The notes below the pieces were generated by a model that saw only the letters and a program-made list of their open reading frames with translations, was not told the origin of the DNA and made no database searches. The position numbers and the translations under genes are program-made. Below, piece after piece: positions 1 to 42,573 of a stretch of 42,573 bases of DNA. Each line of letters opens with the position of its first letter. Within the stretch, counting starts at the first letter, position 1. The DNA is from a bacterium (lineage in GTDB: Bacteria; Bacteroidota; Bacteroidia; Sphingobacteriales; Sphingobacteriaceae), in the NCBI GenBank assembly GCA_046305595.1, contig JBKCCA010000461.1, forward strand, positions 1-42,573. The letters are read 5' to 3'.

Positions 1-870
1 AAGGTAAGTCAAGGTATGTTAGCAGAGTTCGGAGCAAAGAGGGTAATTGATACTCCTATCTCTGAATTAGGTTTTGCTGGTATTGGTGTGGGTGCAGCGA
101 TGAACGGATTGAAACCGATCATTGAATTTATGACATTTAACTTTTCATTAGTAGCTATTGACCAAGTGGTGAATGCTGCAGCGAAGATGATGTCGATGAG
201 TGGCGGACAATTCTCAGTGCCAATTGTATTTCGTGGTCCAACTGGTAACGCAGGTATGTTAAGCTCACAACACTCACAAAACTTTGAGTCGTGGTATGCA
301 AACTGTCCGGGTTTAAAAGTAGTAGTTCCCTCTAACCCATACGATGCAAAAGGATTATTAAAATCTTCAATTCTAGATCCAGATCCGGTTATCTTCATGG
401 AATCAGAAATAATGTATGGTGATAAAGGTTTTGTCCCTGAAGAAGAATATTACATAGAAATTGGTAAAGCAAAAGTAGTACAAGAAGGTACAGATGTAAC
501 AATCGTAACTTTTGGTAAAATGTTAAAAGTGGTAATGGCTGCTGCAGCAGAATTAGCAAAAGAAGGCATCAATGCTGAAGTGATTGATTTGCGTACAGTA
601 AGACCAATTGATTATGCTACCGTAATTGAGTCTATTCGTAAAACAAATAGAATGGTATTTGTTGAAGAGTCATGGCCATTAGGTTCAATCGCTACAGAAG
701 TAGCATTCAAAGTACAAAAAGATGCATTCGATTATTTAGATGCTCCAATACTAAGAGTAATGGGCGGTGACGTTCCATTGCCTTATGCACCTACGTTAAT
801 TGAAGAGTACTTGCCGAATCCGTCGAGAGTAATTAAGGCGGTGAAGGAAGTGATGTACGTGTCGAAATAG
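1..870 (+). CDS. pdhB: Pyruvate/2-oxoacid dehydrogenase E1 component beta subunit, 5'-truncated by the window edge
   Basis: ORF 16..870 stays open in frame back to base 1 (KVSQGMLAEFG...). Translation shows E1-beta/transketolase-like hallmarks (VIDTPISELGFAGIGVGAAMNGLKPI, DLRTVRPIDYATV). Confidence 0.85.
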   Translation, partial: KVSQGMLAEFGAKRVIDTPISELGFAGIGVGAAMNGLKPIIEFMTFNFSLVAIDQVVNAAAKMMSMSGGQFSVPIVFRGPTGNAGMLSSQHSQNFESWYANCPGLKVVVPSNPYDAKGLLKSSILDPDPVIFMESEIMYGDKGFVPEEEYYIEIGKAKVVQEGTDVTIVTFGKMLKVVMAAAAELAKEGINAEVIDLRTVRPIDYATVIESIRKTNRMVFVEESWPLGSIATEVAFKVQKDAFDYLDAPILRVMGGDVPLPYAPTLIEEYLPNPSRVIKAVKEVMYVSK

Positions 871-874
871 TATT

Positions 875-927
875 GAAGTAGCTAGTAGCTAGATATTTCG
901 TGACTAGTGACTTGTAACTAGTGACTA
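875..927. repeat. Heptad-periodic simple-sequence tract
   Basis: GAAGTAG CTAGTAG CTAGATA (875..895), then GTGACTA GTGACTT GTAACTA GTGACTA (900..927). Lies between the pdhB stop and its terminator. Confidence 0.8.
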
Positions 928-934
928 GAAAGAA

Positions 935-967
935 AAGGAGTTGCAATAGAATGCAGCTCCTTTTTTT
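935..967 (+). terminator. Intrinsic terminator of pdhB
   Basis: AAGGAGTTGCA (935..945) pairs with TGCAGCTCCTT (952..962) with one G-U pair and a 6-nt loop. A T-run follows to 967. Confidence 0.75.
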
Positions 968-1023
968 ATTTAAGTAGTTGATAGTAAAGGCCGATATTTT
1001 GTTGAAAAAAATGCTTGTGCTTA

Positions 1024-1060
1024 TCTATAAATAATCATCATTTTAGTAATTATTTATAGA
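1024..1060 (+). promoter_or_regulatory. 12-bp perfect inverted repeat abutting the tex start codon (operator or leader hairpin candidate)
   Basis: TCTATAAATAAT (1024..1035) and ATTATTTATAGA (1049..1060) are exact reverse complements with a 13-nt spacer. The repeat ends 1 nt before the tex ATG at 1062. Confidence 0.3.
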
Positions 1061-1061
1061 G

Positions 1062-3296
1062 ATGTTGAGTTATAATAAAATCATTGCTTCAGAACTAGGA
1101 GTTCGTGAGCAGCAGGTAGAAGCAACCGTTGGATTGTTAGATGAGGGTGCGACCATTCCATTTATTTCGAGATACCGTAAAGAAGTAACGGGTACTTTAG
1201 ATGAAGTACAAGTTGCAACTATTCGTGATAGAATTACACAGCTTAGAGAATTAGATAAGCGCAGAGAAGCGATATTAAAATCATTAGAAGAGATGGGTAA
1301 ACTCAGTGATGAGTTGAAAGAAAAAATCAATGCTGCTGATTCATTAACTGTTTTAGAAGATTTGTATTTACCATACAGACCTAAGCGTAAAACAAAAGCT
1401 AGTGTTGCAAAAGAGAAAGGCTTAGAACCTTTAGCTCTAGATATCTTCGAACAAGAAAATAAGAGTCCGATCGAATTAGCAGAAAAATTTATTGACGCTG
1501 AGAAAGGTGTGAATACTATTGAAGAAGCATTACAAGGCGCAAGAGATATTATTGCTGAGAAAATTTCTGAAGATGCAGAAGCACGTGCAAAAGTGCGTGA
1601 GATATTTTTAACGAAAGGTTTGTTTAGATCTAAAGTTATTAAGGGAAAAGAAGAAGAAGGTATTAAGTATAAAGATTATTATGAATGGTCTGAGTCTGTT
1701 AAAGATGCACCATCACATAGAATATTAGCATTGCGAAGAGGTGAAAAAGAATTATTCTTATCATTAGAAATTTCACCTGATGAAGAAGAGACAATAGAAA
1801 TATTAAATCGCATGTTTTTAAAATCTAAAAATGCATGCGCTGATGAAGTTGCATTAGCAATAAAAGACGGATACAAAAGATTGCTTGCAGCATCCATCGA
1901 AACAGAAACAAGAGTATTTACGAAAGCGAAAGCTGATGAAGAAGCGATCAAGGTTTTTGCTGAGAATGCAAGACAGTTGTTGCTTTCAGCGCCGCTCGGA
2001 CAAAAACGTACATTGGCGATTGATCCAGGATTTAGAACAGGTTGTAAGGTGGTATGTTTAGATGAGCAAGGAAAATTATTAGAGAACACAACTATTTATC
2101 CGCATGAACCGCAGAAGAAATTATTAGAGGCTCAAGCGATCATCAAACAATTAGTTGATAAATATAATATTGAATCAATTGCGATTGGTAATGGTACAGC
2201 GGGTAGAGAAACAGAAGCGATAATACGTGCGATGAATTTACCAAATGTATTGGTGGTAATGGTGAATGAAAGTGGGGCTTCTATTTATTCTGCTTCGGAT
2301 GTTGCTAGAGAAGAATTCCCTGACTATGATATCACTGTAAGAGGTGCTGTATCAATTGGTAGAAGGTTGATGGATCCATTAGCTGAATTAGTAAAGATCG
2401 ATCCGAAGTCAATTGGAGTCGGGCAATATCAGCACGATGTAGATCAAAATAAATTACAAAAATCTTTAGATGATGTAGTGAGTAGTTCGGTGAATGCAGT
2501 TGGTGTAGAATTAAATACAGCATCGAAACAATTATTATCATACGTATCGGGTTTAGGTCCGGTTTTAGCACAAAACATCATTGAATTCAGAAATGCAAAT
2601 GGAGCATTTAAGTCGCGATCAGAATTAAAGAAAGTAGCGCGATTAGGTGATAAAGCATTTGAACAAGCAGCAGGATTCTTACGTATACGTGGTGCTGCAA
2701 ATCCTTTAGATGCAAGCGCTGTACACCCTGAAAGATATTCATTGGTAGAGCAGATGGCGAAAGATTTAAAATGTTCGTTAACAGATTTAATGAGCAGTGA
2801 TGAATTGCGAAAAAAATTAGATTTAAATAAATACGTATCTGATGAAGTAGGCTTGCCGACATTAAAAGATATCATGAGTGAATTATCAAAACCAGGGCGT
2901 GATCCGCGTGAGCAATTTGAAATCATTCAATTTACTGATGGAGTAAATAGCATCGAAGATTTAAGAATAGGTATGCAATTAACAGGCATCGTTACCAACT
3001 TAACAAAGTTCGGAGCCTTTGTAGACATTGGGGTTCACCAAGATGGCTTAGTGCATGTATCGCATATTTCTAATACATTTATTGATGACCCGGCGAAAGT
3101 TTTGAAGGTTCAGCAGAAGGTAAAAGTTTCTGTATTAGAGGTGGATGTTGCGCGCAAGAGAATTTCATTATCGATGAAAACTGAGTCAGCACCTAAACCA
3201 AAATCACAACAGAAAAAAGAAGGTCAACCGCAGAAATCAGATGAGCAAAGTATGAAAGAAAAATTAGCGATGTTGGCTTCGAAGTTTGGGAAATAG
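1062..3296 (+). CDS. tex: Tex-like transcription accessory protein with C-terminal S1 RNA-binding domain
   Basis: 744-aa ORF. N-terminus LGVREQQVEATVGLLDEGATIPFISRYRKE is typical of Tex/YqgF-domain proteins. C-terminal S1 domain GMQLTGIVTNLTKFGAFVDIGVHQDGLVHVS. Confidence 0.92.
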   Translation: MLSYNKIIASELGVREQQVEATVGLLDEGATIPFISRYRKEVTGTLDEVQVATIRDRITQLRELDKRREAILKSLEEMGKLSDELKEKINAADSLTVLEDLYLPYRPKRKTKASVAKEKGLEPLALDIFEQENKSPIELAEKFIDAEKGVNTIEEALQGARDIIAEKISEDAEARAKVREIFLTKGLFRSKVIKGKEEEGIKYKDYYEWSESVKDAPSHRILALRRGEKELFLSLEISPDEEETIEILNRMFLKSKNACADEVALAIKDGYKRLLAASIETETRVFTKAKADEEAIKVFAENARQLLLSAPLGQKRTLAIDPGFRTGCKVVCLDEQGKLLENTTIYPHEPQKKLLEAQAIIKQLVDKYNIESIAIGNGTAGRETEAIIRAMNLPNVLVVMVNESGASIYSASDVAREEFPDYDITVRGAVSIGRRLMDPLAELVKIDPKSIGVGQYQHDVDQNKLQKSLDDVVSSSVNAVGVELNTASKQLLSYVSGLGPVLAQNIIEFRNANGAFKSRSELKKVARLGDKAFEQAAGFLRIRGAANPLDASAVHPERYSLVEQMAKDLKCSLTDLMSSDELRKKLDLNKYVSDEVGLPTLKDIMSELSKPGRDPREQFEIIQFTDGVNSIEDLRIGMQLTGIVTNLTKFGAFVDIGVHQDGLVHVSHISNTFIDDPAKVLKVQQKVKVSVLEVDVARKRISLSMKTESAPKPKSQQKKEGQPQKSDEQSMKEKLAMLASKFGK

Positions 3297-3683
3297 TTAC
3301 TTCGGAAAATTAATCTCATCATTCACAATAAACACTGAAGGAAATTCTTTTTCAACTTTCTTCATGAGTTTGTATGCTTCTAATCGAGATCTGAAATCAC
3401 CTACACGTAAGCGGAAGTATGGTTGTTGATAGATGAGGTATGATTCTACATCGGGGTGTAGTTGTGCAAATTTAGATTTGAGTTCGAGGGCTTCGGTTCT
3501 ATTGCCTCCGTAATATAGTTGCACTCTGAATCCTTGAATACTCGGTTTCTGTTGATCTAATTCTAATTTCTTTTGTAGAAGTACATCTACTTTATTGTCG
3601 ATGATCCAATTTACTTTTGCAGTATCTTGTGACCATGCGAATTTTGAAAGAAGAATTAAAATAAACAGAAACCTAGTTTTCAT
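3297..3683 (-). CDS. SPOR domain-containing secreted protein
   Basis: 128 aa with signal peptide MKTRFLFILILLSKFAWSQ and a SPOR-like segment (FRVQLYYGGNRTEALELKSKF...YFRLRVGDFRSRLEAYKLMKKV). Starts 3 nt after the secA stop, so it is probably co-transcribed. Confidence 0.75.
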   Translation of the reverse strand: MKTRFLFILILLSKFAWSQDTAKVNWIIDNKVDVLLQKKLELDQQKPSIQGFRVQLYYGGNRTEALELKSKFAQLHPDVESYLIYQQPYFRLRVGDFRSRLEAYKLMKKVEKEFPSVFIVNDEINFPK

Positions 3684-3686
3684 AAT

Positions 3687-6600
3687 TTATACTGTTTCGG
3701 CAGCGCCGTGACAATTCTTATATTTTTTACCACTACCACAAGGGCAAGGATCGTTTCTACCTGTCTTCTGCTCAACACGCACTGGCTGTGCTTTAGGTTG
3801 AGGCATTTCAGGTATACCACCTGCACTAGGGTCAGCGATTGAATTCTCTGGTCTACTAGTTTTTACTTTGCTATCGTTACGAGGCATGTTACGAGCTTCT
3901 TTCACATCATCAGATGATGCTTGACTCGGAATGCTACCTTTAAATATAAAACTCAAAGTATCTTTGTTCACTGTAGAAATCATTTGCTTAAATAATTCAA
4001 ACGATTCGAATTTGTAAATCAACAAAGGATCTTTTTGTTCGTAGACTGCATTTTGAACAGATTGTTTTAATTCATCCATCTCACGTAAATGTTCTTTCCA
4101 AGCATCATCAATTAATGCAAGTACTACAGAACGTTCAAATGATTTTACTAAATCTTTACCTTGTGTATCGAATGCTTTTTTAAGATTCGTAGTAATTTGT
4201 ATTTGCTTGATACCATCAGTAAATGGTACTACAATATTTTCAATCGTTTGTCCGCGGTTCTCATAAACATCTTTCACTACCGGGAAAGTCATCTCAGCCA
4301 TACGTGCTGATTTACGTTGGTAGAAATCATTTAATTGATGATACAATTGATCAACAATTTTATCTGATTTAGAATTTAAGAAATCATCTTCAGAGAACTC
4401 AACATCGACAGAGAACAAACGAATCATTTCTAATCTGAAGCCTTCGTAATTTTTCTCATCTTGATATTGCGCGACTAATTCTTCGCAGATATCGATTAAC
4501 ATATTGTCGACATCAACATCTAAACGCTCACCGAATAATGCATTGTGACGCTTGTTATAAATCACGGAACGTTGTGAGTTCATCACATCATCATATTCTA
4601 ACAAACGCTTACGTATACCGAAGTTATTTTCTTCTACTTTTTTCTGAGCACGTTCAATAGATTTAGTAATCATTGAATGTTGAATCACTTCACCTTCTTC
4701 TAATCCCATACGATCCATCAACGATGCAATTCTACCAGAACCAAACATCCTCATTAAATCATCTTCTAATGATACGAAGAATTGCGATGAACCTGGGTCA
4801 CCTTGACGACCTGCACGACCTCTTAATTGTCTATCAACACGACGTGAATCATGTCTCTCAGTACCAATGATTGCAAGTCCGCCTGCTTCTTTCACATTCT
4901 CACCCAACTTAATGTCGGTACCACGACCCGCCATATTCGTAGCGATCGTTACAGTACCTGACTTACCAGCTTCGGCAACGATGTCGGCTTCTTTCTGATG
5001 AAGTTTCGCGTTCAACACTTGGTGTTTAATACCACGAAGTTTCAACATTCTACTTAGCAATTCAGAAATCTCTACAGAAGTAGTACCTACAAGTACTGGT
5101 CTTCCGTTGGATGTTAGCTCTACAATTTCTTCAACAACAGCATTGTATTTTTCACGCTTTGTTTTGTAAACTTTATCTTCATTGTCTTTACGTGAAACAG
5201 GTCTGTTCGTTGGAATTTCAACAACATCTAATTTGTAAATTTCCCAGAACTCACCAGCTTCAGTAGTAGCTGTACCCGTCATACCACAAAGCTTGTGATA
5301 CATTCTGAAATAGTTTTGAAGTGTAACAGTTGCATACGTTTGCGTAGCATCTTCAACCTTCACATTTTCTTTTGCTTCAATTGCTTGATGTAAGCCGTCA
5401 GAGTAACGACGACCTTCCATGATACGACCAGTTTGTTCGTCGACAATTTTTATCTTACCACTATCGATGATGTACTCAACATCTTTTTCGAAAAGTGTAT
5501 ATGCTTTTAATAATTGATTCACTGAGTGAATACGTTCAGACTTAATTGAGAAGTCGCGCATCAATTCATCTTTACGTTGAATCTTTTCTGCGTCGCTCAA
5601 TGTTGCCTTTTCGATTTCAGCTATTTCAGAGCCCACATCCGGGAGTATAAAGAAATTAGCATCTTCACCTGATGAGGTAATTAATTCGATACCTTTTTCT
5701 GTAAGCTCTATTGAATTATTTTTTTCGTCGATAACAAAATAAAGTTCAGCATCTACTTTATGCATTTCTCTTTGTTGATCTTGCATGTAGAAGTTTTCAG
5801 TCTTCGTTAAAATTTGACGATTACCAGTTTCACTTAAGAATTTTATTAATGCTTTATTTTTCGGTAAGCCTCTGAAAGCACGCAATAATGCTAATCCGCC
5901 TTCATCAACTTTATTCTCCCCAATTAATTTTTTCGCATCTAACAATGCAGTGTTCAAATAATTTTTTTGAGCATTCACCAAGCGTTCGATGCGTGGTTTC
6001 AAATCATAAAACTCATGTTGATCACCACGAGGTATAGGTCCAGATATAATCAATGGTGTTCTCGCATCATCAATCAATACAGAGTCAACCTCATCGACCA
6101 TTGCGAAATGAAGTTTACGTTGCACTAAGTCTTCTGGACTATGCGCCATGTTATCTCTTAGGTAGTCGAAACCAAATTCGTTGTTCGTACCAAAAGTAAT
6201 ATCAGCTTGATATGCATTTCTTCTTGCTTGAGAATTAGGTTGATGTTTATCAATACAGTCAACAGTTAAGCCATGGAATTCATACAATGGTCCCATCCAC
6301 TCACTATCACGACGTGCTAAGTAATCATTCACTGTAACGATGTGAACTCCTTTACCAGCAAGAGCGTTAAGGTATGCAGGTAGAGTAGCTACTAAAGTTT
6401 TACCTTCACCAGTACCCATCTCAGAAATTTTACCAGAGTGAAGTACATAACCACCGATTAACTGTACATCATAGTGCACCATGCCCCAAGTCATTTCATT
6501 ACCAGCGGCAATCCATGAACGATGATGCAAAGCTTTATCACCTTTGATGGCAACGTTTTGTTTGTAGGCAGCTAATTCTTTGTCAGCATCAGTAGCAGTA

Positions 6601-6917
6601 ACTTCGATGAATTCGTTTTCTCTTTTCTCTAACTTATCGATTTGCGTATATAAATCAACCTTCTCAGTCATGTCGATGCTAAGGTCGCTTTCAACTCTAT
6701 CTTTAATGCTTTTTATTTCAGAGGCTACTTCGGATGTGTGCTCTTTGATTCTTTTTTTGAAATCGAGGGTTTTAGCTCTCAGCTCATCATGACTAATTGA
6801 CTGCAATTTTTCATATTCAGCTTTAATCTTCTCTACAACCGGAGTAATTTCCTTTATATCTCTATCTGATTTGTTCCCGAATAACTTGGATACAAAAGAA
6901 GTAATGAAATTTGACAT
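3687..6917 (-). CDS. secA: Preprotein translocase ATPase SecA
   Basis: 1076-aa ORF with SecA DEAD-motor motifs ([56 protein letters not shown]). C-terminal zinc-binding tail [14 protein letters not shown]. Confidence 0.97.
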
Positions 6918-7006
6918 GTATTTTTAATTATAATTCTTTATTAATTACCAAAAGTCTTGCCAATAGGCGTATTTGACAGAATGGCATAAGTACAAATATA
7001 ATGTTT

Positions 7007-7100
7007 AGATTCAGAATTAAAGATTCAGAATGCTAATTAAGAGTTAAGAATTAAGGGTTAAGAACGATTTCGCAGTACTCAATACGCAGTACTCAATACG
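7007..7100. repeat. Heptad-periodic simple-sequence tract made of three different 14-mers, each tandemly duplicated
   Basis: AGATTCAGAATTAA / AGATTCAGAATGCT (7007..7034), TTAAGAGTTAAGAA / TTAAGGGTTAAGAA (7037..7064), CGCAGTACTCAATA x2 (7071..7098). One continuous 7-nt register runs across 94 nt. Confidence 0.85.
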
Positions 7101-7111
7101 TTTTTATTTAT

Positions 7112-7119
7112 TACTTTTG
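7112..7119 (+). promoter_or_regulatory. Candidate Bacteroidota -7 promoter box for purD
   Basis: TACTTTTG matches TAnnTTTG, 19 nt upstream of the purD ATG. No clean -33 TTTG was seen. Confidence 0.3.
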
Positions 7120-7137
7120 CTCAAATTCAATTCAATA

Positions 7138-8418
7138 ATGAACATTTTACTATTAGGCTCAGGGGGCAGAGAATCGGCATTTGCTTGGAAAATATCTCAA
7201 AGTAAAGATTGTACACAATTGTATGTTGCACCTGGAAATGCGGGAACATCCGAATACGGAATTAACGTAAACATGAGTGCTACAGATTTTGATGCGATCA
7301 AGAATTTCTGTGTGGAGAATGATATTAGTTTGGTGGTAGTCGGACCTGAAGATCCATTGGTGAAGGGTATTGTAGATTTCTTTGCAGATGATGAAGAGAT
7401 CATGCATATACCGGTTATTGGTCCGAGTAAAGAAGGTGCTCAATTAGAAGGCAGCAAAGATTACAGCAAGAGATTTATGCAGCGACATAACATACCAACT
7501 GCTGCGTATGAAACATTTACAAAAGAAGAATTAGAAAAAGGATTAGCGTATCTAGATCAGCATACATTACCGATTGTATTGAAGGCCGACGGATTAGCGG
7601 CGGGTAAGGGAGTGTTGATTTGCGATGATAGAGACGAGGCGAAAGAAGAATTACGATTGATGTTAGCAGAAGCAAAGTTTGGTGAAGCGAGTCAGAAAGT
7701 TGTCGTAGAAGAATTTTTATCGGGTATAGAATTATCAGTGTTTGTCTTGTCAGATAATTTTCATTACTTGATATTGCCAGAGGCTAAAGATTATAAAAGA
7801 ATTGGTGAGGGAGACAGCGGATTGAATACTGGTGGAATGGGTTCGATATCACCGGTGCCTTTTGCAAATGAGGAGTTCATGAAGAAGGTAGAGGAGCGAA
7901 TTGTGATACCGACAGTAGAAGGATTGGCATCCGAAGAAATAGATTACAGAGGATTTATTTTCATCGGATTGATGAATGTTGGAGGAGAGCCATATGTTAT
8001 TGAGTATAATGTGCGCATGGGTGACCCAGAAACGGAGAGTGTGTTGGTGCGAATTCAAAATGATTTGGTAGATTTATTTATGGCGGTGGCAGATGCGAGA
8101 TTGTCAGATAAGAGAATTCAGATTGACCCTCGTCATGCAGCAACGGTGATGTTAGTTTCAGGCGGATACCCTGGTGATTATGAAAAAGGAAAGGAAATTA
8201 CAGCATTAGAAAACATTCATAACAGCCATGTGTTTCATGCAGGTACGAGTATGAAAGATGGAAAAGTTGTTACGAGTGGAGGAAGAGTAATTGCAGTGAC
8301 GAGTTTAGATTCGAGCAAAGAAGAAGCATTGAATCGTTCGAATAAATATGCAGAGCAAATACAGTACGAAGGGAAATATTTTAGAAGAGATATAGGTAAA
8401 GATTTAATGAACTATTAA
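7138..8418 (+). CDS. purD: Phosphoribosylamine--glycine ligase
   Basis: ORF-track entry starts at TTG 7117. ATG 7138 gives the canonical N-terminus MNILLLGSGGRESAFAWK. ATP-grasp body and the C-terminal GGRV motif (SGGRVIAVTS) are present. Confidence 0.95.
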   Translation: MNILLLGSGGRESAFAWKISQSKDCTQLYVAPGNAGTSEYGINVNMSATDFDAIKNFCVENDISLVVVGPEDPLVKGIVDFFADDEEIMHIPVIGPSKEGAQLEGSKDYSKRFMQRHNIPTAAYETFTKEELEKGLAYLDQHTLPIVLKADGLAAGKGVLICDDRDEAKEELRLMLAEAKFGEASQKVVVEEFLSGIELSVFVLSDNFHYLILPEAKDYKRIGEGDSGLNTGGMGSISPVPFANEEFMKKVEERIVIPTVEGLASEEIDYRGFIFIGLMNVGGEPYVIEYNVRMGDPETESVLVRIQNDLVDLFMAVADARLSDKRIQIDPRHAATVMLVSGGYPGDYEKGKEITALENIHNSHVFHAGTSMKDGKVVTSGGRVIAVTSLDSSKEEALNRSNKYAEQIQYEGKYFRRDIGKDLMNY

Positions 8419-8428
8419 ATATAAAATT

Positions 8429-8578
8429 ATGAAAGAGGTTTTAACTTATTTCTTTAGAAAAAAAGATCCTAATCGCCCGAGTAGCTTTAATTTAAAGGCC
8501 ATGCACACGATCAATAAAATTTCTATTATTGTGTTTTTGGTAGGGTTGATCATTTATTTGATTAGGAGACTTCTTTAA
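8429..8578 (+). CDS. Hypothetical small membrane protein (49 aa)
   Basis: ATG 8429 to TAA 8576..8578, below the ORF-track size cut-off. Sequence MKEVLTYFFRKKDPNRPSSFNLKAMHTINKISIIVFLVGLIIYLIRRLL has one C-terminal hydrophobic helix. Begins 10 nt after the purD stop. Confidence 0.35.
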   Translation: MKEVLTYFFRKKDPNRPSSFNLKAMHTINKISIIVFLVGLIIYLIRRLL

Positions 8579-8580
8579 CT

Positions 8581-8668
8581 GTATTAAGTATTATGTACAA
8601 AGTATTAAGTACATGATACCTAATACCTAATACCTAATACCTAATACATATTACTTTGTACTTAATAC
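8581..8668. repeat. Heptad-periodic tract forming an imperfect palindrome around (ATACCTA)x4
   Basis: 13 heptads in one register: GTATTAA GTATTAT GTACAAA GTATTAA GTACATG ATACCTA x4 ATACATA TTACTTT GTACTTA ATAC. GTATTAAGTAC (8602..8612) is the reverse complement of GTACTTAATAC (8658..8668). GTACAAAGTA (8595..8604) is the reverse complement of TACTTTGTAC (8652..8661). Confidence 0.85.
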
Positions 8669-8675
8669 AATTTTT

Positions 8676-9056
8676 ATGAAGCAAATTATTAATACAAAAA
8701 GAGCACCTTCGCCAATTGGCCCATACAGTCAAGCGGTGTTTGCGAATAATACATTATATATTTCCGGACAAATAGCTATTAATCCGGAGAATGATCATTT
8801 ATTGGTTGGTGATATAGAAGTAGAGACACATCAGGTGATGGAAAATTTGAAGACGATTTTACGTGAGGCGGAAATGGATTTTTCAAATGTTGTGAAGACA
8901 AGTATTTTCTTATCAGACATGGCACATTTTGCAATTGTGAATGAGGTGTATCATACTTACTTTTCTGGTGATTACCCAGCTCGTGAAACGGTTGCTGTAT
9001 TAGGATTACCAAAAAATGTGAACGTTGAGATTTCAATGATTGCAGTAAAAGCGTAA
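8676..9056 (+). CDS. ridA: RidA/YjgF family reactive-intermediate deaminase
   Basis: 126 aa. APSPIGPYSQAV...YISGQI and the C-terminal VEISMIA are typical of the YjgF/RidA family. Confidence 0.9.
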   Translation: MKQIINTKRAPSPIGPYSQAVFANNTLYISGQIAINPENDHLLVGDIEVETHQVMENLKTILREAEMDFSNVVKTSIFLSDMAHFAIVNEVYHTYFSGDYPARETVAVLGLPKNVNVEISMIAVKA

Positions 9057-9057
9057 G

Positions 9058-9978
9058 TTGAATTCTAGAGCAAAATATTTTTTAGCAGGAGCTTCATCAT
9101 CAGTCATATGGGGCTTCTTCTCATTATCACTTCGATCTATAAAAGATTACCCTTCATTGAATATTTTAATCTTTAGAGTATTCACTGCTTTATTGCTCAC
9201 ATCCGCAATCATATTAATTTTTAGAAAAGCAACTTTTAAAAATGATTTGAATTTTATTCAGTCATTAAGTAAAAATAATCGACGACAGTTATTACTAAGA
9301 ATTTTTTATTCAAGTGTGTTAGTCACATTGAATTGGTTTGCATTTATCTATGTGATCAATCATGTGAGTGTACAAGCCGGAGCCTTTGCGTACATGGTAT
9401 GTCCGATCGTTACCGCTGTATTTGCATTCATCTTTTTAAAAGAAGAGTTGAGCAAAATCAAATGGCTATCGATTGCATTGTGTTTAGTAAGTATAGTGAT
9501 GTTGGGAATGGGTTTCATCACTGAAGTAATTTATTCAGTCATCATCGCAGCATTATATGCTGGCTATTTAATTATTCAAAAAAGAATTGAAGGCGTTGAT
9601 AAATTAAATGTGTTGTTGATACAATTAATTATTTCATGTGTGTTCATTGTACCATTTACGTTCTCAGATAATTTGGTAGTACCGAATGATTTTCATTTCT
9701 GGACACAGATAGTTATCATATCATTAGTATTTACAATCATACCATTGTTTTTGAGTTTGTATGCATTGAAGGGATTACCATCATCGACTATGGGGGTATT
9801 GATTTATTTGAATCCGATTATAGCCTTTATAGTTGCGTTTTTATATTTCGACGAAGCAATTAATTTGCAGAAGGTGATAGCATATGGTATACTTTTGTTG
9901 TCGGTGGTGTTGTTTAATAAAAACTATTTTTTTGGGGTGTTTAAGCCACAAAATACTAATACTGGTGGCACGACTTAA
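9058..9978 (+). CDS. EamA/RarD-like drug/metabolite transporter family permease
   Basis: 306 aa, roughly ten hydrophobic segments, duplicated EamA-like halves. TTG start 2 nt after the ridA stop; the exact start is uncertain. Confidence 0.8.
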   Translation: MNSRAKYFLAGASSSVIWGFFSLSLRSIKDYPSLNILIFRVFTALLLTSAIILIFRKATFKNDLNFIQSLSKNNRRQLLLRIFYSSVLVTLNWFAFIYVINHVSVQAGAFAYMVCPIVTAVFAFIFLKEELSKIKWLSIALCLVSIVMLGMGFITEVIYSVIIAALYAGYLIIQKRIEGVDKLNVLLIQLIISCVFIVPFTFSDNLVVPNDFHFWTQIVIISLVFTIIPLFLSLYALKGLPSSTMGVLIYLNPIIAFIVAFLYFDEAINLQKVIAYGILLLSVVLFNKNYFFGVFKPQNTNTGGTT

Positions 9979-9992
9979 GTCGTGCCACCAGT
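9961..9992. terminator. 14-bp perfect hairpin between convergent genes (bidirectional terminator candidate)
   Basis: ACTGGTGGCACGAC (9961..9974), loop TTAA, GTCGTGCCACCAGT (9979..9992). The loop contains the EamA-gene stop codon (9976..9978). No clean U-run on the plus side; ATTAGTATTTTG follows on the minus side. Confidence 0.6.
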
Positions 9993-10003
9993 ATACCGCA
10001 AGA

Positions 10004-10029
10004 ATGCAGGATTAATTAAAAACCTGCAT
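10004..10029. terminator. Second, weaker hairpin between convergent genes
   Basis: ATGCAGG (10004..10010) pairs with CCTGCAT (10023..10029) around a 12-nt A/T loop. Lies 19 nt downstream of the minus-strand stop at 10048..10050. Confidence 0.35.
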
Positions 10030-10047
10030 AAATAATCAAGAGCTATT

Positions 10048-13000
10048 TTAGAAATCTAAACTAAGTGAAACGTAGTAAACAGGTTTCTCTGCGACCGTGC
10101 TGTTCTGCACACCCCATGCCATGTCGAAACGAACGAAGTAGCCCAATAGTCTGGTTCTTGCACCCCAACCAAAGCCTCCAACGATTGGAAATTTTGATTG
10201 AATGGCAACCACATTTACTGGGTCGCCTTGTACTTCAATTCTGTTAAATCTATTTTCATAACTGAACGGGTCGTTGCCTACCCATGCTCCACCTAAGTCT
10301 GCGAATGGCATCAATTGAAAGTTCTTTACGAAATCAGATTTAATGGGTCTGTTTAATAAGTAAGCAAATATGGGTACACGCACTTCTGTATTAATCACCA
10401 AGAAATTATTTCCGTTACGAATGTTCTGAGTGAAGCCTCTCATATTTGTGGCTAATGCCTGGTATTTATATGATCGATTTCTATCAACTTGTATCTCGTT
10501 GTTGAAACGAGGTATTAACCAACCATCAACACCACCTAAATAGTACATCACTTTTTGTTTTGCAATAGAACTAGATCCTGCTACCCTACTCGCAAAAATA
10601 ATTTGACGATGTATTTTTTGATAATGTCTAAAATCGAAACCCAAGTTGATCATATTCTCTGAAGCATTACCTACTTCTTTGAATTGCTCAACATAAATTT
10701 TAAAACGAGTACCATTAAATAAATTCAAGCCTTTGTTGCGCACATTATCATAAACATATTCAAGTCTGAAACCGATATTACTTCTATAGAAATTCGGGAT
10801 GTTCAATGTAAAACTATCGGTACCTAATACAATCGTTTCATCTCTTCTATAAAACACCGAACCACGAAGTGATTGCTGTTCGTTAAAAGGATATTTTAAA
10901 ATAGTTTTAAATTCATAACTATTTGTACGCACAGCCGCAATTCCAAAGAAATCATCACCACCCTGCTTGTAGAAAATAAATTGTTTATCAATTCTCTTTT
11001 TTAAATTTTCATAACTCAAGAAATATTCTGGCACTGTTAAATTACCTGCAAGTCTGAAACCTCCGACAATTCTGTGATCTTCCATCAAATCTGCAGTACC
11101 AATTTTTATCAAGGCATTAATGTTTGAATTCACAAAGATTGGTCCGACCCCGGTAAACTGCTGATACGTATTTGTAATTAAACTATTATCAATTTGACTC
11201 ACCACATAATTCGTTGAAACCTCTGGTGTATATGGCCTTGGCGACGATTTCTTAAAGAAGTCATCGAGGCTCATAGTCTTAATATTATTCGTTTTATTTT
11301 CTCTTTGCTTGACGTAAACAATCTGATATCCTTTTCCAGTTTTTTGTGTGACAGCAACTGTATTATCTGATTTTTCTCTAGGGAAGTCTGATTGAAAATA
11401 ATAGGTATCAAAGCCAGAACCAATAACTTTTTGATCAACAAAAGATGTATCATTTTCTAATCGCAACAATGAATCGGTAATGCTTTGCATTCGAATAGAA
11501 TCTGCTCTTGCGATTGAATCTTGCCTTTGCAATTCTGCAAATTTGGCCATCTTCTGTTCTTGATTTTTTCTAATCTTTAAAGAGAATGGTGTAAAAATAA
11601 TTCCACTCGAATCTGAAATACTTTTATTCAGTGGCTTTATATAAAGTTGTGTTTGATTATTATTTGAAATTATTTCAGTGAAACGCTTCGATCGTTTTGA
11701 TTGATCATGATCTAAGATATTTCTTGAATAATTACTTGCTACATAAGTGCTAAATGTATCTCTATATACTGATATTGTTGTGTCGTACCAAAATATAGTG
11801 GTATCGTATTGAAAGGCCAGAACACTATCAAATACTAGTATGTTACGGTTAATGATACCAGATTCATCACTTAAAAATGCAACTTTTGATGTGTCAATTT
11901 CTAATGGTTTTATCTCATTGATATATGGAGTGTTAGTTGCACGAGTTAATTCTGGATCTTTCTTATCATAATCGTAAATAAATAAATCGTAAGTATTAAA
12001 CATCGGAGATTTCGAATACGATTCTACCTTAATACTGTCAGCCACTCTATTTGAACTAAAAATTATTTTGCCTGATTTTTTTATAAACTTCGGATGTAAG
12101 TCATCGTACCAGTCGTTCGTAATTTGTTCATCTCTCCTCGATGGAATGTCGTAAACAAATATATCTGACTGTCCGTTACGCACCGCAGATATCACCCATT
12201 TTCTACCATCACTTGAATAATCAAAATCTAAAATCTTCTCGTATTTATACATGTTTGCCGAGACAGATTCTTTTTTATCACGAAGATTTACGATTTGAAC
12301 TAAAGCTCTACTCTTGTGCTCATATGCAATAGCTAGAAAAAAGCTATTCGGATGCCAACTCAGTATTGGTTCATTACCACTTACATTAAATGATGAAGCA
12401 CGCATACCTGTTTTGAAAATCTTCTTTGTCTTTTTCTCTTTTATATCATGGATGTAAACAAAATATTTTCCATTCTTATTAAGAATGTATGCATATGATT
12501 TTCCGTCGGGCGAAACTTTAAATTGCGTATAAGGTAAATTTGCTTTTCGCTTTTTATTCTTGTGTATTACTATTTCTTTCTTATTGAAAAGTTCCTTATT
12601 TAGGTCATCGTTTTTGTAAAGGTTTTTGTAGTATTCTAACCAGAGCGGACCTAATTCTTTAAAGTCAAGTCCGATGATGTACATAAAACCACTCTCCGCA
12701 TTTCTATTCACACGTGTCATATAAACAATGTTAGATACAGAGGCCATTCCATAATTATCAACTACATATTTCCAGATCGAATGCCCAGCAACCACAGCAT
12801 CTTTCTCTGCTATACGATTAAATTTTTTGAACCTTCCACTTAGAATACCATCTTTTAAATCATTGTCGAGTTTGTTATTCCACTCCTCAGCAATGTATGA
12901 TGTTAAGCCGGGTAAAAACCAATCGGGCAATGTGAGTAAAGTAGCGTTTGATAATTTCTCTTGGAGATTCCCTCCGTATAACATTTCAGAAATTAAAATA

Positions 13001-13455
13001 TTTGCAATACCAGTTCTAATTTGTTTTTGAAGTTCAATAGCACTACCATCAAAGTAAACAAAAAGTTTATCACCAATTAATTGAGTAACACCACCAGTAT
13101 TTTGTTGTTGATCTGTTACGAGTCCGAGATTGGTTTGCTTTAAATCAGATAATTTATTGTACGATAAAATTTTTATTCGACCTTCTAATTTATAGTCGAG
13201 TAGGTCTTCAATATCTTTTAAATTTTGTTCAGCAATTTTACCAACCATTGCGGCAAGTTCTTTACCATCTTTATAATAATAAGTATCGAAATGTGGTGAA
13301 CGATAGAAGAACCATTGGAAGTCTTTGTATTGAACTCTATTCTTTCCGAATTCAGTTTGAGTACCTTGTGCTTGTGCATAAATTTTTTGAGATGTTGACA
13401 TCAAGCCAACAAAGAATATCAATAAAAATCTCAAGTAAAATTTATACATTTTCAA
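10048..13455 (-). CDS. Outer-membrane protein: signal peptide, TolB-like PD40 beta-propeller repeats and C-terminal Omp85/BamA-like beta-barrel
   Basis: 1135 aa with signal peptide MKMYKFYLRFLLIFFVGLMSTSQKIYAQA. PD40-like repeats (SPDGKSYAYILNKNGKYFVYIHDI, SSDGRKWVISAVRNGQSDIFVYDI). C-terminal barrel strands end in ...YYVSLSLDF with a terminal aromatic residue. Confidence 0.85.
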   Translation of the reverse strand: MKMYKFYLRFLLIFFVGLMSTSQKIYAQAQGTQTEFGKNRVQYKDFQWFFYRSPHFDTYYYKDGKELAAMVGKIAEQNLKDIEDLLDYKLEGRIKILSYNKLSDLKQTNLGLVTDQQQNTGGVTQLIGDKLFVYFDGSAIELQKQIRTGIANILISEMLYGGNLQEKLSNATLLTLPDWFLPGLTSYIAEEWNNKLDNDLKDGILSGRFKKFNRIAEKDAVVAGHSIWKYVVDNYGMASVSNIVYMTRVNRNAESGFMYIIGLDFKELGPLWLEYYKNLYKNDDLNKELFNKKEIVIHKNKKRKANLPYTQFKVSPDGKSYAYILNKNGKYFVYIHDIKEKKTKKIFKTGMRASSFNVSGNEPILSWHPNSFFLAIAYEHKSRALVQIVNLRDKKESVSANMYKYEKILDFDYSSDGRKWVISAVRNGQSDIFVYDIPSRRDEQITNDWYDDLHPKFIKKSGKIIFSSNRVADSIKVESYSKSPMFNTYDLFIYDYDKKDPELTRATNTPYINEIKPLEIDTSKVAFLSDESGIINRNILVFDSVLAFQYDTTIFWYDTTISVYRDTFSTYVASNYSRNILDHDQSKRSKRFTEIISNNNQTQLYIKPLNKSISDSSGIIFTPFSLKIRKNQEQKMAKFAELQRQDSIARADSIRMQSITDSLLRLENDTSFVDQKVIGSGFDTYYFQSDFPREKSDNTVAVTQKTGKGYQIVYVKQRENKTNNIKTMSLDDFFKKSSPRPYTPEVSTNYVVSQIDNSLITNTYQQFTGVGPIFVNSNINALIKIGTADLMEDHRIVGGFRLAGNLTVPEYFLSYENLKKRIDKQFIFYKQGGDDFFGIAAVRTNSYEFKTILKYPFNEQQSLRGSVFYRRDETIVLGTDSFTLNIPNFYRSNIGFRLEYVYDNVRNKGLNLFNGTRFKIYVEQFKEVGNASENMINLGFDFRHYQKIHRQIIFASRVAGSSSIAKQKVMYYLGGVDGWLIPRFNNEIQVDRNRSYKYQALATNMRGFTQNIRNGNNFLVINTEVRVPIFAYLLNRPIKSDFVKNFQLMPFADLGGAWVGNDPFSYENRFNRIEVQGDPVNVVAIQSKFPIVGGFGWGARTRLLGYFVRFDMAWGVQNSTVAEKPVYYVSLSLDF

Positions 13456-13538
13456 TAAGCCCTTTTAAAGGAGCATTAAATTAACGAAATATTTCCCTTT
13501 ATAGCCTTAGAACTCTAAAATTTTATCATTTTTGTTCT

Positions 13539-14180
13539 ATGTTAACGATTAAGACTTTTACGTTTAATCCCTTTTCAGAGAACACTTATTTGCTCTATAA
13601 TGAGAAAAATGAGGCTATTCTTATTGATCCAGGATGTTACGAAGAATACGAAAAACAAGAATTAAGCCAATTTCTTACTGATAATAACATTGAAATTAAG
13701 TTATTGTTGAACACTCATTGTCATGTTGACCATGTTTTGGGCAATAATTTTATTGAGCAGAAATACGGATTAATCACTCGAATGCATAAATTAGAGCTTC
13801 CGGTATTAAGAGCGGTGGCAACATATGCAAGTAATTACGGTTTCGTTTATCAAGAAGCTACAGAATCGCAAGATTTCTTATTAGACTTCGAACAAATAAA
13901 TTTTGGTGATGATACACTCGAAGTTCTCTTCTGCCCTGGTCACAGTCCGGGTAGCGTTTGTTTCTACAACGCCAAACAAAATTTCATAATCGCGGGCGAT
14001 GTATTATTTTACAGAAGCATAGGCAGAACAGATTTACCAGGTGGTGATCATCCGACTTTAATTCGATCAATTAAAAATCGATTATTGAATTTACCCGCTG
14101 AAACAGTGGTGTACCCGGGGCATGGTCCATCGACAACTATTTCTGCCGAGAAACAATACAACCCATTTATTAATAGCTAA
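13539..14180 (+). CDS. MBL-fold metallo-hydrolase (glyoxalase II-like)
   Basis: 213 aa. HxHxDH motif NTHCHVDHV, downstream GHSPG and TDLPGGD motifs. Confidence 0.85.
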   Translation: MLTIKTFTFNPFSENTYLLYNEKNEAILIDPGCYEEYEKQELSQFLTDNNIEIKLLLNTHCHVDHVLGNNFIEQKYGLITRMHKLELPVLRAVATYASNYGFVYQEATESQDFLLDFEQINFGDDTLEVLFCPGHSPGSVCFYNAKQNFIIAGDVLFYRSIGRTDLPGGDHPTLIRSIKNRLLNLPAETVVYPGHGPSTTISAEKQYNPFINS

Positions 14181-15422
14181 ATGAATTTACCTTTTTACAT
14201 AGCCAAGCGATATTTATTTTCAAAGAAATCGACACAAGCGATTAATATCATTTCCTTGATTTCAATCATTGGTGTATGTGTAGGTTCAGCTGCATTGTTT
14301 ATAATTCTTTCTGTATTCAACGGTTTCGAAGATTTAAATTTAAAATATTACAAGCAGTTAAATCCAGATTTAAAAATACAAGTCGCTAACGAATCTGATT
14401 TTAATTATGCGGATGTTCAAAAATTTTTAACTGATTACAATTCAAAAGCATCAGTAGTACGTGTGTATGAAAATCATGCAATGTTAAAGTATTTACAAAC
14501 TCCTTATTATTCTAAAATTAAAGGAGTGAGTGAAGAATTTTTGAAGCAGAAAAATTTAAAAGAATCTTTATCGGCAGGTGTATTTAAATTTAAAGATGAG
14601 TATACCGAATACATGGTAATGGGTATGGGCATTGCGTATCAATTAGGTATTGATGTTACTCAAAATATTCAATCGGTAAGTGTGTTCGCGCCCAAGCCTG
14701 AGAAAAAAATTAATATGCTAGATCCGAGTGCTGCTTTAAACAGAGTGGAACTTTATCCGGCTGGAATGTTTTCTGTGAAGCAAGACATGGATCAAAATAC
14801 TTGTTTTGTATCATTAGCAAAAGCAGAAGAATTATTTCAAACGAATGGAAATATAAATGCAATTGAATTTTATTTGAATGATGAAAAAGAGATGAATGCG
14901 ATAAAGTCAGAATTGATAAAAGTATTACCCTCAAAGTTCATAGTAAAAGATCGATTTGAATTAAACGAGATGCTCTACAAGGTATTAAATACAGAGCGTT
15001 GGGGAGTTTATTTGATTTTAACTTTTATATTAACTGTAGCTATTAGTAATATCATTGGAGCGATCACGATGCTGATTATTGATAAGAAAAAAGATATTGC
15101 CATTTTAAATACATTAGGATTAAGTAATGAACAAATTAGAAAAGTTTATTTAATACAAGGTTTGTTGATATCATTTATTGGAGTGATCATCGGATTACTA
15201 TTAGGATCAATATTTGTTTTCTTACAAGAAAAATATGGCATCATCAAAATCAGCGGTTCAGAAGATTTTTTAATACAAGCATATCCGATTAAATTAATTT
15301 ATAGAGATTACTTCTTGGTGTTTTTAACAGTGATGGGCATATCATTTATTGCTTCATGGTTTAGTTCAAAACAGAGCAATATATTAGCGAGTGAGATAAA
15401 AGAAAATATCAATAATGTATAA
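14181..15422 (+). CDS. FtsX/LolC/LolE-family ABC transporter permease
   Basis: 413 aa. N-terminal TM helix, large periplasmic MacB-like domain, three C-terminal TM helices (FtsX topology). ATG directly follows the stop of the MBL gene. Confidence 0.85.
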   Translation: MNLPFYIAKRYLFSKKSTQAINIISLISIIGVCVGSAALFIILSVFNGFEDLNLKYYKQLNPDLKIQVANESDFNYADVQKFLTDYNSKASVVRVYENHAMLKYLQTPYYSKIKGVSEEFLKQKNLKESLSAGVFKFKDEYTEYMVMGMGIAYQLGIDVTQNIQSVSVFAPKPEKKINMLDPSAALNRVELYPAGMFSVKQDMDQNTCFVSLAKAEELFQTNGNINAIEFYLNDEKEMNAIKSELIKVLPSKFIVKDRFELNEMLYKVLNTERWGVYLILTFILTVAISNIIGAITMLIIDKKKDIAILNTLGLSNEQIRKVYLIQGLLISFIGVIIGLLLGSIFVFLQEKYGIIKISGSEDFLIQAYPIKLIYRDYFLVFLTVMGISFIASWFSSKQSNILASEIKENINNV

Positions 15423-15427
15423 GTCAA

Positions 15428-16075
15428 TTATGCAATCTCATTCAAAAGCGAAACACTCGTATTCTTAAGACTTTCTAAAGCAAGAGGTATATTCCAGTTC
15501 TCGCGATTTCTTCTTTCGACATAATTTGAAATGGCTCTAATTTGTATACAAGGAATGTTCATTTTCATGCAAACGTAGAAGAAGGCTGCACCTTCCATGC
15601 TTTCTATTTGCGGACTCAATAATAAACTTGTTTTCATGATAGAGTCATTATTACCATGAACTTTGTTGACGGTGATAGCTCTCACTTGTTTTAGTTTTTG
15701 CAAAGTAGAGAGCTCTTTATTGAGATGGGGTTTAAGTTCACCCCATACAAATGGATGCTCATCATGACGTTGAAGTCCTAATTGTATCAAACTCAAAAAA
15801 TCATCACCATCTTCAGCTCCCATTTCAGAAAACAAATCTTTACGCACCCAAACACAATCACCAATTTCAATATTTCTGTCGAACGCACCAGCGATACCAA
15901 GATTTATGGCATAATCGTATGATTTATTACTAAGACATTTTGTAAGCTCGAAGGTAGTGTTGATCATGCCCACACCAGTGATAAGAAAGTCAATATTGAC
16001 ATTTTCTTTCACAGGGATGTACCAGCGCATTTCAGCGATTTCGAATTCTGTAGCAGAAACGATAAGGATGTTCAT
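15428..16075 (-). CDS. mqnB: Futalosine hydrolase (PNP/UDP phosphorylase fold, menaquinone futalosine pathway)
   Basis: 215 aa. MNILIVSATEFEI... N-terminus, GIAGAF and MEGAAFFYVC motifs characteristic of the MqnB/MTA-nucleosidase-like family. Confidence 0.7.
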   Translation of the reverse strand: MNILIVSATEFEIAEMRWYIPVKENVNIDFLITGVGMINTTFELTKCLSNKSYDYAINLGIAGAFDRNIEIGDCVWVRKDLFSEMGAEDGDDFLSLIQLGLQRHDEHPFVWGELKPHLNKELSTLQKLKQVRAITVNKVHGNNDSIMKTSLLLSPQIESMEGAAFFYVCMKMNIPCIQIRAISNYVERRNRENWNIPLALESLKNTSVSLLNEIA

Positions 16076-16087
16076 AAAATAAAAATA

Positions 16088-16110
16088 GCGATTCTTTAGA
16101 AAAGAATCGC
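16088..16110 (-). terminator. Orphan intrinsic-terminator-like hairpin immediately upstream of the mqnB start
   Basis: GCGATTCTT (16088..16096) pairs with AAGAATCGC (16102..16110). On the minus strand it is followed by TATTTTTATTTT and then the mqnB ATG (16075). No minus-strand gene lies upstream. Confidence 0.4.
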
Positions 16111-16127
16111 AGAATTATTTTAATACC

Positions 16128-16273
16128 TCTTTTTTACCTTTTAATTTTGTAAATGAAAAAAGTAATTAGCTCCTCTGCAATAATTTAATAAGTACAACGG
16201 TCATTAATTTGTATTTTCTATTGTCATTATCACACCTTTTCATTTCAAAATTTAAAAGGTTGGGGAGATTTTT
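16128..16273 (+). repeat. Long-stem palindromic element, copy A (same family as 27996..28146 and 28190..28314)
   Basis: Arms 16136..16159 and 16237..16260 pair with two 1-nt bulges. G-U-rich outer extension 16128..16134 / 16262..16268 (16135 and 16261 form a T:T mismatch), then T5 (16269..16273). 42 nt (16150..16191) are identical to 28020..28061. TATCACACC lies just before the 3' arm. Confidence 0.8.
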
Positions 16274-16362
16274 CGGGCGTAGATAAGGTCTTTGGTTTTA
16301 CTTTAAGCACTAAGCTTCACTATTAGCATCCCTTAAATACTCGCATAAGTCTTCGAAATATT

Positions 16363-16390
16363 CTAGTCACTAGTCACCGGTTACCAGTCA
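16363..16390. repeat. Heptad-periodic simple-sequence tract
   Basis: CTAGTCA CTAGTCA CCGGTTA CCAGTCA, about 55 nt upstream of queD. Confidence 0.75.
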
Positions 16391-16418
16391 CATTATCACG
16401 ATTCAGCCAAAAAACCCT

Positions 16419-16426
16419 TATCTTTG
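16419..16426 (+). promoter_or_regulatory. Candidate Bacteroidota -7 promoter box for queD-folE
   Basis: TATCTTTG matches TAnnTTTG, 18 nt upstream of the queD ATG (16444). No clear -33 element was seen. Confidence 0.3.
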
Positions 16427-16443
16427 TTATTCAAACCTAAAAA

Positions 16444-16854
16444 ATGATTCACATCACACGTAGAGAGCGTTTTAATGCCGCTCATAAATTGTTTAGAGAA
16501 GATTGGTCGCAACAGAAAAATGCGGAAGTTTTTGGTAAATGCTCGAATCCGAATTGGCACGGACATAATTATGAATTGTATGTTACGGTTAAGGGTGAGA
16601 TAAATCCGGAGACTGGTTTCGTTATCGACTTAAAAGAATTGCGCGACATAATTAACAAAGAAGTGATCGATAAATTAGATCATAAGAATATTAATATCGA
16701 TGTTGATTTTATGCAAGGCAAAATGGCTTCGACTGAAGTGTTGGCGGTAGAGATTTGGAATCAATTAGTTGGACCTATTTCTAAAACGGAAGCTGTATTG
16801 CATAGCGTGAAGTTGTACGAAACTGAAAATAATTTTGTAGAATATTATGGATAA
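16444..16854 (+). CDS. queD: 6-carboxy-5,6,7,8-tetrahydropterin synthase / 6-pyruvoyl-tetrahydropterin synthase family
   Basis: 136 aa. [18 protein letters not shown] and ETENNFVEY motifs of the PTPS/QueD fold. Confidence 0.85.
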
Positions 16855-17476
16855 TAATATGGCTGAAGAAAATGAAATGGATGGTTATCTGAAAATTGAT
16901 AAGTACAATCCAGAAACTATTGCCAAAATTGCTGAGAAATATAAAAGCATATTATCTGATATTGGTGAAGACCCAGAACGCGAAGGACTTTTAAAAACGC
17001 CTGAACGTGTTGCAAAAGCTTTGCAATTCTTAACACATGGTTACGATATAAATCCGGCTGATATCTTAAGATCTGCCATGTTCAAAGAAGAATATTCGCA
17101 AATGGTGATTGTTAAAGACATTGAAATTTATTCAATGTGTGAGCATCATCTTTTACCATTTTTTGGTAAGGCGCATATTGCTTATATACCAAACGGACAT
17201 ATAGTAGGCTTGAGTAAAATTCCACGTGTCGCAGATGCCTTTGCAAGAAGATTGCAAGTACAAGAGCGATTAACAAATGAAATTAGAGATTGTATTCAAA
17301 ATACTTTACAGCCAGCAGGTGTTGCAGTGGTTATTGAATGTAAACATTTATGCATGAGCATGCGTGGTATTCAAAAGCAGAATTCTGTAACTACTACTTC
17401 TGCATTTACAGGTGCATTTGAAAATGAAAAAACTCGCTCTGAGTTTATGCGTTTGATTTCTGCAAACCTCGTTTAG
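16847..17476 (+). CDS. folE: GTP cyclohydrolase I
   Basis: 209 aa. [25 protein letters not shown] and [13 protein letters not shown] motifs. Start overlaps the queD stop by 8 nt; ATG 16859 is an alternative start. Confidence 0.92.
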
Positions 17477-18105
17477 AAAATAAAATAATAAGTATAGAAA
17501 TAATGACATGTGGCGCCTCCTACAACAAAGAGGTGCCATATTTCATGGAATCCTTTGTTGGGCTTCACCTTGTCTAAATGATAGATCCAGGCTCCGAAAG
17601 AATAGAATGCCCCTCCACCAAATAATAACATCAATGCATCGAATGGTAATTTTACGTAGAGTGTCTTCACTCCTAATAGCACCATCCAGCCCATTGCTAA
17701 ATATAAAATCAGCGATAATTTATGATGCATTAATCGGTTCGAAATTTTTGACCAAATACCGAATACAACAATCGACCATTGTAAGGTTAATAATGTCCAG
17801 AATACCCAACCCTCATACAATGCTATTAAGGTCGGAGTGTAGGTGCCGGCAATCATTAAGTAAATACTTGCATGATCTAACTTGCGCCATTGCTTAATAC
17901 CTTCGGCAGTTTTAGGGATGCCATGGTATAATGCGGATGATGCAAATAATAAAACAAAGCAAACAGTGTAAATTAATACTGATAGTATTTCAATATTGGT
18001 ATCTGCTTTTAACATTAAAAAATAACCTGCAGGTATACCTAAAATTGCAGGTATAATATGTGTGTAGAAATTAGCAGGCTCTCTTAGTAACGAACTAGTT
18101 TTCAT
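17473..18105 (-). CDS. Hemolysin III / PAQR family membrane protein
   Basis: ORF-track entry is 226 aa. ATG 18105 ([19 protein letters not shown]...) is the likely start. Seven TM segments with conserved [14 protein letters not shown] and HLFVVGG motifs. Its stop overlaps the folE stop. Confidence 0.85.
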
Positions 18106-18457
18106 CTTCTTTTTTATTGATGCGATTAAATAATTCATCCATACGAGAAACATATTCAGCTGAATCGTCGATAAAGAATTCTAAGTGTGGAACTATTCTC
18201 GCTTGATTGCGAATACGCTCACCTAGTTTAAATCTTATCTCTTTGGTTTGAACTTTAATCTCATTTAACATTTGTTCTTTATTGCTAGAATTAAAGAAAC
18301 TTAAATATACTCTCGCTACCGATAAGTCTGGTGATATTCTTACCATAGTAATAGTGATAATCGTATTACCATGAAATGATAATCCTGATTTTTGAAAAAT
18401 ATCACTTAATTCTTTTTGAATTATTCTCGCAAATTTCTGTTGTCTTTTCGATTCCAT
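18095..18457 (-). CDS. rbfA: Ribosome-binding factor A
   Basis: 120 aa. RQQKFARIIQKELSDIF and ITITMVRISPDLSVARVYLS are typical RbfA. Confidence 0.9.
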   Translation of the reverse strand: MESKRQQKFARIIQKELSDIFQKSGLSFHGNTIITITMVRISPDLSVARVYLSFFNSSNKEQMLNEIKVQTKEIRFKLGERIRNQARIVPHLEFFIDDSAEYVSRMDELFNRINKKEDEN

Positions 18458-18458
18458 A

Positions 18459-19280
18459 TCAGGTATGCAGATTGTCTTTTAAATATAATGTTAATTCTTC
18501 TTTTGTCCACTTTTCTTCTAAAGCTATCATATTGCCAGCATCAACAAATACTGGTGGCTTCGACTTAAGTGTGACTCTTATGTAATGATGATTATAAACA
18601 TCTAATGCTATATGGCATGGTTTAATATCACCTTGTTCTAAATTTCTTTTTTTAGAGCGGATGTATAAATCAAAATCTGCTCCTTGTATTCTCTCATCCC
18701 AAAAGCCTAATAAATCTAATGCTTTGCGATTAAATAAAACTGAGTTACCAACGAAACCTTCTACGGTTTGTAACTTAAATTTATTGTATCGTTCATCACA
18801 GAATTTCTCCCAGTTGCCATACATTAATTTATGCATCAATCTGAAACTTGTTTCTGATCTGTTAAAAAAGGAAATAACGTTTTTAATTTTTTTCCATTTT
18901 CTACCGATACGCTTTGTCTCTTCTAAACTCTCTACTCTTTCAATTCCACAAATAGTTATCACATCTAAACCATTATGCGACATGCTTTCTAATAAATGCT
19001 TGTCCCAGTGCTTAGCCACCGTTATATCATTATTCAAAAATGCAAAAGTATCATACTTTGCAATTTTGATTCCTTGGTTTTGAGTGTAAGGGTATGAATA
19101 GTTGGCTGCATTTTCAATTACCACTGCACCATTTTCTTTGAAGAACTCTTTGCTACCATCGGTAGAATTATTATCAATAATGATGAGTTCGAATGGGTGA
19201 TAAGTGTATTTCTGCAGGTATTCTAAAAATATTTTATTGATGGCTAATTGATTGTGAATAGCCGTTATTATACTAATCAT
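18459..19280 (-). CDS. Family 2 glycosyltransferase
   Basis: ATG 19280 gives MISIITAIHNQ...; the ORF-track start 19292 is a TTG. LIIIDNNSTDGS motif of GT-A/GT2 enzymes. Stop lies 1 nt before the rbfA start. Confidence 0.8.
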   Translation of the reverse strand: MISIITAIHNQLAINKIFLEYLQKYTYHPFELIIIDNNSTDGSKEFFKENGAVVIENAANYSYPYTQNQGIKIAKYDTFAFLNNDITVAKHWDKHLLESMSHNGLDVITICGIERVESLEETKRIGRKWKKIKNVISFFNRSETSFRLMHKLMYGNWEKFCDERYNKFKLQTVEGFVGNSVLFNRKALDLLGFWDERIQGADFDLYIRSKKRNLEQGDIKPCHIALDVYNHHYIRVTLKSKPPVFVDAGNMIALEEKWTKEELTLYLKDNLHT

Positions 19281-19350
19281 ATTCAAAAACAAAGATACTA
19301 TTCTAATTAGCTATTATCTATTGAAATAATTGTATTATTTTGCATGGTCA

Positions 19351-21174
19351 ATGAAAATATATTTTAAAATACTCGCTTTTGCCCGCCCCTTGAACAGATT
19401 TGTGCCTAAATACGCTGTTTTAGCGGTTTTGGCGGTCTTATTCGGATTGGTGAATTTCACATTGCTGATTCCTTTGTTGAATGTGATTTTCGAAAAAGTG
19501 GAGCCAAAGACCATTACTTCATTGCCAAGTTTTAGCTTAAGCATCGATTATGCTTCATCATTATTTGATTATTATTTCTATAAAATATATTCTCAATATG
19601 GGCAATCAGGTGCCTTACAATTTGTATGTGCTATCATTATCATCTCTGTATTCTTCGCAAACATGTTTCGCTATTGGTCGCAAAGAGTATTGACCTCTAT
19701 GCGTACTTATGTAATTAAAAATATTCGTGAAAGCTTGTTCAAAAAAATCACTGATTTACATGTGGGTTATTTTCATAATCAACGTAAGGGTGATATTATG
19801 TCGAGCTTATCGAACGATGTTAATGAAATCGAGACATCCGTAGTAAGCTCTGTGCAAGTTGTATTCAGAGAACCATTGATGATTGTTGGTTATATTATTC
19901 TATTGTTTACGATGTCGTTTAAATTGACATTGTTTACGTTAATTGTATTGCCGATATCGGGTGTTGTTATTACTACTATTTCGAGAAGGTTGAGAAAAGA
20001 TGCGAAGATGGGGCAAACACTTTTAGGAAATATATTAAGCATCATTGAAGAAAGTATTTCTGGTATCAGAATTATTAAAGCATTTAATGCTCAAGCTTAT
20101 GTCAACAAAAAGTTCGACGAGCAAAATTCTAAATATAGAAGTGTTTTAAAGTCGATGTGGAATAAAAGAGAATTGGCATCGCCGATCTCTGAATTCTTAG
20201 GCGTGGGCGTTGTGGTCTTAGTTATTTTATACGGAGGTCAACTCGTATTAGAGAATCGTTCTGACTTGAACGCATCTGAGTTTATCACCTATATTATTTT
20301 GTACTCACAAATATTGGTGCCTGCAAAAAATATTTCTTCAGCATTAACAAATATTCAAAGAGGCATTGCATCTGGTGAAAGAATTTTTGAAATTTTAGAA
20401 CATGAAGTTGCGATAAAAGAATCAAATGATGCAATACATATTGCTGATTTCAAAGATAAGATTGAATACAAAAATGTGAGTTTTCAATATGCCGATAAAA
20501 AGGTATTGAACAATGTGAATCTTAGTGTTGAGAAGGGTAAGATGATTGCATTAGTGGGTGCTTCGGGTGCAGGTAAATCAACCATGGCAGATTTGTTACC
20601 TCGTTTTTACGATGTCACTGAAGGTGCAATAATGATTGATGGTGTTGACATCCGTAAGGTAAAATTATCAGATCTAAATCACTTGATGGGAATTGTTACG
20701 CAAGAATCTATTTTGTTTAATGATACCATTTTCAAAAATATTTCTTTTGGTAATGAGAGTGCAACGGAAGAGCAAGTGATAGAAGCTGCGAAGATTGCGA
20801 ATGCACATGAGTTCATTCATAAGATGGAGCAAGGCTATCATACAAATATTGGTGATAGGGGTTCGAAGTTATCGGGCGGACAAAGACAGAGGTTGTCGAT
20901 TGCGAGAGCGGTACTAAAGAATCCGCCGATCTTAATTTTAGACGAAGCAACATCAGCATTAGATACCGAGTCAGAAAGATTGGTACAAGAAGCAATTCAA
21001 AATTTAATGCGCAATAGAACATCACTTGTTATCGCGCATAGATTATCTACGATACAACATGCTGATCAAATTGTAGTGATGCAACATGGTGAAATTATTG
21101 AACAAGGCAAACACCAAGAATTACTAGATAAAGCTGGGGTTTATAAACGCTTGTTTGATATGCAAGGATTTTAA
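19351..21174 (+). CDS. ABC transporter ATP-binding/permease fusion (MsbA-like exporter)
   Basis: ATG 19351 is preferred over TTG 19330. Six-TM domain followed by an NBD with Walker A GASGAGKST, signature LSGGQRQR and Walker B ILILDEATSALD. Confidence 0.9.
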   Translation: MKIYFKILAFARPLNRFVPKYAVLAVLAVLFGLVNFTLLIPLLNVIFEKVEPKTITSLPSFSLSIDYASSLFDYYFYKIYSQYGQSGALQFVCAIIIISVFFANMFRYWSQRVLTSMRTYVIKNIRESLFKKITDLHVGYFHNQRKGDIMSSLSNDVNEIETSVVSSVQVVFREPLMIVGYIILLFTMSFKLTLFTLIVLPISGVVITTISRRLRKDAKMGQTLLGNILSIIEESISGIRIIKAFNAQAYVNKKFDEQNSKYRSVLKSMWNKRELASPISEFLGVGVVVLVILYGGQLVLENRSDLNASEFITYIILYSQILVPAKNISSALTNIQRGIASGERIFEILEHEVAIKESNDAIHIADFKDKIEYKNVSFQYADKKVLNNVNLSVEKGKMIALVGASGAGKSTMADLLPRFYDVTEGAIMIDGVDIRKVKLSDLNHLMGIVTQESILFNDTIFKNISFGNESATEEQVIEAAKIANAHEFIHKMEQGYHTNIGDRGSKLSGGQRQRLSIARAVLKNPPILILDEATSALDTESERLVQEAIQNLMRNRTSLVIAHRLSTIQHADQIVVMQHGEIIEQGKHQELLDKAGVYKRLFDMQGF

Positions 21175-22341
21175 TTAGTACAATAAGTGATTATTCGGAT
21201 AACGTTCTAAGTGCATCTCTTTCACTTTATCGTAAAGTAATTGTCTGAATTCAGTTACACCTTCGTTTTTAGTAGCAGATATAAAAATTGCAGGAGCATT
21301 CGCTTTCGCCATCCATGTATTTTTAAAATCTTTAATGCTCATTGGTTGTTCTGAATTTTTATAAGCATCCACTTTATTGAAAACCATAATCATTGGTTTG
21401 TCTAATGATTCTAGGTCTTTCAGCGTATCGTTAACGGTGTTAATATGATCTTCGAAACTATGATGTGAAATATCTACAACGTGTAATAAGATATCGGCTT
21501 CTTTCACTTCAGCTAATGTAGAATTGAAACATTCAATTAAATGATGCGGAAGTTTACGTATGAATCCGACAGTATCTGATAATAAAAAAGGCAAGTTTTC
21601 AATTACTACTTTTCGAACGGTAGTATCTAGTGTCGCGAACAATTTATTTTCTGCGAATACTTCAGACTTAGATAAAACATTCATGATAGTTGACTTACCA
21701 ACGTTGGTATAACCTACCAATGCCACACGAATTAACTCACCACGATTTCTGCGTTGTGTTTCGTTTTGGCGATCAATGATTTCTAATTTCTCTTTGAGTA
21801 ATGAAACTTTATTTAAGATAATACGACGGTCAGTTTCAATTTGTGACTCACCTGGTCCGCGCATACCGATACCCCCCTTTTGACGTTCCAAATGCGTCCA
21901 CATTCTTGTAAGTCGAGGTAATAAATATTGTAATTGAGCTAATTCAACTTGAGTTTTCGCTTGGGCTGTTTGAGCGCGACTAGCGAAAATATCGAGAATC
22001 AAATTACTACGATCGAGTACACGAACTTTTAATTCACGTTCGATGTTACGTAATTGTGAAGGTGTAAGTTCATCGTCGAAAATAACGATGTCGATTTCTT
22101 CGACCTTTACATATTCAATAATTTCTTCGAGTTTACCCTTGCCTACATAAGTACGAACATCGGGTCTTTGAAGTTTTTGAGTAAAATATTTTTCAGATTT
22201 ACCACCTGCGGTTTCAACCAGAAAAGCAAGCTCATCGAGGTATTCGAGTTCTTGCTCTTCGGTTTCATCAGGTGTAATTACACCTACTAATATCGCTCTT
22301 TCTTGCTTTGCTGCAGTATCGTGTAATTTTCTTTTCGTCAT
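21175..22341 (-). CDS. hflX: GTPase HflX
   Basis: 388 aa. HflX N-terminal domain (ELAFLVETAGG, LQYLLPRL) and G-domain motifs LVGYTNVGKST, DTVGF, NKVD. Confidence 0.92.
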   Translation of the reverse strand: MTKRKLHDTAAKQERAILVGVITPDETEEQELEYLDELAFLVETAGGKSEKYFTQKLQRPDVRTYVGKGKLEEIIEYVKVEEIDIVIFDDELTPSQLRNIERELKVRVLDRSNLILDIFASRAQTAQAKTQVELAQLQYLLPRLTRMWTHLERQKGGIGMRGPGESQIETDRRIILNKVSLLKEKLEIIDRQNETQRRNRGELIRVALVGYTNVGKSTIMNVLSKSEVFAENKLFATLDTTVRKVVIENLPFLLSDTVGFIRKLPHHLIECFNSTLAEVKEADILLHVVDISHHSFEDHINTVNDTLKDLESLDKPMIMVFNKVDAYKNSEQPMSIKDFKNTWMAKANAPAIFISATKNEGVTEFRQLLYDKVKEMHLERYPNNHLLY

Positions 22342-22347
22342 TCTACG

Positions 22348-23046
22348 TTATTCCATCACCGCCGAGTCAGTAGCTGTAGAATCAACGCCTTCATTGTGTA
22401 CGCGAATTGATTTTACATATTCTGCCACTGCTAATATTTCTTGTTCTGTTAATTGCTCTTTGTAAGCAGGCATTAAATTTCTGCCATGTTTGATGATACC
22501 AATTAATCCTCTGTTCTCACATAAAGAACCAGTTAAATCAGTAGCGCCGTTGATACCAGCTTTACCATCTTCACCGTGGCATCTCATACAATTATTGATA
22601 TATATAGCTTTACCATGAACTAAAATATCATAGTTAGCAGCAGCAGTATCAGTTACTACTTCAGCCATAGAAGGCTTGCCGATACCTAATTTAATATCTT
22701 TAGTTTCTGTTTCTGATAAAGCGTAAACGTATAAGAACAAAATGGTAGAAATCACTGCCATTGCTTTATTGTTTTTCTTAAAGCCAATAACTCCAAGTAC
22801 AATACCCACTAAAACGAGTGTAACTTTCAAGTGGAACCATCCGCCTACATTAGCCATACCAATTTGAGCAATCATGTAAATACCCGACACTAAGAATAAA
22901 GTGCTGATAATCATGCTAGGTACTTTAGTAACCTTTTTATATTTTTCTAAGGATGTACTTCCAGAAAGAAGTAATATGGTTTTAATAACATAATCAAGTA
23001 AGAATAAACTTGCGCTGGCTACGTGAATTAAACTAATTGTCGTCAT
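22348..23046 (-). CDS. Membrane-anchored c-type cytochrome
   Basis: ATG 23046 (MTTISLIHVASASLF...) is preferred. Four N-terminal TM helices, then haem-binding CMRCHG and a distal Met (NLMPAY). Confidence 0.7.
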   Translation of the reverse strand: MTTISLIHVASASLFLLDYVIKTILLLSGSTSLEKYKKVTKVPSMIISTLFLVSGIYMIAQIGMANVGGWFHLKVTLVLVGIVLGVIGFKKNNKAMAVISTILFLYVYALSETETKDIKLGIGKPSMAEVVTDTAAANYDILVHGKAIYINNCMRCHGEDGKAGINGATDLTGSLCENRGLIGIIKHGRNLMPAYKEQLTEQEILAVAEYVKSIRVHNEGVDSTATDSAVME

Positions 23047-23149
23047 AAGGGAGTTTTTTTCCAAATATATAGCTTTTAGTATTATAAATAAAAAAAGCCT
23101 GCACCTTTCGGTCACAGGCTCCCCTATAAACGTCAAACTATGATGAGAC

Positions 23150-23500
23150 TTACAATAATTTGAAGTTCAATTTAATCATGTAGACTTCATCAGCTTCGTG
23201 GTTTACGCCTGATAAATTGATGTCTTCAATTTGTTGAATTACATAATCACGAACTTTAGCATCGCATTCGTTAGTGTTTATCACATCTACTTTGCCTTCT
23301 TCGTTCAAAGTGAACTCAACCATTACAGAAGTTGTCTTTACGCCATCAGCTTTTAAGAAGCGTGGGAAATCAACTTTTTCTTTAATAATTTTTGCAAGCA
23401 CATCTGCTGCATTTGCTTTAGCTACTGTTTCGCTAGCTGCTGCCATGTTTACTGTACCCATAACTATTAGGGCGATCAGTGTGAACAATTTCATTTTCAT
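23150..23500 (-). CDS. Hypothetical small secreted protein (TonB-C-terminal-like fold suspected)
   Basis: ATG 23500 gives the signal peptide MKMKLFTLIALIVMGTVNMAAA. The remainder (DFPRFLKADGVKTTSVMVEFTLNEEGKVDV) resembles TonB_C-type small domains. The product call is weak. Confidence 0.5.
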   Translation of the reverse strand: MKMKLFTLIALIVMGTVNMAAASETVAKANAADVLAKIIKEKVDFPRFLKADGVKTTSVMVEFTLNEEGKVDVINTNECDAKVRDYVIQQIEDINLSGVNHEADEVYMIKLNFKLL

Positions 23501-23711
23501 TTTATTTTGAATTAAGGTGAACAATTCTTTTTTATTATATCGACAGTACAAAAGTATATAGCCCCTATTAAATAATGTTGTTTTTATGTAACGTTGGTAA
23601 TACATGTATGTAAATAAAATGTGACTGTAATAGACTTGATATACAGAGCTTTATTTGAGAATTTATGATGTTGATTTTAATTAAGTATATTAGATATTCA
23701 ATACTAAACAA

Positions 23712-26702
23712 ATGAAGAAACTACTAAGTGTTATTGCTGTATTTTTTATCAGCTTGATTACAGTACAGGCTCAAGAGACGTTTCCTATAAACGGTGTTAA
23801 AGATTCTCGATCTAATATGTATGCATTTACGAATGCAAAAATTTACATCGATGCCGAAAAAATTATAGAAAATGCGACTCTCTTAATTAAAGACAATAAG
23901 GTTGTGAATGTAGGTGCCGGATTAGCTGTGCCTAAAGAAGCCATTGTTGTGAATTGTGAAGGTAAAACTATTTACCCCTCGTTTATTGACATGTATACTA
24001 GTTATGGTATGCCTGAGTTAAAACGCGCGAACAACAACAATAGAGGTCCGCAGTTCTTATCAAATAAAAAAGGAGCTTATCATTGGAACGAGGCTGTTAA
24101 GCCAGAGTATAATGCTAACGAAGAGTTTACTGTATCAGACGATAAAGCAAAGTCATTAAGAGAAATGGGTTTTGGTATGGTGATGAGTTTGCAAAAAGAT
24201 GGTATTGCTAGAGGTACCTCTGTATTAGTGAACACAAAAACTGATAAAGAAAATTTAGTAGTAGTTAAAGATAAGGTAAGTGCTAATTATTCTTTTTCAA
24301 AAGGTAATTCAACACAAGATTACCCTTCATCATTAATGGGTAGTATCGCATTATTGCGTCAAACTTTTTATGATGCAATGTGGTATGAGAAAAATAAAAA
24401 AGAATATAATCTTTCATACGAAGCATTGAACAATCAGAAGTCGATGTTGAAAATATTTGAGGTTACGGATGTTCACGATATTTTTAGAGCTGATAAAATT
24501 GCAAAAGAGTTCACGCTAAGTTTCGTTTATAAATCAAATGGTACAGAATATCAGCGATTGAAAGAATTGAAAAACATCAATGCGAATTTAATCATTGGCT
24601 TATCATTCCCTAAAGTTTATGATGTAGAAGATTATTACGATGCTTTGAATGTTAACATAGCAGAGTTGAAACATTGGGAGCTAGCTCCATACAATGCAGC
24701 TTATTTAGAAAAAGAAAAAATTCGTTTTGCGATAACTGCATCAGATAATAAATCGGCATCAGAGTTTTATGGTAATTTGAGAAAGGCAGTGAAAGCTGGA
24801 CTTTCAGAGAGACAAACATTGCAGTCATTGACAAGTGTACCTGCACAAATGTTAGGAGTAGCAGATCAGGTGGGTAGTTTAAAAGCTGGACTAAAAGCAA
24901 ACTTTATAATAGCGAGTGGAAATATATTAACAGATGAAGATGCTTCTATTTTAGAAAATTGGGTAGAGGGTTCACAATATGTTATTAATACAACAAAGCC
25001 ATTCGATATCAGAGGTAAGTATGATTTGAAATTATCAAATGGTAAATCATATGAACTAAATATTAAAGGATCGAAAGACAAACCAGAGTTAAGCCTACTT
25101 AAATCAGATAGCTCTAATGTAAAATTGAGCTATCAATGGAATGCAGATCAAATTTCAATGGTCTTTAATTTATCAGACAGTTCAGCAAAAGGAAAAATTA
25201 GATTAAGCGGTACCATCCTAAGTAATAATAACACTATTAAAATGATGGGTGAAGGTATGGCAGCGAGTACGGTTATCACTTGGTCGGCTAATTTCAAATC
25301 GAAAATAGAAGAGAAGAAAGAAGAAAATAAAAAAGCAGAAGAAGCTGAAAAAGTTGCAGAGATAGTTTATCCATTTGCAGCTTATGGAAGTACTTCTTTA
25401 CCGAAGGCAGAAAAGTGGTTGATAAAAAATGCAACTGTTTGGACGAATGAGTCAGAAGGTAAAATCGAAAATGCAGATGTATTAATTGTAGATGGAAAAA
25501 TTGCGAAAGTTGGGAAATCAATAGTGGCTGGCGATGCAAAGCAAATTGATGGAACAGGAAAACATGTAACAGCAGGTATCATTGATGAACACTCGCATAT
25601 TGGAATAACACGTGGAGTGAATGAAGGTACACAATCAGTAACATCAGAAGTAAGAATTGGAGATGCATTAGAACCAGATGATGTAAATATCTACAGACAG
25701 TTAGCGGGCGGAGTAACATCATCACAATTATTGCATGGTTCAGCGAACCCAGTGGGCGGACAATCAGCATTGATAAAATTACGTTGGGGAAAGATGGCAG
25801 AAGAATTGAAGTTTGAAGGAGCAGATCAATTTATAAAATTTGCACTAGGTGAAAACGTAAAGCAATCGAATTGGGGAGATAATAATAGAGTAAGATTTCC
25901 GCAGACGAGAATGGGTGTAGAGCAAGTATATATAGATGCATTTACAAGAGCGAAAGAATATGAGCAAAGCATGAAGACACCTGGTTTCAGAAGAGATTTA
26001 GAGTTAGATGCATTGTTAGAAATTGTAAATAAGAAAAGATTTATTACTTGTCACTCGTATGTACAATCAGAAATAAATATGTTGATGAAAGTTGCAGAGA
26101 TGTTCAATTTCAATGTGAATACCTTCACACATATTTTAGAAGGCTATAAAGTTGCTGATAAAATGAAAATGCATAATGCCAATGCGAGTACCTTCTCAGA
26201 TTGGTGGGCATATAAGTATGAGGTTATAGATGCGATACCATATAATGCTGCGATTATGACGAAAGTTGGAGTAAATACTTCAATTAATTCGGATGATGCA
26301 GAGATGGCACGTCGTCTGAATCAAGAGGCTGCGAAGGCAGTAAAATATGGAGGTGTAACAGAAGAAGAGGCTTTGAAAATGGTTACTTTAAATCCGGCGA
26401 AGATGTTACACGTTGATGATAAGGTAGGAAGTTTAAAAGCAGGGAAGAGTGCAGATTTAGTTATCTGGACAGATCATCCACTATCGATATATGCTAAGCC
26501 AGTAAAAACATTTGTTGATGGTGTAGATTATTTTGATGCAGAGAGAGATTTGAAATTACGTGAAGATATTAGAAAAGAGAGAGAGCGATTAATTCAGAAA
26601 TCTTTAGATCAAAAGAAAATCGGAATGCCAACGCAAAAGCCAGCGAAGGCAGAGAGAAAATTATATCATTGCGATGATGCAGAAAATGAAATGTCGTACT
26701 AA
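23712..26702 (+). CDS. Secreted amidohydrolase-family protein with two tandem amidohydrolase-like modules
   Basis: 996 aa with signal peptide MKKLLSVIAVFFISLITVQA. The C-terminal module has the metal-binding HxH (GIIDEHSHIG, HSH codons 25590..25598). The N-terminal module has DMYTSY at the equivalent place. Both modules end in a ...VGSLKAG... segment. Confidence 0.85.
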   Translation: MKKLLSVIAVFFISLITVQAQETFPINGVKDSRSNMYAFTNAKIYIDAEKIIENATLLIKDNKVVNVGAGLAVPKEAIVVNCEGKTIYPSFIDMYTSYGMPELKRANNNNRGPQFLSNKKGAYHWNEAVKPEYNANEEFTVSDDKAKSLREMGFGMVMSLQKDGIARGTSVLVNTKTDKENLVVVKDKVSANYSFSKGNSTQDYPSSLMGSIALLRQTFYDAMWYEKNKKEYNLSYEALNNQKSMLKIFEVTDVHDIFRADKIAKEFTLSFVYKSNGTEYQRLKELKNINANLIIGLSFPKVYDVEDYYDALNVNIAELKHWELAPYNAAYLEKEKIRFAITASDNKSASEFYGNLRKAVKAGLSERQTLQSLTSVPAQMLGVADQVGSLKAGLKANFIIASGNILTDEDASILENWVEGSQYVINTTKPFDIRGKYDLKLSNGKSYELNIKGSKDKPELSLLKSDSSNVKLSYQWNADQISMVFNLSDSSAKGKIRLSGTILSNNNTIKMMGEGMAASTVITWSANFKSKIEEKKEENKKAEEAEKVAEIVYPFAAYGSTSLPKAEKWLIKNATVWTNESEGKIENADVLIVDGKIAKVGKSIVAGDAKQIDGTGKHVTAGIIDEHSHIGITRGVNEGTQSVTSEVRIGDALEPDDVNIYRQLAGGVTSSQLLHGSANPVGGQSALIKLRWGKMAEELKFEGADQFIKFALGENVKQSNWGDNNRVRFPQTRMGVEQVYIDAFTRAKEYEQSMKTPGFRRDLELDALLEIVNKKRFITCHSYVQSEINMLMKVAEMFNFNVNTFTHILEGYKVADKMKMHNANASTFSDWWAYKYEVIDAIPYNAAIMTKVGVNTSINSDDAEMARRLNQEAAKAVKYGGVTEEEALKMVTLNPAKMLHVDDKVGSLKAGKSADLVIWTDHPLSIYAKPVKTFVDGVDYFDAERDLKLREDIRKERERLIQKSLDQKKIGMPTQKPAKAERKLYHCDDAENEMSY

Positions 26703-26715
26703 TTAGCTAAGCAAG

Positions 26716-27990
26716 ATGAAAAAGATAATCATAATCATATTAATATTTGTTACGAGTGTAAATGCTTGGGCACAAAAGCCAAGTAAGGTGCAGAGTAAGA
26801 AAATAATTATCAAGAACGCTACCATCCACATTGGTAATACACAAGTTATTGAAAATGGTACTGTCGTTTTTGAAAAAGGAATTTTAACCTATGTAGGTAA
26901 TGCGAATCAATCAGAGACGGGTGCAGAAGTTATTGATGCAACGGGTAAACATATTTATCCGGGTTTGATCGCACCCTTTACAAAAATCGGATTAGAGGAG
27001 ATTGAATCAATAAGAGCAACGCTTGATTATGCTGAGGTAGGCAATACGAATCCGAATGTTCGTTCAATTATTGCATACAATACAGATTCAAAAATAATTC
27101 CGACTATTAGATCGAATGGTATTTTAACGGCATTGATAGTACCTCAAGGAGGATCGATACCAGGTACATCATCATTGGTAAAATTAGACGGATGGAATTG
27201 GGAAGATGCAGTGTACAAAACAGATTTGGCGGTGCATGTAAATTGGCCGCGTATGCGTGTGTTCAATGCTTGGTGGGCGCCACCTGCAGAAGAGCAGCGT
27301 AAAAATTCAGAATCAGCGATGTTAGAGTTGAAGAAATTTTTTGATGAAGCATATGCTTATTCAAAAATGTCGAGTGTTGCTGAAAAGAATTTAAAGTTTG
27401 AAGCAATGAGAGATATTTTTTCAGGTAAGAAAAAATTAATCATTGCAGTAGGTTCAGCAAAAGAAATTACTTCGGCAGTAAACTTCTCGAAATCATATGG
27501 AATCACTCCGGTTTTAGCAGGAGGTAATGATGCAATTACAACCTTAGATTTTATAAAGGAGCAAGGTGTAAGTATGATATTAGAGCAACCACATGCATTG
27601 CCAGATAGAGATGATGAAGATGTTGATTTACCATTTAAGCGTGCAAGTATTTTGAAAGCTAAAGGTATACCCTTCTGCTTATCGATAGATGGTAGCTGGC
27701 AACAACGAAACTTGCCATTTATGGCAGGTACTGCAGCAGCATACGGATTAACGAAAGAAGAAGCATTGAAAGCAGTTTCATTAGATGCAGCCGAGGTCTT
27801 AGGAGTATCAAAAACACTAGGCTCATTAGAAATAGGTAAAGATGCAACTTTATTAATTTCTGATGGTGACTTATTAGACATGCGTACATCGAATGTAACA
27901 CGAGCTTTTATTAAGGGTGCGGAGATTGATTTAGATAATAAGCAGAAGGAATTGTATAGATTGTATTCGGAGAAATACAATCTGAAATAA
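26716..27990 (+). CDS. Secreted amidohydrolase-family protein (HxH motif not evident)
   Basis: 424 aa with a signal peptide. Composite-domain N-terminus (ATIHIGN...ATGKHIYPGLIAPFTKIG) and C-terminal LGSLEIGKDATLLI resemble the upstream gene. Confidence 0.8.
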   Translation: MKKIIIIILIFVTSVNAWAQKPSKVQSKKIIIKNATIHIGNTQVIENGTVVFEKGILTYVGNANQSETGAEVIDATGKHIYPGLIAPFTKIGLEEIESIRATLDYAEVGNTNPNVRSIIAYNTDSKIIPTIRSNGILTALIVPQGGSIPGTSSLVKLDGWNWEDAVYKTDLAVHVNWPRMRVFNAWWAPPAEEQRKNSESAMLELKKFFDEAYAYSKMSSVAEKNLKFEAMRDIFSGKKKLIIAVGSAKEITSAVNFSKSYGITPVLAGGNDAITTLDFIKEQGVSMILEQPHALPDRDDEDVDLPFKRASILKAKGIPFCLSIDGSWQQRNLPFMAGTAAAYGLTKEEALKAVSLDAAEVLGVSKTLGSLEIGKDATLLISDGDLLDMRTSNVTRAFIKGAEIDLDNKQKELYRLYSEKYNLK

Positions 27991-27995
27991 ATTTT

Positions 27996-28146
27996 TCTTT
28001 CTTCACCTTTTAAATTTTCTAAATGAAAAAAGTAATTAGCTCCTCTGCAATAATTTAATAAAATGCAACGGTAATTACTTTATATTTTCTATTAATATTA
28101 TCACACCTTTTCATTTAGAAAATTTAAAAGGTTAGAGAGATTTTTT
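27996..28146 (+). repeat. Long-stem palindromic element, copy B
   Basis: Perfect 25-bp arms 28005..28029 / 28108..28132. Outer 7-bp extension 27996..28002 / 28134..28140, then T6 (28141..28146). Inner stem AAGTAATTA 28030..28038 / TAATTACTT 28072..28080. Starts 6 nt after the amidohydrolase stop. Confidence 0.85.
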
Positions 28147-28155
28147 CTTAGTAGT

Positions 28156-28183
28156 ATATTCTAGTAACTAGTTACTAGAATAT
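28156..28183. repeat. Perfect 28-bp palindrome inside a heptad-periodic tract (28147..28181)
   Basis: ATATTCTAGTAACT|AGTTACTAGAATAT; every position pairs. Heptads CTTAGTA GTATATT CTAGTAA CTAGTTA CTAGAAT. Lies between element copies B and C. Confidence 0.9.
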
Positions 28184-28189
28184 CGCATA

Positions 28190-28314
28190 AGCCTTTGGAA
28201 TTTTTGAATACAAGGGTGTGATACGTTTACAGAGAGAAATACTCTCAAGCAGTTATTCTAATTATATAAGTTCGTACTAGGCTAATAACTATTGTATTCA
28301 AAAAGCCAAAGGCT
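28190..28314 (-). repeat. Long-stem palindromic element, copy C (diverged, opposite orientation)
   Basis: Arms 28190..28213 / 28292..28314 pair 9 + 14 bp around a 2x1 internal loop. Reverse-complemented it reads 5' arm - TAGTTATTAGCC - ... - TATCACACC - 3' arm, the same layout as copies A and B. Ends 9 nt after the helicase stop codon. Confidence 0.75.
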
Positions 28315-28323
28315 GAAAAAACT

Positions 28324-31300
28324 TTACTCTTCATCTGATTTCATTATATCTTGTTCTTTAAAGTTTGTTTTGACAAACTTACACCAGTGACACTCTTCTT
28401 TACCGCAACCTTCATTGAATTCGTAGTTTAATATTTTTTCGTAGGTAGTGGTTATCTGGTTTTTTACAATTTCAATATCTTCTTTAGTGATAATTACTTT
28501 CTCTGTTGGATAGTTTTCTTTCTCAACTTTCTTTTCTGTTGTTTTTGTTTTATTTAAATCAATAGGTTCAACAAATTCGAATTGAGTACTTACTACTTCC
28601 CAATCTTTGCTTCGATCGTTATCGATAAGTATTTTATAGAATACTGCTTGACGCCAGTAGTCGCCACCAATTTCGTTTGCTTCATTTGGTGCTTTTAATT
28701 TTTCTAATGCGTTTTTGTATTTACCAGTTTTGTAATCAACAACATTTATTTCTTTGCCATTGAATTCAATTTTGTCGAGGTTACCTTTTATAGGCACTCC
28801 GTTTACTTCAACGTTTTTAACAGGATGTTCAGTCAATGTTATTTTGTTCCATGTTTCTACATGACTATCATAGTATTGAGGTAAAATCTTTTCACCATAT
28901 TCTAATCGACGCTTGTAATCTTCTTTAGTAAATGAATCTCTATTTCTGTTCATATACCATTTGAATTGATCTACTAAATAATTTGAACCAGCAAACTCTT
29001 CGTTGTTTTCTTTTAGGTTCTTAAATAATTTATTTAGGGCCCAATGCACTGCTTGTCCGAAGGTAGCGCTCGGACTCTTACCTGATGGTACTCTCACTAA
29101 ATTTTGGAAATAGAATTTCAATGGGCAATCGAGGTAATTACTTAGATGGGTAACACTTAGAGTATAACCTTCTAATAAAACATCAATATAATTTTTATCG
29201 ATTAATTGAATAACAGGTTTCTCTTGTTCTAAGAAAGGGATACTTTGGAATTTAAATAGTAAATCATCATTAAGTTTTACTGTTTCGAATTCATAGTCAT
29301 CAGACTGTCTAATTTCTGCAATAAATTGTGATGATTCTAAATCTTTACCCGATGCATCTTTTGCGCAATATGAAATATTTAAAGAGTGTTTTGCACGAGT
29401 AAGAGCAACATAAAATAAGCGGCGAGATTCTTCAAGTTCAGATCCCTCAACAATACTTGTGAAAATATTATCGGGGAATGAGTATTCTCTATTGCCACCT
29501 TTTTTAACATCCCATACTTTTTTATTTACGGAGATGATATAAACGTAATCAAACTCTAATCCTTTAGAACCATGTGTGGTCATAAAGTTTACTCCGTTTT
29601 CATTATAACTAGATTTATTTATTTCTAATCGAATACCATTTTTAATCATGAGGTCGATCATCTCTACAAAGCCAGCAACATCCATCTCATGATTTTTTCT
29701 ATTCTCTTCTTTTAGGTAATTGAATAGTGTACTGAGCACATCCATATAATAAGCTCTATTCTCTGAATGCATGATATAATTTAATATACCGGCACGAAGA
29801 ATTATTTTTTCGAAGAGTTCTTGAAGAGTGTAATTATAACTTTCCTTGATCCAGTATTCAATATCAGCAGAAAATATTTTTATAGATGTTTCTATTTCTT
29901 GATTAAATAAATCAGGTTTTTCAGCTTTTGCTAACTCAGATAATTTTTTGCGGATGGAAGTTTTCTGTTTGTATGATTCATGAGCAACATCCACAGAAAT
30001 TTTAGCGATATCTATAGGTGCTAGATCAAAGAAATCATAATGCATGATTTCAAATAACAATTGGTCACCACTATATGGAGTATCTCTTTCAGATGCGATG
30101 TATCTTAAAATATTGATGATTTTTTCAGTGAAGGCAAGCGATAAAATATCTTCTTTTCTTTTAATGTTAATTCCGATATTATCTATTTGGAGGTAGTTTA
30201 CGAGTTCAGCTGCCTGTGCGTGATTTCTATATAATACAGCAATCTCTTTTGGCTCAACTCCATTTTTTATTAATGTTTTAATCTCTTCACCAATATGAAC
30301 CAGCTCATGCATCGGTGTTTCGTATTCACGGATGAGAGGTTTTTTTGTCATGTTGCTATACAGCTCATTACTAGCTAATAGATTTTTATCTAGGTGGAGA
30401 TGTTTAGTCAAACGCTCAAAGTTATTTTCGATTAATGTTTTAGAGACGTTTAAAACAGATTGTGTAGAGCGGTAATTATTCGTTAAAACTATTTTATGTA
30501 AAACCTCTGCGTATTCATTAGCATAATCTAATATATTATTGATGTTAGCACCTTGAAAACGATAAATAGATTGATCGTCATCACCTACTACGAATACATT
30601 CGGATGGTCCCAATAAGAAATTAATAATCTAAGAATTTCATTTTGTGATCCGCTGGTATCTTGATATTCATCTACTAAAATGTATTGATATTTCTCTTGA
30701 TAATTTCTCAAAAGATTTTCGTCAGACTTGAATGCGTTGAGTACCCAAACAATCATATCGTCATAATCATAACGATTGAGTTCTTGCATTTTTTTTAGGT
30801 AACGAGGATATTCGTTGATAGCAGCTTTTAATAAATCTAATTTGTCAGTGATTTTGTTGACATCATTAATTTTAACATCACCGGCTTTTATTCCTGTTTT
30901 TGCGTTAGCTTTTTTATAAATGAATTCATCTCTTGTGGGTAAATATTTTATGTATAGGTCTATTTTCTCTAATAGAAAATCGATCGTCCAGTTTTCTTTC
31001 TTCATTGTAGAATAAAGATTTTTCATTCTACTCGATTCGAAGTAGACATCCCCGGTATATTTTTTAAGTTTAGAATTATTAGGTAGCGTATCAATTAAAT
31101 CTTTGAAGAGGGCAGCTTGTTCTAATTCAGAGATAGGTTCTAAATTAAGTTTACCGAAATAGTCGAGATTTTCTTGAATGATGTCATTACAAAATGCGTG
31201 GAAGGTATATATGTGTACGCGATAAGCATCTGGACCTATAAAATCATATAAACGCTTACGCATGGCAATAGTGCCAGCATCCGTATAAGTTAAACATAGA

Positions 31301-31497
31301 ATATTATGAGCATCAGTATCTGTCTCTAATAAGATCTGCCCAATACGAGCTGCAAGAATCTGTGTCTTACCAGTTCCTGGTCCGGCAACAACTAAAACAG
31401 GTCCTTCGATTTGAGTAACTGCCTCACGTTGTTTATCATTAAGGGTATTTAGGGCTTTTTGAAACTTTTCGTTGTTTCTTATTCTCTCTTTATCCAT
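28324..31497 (-). CDS. UvrD/PcrA-family ATP-dependent helicase fused to a C-terminal Cas4/AddB-like PD-(D/E)XK nuclease with Fe-S cysteines
   Basis: 1057 aa. Walker A AGPGTGKT, DEYQDTS, helicase motifs VI. C-terminal DKIEF...VVDYKTGK nuclease core, with Cys in YLDCPLKF plus CGKEECHWC. Confidence 0.88.
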   Translation of the reverse strand: MDKERIRNNEKFQKALNTLNDKQREAVTQIEGPVLVVAGPGTGKTQILAARIGQILLETDTDAHNILCLTYTDAGTIAMRKRLYDFIGPDAYRVHIYTFHAFCNDIIQENLDYFGKLNLEPISELEQAALFKDLIDTLPNNSKLKKYTGDVYFESSRMKNLYSTMKKENWTIDFLLEKIDLYIKYLPTRDEFIYKKANAKTGIKAGDVKINDVNKITDKLDLLKAAINEYPRYLKKMQELNRYDYDDMIVWVLNAFKSDENLLRNYQEKYQYILVDEYQDTSGSQNEILRLLISYWDHPNVFVVGDDDQSIYRFQGANINNILDYANEYAEVLHKIVLTNNYRSTQSVLNVSKTLIENNFERLTKHLHLDKNLLASNELYSNMTKKPLIREYETPMHELVHIGEEIKTLIKNGVEPKEIAVLYRNHAQAAELVNYLQIDNIGINIKRKEDILSLAFTEKIINILRYIASERDTPYSGDQLLFEIMHYDFFDLAPIDIAKISVDVAHESYKQKTSIRKKLSELAKAEKPDLFNQEIETSIKIFSADIEYWIKESYNYTLQELFEKIILRAGILNYIMHSENRAYYMDVLSTLFNYLKEENRKNHEMDVAGFVEMIDLMIKNGIRLEINKSSYNENGVNFMTTHGSKGLEFDYVYIISVNKKVWDVKKGGNREYSFPDNIFTSIVEGSELEESRRLFYVALTRAKHSLNISYCAKDASGKDLESSQFIAEIRQSDDYEFETVKLNDDLLFKFQSIPFLEQEKPVIQLIDKNYIDVLLEGYTLSVTHLSNYLDCPLKFYFQNLVRVPSGKSPSATFGQAVHWALNKLFKNLKENNEEFAGSNYLVDQFKWYMNRNRDSFTKEDYKRRLEYGEKILPQYYDSHVETWNKITLTEHPVKNVEVNGVPIKGNLDKIEFNGKEINVVDYKTGKYKNALEKLKAPNEANEIGGDYWRQAVFYKILIDNDRSKDWEVVSTQFEFVEPIDLNKTKTTEKKVEKENYPTEKVIITKEDIEIVKNQITTTYEKILNYEFNEGCGKEECHWCKFVKTNFKEQDIMKSDEE

Positions 31498-31546
31498 GCA
31501 ATAAAGATAAGAGATTGTGGTGCCAAAATTTGGCAGTAAACAAAAA

Positions 31547-31572
31547 AAGAGTAATGTTTTAGCATTACTCTT
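31547..31572 (-). terminator. Orphan intrinsic-terminator-like hairpin in the leader of the helicase gene
   Basis: AAGAGTAATG (31547..31556) pairs with CATTACTCTT (31563..31572). One further A:T pair is possible (31546 with 31573). On the minus strand it is followed by a U7 run (plus-strand A-run 31542..31548). Lies about 50 nt upstream of ATG 31497 with no minus-strand gene upstream. Confidence 0.45.
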
Positions 31573-31683
31573 TACTTAGTGTTTAAATTAGTTTAGTTAT
31601 AGTTTAAACAAATAGAGACAATTCTATTAATACTTCATTTACCTATAAATAAGTATTTTTATTAATAAAGAATATAATCAAAT

Positions 31684-33654
31684 TTGAGGGTGAAATTCAA
31701 GCTATTACTTTTATTCTGTTTAATATTAAGCCATTACAAAGCAACAGCTGGTAAAACTGACACTGTTTTTATAGAAAATGACTTTGAGTATTTGGAGTTA
31801 GGAAAATCTTTAGACTATACATCTTCAGATGAAAATGTTATAGATATAGAAGACATAGTAAATGGTGGAGTATATTTCAAAAAAAATGATGCACCACTAT
31901 TAATATTAGCTGAAGATGAATATTTAGATGATTTATGGATCAAGATAGTTATCAGTAATAAATCAAGTTCAGATAGAAGATTGTATTTGTATTTAGATAA
32001 TGCATTAATTAATTATGTTGAGTATTTTGAGTATGAAGGGAAACAGCAATTAAGTCATCAATTAACTGGAGATGCATTTCCAATATAAGAGAGATTGATT
32101 CAATACCGCAATCCGATTTATAATATCAAAGTAGCATATAATCAAACGAAGACGATATATTTATTATTTAAGTTAAAGGGTAGAAAAATACATACTCCTT
32201 TACAATTGTATTCACAAGACAGGTTAATTGAACATATATCAAAGAAAGAATCGAATATTTCATTTTATTATGGAATATTAGCAGCATTATCTGCATTATC
32301 ATTTATGTTTTTCTTTTTAATAAAAAGAAAATGTATACATCTATTTTGCATCATATTTAACATCACAAACATTATTGCAGTTATCAACGAGCGGATTTGC
32401 GGCGATATATATTTGGCCTGATTTTACATTTTGGGCAGATCGATCGGTGCCGATATTAATGTCGTTAACGATAATATCAGGACATTCATTTTTGTTAGCG
32501 TTTGTAGATCGCAATAAATTTAAGAGGTGGCAAGTAGTATTAATTAAAGTATATCAAGTATTTGCTGTATTTGTTATACTGGGTTCATTATTTGAAGGTG
32601 ATATTTATTATGCATCAATTTGGTTATTGTATAGAATGATACCACCATTCTATTTTGGCTTAATCATATTAGCAATATATTTCTTTGCAAAAAATTATTT
32701 ACCAGCTCGATTCTTTGTATTGGGCATTATAGGTTCTTTTATAAGCATTTTTTACGATAATGTTTTATTCAATAATGAGAGAGCACAATAATGTATTTAC
32801 AAATGAATATGTACTTTTTGGTGAAGTACTAAATTCTACAATGTTAACATTAGCTCTGTTAGACAGGTTTAGGTTTTATAAGGGAGAGAAAGATAAAATA
32901 CAGTTGCAAATGATTGATCAATTAGAGGAGCTAAACAAATACAGAGAGAACATTAATAAAGATTTATCAGAAAAAATTTCAGAGAAAACGAAAGAGTTGA
33001 ATCAAAAACAATATGAAGTAAAGAGAGCATTATTATTGGGTGAAGAACAAGAGCGTAAAAGAATTGCAACAGAATTACATGATGGTATGGGGAGTATGCT
33101 TTCTACTTTAAAACTGAATGCTGAGTCGATAGAATTAGATGATAAAAATTTAAGTGATAAAGAATTAATAGCCTATAAAAACATTATAGAATTAATAGAT
33201 AAAGCCTGCATTGAGTTGAGGAATATATCTCATAATATGCTACCAACGGGTATGGAGCAATTCGGACTTATACAATCATTACAATCGATATTAAAGAAGA
33301 TAAATACTTCTAGTGAGATAAATTTCAATTTAGATACCTATAATTTAAATGAGAGGTTTAATAGAGAATTAGAATTATCATTGTATAGAATTACATTAGA
33401 GTTGATTAATAATATTATCAAGCATTCAAATGCAAAGAACGCTACCACCCAGCTAATAAAAAACGAAGAAAGTATCACGTTGATGGTAGTTGATGATGGT
33501 ATTGGATTTGAATAAAATAAAAGAAGGAATGGGTTTACATAATATCAAATCGAGAGTTGATGTTTTTAACGGTAAACTTACTATTGATACACAACCTGAG
33601 AGAGGAAGTACATTTATTATCGAAATACCTATTTATGAAAAAGACTTCTTATAA
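31684..33654 (+). pseudogene. Disrupted 7TMR-DISM-type sensor histidine kinase (HisKA_3 + HATPase_c)
   Basis: Five ORF fragments rejoin into one protein. In-frame TAA at 32086..32088 (GDAFPI*ERLIQY). Frameshift in the A-run 32322..32331. Frameshift in the T6 run 32748..32753. Frameshift near 33507..33513 (DDGIGF | NKIKEGMGLHNIKSRV...IEIPIYEKDFL*). H-box RIATELHDGMGSML is present. Confidence 0.8.
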
Positions 33655-34267
33655 AATTTTAATCGCAGATGACCATCAAATATTTATTGATGGATTAATG
33701 ATGATTTTTGCGGATGTTGAAAATATTGAGTTAATACATGTTGCAACGAACGGACAAGAAGCCTTAGATATTTTTGAAAAAAATGAAATTGATTTGGCCA
33801 TACTAGATGTGAATATGCCAAAGCCTAACGGATTTGAATTATGTCAGATAATTTTAGAAAAGTATAAAAACACCAAGATCATGATCTTGTCAATGTATGG
33901 TGATGAAAACTTTATGAAAGAATTTACTCGAATGGGAGTGATGGCTTATGTATTAAAGAATGCGGGTAAGCATGAGTTACTAGATGCAGTTGAGCATGTG
34001 CTAAATGGAGAGTTATATATAAGTAAGGCTTTAAGAAATAAAGAGGAATTAGTAGAGGATGATTTTGTTAAGTCGCTATCGTTAACAAAAAGAGAAAAGG
34101 AGATTATATCTTTATTAGCGAAAGAAAAAAGTAGTCAAGAGATTGCTGATGCATTATTCATAAGTATCTATACAGTAAATACACATCGTAAAAATATCTT
34201 ACATAAATTAGGGATTAAGAATACAGCTGGGTTAGTGAAATTTGCTTCAGATAATCAGTTGTTATAA
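33635..34267 (+). CDS. NarL/LuxR-family two-component response regulator
   Basis: ATG 33635 (MKKTSYKILIADDHQ...). REC domain with DD, ILDVNMP and VLK motifs. C-terminal LuxR-type HTH (LTKREKEIISLLAKEKSSQEIADALFISIYTVNTHRKNI). Overlaps the kinase 3' end by 20 nt. Confidence 0.9.
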   Translation: MKKTSYKILIADDHQIFIDGLMMIFADVENIELIHVATNGQEALDIFEKNEIDLAILDVNMPKPNGFELCQIILEKYKNTKIMILSMYGDENFMKEFTRMGVMAYVLKNAGKHELLDAVEHVLNGELYISKALRNKEELVEDDFVKSLSLTKREKEIISLLAKEKSSQEIADALFISIYTVNTHRKNILHKLGIKNTAGLVKFASDNQLL

Positions 34268-34272
34268 AAAAA

Positions 34273-34300
34273 GAAACCCGTTCACATTGGAACGGGTTTC
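34273..34300. terminator. Terminator between convergent response regulator and nrdJ
   Basis: GAAACCCGTTC (34273..34283), loop ACATTG, GAACGGGTTTC (34290..34300). An A-run precedes it on the plus strand, which is a U-run for the minus-strand nrdJ transcript. Confidence 0.75.
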
Positions 34301-34346
34301 TATCAATTGTTCAAAAAATTTTCATGGACTTGTGGGTGATTGTAGA

Positions 34347-37300
34347 TTAACTACAACCTCCTTGAGTACCGCAGTTTAAGCATTTGTAGCAAGTTCCTGA
34401 ACGTAGCATGATGTGACCACAGTTCGTACATGCTGGAGCATCTGATTGACCTCCACCTGAGATATCAAGTACAGGCTTTTTAGCTGCGAATTCAGCTGAT
34501 GTAATTTCTGCCTTTGGAGCAGCAGCTTGTTGAGGAGCAGAGTCAAATGTGTTTGACACATCTGGATTCTGGTCTTCATCGATCATCTGCGGGTTACCAA
34601 TAACCGCATTTTGTTCAGTAATTACATGAACTAAATCTGTTCTGTTTAGGTATTCGTAACCTAACATTCTGAAGATGTAGTCGATGATTGATGTAGAGCT
34701 CTTGATATTATCGTGACCTGATACCATACCTGATGGTTCAAAACGAGTGAATGCAAATTTCTCTACAAACTCTTCTAATGGAACACCGTATTGTAAGCCC
34801 ACAGATATTGCAATTGCAAAACAGTTCATTAAGGATCTAAACGTTGCACCTTCTTTGTGCATGTCTACGAAGATTTCTCCTAATGTACCATCTTCATATT
34901 CACCTGTACGAACATATATTGTTTGTCCGCCTACAGCTGCCTTCTGTGTAAAGCCTCTACGCTTAGCTGGTAAGCTTTTCTTCTCTACAACACTTGACAA
35001 TTGACGTTTGAAGGTTGTGTCTTTTGAACGCTCTAAGATTGCTCTTGCAGCTTCTAAAACTTGCTCTGGTGTTAAATCACTTAATCTAACATTTGCAGCT
35101 TCGCCTAATACTTCGTCAACAGTTTCAATTTTATCGTCAGCAGATGCTTTAGTTGATAATGGTTGAGATAGTTTACATCCGTCTCTATATAATGCGTTAG
35201 CCTTTAGGCCTAACTCCCAACTTAATTGGTAGCAATCTTTAATTTCATCAACACTTGCTTCGTTTGGCAAGTTGATTGTTTTAGAAATAGCACCTGATAA
35301 GAAAGGTTGTGCAGCAGCCATCATTTTGATGTGACCGTGTGCATGGATGTAACGTTGACCGATTGAACCACAACGATTCGCACAATCAAAAATCGGATAA
35401 TGTTCTTCTTTTAAGAAAGGAGCACCTTCGATTGTCATAGTACCACATACATATGTATTAGCTTCAGAAATTTGAGTTCTGCTGAAACCTAATGCTTGTA
35501 GCAAGTTGAAGTTTTGTGCATTGTACTGCTCAGGTTTGAAACCTAAACGCTTCAAGCAATCTTCACCTAATGACCAAACGTTGAATGCAAAACTAATTTC
35601 AAATGCTGATACCATTCCTTTATCAACTCTTTCTAAATCATCTTGTGTAAATCCTTTAGTTGCTAATGATTCGAAGTTGATATGTGGTGCACCTTGAATA
35701 GTTGCATAACCTTTTGCATAGTTTACAATTGTATCAATTTGATGCTCATCATAACCTAAGTTTAATAAAGTTGCAGGTACTGCTTGGTTAATAATTTTGA
35801 AGTAACCACCACCTGATAATTTTTTGAACTTCACTAATGCGAAGTCTGGCTCGATGCCTGTAGTATCACAATCCATCACCAAACCAATTGTACCTGTTGG
35901 AGCAATTACAGTAGTTTGTGCGTTACGGTATCCGTATTTCTCACCTAACTCAACTGCCTTGTCCCATGCATTGCATGCTGCTGATAATAAATAATCAGGA
36001 CAGTCTTTAGGGTCGATGCCCGGAGGCGCAATCTCTAACCCTTCGTAAGCATCAGTTGCATTGTATGCTGCATAACGGTGATTACGCATTACACGTAACA
36101 TGTCTTGTTTGTTCTCTTCGAATTTAACGAAGGGACCTAAGTGTTTAGCCATTTCTGCTGATGTTGCATAAGCTACACCTGTCATGATCGCTGTAATAGC
36201 ACCACCTAATGCACGACCTTTATCGCTATCGTAAGCTATACCAGCAACCATTAACATTGAACCTAAGTTCGCATATCCTAATCCTAATGTTCTGTACTCG
36301 TATGATAATTGAGCAACATCTTTTGATGGGAATTGAGCCATCAATACTGAAATCTCTAATACCATTGTCCAGATTTTGCAGATATGCTCAAAACCTTTTA
36401 CATCAAACTCTAATGTTTGTTCATTGAAGAAGTGACGTAAGTTTACAGATGCTAAGTTACATGCAGTGTTATCTAAGAACATGTATTCAGAGCAAGGGTT
36501 AGAAGCGTTGATTCTTCCGCCTTGCGGACATGTATGCCATTCGTTGATTGTAGTGTCGTATTGTACACCAGGGTCAGCGCAAGCCCAAGCAGCAAATGCG
36601 ATATCATTCCATAATTTTTCTGATGGAATAGTACCAACCACTTTACCATTTGTTCTACCTACTAATTCCCAATCTTTACCTTCTTCTAAAGCATAGAAGA
36701 ATGAATTAGGTATACGTACAGAGTTATTTGAGTTTTGTCCAGAAACAGTTCTGTAAGCTTCACCTTCATAGTCTGAAGAATAACCCGCTGCGATTAACGC
36801 TGCAACTTTTTTCTCTTCTTCAACTTTCCAGTTTACGAATCCTTCAATTTCTGGGTGATCTAAATCTAAACAAACCATTTTCGCAGCACGACGTGTTGTA
36901 CCACCTGATTTGATTGCACCTGCAGCTCTGTCACCAATTTTCAAGAATGACATTAAGCCTGATGAATATCCACCACCAGATAATTTTTCGCTTTCGCCAC
37001 GAATTCTAGAGAAGTTAGTACCTACACCAGAACCATATTTGAAGATACGCGCTTCACGTACCCAAAGATCCATAATACCACCTTCGTTAACCAAATCATC
37101 ATCAACTGATAAAATGAAACATGCGTGTGGCTGTGGACGTTCGTATGCTGAAGTTGATTTTTCTAATTTACCAGTTTCAGGATTCACAAAGTAGTGACCT
37201 TGTGGTTTACCTGTAATACCGTATGAAGAATATAAACCAGTATTAAACCATTGTGGTGAGTTAGGTGCAGCTAATTGACCTACTATTGTATAAACTAACT

Positions 37301-37661
37301 CATCATAAAATGCAGTTGAATCTTCTTCTGTTGCAAAGTATCCATAACGCTTACCCCAGTCTGTCCAGCAATTAGCCATACGATGCGCTACTTGCTTTAC
37401 TGATTTTTCTGAACCAGTTGTTCCATCCTCTAAAGGTACACCAGCTTTACGGAAATATTTTTGAGCTAAAATATCCGTAGCCACTTGTGACCATGAAGCG
37501 GGTACTTCTACATCTTTCATTTCAAACACTGCATCGCCCGCAGGGTTACGAATCACTGAAGTTCTTTTTTCATACGTGAATAAGTCATACGGACTTACTC
37601 CTTGTTGGGTGAAATAGCGATCAATTTTCATCCCTTTTCCTTTATTCTCTTTTTTGCTCAT
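34347..37661 (-). CDS. nrdJ: Adenosylcobalamin-dependent (class II) ribonucleotide reductase
   Basis: 1104 aa. Active-site segment [34 protein letters not shown]-terminal zinc-ribbon-like [21 protein letters not shown]. Confidence 0.93.
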
Positions 37662-37835
37662 AGTAATTATTTATTCGGGTAAGTTTAGGTTATTGATTAT
37701 GTTATTGTTAACGGTTAAAAAAAACTTACGGAGTTTTTAATCAAATTTAAGAGCCTGAGTAAGGCACATCAAATTGAGTTTTCCACATACAAAATGCTAA
37801 ACAAGGTCTGCACGAAGTAAATCGCTTTAAAATGC

Positions 37836-37877
37836 AGAAAACCAATGTTTTGCCTATGTGGAAAACATTGGTTTTCT
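37836..37877 (-). terminator. Terminator hairpin downstream of pyk
   Basis: AGAAAACCAATGTTTT (37836..37851) pairs perfectly with AAAACATTGGTTTTCT (37862..37877) around a 10-nt loop. On the minus strand it is followed by GCATTTTAAAG. A second 9-bp hairpin lies at 37884..37909, closer to the pyk stop. Confidence 0.65.
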
Positions 37878-37922
37878 AAGATATTAACATAATATTTTAC
37901 TTATGTTAAAACAAAATGAGGA

Positions 37923-39353
37923 CTATTCAATCTGGCTTATTTTTATAGTGTTTGTACGGCCACTTCTTCCGATAGGCGTGCTAGCAGTATTGATTACTAC
38001 GTCACCCTTCTTCACAAGCTTGTGATGCTTGAGCATTCCGTTAACATCCTTCATCGTTTGATCAGTACTTTCAAATTTATCATAATAAAATCCGCGTACC
38101 CCCCATACCAAACTAAGCAAGCATAAAAGAGATTTATTAGATGTAAATATGAAAGTAATGGCTTCTGGTCTATGACTCGAAATTCTGAATGCTGTATAAC
38201 CAGAGTGTGTCATCGATACTATACCTAATGCTGAGTTGTGTTCTGCTAAAATACAAGCAGTATAACAAATACTATCTGATTTGTAAGTTGATGATTTTTT
38301 ATTAGGCACATGCATTTGCATATAAGGGTATGCTGTGTTTTCAATCTTGCGAATAATTTGTTGCATTGATTGAATAACTTCTACTGGGTATTGTCCTACG
38401 GATGTCTCTCCGCTCAACATCACAGCATCTGCACCATCTAAAACAGAATTCGCAACATCGTTTACTTCTGCTCTAGTAGGTCTCGGATTAGTGATCATGC
38501 TTTCCATCATCTGTGTTGCAATGATTACTGGTTTAGCATGCTCCATACATTTTTTAACAATCTGTTTTTGTATGATTGGTAAATCTTCCATAGGGCATTC
38601 AACACCTAAGTCACCACGTGCAACCATTACAGCATCAGTAACTGCAATAATTTCATCTAAGTTTTTTAATGCTTCTGGTTTTTCAATTTTTGCAATTACA
38701 CGAGTCTTAGAATTTTTCTTTTTAATAATTTCTTTCAACTCAAAAATATCTTTCGCCTCACGCACAAATGAAAGTCCGACCCACTCTACCTCTTGCTTCA
38801 AAATAAAATCTAAATCTTTTAAATCTTTAGGAGTTAAACTTGGTATAGAAACTTTGGTATCAGGCAAGTTCACACCTTTGTTTGAAGATAAAACACCCCC
38901 GTAAATTACTTTAACTTTTACGCTATCTTTTTTATTAGTGCTTATTACTTTGAATTGTAATTTACCATCATCTAGCAAAATTATTTCTCCAACTTTGACA
39001 TCCTTCGGAAAAGCTTGATAAGAAATATATAAACGTTCATGGGTACCAACACAAGGTTTGGTAGTCATTACTAACTCTTGGTTTTTCTTTAAGAAAACAC
39101 CATTATCTGTCATCTCACCAACTCTAATTTTTGGTCCCTGTAAATCGGCCAAAATACCTACGTGTGTGTTATGTTTTTTATTTATCTCGCGGATGGTAGC
39201 GATGATTTTAGCTAAGTCTTCGTGTTTGCCGTGTGAGAAATTAATTCTGCAGATATCCATACCTGCTTTAATCATTTTCAATAAAACTTCTTTAGATGCA
39301 GAAGCTGGACCTAATGTTGCTACAATTTTTGTTCTGTTGTGGTATACTTTCAT
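37923..39353 (-). CDS. pyk: Pyruvate kinase
   Basis: 476 aa. KIVATLGPA, NFSHG, VARGDLGVE and MLSGETS motifs. Confidence 0.95.
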   Translation of the reverse strand: MKVYHNRTKIVATLGPASASKEVLLKMIKAGMDICRINFSHGKHEDLAKIIATIREINKKHNTHVGILADLQGPKIRVGEMTDNGVFLKKNQELVMTTKPCVGTHERLYISYQAFPKDVKVGEIILLDDGKLQFKVISTNKKDSVKVKVIYGGVLSSNKGVNLPDTKVSIPSLTPKDLKDLDFILKQEVEWVGLSFVREAKDIFELKEIIKKKNSKTRVIAKIEKPEALKNLDEIIAVTDAVMVARGDLGVECPMEDLPIIQKQIVKKCMEHAKPVIIATQMMESMITNPRPTRAEVNDVANSVLDGADAVMLSGETSVGQYPVEVIQSMQQIIRKIENTAYPYMQMHVPNKKSSTYKSDSICYTACILAEHNSALGIVSMTHSGYTAFRISSHRPEAITFIFTSNKSLLCLLSLVWGVRGFYYDKFESTDQTMKDVNGMLKHHKLVKKGDVVINTASTPIGRSGRTNTIKISQIE

Positions 39354-39443
39354 AAAGTATTTTTTGTTTTATATTTCAAACCTAATCAATTTTTTTGACA
39401 AAGTGTACTAATTACACTAATTAACTTTTAACTCGGGATCAAA

Positions 39444-39478
39444 GTGTTTAGTCGTAAGTCGTAAGTCTTATGTAGGGG
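39444..39478. repeat. Heptad tract forming the left inverted repeat of the four-helix-bundle cassette
   Basis: GTGTTTA GTCGTAA GTCGTAA GTCTTAT GTAGGGG. Positions 39448..39473 match the reverse complement of 39908..39933 at 23 of 26 positions. Confidence 0.8.
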
Positions 39479-39576
39479 GTTAAGTTAACTATATAAAGTT
39501 TTATTCATTAAATTAATTATTAGTTTATTATTTAATATGGATTATATATAATCTATCATACTTAGGCATAATACTA

Positions 39577-39871
39577 ATGATTCAATTAATAAATTTATGT
39601 ACGAACAATTACAAAACATTAAAAGTTTGGCAATTATCACGTGAATTAACGAAAGATGTCTATGTGATCACAAAGAAATTTCCATCAGATGAGAAATGGA
39701 GTTTAATTAATCAACTTAGAAGGTGTAGTGTATCTGTGCTTTCAAACATTGCAGATTATAATCTCAAAGGACTTGGGTTATGTAGATGATCAAGCTGAAA
39801 AAGAGATTTTAGATAAGATTAGAGGAATACAGAATATGTTACATGGGTTAATTAAAAGTCTTGATTCTTAG
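39577..39871 (+). pseudogene. Four-helix-bundle protein (23S rRNA-intervening-sequence-type) with internal deletion and frameshift
   Basis: The N-terminal part, LKVWQLSRELTKDVYVITKKFPSDEKWSLINQLRRCSVSVLSNIA, fits the family pattern. The reading frame then breaks near 39755..39770. The family C-terminus KDLGYVDDQAEKEILDKIRGIQNMLHGLIKSLDS* continues in the +1 frame to the stop at 39869..39871. Roughly 35-40 central codons are missing. Confidence 0.7.
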
Positions 39872-39933
39872 GTCTTAGGTCGTAAGTCATATGTCGTAGG
39901 TCTTATGACATATGACTTAAGACATACGACTAA
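39871..39933. repeat. Heptad tract forming the right inverted repeat of the cassette, with a local hairpin
   Basis: Nine heptads in register: GGTCTTA GGTCGTA AGTCATA TGTCGTA GGTCTTA TGACATA TGACTTA AGACATA CGACTAA. Local hairpin AAGTCATATGTC (39884..39895) / GACATATGACTT (39907..39918). Confidence 0.8.
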
Positions 39934-40349
39934 AAAAACAACAAATTCTCCTTACTCTTAAACGAATTAGGGTCAAGCAAGAAAGCAGCTTGAATAACTT
40001 CAATTTTATTAAGTCCGCTTAAAATCGCTTTTTCTTCTTCAACATTTAAGGCTTCGGTACTAACGATAAAAAAGTCAGATTCTTTACTTTCAGGTATAAT
40101 ATATTCAGAACCGCTTTTATTGCTCAATAAATAAAGGTCTGTTTCTAGGTTTTCGATGCTGTATTTAAAGCATGAATGGTAGGATTCATTACCAAATTCG
40201 CTGTAAATAGTCAAGTCAATATCTCTTTGAAAACGTAGAGGGAGGTGTTTATTTATATACCAACAGAGTCGATAATCGCGAACAGAGGAAGAGATACCTA
40301 TCAGGGTAAAATCGAAATCATACTCAACTCTTAGAATTTTCTTGCTCAA
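39930..40349 (-). CDS. IPExxxVDY family protein (Bacteroidota-specific, function unknown)
   Basis: 139 aa. Contains IPESKESDF, matching the IPExxxVDY signature position. Divergent from acpP, as is commonly annotated in Bacteroidota. Confidence 0.6.
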   Translation of the reverse strand: MSKKILRVEYDFDFTLIGISSSVRDYRLCWYINKHLPLRFQRDIDLTIYSEFGNESYHSCFKYSIENLETDLYLLSNKSGSEYIIPESKESDFFIVSTEALNVEEEKAILSGLNKIEVIQAAFLLDPNSFKSKENLLFF

Positions 40350-40511
40350 TTGCTTAAAATTTATTTGTCAAAATTAATAAAAAAGCCTACTATTGGATAA
40401 GAAATATGCATTTGAGGGTGTAAAAAAACCAAGTAGAAATAAAATTTTGATTATTTGTTATAATATCATTTTCTTTGCACAGAATTTATTAAAAACCTAA
40501 ATTTTAAAATT

Positions 40512-40748
40512 ATGTCAGATATTGCATCAAGAGTAAAAGCAATCATTGTAGAAAAGTTGGGTGTTGACGAAAGTGAAGTTACACCAGAGGCAAGCTTTAC
40601 CAACGACTTAGGTGCTGATTCACTGGATACAGTTGAATTAATCATGGAATTTGAAAAAGAATTTAACATCGCTATTCCTGATGAGCAAGCAGAAACTATT
40701 GGAACTGTAGGGCAAGCGATTTCTTACTTAGAAAAGAACGTTAAGTAA
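40512..40748 (+). CDS. acpP: Acyl carrier protein
   Basis: 78 aa. Phosphopantetheine attachment motif [16 protein letters not shown]. Confidence 0.97.
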
Positions 40749-40770
40749 TCAATTCTCTCTTAGACCAAAT

Positions 40771-42018
40771 ATGGAATTAAAAAGAGTAGTAGTTACAGGT
40801 ATTGGAGCATTGACTCCCATAGGCAATTCTGTGCCAGAATTCTGGAAGAATTTAGTTGAAGGGGTCAGTGGCTCTGATTACATTACTCGTTTTGATGCCT
40901 CAAAGTTCAAAACGCAATTCGCTTGTGAAGTAAAGAACTTCAACATTGAGGATTATTTGGACAAGAAAGAAGCTAGAAAGCTCGATCCATTCGTACACTA
41001 TGCATTAGCATCTACAGATGAAGCTGTGAAAGATTCACAGATAGACTTCAGCCAAATAGATCCTGATCGTGCGGGTGTTATTTGGGGTTCTGGTATTGGG
41101 GGTTTAAGAACCTTCATTGATGAAGTCACCAATTTCAACTCTGGTGATGGTACTCCTCGTTTTAATCCTTTCTTCATTCCGAAGATGATTATTGATATTG
41201 CCCCAGGGCATATATCTATTAAATACGGACTTAGAGGTCCGAATTTCGCAACTGTTTCAGCATGTGCTTCATCAACCAATGCAATAATTGATGCTTTCAA
41301 TTATATTCGTTTAGGAATGGCTGATCTTATGATCACAGGCGGTTCTGAAGCGAGTGTTAACGAAGCAGCATTGGGTGGTTTTAATGCTATGCACGCATTG
41401 TCAACTCGTAATGACTCTCCTCAAACAGCATCAAGACCATTTGATTTAGATAGAGAAGGTTTTGTGTTAGGTGAGGGATCAGGTACTTTAATACTAGAAG
41501 AATATGAGCATGCAAAGAAAAGAGGTGCAAAAATTTATGCTGAAATTGCAGGAGGTGGTTTATCTGCCGATGCAAATCACATTACAGCACCACATCCACA
41601 AGGTTTAGGTGCATTGAACGTAATGAAAAATGCAATGAGAGATGCAGGTATGAAGCCTGAAGATCTTGATTACATTAACGTTCACGGTACATCAACTCCA
41701 TTAGGTGATGTTTCTGAAACAACAGCTATTGTGAACCTATTTGGTGAACATGCATACAATTTGAACATAAGCTCTACAAAATCAATGACTGGTCACTTAT
41801 TAGGGGCTACTGGTGCTGTAGAAGCAATTGCTGCAATATTGGCTGTACAGAATGATCTCATTCCACCGACAATCAATCACTTTACAGACGATCCGCAGTT
41901 CGATCCTCGTTTGAATTTAACATTCAATAAAGCACAGAAAAGAGTAGTACGTGCAGCATTGAGTAATACTTTCGGCTTTGGCGGACATAATGCATCAGTG
42001 ATTGTTAAAAAAGCTTAA
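40771..42018 (+). CDS. fabF: 3-oxoacyl-ACP synthase II
   Basis: 415 aa. Active-site Cys in ATVSACASS, catalytic His motifs HITAPHP and NVHGTSTP, C-terminal NTFGFGGHN. Confidence 0.95.
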   Translation: MELKRVVVTGIGALTPIGNSVPEFWKNLVEGVSGSDYITRFDASKFKTQFACEVKNFNIEDYLDKKEARKLDPFVHYALASTDEAVKDSQIDFSQIDPDRAGVIWGSGIGGLRTFIDEVTNFNSGDGTPRFNPFFIPKMIIDIAPGHISIKYGLRGPNFATVSACASSTNAIIDAFNYIRLGMADLMITGGSEASVNEAALGGFNAMHALSTRNDSPQTASRPFDLDREGFVLGEGSGTLILEEYEHAKKRGAKIYAEIAGGGLSADANHITAPHPQGLGALNVMKNAMRDAGMKPEDLDYINVHGTSTPLGDVSETTAIVNLFGEHAYNLNISSTKSMTGHLLGATGAVEAIAAILAVQNDLIPPTINHFTDDPQFDPRLNLTFNKAQKRVVRAALSNTFGFGGHNASVIVKKA

Positions 42019-42075
42019 TAATCAATTTAATTTACCTACGAAATTATTATTTTAGATGGCTATCAATAAATCAAT

Positions 42076-42573
42076 ATGCCCATAGGTATTCTTAAATTAT
42101 ACACTTCGAAATATAAAGCAGAGTTAAGGGCTTTAAGAAATATATTGGGATTTGTACCTGGTAATTTTCGTTTATATCGTTTGGCATTACGTCATAAATC
42201 AGTAGCTAGTGATATTCATAAAAAAGGCGTAAAAAATAGCAACGAAAGATTAGAGTTTTTAGGTGATGCGATACTTGGCTCGGTTGTAGCTGAAGTATTA
42301 TTCAAAAAGTTTCCATACAAAGATGAAGGTTTCTTGACAGAGATGCGTTCAAAAATGGTAAATCGTTCACATCTAAATCAGTTATCTAAGAAGATGGGCA
42401 TATCTGATCTGATTGATTATGATACAAAACTTAATAATATGGGGAATAAAAACTCATCATTATTTGGTGATGCATTTGAAGCAATGGTTGGAGCTATTTA
42501 CCTAGATAAAGGTTACGAATTTACACGCAAATTTATTATCAATAGAATCATCATACCTCACGTTGATATAGAT
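42076..42573 (+). CDS. rnc: Ribonuclease III, 3'-truncated by the window edge
   Basis: ATG 42076; open to the end of the window (166 codons), so it is absent from the ORF track. RNase III signature NERLEFLGDAILG and later GDAFEAMVGAIYLD. Confidence 0.9.
   Translation, partial: MPIGILKLYTSKYKAELRALRNILGFVPGNFRLYRLALRHKSVASDIHKKGVKNSNERLEFLGDAILGSVVAEVLFKKFPYKDEGFLTEMRSKMVNRSHLNQLSKKMGISDLIDYDTKLNNMGNKNSSLFGDAFEAMVGAIYLDKGYEFTRKFIINRIIIPHVDID

Follow-up and report, generated by a model that had tools for sequence, protein, structure and literature searches.

The window analyzed here, a complete contig of 42,573 nucleotides with a G+C content of 34%, contains three copies (A, B, and C) of the same long hairpin. 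We estimate at roughly 60% the probability that they belong to a small family of dispersed repeats that have no coding capacity, form hairpins, and are restricted to one low-GC Bacteroidota lineage. As close relatives diverged, intergenic sites gained copies, lost them, or kept them only in part, and the two arms of a single copy change in concert. The best reading is a new family within a known class of elements, i.e., a hairpin repeat of the ERIC/REPIN/MITE type, and not a new conserved RNA gene. This class assignment follows from the presence of near-identical copies at different loci, from the gain, loss, truncation, and replacement of copies in a spacer, from the non-coding nature of the element and from its long-hairpin shape.

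Copies B and C Between Two Convergent Genes

The spacer at positions 27991-28323 (333 nt) separates the convergent genes of an amidohydrolase (26716-27990, + strand) and a UvrD/PD-(D/E)XK helicase-nuclease (28324-31497, - strand). It has three features: copy B, a 28-bp palindrome and copy C. On either side lie housekeeping genes in conserved synteny and no cassettes, and the source labels of homologues are Sphingobacteriales or Bacteroidota metagenome-assembled genomes. Por_Secre_tail proteins are encoded by relatives, which places the organism in Bacteroidota. Shortly past the window end, the same organism (L084) has a gene whose product contains Ribonuclease_3 and dsrm domains. The layout of B and C is unchanged in independent JGI, ENA, NCBI, and Logan assemblies, which rules out an assembly artefact. 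Several contigs among the assemblies compared terminate within an element.

Copy B (27996-28146, + strand) starts 6 nt past the amidohydrolase stop codon with an outer extension (TCTTTCT, 27996-28002), followed by a 5′ arm of 25 nt (28005-28029), a loop of 78 nt (28030-28107), the 3′ arm (28108-28132) and a purine extension (AGAGAGA) with T6 (28134-28146, of which T6 occupies 28141-28146). The two arms are 100% complementary, and the inverted-repeat search recovered the perfect 25-bp match that the first-pass annotation had described. Its 7-bp outer extension is likewise present in the minimum free energy fold, where 27996-28002 pairs with 28134-28140, including one G.U. The 3′ half of the loop harbors the motifs AAC.G, T..T.TCT, and TATCACACC (28099-28107). 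The fold reaches -44.4 kcal/mol with a z-score of -10.3 (0/200 shuffles as good).

Copy C (28190-28314) has the same architecture on the - strand, and the covariance model matches it at 28182-28323 (-) with 88.8 bits. Read on the minus strand, it consists of a 5′ arm (28292-28314) and a 3′ arm (28190-28213), both found as inverted-repeat matches and the latter also in the fold, around a loop of 78 nt (28214-28291) with TATCACACC at 28215-28223 (-). These arm coordinates agree with those proposed earlier, but the arms pair over 9 + 13 bp flanking a small internal loop and not over 9 + 14 bp. Its fold has an energy of -41 kcal/mol and a z-score of -5.2 (0/200 shuffles as good), and a T-run is absent after the stem in both directions. 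Within the window, TATCACACC occurs free of mismatches only in the three copies (16228 and 28099 on the + strand, 28215-28223 on the - strand).

The perfect palindrome between both copies was also described correctly. It spans 28156-28183 (14 + 14 bp), is composed of the heptamers TAGTAAC TAGTTAC TAG and is a separate repeat class outside the hairpin element. The corresponding position is taken by heptamer arrays in the relative L090 as well, and in L111 they are the sole structure there.

A Third Copy Between the mqnB-Like Gene and queD

Copy A, already named in the first-pass annotation, is located at 16128-16273 (+ strand). It scores 115.9 bits with the covariance model and is 88% identical to B (127/145 positions), at a locus 12 kb away. 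It is built from an outer extension (16128-16134), a 5′ arm (16136-16159), a loop (16160-16236) that ends with TATCACACC (16228-16236), a 3′ arm (16237-16260), the purine tract GGGGAGA (16262-16268), and T5 (16269-16273), all on the + strand. Its neighbors are a futalosine-hydrolase-like (mqnB-like) gene (15428-16075, - strand) and queD (16444-16854, + strand). A position after the stop codon, in the sense of the preceding gene, had been claimed for every copy; this holds for B and C but not for A, which lies between divergent genes, 52 nt upstream of the mqnB-like start codon, with no upstream gene reading into it in sense. A small hairpin (16088-16110) with a terminator-like appearance on both strands is situated between this start codon and copy A and is kept together with it. 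On the other side, an array related to the heptamers of the 28156-28183 palindrome lies at 16363-16391. The 88-nt segment directly to the right of A (16275-16362) was considered as a decayed copy and rejected, as the covariance model does not match it and the heptamer motif is its sole similarity to the spacer between B and C.

Orthologues of copy A are complete in three relatives (A1, A2, and A3 in L093, L094, and L095, respectively), with a tandemly duplicated 5′ arm in L094, while a fourth relative (L099) has only a remnant that lacks the 5′ arm and the greater part of the loop. In two species with an MqnB-like identity of 73 and 69%, the mqnB/queD spacers are 58 and 107 nt long and contain neither the element nor the small hairpin. 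The 4-fold degenerate sites of the three flanking genes are saturated between the window and L095 (84/176 = 48% identical), whereas A and A3 are identical at 111 of 143 positions (78%; binomial p = 2e-13 against the 4-fold sites). In the block 16076-16127, which includes the small hairpin, 49 of 52 positions match L095 (94%), and the similarity between the window and L095 ends directly after the T-run of copy A. An identity of A and A3 so far above that of saturated sites argues that copy A, or the block to which it belongs, has been under constraint. Given the deletion in L099, this constraint is not absolute.

This copy would have been retained long enough to suggest a use for the host. Rather than selfish DNA only, one could imagine a domesticated hairpin with a sequence-specific function or, alternatively, a DNA hairpin that is copied by an unrecognised mechanism; we consider this pair of scenarios doubtful. 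In an RNA version of the domestication, a protein or a target RNA could recognise the single-stranded half of the loop with UAUCACACC in a long-stem RNA. The DNA-copying version could operate without terminal-repeat recognition and without target duplication, with insertion just after terminator T-tracts and with arms that stay strictly Watson-Crick because one is copied from the other. If either were true, the mqnB-adjacent copy (78% identity, 94% in the hairpin block, 48% at synonymous sites) would represent the functional archetype.

Anatomy of the Element

Eight full copies were aligned with curation by hand, comprising A, B, and C from the window and B′, A1, A2, A3, and D from relatives. 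The loci of the relatives were reached by exact-protein look-up of neighboring genes and through the members of the amidohydrolase 90% cluster. The set represents two loci only, and six of its eight copies are closely related. The element measures about 125-140 nt, with arms of 23-28 nt that carry between zero and two imperfections per copy and a loop of 77-78 nt in all eight copies. Invariant throughout are AAC.G, T..T.TCT, and TATCACA.C, all located in the 3′ half of the loop. The first-pass annotation considered two loop motifs as fixed. This is correct for TATCACA(C/T)C, which adjoins the 3′ arm in 8/8 copies, but not for AGTWATTAGC, which is present in A, B, and C, takes three variant forms in copies of three relatives (AGCAATTAGC, AGCAATTAGA, and AGTAATTAGA) and is absent from copy D.

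At least two arm types can be distinguished, A/B and C/D. The arms of C and D are 60-70% alike, and their overall identity to the A/B type is only 46-53%. All six copies of the A/B type have a 5′ pyrimidine tract (TCTTTTT), and all of them end with a purine tract ((G/A)7, GGGGAGA) followed by T4-T6. The 5′ TCTTTTT and the 3′ GGGGAGA can pair with each other, largely via G.U.

Over 360 kb of sequence, the covariance model matches the eight full copies and the L099 remnant but no other site; no further copies were found in the 42.5-kb window with the filters switched off. In a scan of genome and metagenome contigs with the pattern GGTGTGATA-N52-62-GCTAATWACT, every match lacked arms and was attributed to chance. 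Since AGTWATTAGC varies among copies, this pattern is too strict, and such scans are no proof that the family is absent elsewhere. All open reading frames over the element in six frames are shorter than 33 aa. One of them (MKKVISSSAII), which begins within the 5′ arm of A/B-type copies, was rejected as a gene: the start codon is missing from C and D, its substitutions show no synonymous bias and its stop position varies.

Concerted Change of the Two Arms

The claim that the arms differ between copies and yet match their own partner was borne out. Over the long stem and its extension, 98.7% of 230 cells are paired in the alignment of eight copies, and 11 of 33 pairs (20 cells) have changed on both sides; none of 500 shuffles reached any of these measures, and control registers slid by 1-3 columns are paired for 39-70%. 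The alignment was built by mirroring the arms and thus favors the structure, but the perfect variant arms of B, A2, and A3 are independent of it: each of these copies has perfect arms of 24-25 bp, which mutually differ at at least four positions. Double changes are also visible at one and the same locus across genomes, with a C-G to G-C exchange in A1 and four changed positions in A3 compared with A2, and among them are transversions and, in A3 versus A2, homopolymer runs that changed length in mirror fashion in both arms. Pairing of the arms is thus preserved while the arm sequence changes, as had been proposed.

The inner stems, which were said to covary too, did not hold up. They are paired for 62.5 and 53.6% in the eight copies, no better than slid registers, and those proposed for B and C reside at different positions of the loop, the 3′ half of the one in C aligning with the AAC.G motif of B. 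The consensus predicted by RNAalifold contains neither of them and consists of the long stem only, with no inner structure in the 78-nt loop. Covariation beyond that of a simple palindrome was thus not found, and the long stem alone is supported.

The long-arm pairs are strictly of the Watson-Crick type. There is no G.U in about 190 long-arm cells, and the three mismatches present (C.A, C/A, and A.A) are no wobbles. One-sided compatible changes are missing from the long arm; all of them occur in the low-information extension. A long arm without any G.U means that nothing points specifically to selection at the RNA level.

These observations bear on the possibility that the copies are structured RNAs, either trans-acting small RNAs or cis-acting modules of 3′ or 5′ untranslated regions, in which selection on RNA pairing keeps the long stem, the conserved single-stranded 3′ half of the loop (AAC.G ... 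TTTCT ... UAUCACACC) serves as the functional surface, such as a seed or a binding site for a protein, and the copies are paralogous genes and not mobile DNA. Such RNAs would explain the strong stem covariation, the fixed loop length and motifs across arm types that are 46-58% identical, and the strand-specific content, with the covariance model scoring 135.7 bits in sense and 40.6 bits in antisense. They would also fit the outer extension, which pairs only through G.U on the motif strand and precedes a U-run, and the conservation of copy A and the small hairpin well past synonymous sites. The absent G.U pairs, the non-wobble mismatches, and the lack of a consensus structure within the loop speak against this explanation. 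Together with the evidence on copy turnover, genomic context, promoters, and Rfam presented below, they make structured RNAs rather unlikely, though we take them seriously.

In a hairpin repeat, arm complementarity may be maintained either by selection for the hairpin or by templated correction of one arm by the other in a DNA palindrome. Template-switch mutagenesis can bring about such a correction in a DNA quasi-palindrome. We lean slightly toward it, given that the long-arm pairs are strictly Watson-Crick and that changes in run length are mirrored between the arms.

The element could also be a DNA-level site whose palindromic arms are used as DNA, either as a substrate for recombination or inversion, in which the loop flips between the arms, or as a cruciform or protein-binding site, with arms corrected by gene conversion or template switching. 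The purely Watson-Crick pairs of the long arm, the transversion double changes, the mirrored run-length changes (A3 versus A2) and the constant spacing between the arms are all in line with it. Copies C (-) and D (+) moreover occupy the same spacer with arms that are 60-70% alike and with opposite loop orientation; their orthology is, however, unprovable, as the flanks cannot be aligned. Bulges and mismatches are tolerated in the arms of A, B′, A1, C, and D, no recombinase gene is found nearby, and the check for an inverton revealed a single orientation in all independent assemblies of the window organism. We judge a DNA-level site very improbable.

Gain, Loss, and Replacement of Copies in Relatives

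The comparison of orthologous spacers between strains, suggested along with the first description of the element, revealed presence and absence, truncation and replacement among relatives, and no target-site duplication. Lineages are compared here by the spacer between the amidohydrolase and helicase genes, and percentages refer to the amino acid identity of the amidohydrolase to that of the window. In L073 (83%), the spacer of 45 nt contains only a GC-rich bidirectional terminator (GGCGGG..CCCGCC plus a T-run). L111/L112 (at least 90%) have a spacer of 70 nt with a heptamer palindrome only, while that of L072 (94%, 140 nt) is filled from stop codon to stop codon by the single element D, which lies on the + strand and has C-like arms and T-rich tails on both strands. 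L090 (at least 90%) combines the GC terminator with, in this order, B′, heptamers and one arm of C only. The lineages L106-L110 (at least 90%) have a B-type variant right after the stop codon, and their contigs end 31 nt past the stop. The window has B, the palindrome and C, without the GC terminator. The same spacer thus contains 0, 1, 1.2, or 2 copies, and its content differs in nearly every close relative, which indicates insertion and deletion and not a conserved RNA.

The first-pass annotation found a structured RNA or a hairpin-forming DNA element more in keeping with the pattern than a classic MITE. The proposed preservation of pairing stands; a step from there to a structured RNA in place of a MITE-like repeat is not supported, as copies come and go. 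Copies that are lost, truncated, and swapped between close relatives speak against structured RNA genes, as do the 88% identity of A and B at two loci 12 kb apart and the mixed contexts, with B, C, and D 3′ of genes and A between divergent genes.

A classic MITE would be a deletion derivative of an insertion sequence that is moved in trans by a transposase via its terminal inverted repeats. The size of about 125-140 bp, the terminal inverted repeats and the absence of coding capacity are compatible with this origin, as are the intergenic location, the presence/absence between relatives, and the long stem-loop; all of these traits are listed for MITEs (PMC3184786). Invariant terminal repeats with target duplications, named earlier as the hallmark of a plain MITE, were nevertheless not observed: the terminal repeats are variable and it is the loop motif that is conserved, and the direct repeats adjoining the copies amount to 0-1 nt at 8/8 copies, with none consistent outside the extension. 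Arms that change in concert at one locus are not explained by transposase recognition either. There are no transposase genes in the window, no matching insertion sequence was seen, and a BLAST search with the spacer against plasmid and phage collections gave no match. A classic MITE is thus improbable. The only insertion-sequence gene encountered is an integrase-core (rve) transposase gene in L098; a parent insertion sequence would be expected to have ends like ACCTTTTAAATTTT or AGCCTTTGG.

The family was not filed as a MITE because target duplications are absent and a parent element was not found. Nor was it filed as a REPIN, as the arms are variable and not consistently self-palindromic and a RAYT gene is not in view, neither in the 42.5-kb window nor among the listed neighboring genes of the relatives. 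Judged by their distribution alone, the copies appear to be mobile, and they may spread in the manner of REPINs and MITEs, through the copying of a unit that forms a hairpin. The family is so far known from two loci, and the usual MITE pattern is reversed in it, with an asymmetric conserved loop and variable arms; both points weigh against the best reading.

Possible Transcript Ends, Promoters, and Comparison With Known Families

A copy located just after a gene would presumably be co-transcribed with it. Where a stable stem is followed by a U-run, as in the A/B type and D, it may form the 3′ hairpin of the transcript and act as a terminator, as a barrier to RNase III or exonucleases, or both. 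RNase III processes Correia hairpins, and a perfect stem of 25 bp is a plausible substrate of this enzyme. The stem is followed by T4-T6 or a T-rich tail in B, B′, the A series, and D but not in C. In the window, B, the palindrome, and C may have replaced an ancestral GC-rich bidirectional terminator, which is kept in L073 and L090 and absent from the window and the L106 lineage. The putative 3′-hairpin role is based on the U-runs, the position directly after stop codons and the loss of the GC terminator from exactly those lineages whose spacer is filled by an element or a heptamer palindrome. In L090, the GC terminator is retained upstream of B′, so a terminator role is not general. A consensus scan detected no canonical terminator in 27800-28500, which can be ascribed to AT-rich stems with large loops.

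A sigma-70 promoter scan yielded sites no more frequently than in shuffles, and no Bacteroidota box (TAnnTTTG) was seen by eye upstream of or inside any element. Perfect boxes, also identified by eye, were found only for queD (TATCTTTG, about 16419-16426) and on the opposite strand at 16427-16434. The absence of this box upstream of any copy adds to the evidence against structured RNA genes.

The element was initially not recognised as a named RNA family, and Rfam indeed gave no match at the gathering score in the window, again in disfavor of a structured RNA. Below this threshold (search to E ≤ 10), the best hits are to models of eukaryotic miRNAs and snoRNAs and have E ≥ 0.29, i.e., chance level. 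Integron attC sites were rejected as well: GGTTAGAG and GGTTGGGG fail the final Y of the core sites (RYYYAAC ... GTTRRRY), the 5′ side has no AAC core, and the flanks are not cassettes.

Relation to Other Dispersed Hairpin Repeats

The family is best placed among the bacterial dispersed hairpin repeats, together with ERIC, bcr1, Correia, RUP, SPRITE, and REPIN. A location 3′ of genes, co-transcription and long RNA stem-loops are documented for this class (PMC3184786, PMC3116915), and ERIC, bcr1, SPRITE, and Correia (PMC3184786) as well as REPINs (PMC3116915) provide precedents for 3′ hairpin repeats that are co-transcribed and show compensatory changes or resemble a terminator in shape. Compensatory changes have already been reported in hairpin repeats that are or were mobile, namely bcr1 (PMC3184786) and the spacers of REPINs (PMC3116915).

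ERIC (enterobacterial repetitive intergenic consensus, ∼127 bp) and bcr1 of the Bacillus cereus group (∼155 bp) are imperfect palindromes of a similar size that are intergenic and often located at the 3′ ends of genes (PMC3184786). Both are co-transcribed, form one long stem-loop and have a strain-variable distribution; compensatory base-pair changes are seen in bcr1, and mRNA decay is affected by ERIC (PMC3184786). Direct repeats (TA, or 5 bp) flank ERIC-type repeats and bcr1, while none were found for the new family, which also has no sequence similarity to either, with arms that vary by subfamily and a one-sided loop motif that is fixed.

REPINs are doublets of REP sequences that form hairpins and are mobilised by RAYT transposases (PMC3116915). 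They resemble the family in their inverted ends of ∼25 nt, their fixed spacer (71 bp in the GI type) and their ability to form a hairpin in single-stranded DNA or mRNA (PMC3116915). Compensatory changes on both sides are common in REPINs and classic target duplications are lacking (PMC3116915). Their ends (REP 16-mers) are, however, invariant and each is a small palindrome, whereas the arms of the family vary and are self-palindromic only in B, B′, and A (three out of seven 3′ units tested fold into a small palindrome). The conserved motif of the family is one-sided, unlike that of REPINs, and a RAYT gene was not seen in the DNA examined.

In dispersed terminator-like hairpin repeats, located at the 3′ ends of genes, the hairpin looks or works like a terminator (PMC3184786). 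It can also serve as a substrate for RNase III. The family differs from them in having an AT-rich 25-bp stem with a 78-nt loop in place of a compact GC hairpin, and in C there is no U-run. With structured RNAs in Rfam it shares a long covarying helix and conserved unpaired nucleotides, but it has no match there at the gathering score.

While Proteobacteria, Firmicutes, and cyanobacteria have well-described small hairpin repeats, little has been described for Bacteroidota. At single loci of graded relatives, copy gain and loss, the replacement of a canonical terminator and the concerted evolution of arms are visible. Base-pair covariation alone is insufficient to tell a structured RNA from a hairpin repeat, and screens based on covariation could erroneously call such elements novel RNA families. 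If the mqnB-adjacent copy has a function for its host, it would be an example of domestication. The elements also break metagenome assemblies, as many contigs end inside them.

The spacer between the mqnB-like gene and queD

The FtsX-like permease gene (+) and the futalosine-hydrolase-like mqnB-like gene (-) are convergent with a gap of only 5 nt (15422-15428), too little space for a terminator. On the + strand past the permease operon, terminator-like structures are first encountered at a small hairpin (16088) and at element A, a copy of the hairpin repeat (16128-16273, +). The small hairpin, GCGATTCTTT-AGA-AAAGAATCGC, lies within a 52-nt block (16076-16127) and has a terminator-like score on both strands. 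It is located upstream of the mqnB-like gene, with only 12 nt between its end and the start codon. The 52-nt block matches at 49 of its 52 positions in L095, a DNA piece from a relative, despite the saturation of synonymous sites, and is absent from more distant species. The small hairpin could act as an attenuator, belong to a promoter, or be a portion of the inserted unit.

Element A is separated from the heptamer array upstream of queD by an 88-nt segment (16275-16362). This segment occurs once in the window and is shared with two DNA pieces from relatives (L094 and L099), and is absent from a third (L093), with no trace of it in a fourth (L096). The heptamer array 5' of queD is kept even in relatives without element A. 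Taken together, the 88-nt segment, element A and the arrays mark the mqnB/queD spacer as an indel hotspot. In one relative, represented by two DNA pieces, an rve (integrase core domain) transposase gene is found upstream of queD (L098, 287-1126; L100, 1-355), occupying the place of both the mqnB-like gene and element A, which shows a further rearrangement at this locus.

Heptamer arrays and the pyruvate kinase spacer

Tandem arrays with a 7-nt period are present in at least seven intergenic regions of the window (877-928, 7037-7100, 8581-8669, 16363-16391, 28156-28183, 39450-39467, and 39866-39930). Their units vary (GTGACTA, AGTAGCT, TTAAGAG, GTATTAA, ATACCTA, CTAGTCA, TAGTAAC, AGTCGTA, TCTTAGG, and TATGACA), and they are frequently laid out as inverted arrays, which form palindromes. 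In L111, another piece from a relative, a heptamer palindrome is the sole structure between the convergent amidohydrolase and helicase genes. Heptamer direct repeats are on record for a small number of Bacteroidetes and cyanobacteria (PMC4679880).

The pyruvate kinase gene is separated from the next gene by a spacer (39354-39929) that is 576 nt long in the window, compared to about 125 nt in relatives (e.g., the piece L075). The additional DNA is flanked by heptamer arrays and holds an open reading frame of 70 aa belonging to the 23S_rRNA_IVP/four-helix-bundle family (39577-39789).

Possible ribonucleotide reductase leader element and split histidine kinase gene

The class II ribonucleotide reductase gene (34347-37661, -) has in its 5' region, at 37778-37866, a long hairpin with a 65-nt loop, GTTTTCCACATA ... 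TATGTGGAAAAC. No Rfam family matches this hairpin; near-identical counterparts are found in four pieces from relatives (L077, L078, L081, and L082), and it may represent a conserved leader element.

The gene for a 7TMR-DISM sensor histidine kinase (31684-33515) is divided over three or four open reading frames in the window organism, whereas L073, L078, and L079, likewise from relatives, each encode the kinase in one open reading frame of 650-655 aa. The split is seen in several independent assemblies of the window organism, in which the gene is probably a pseudogene.
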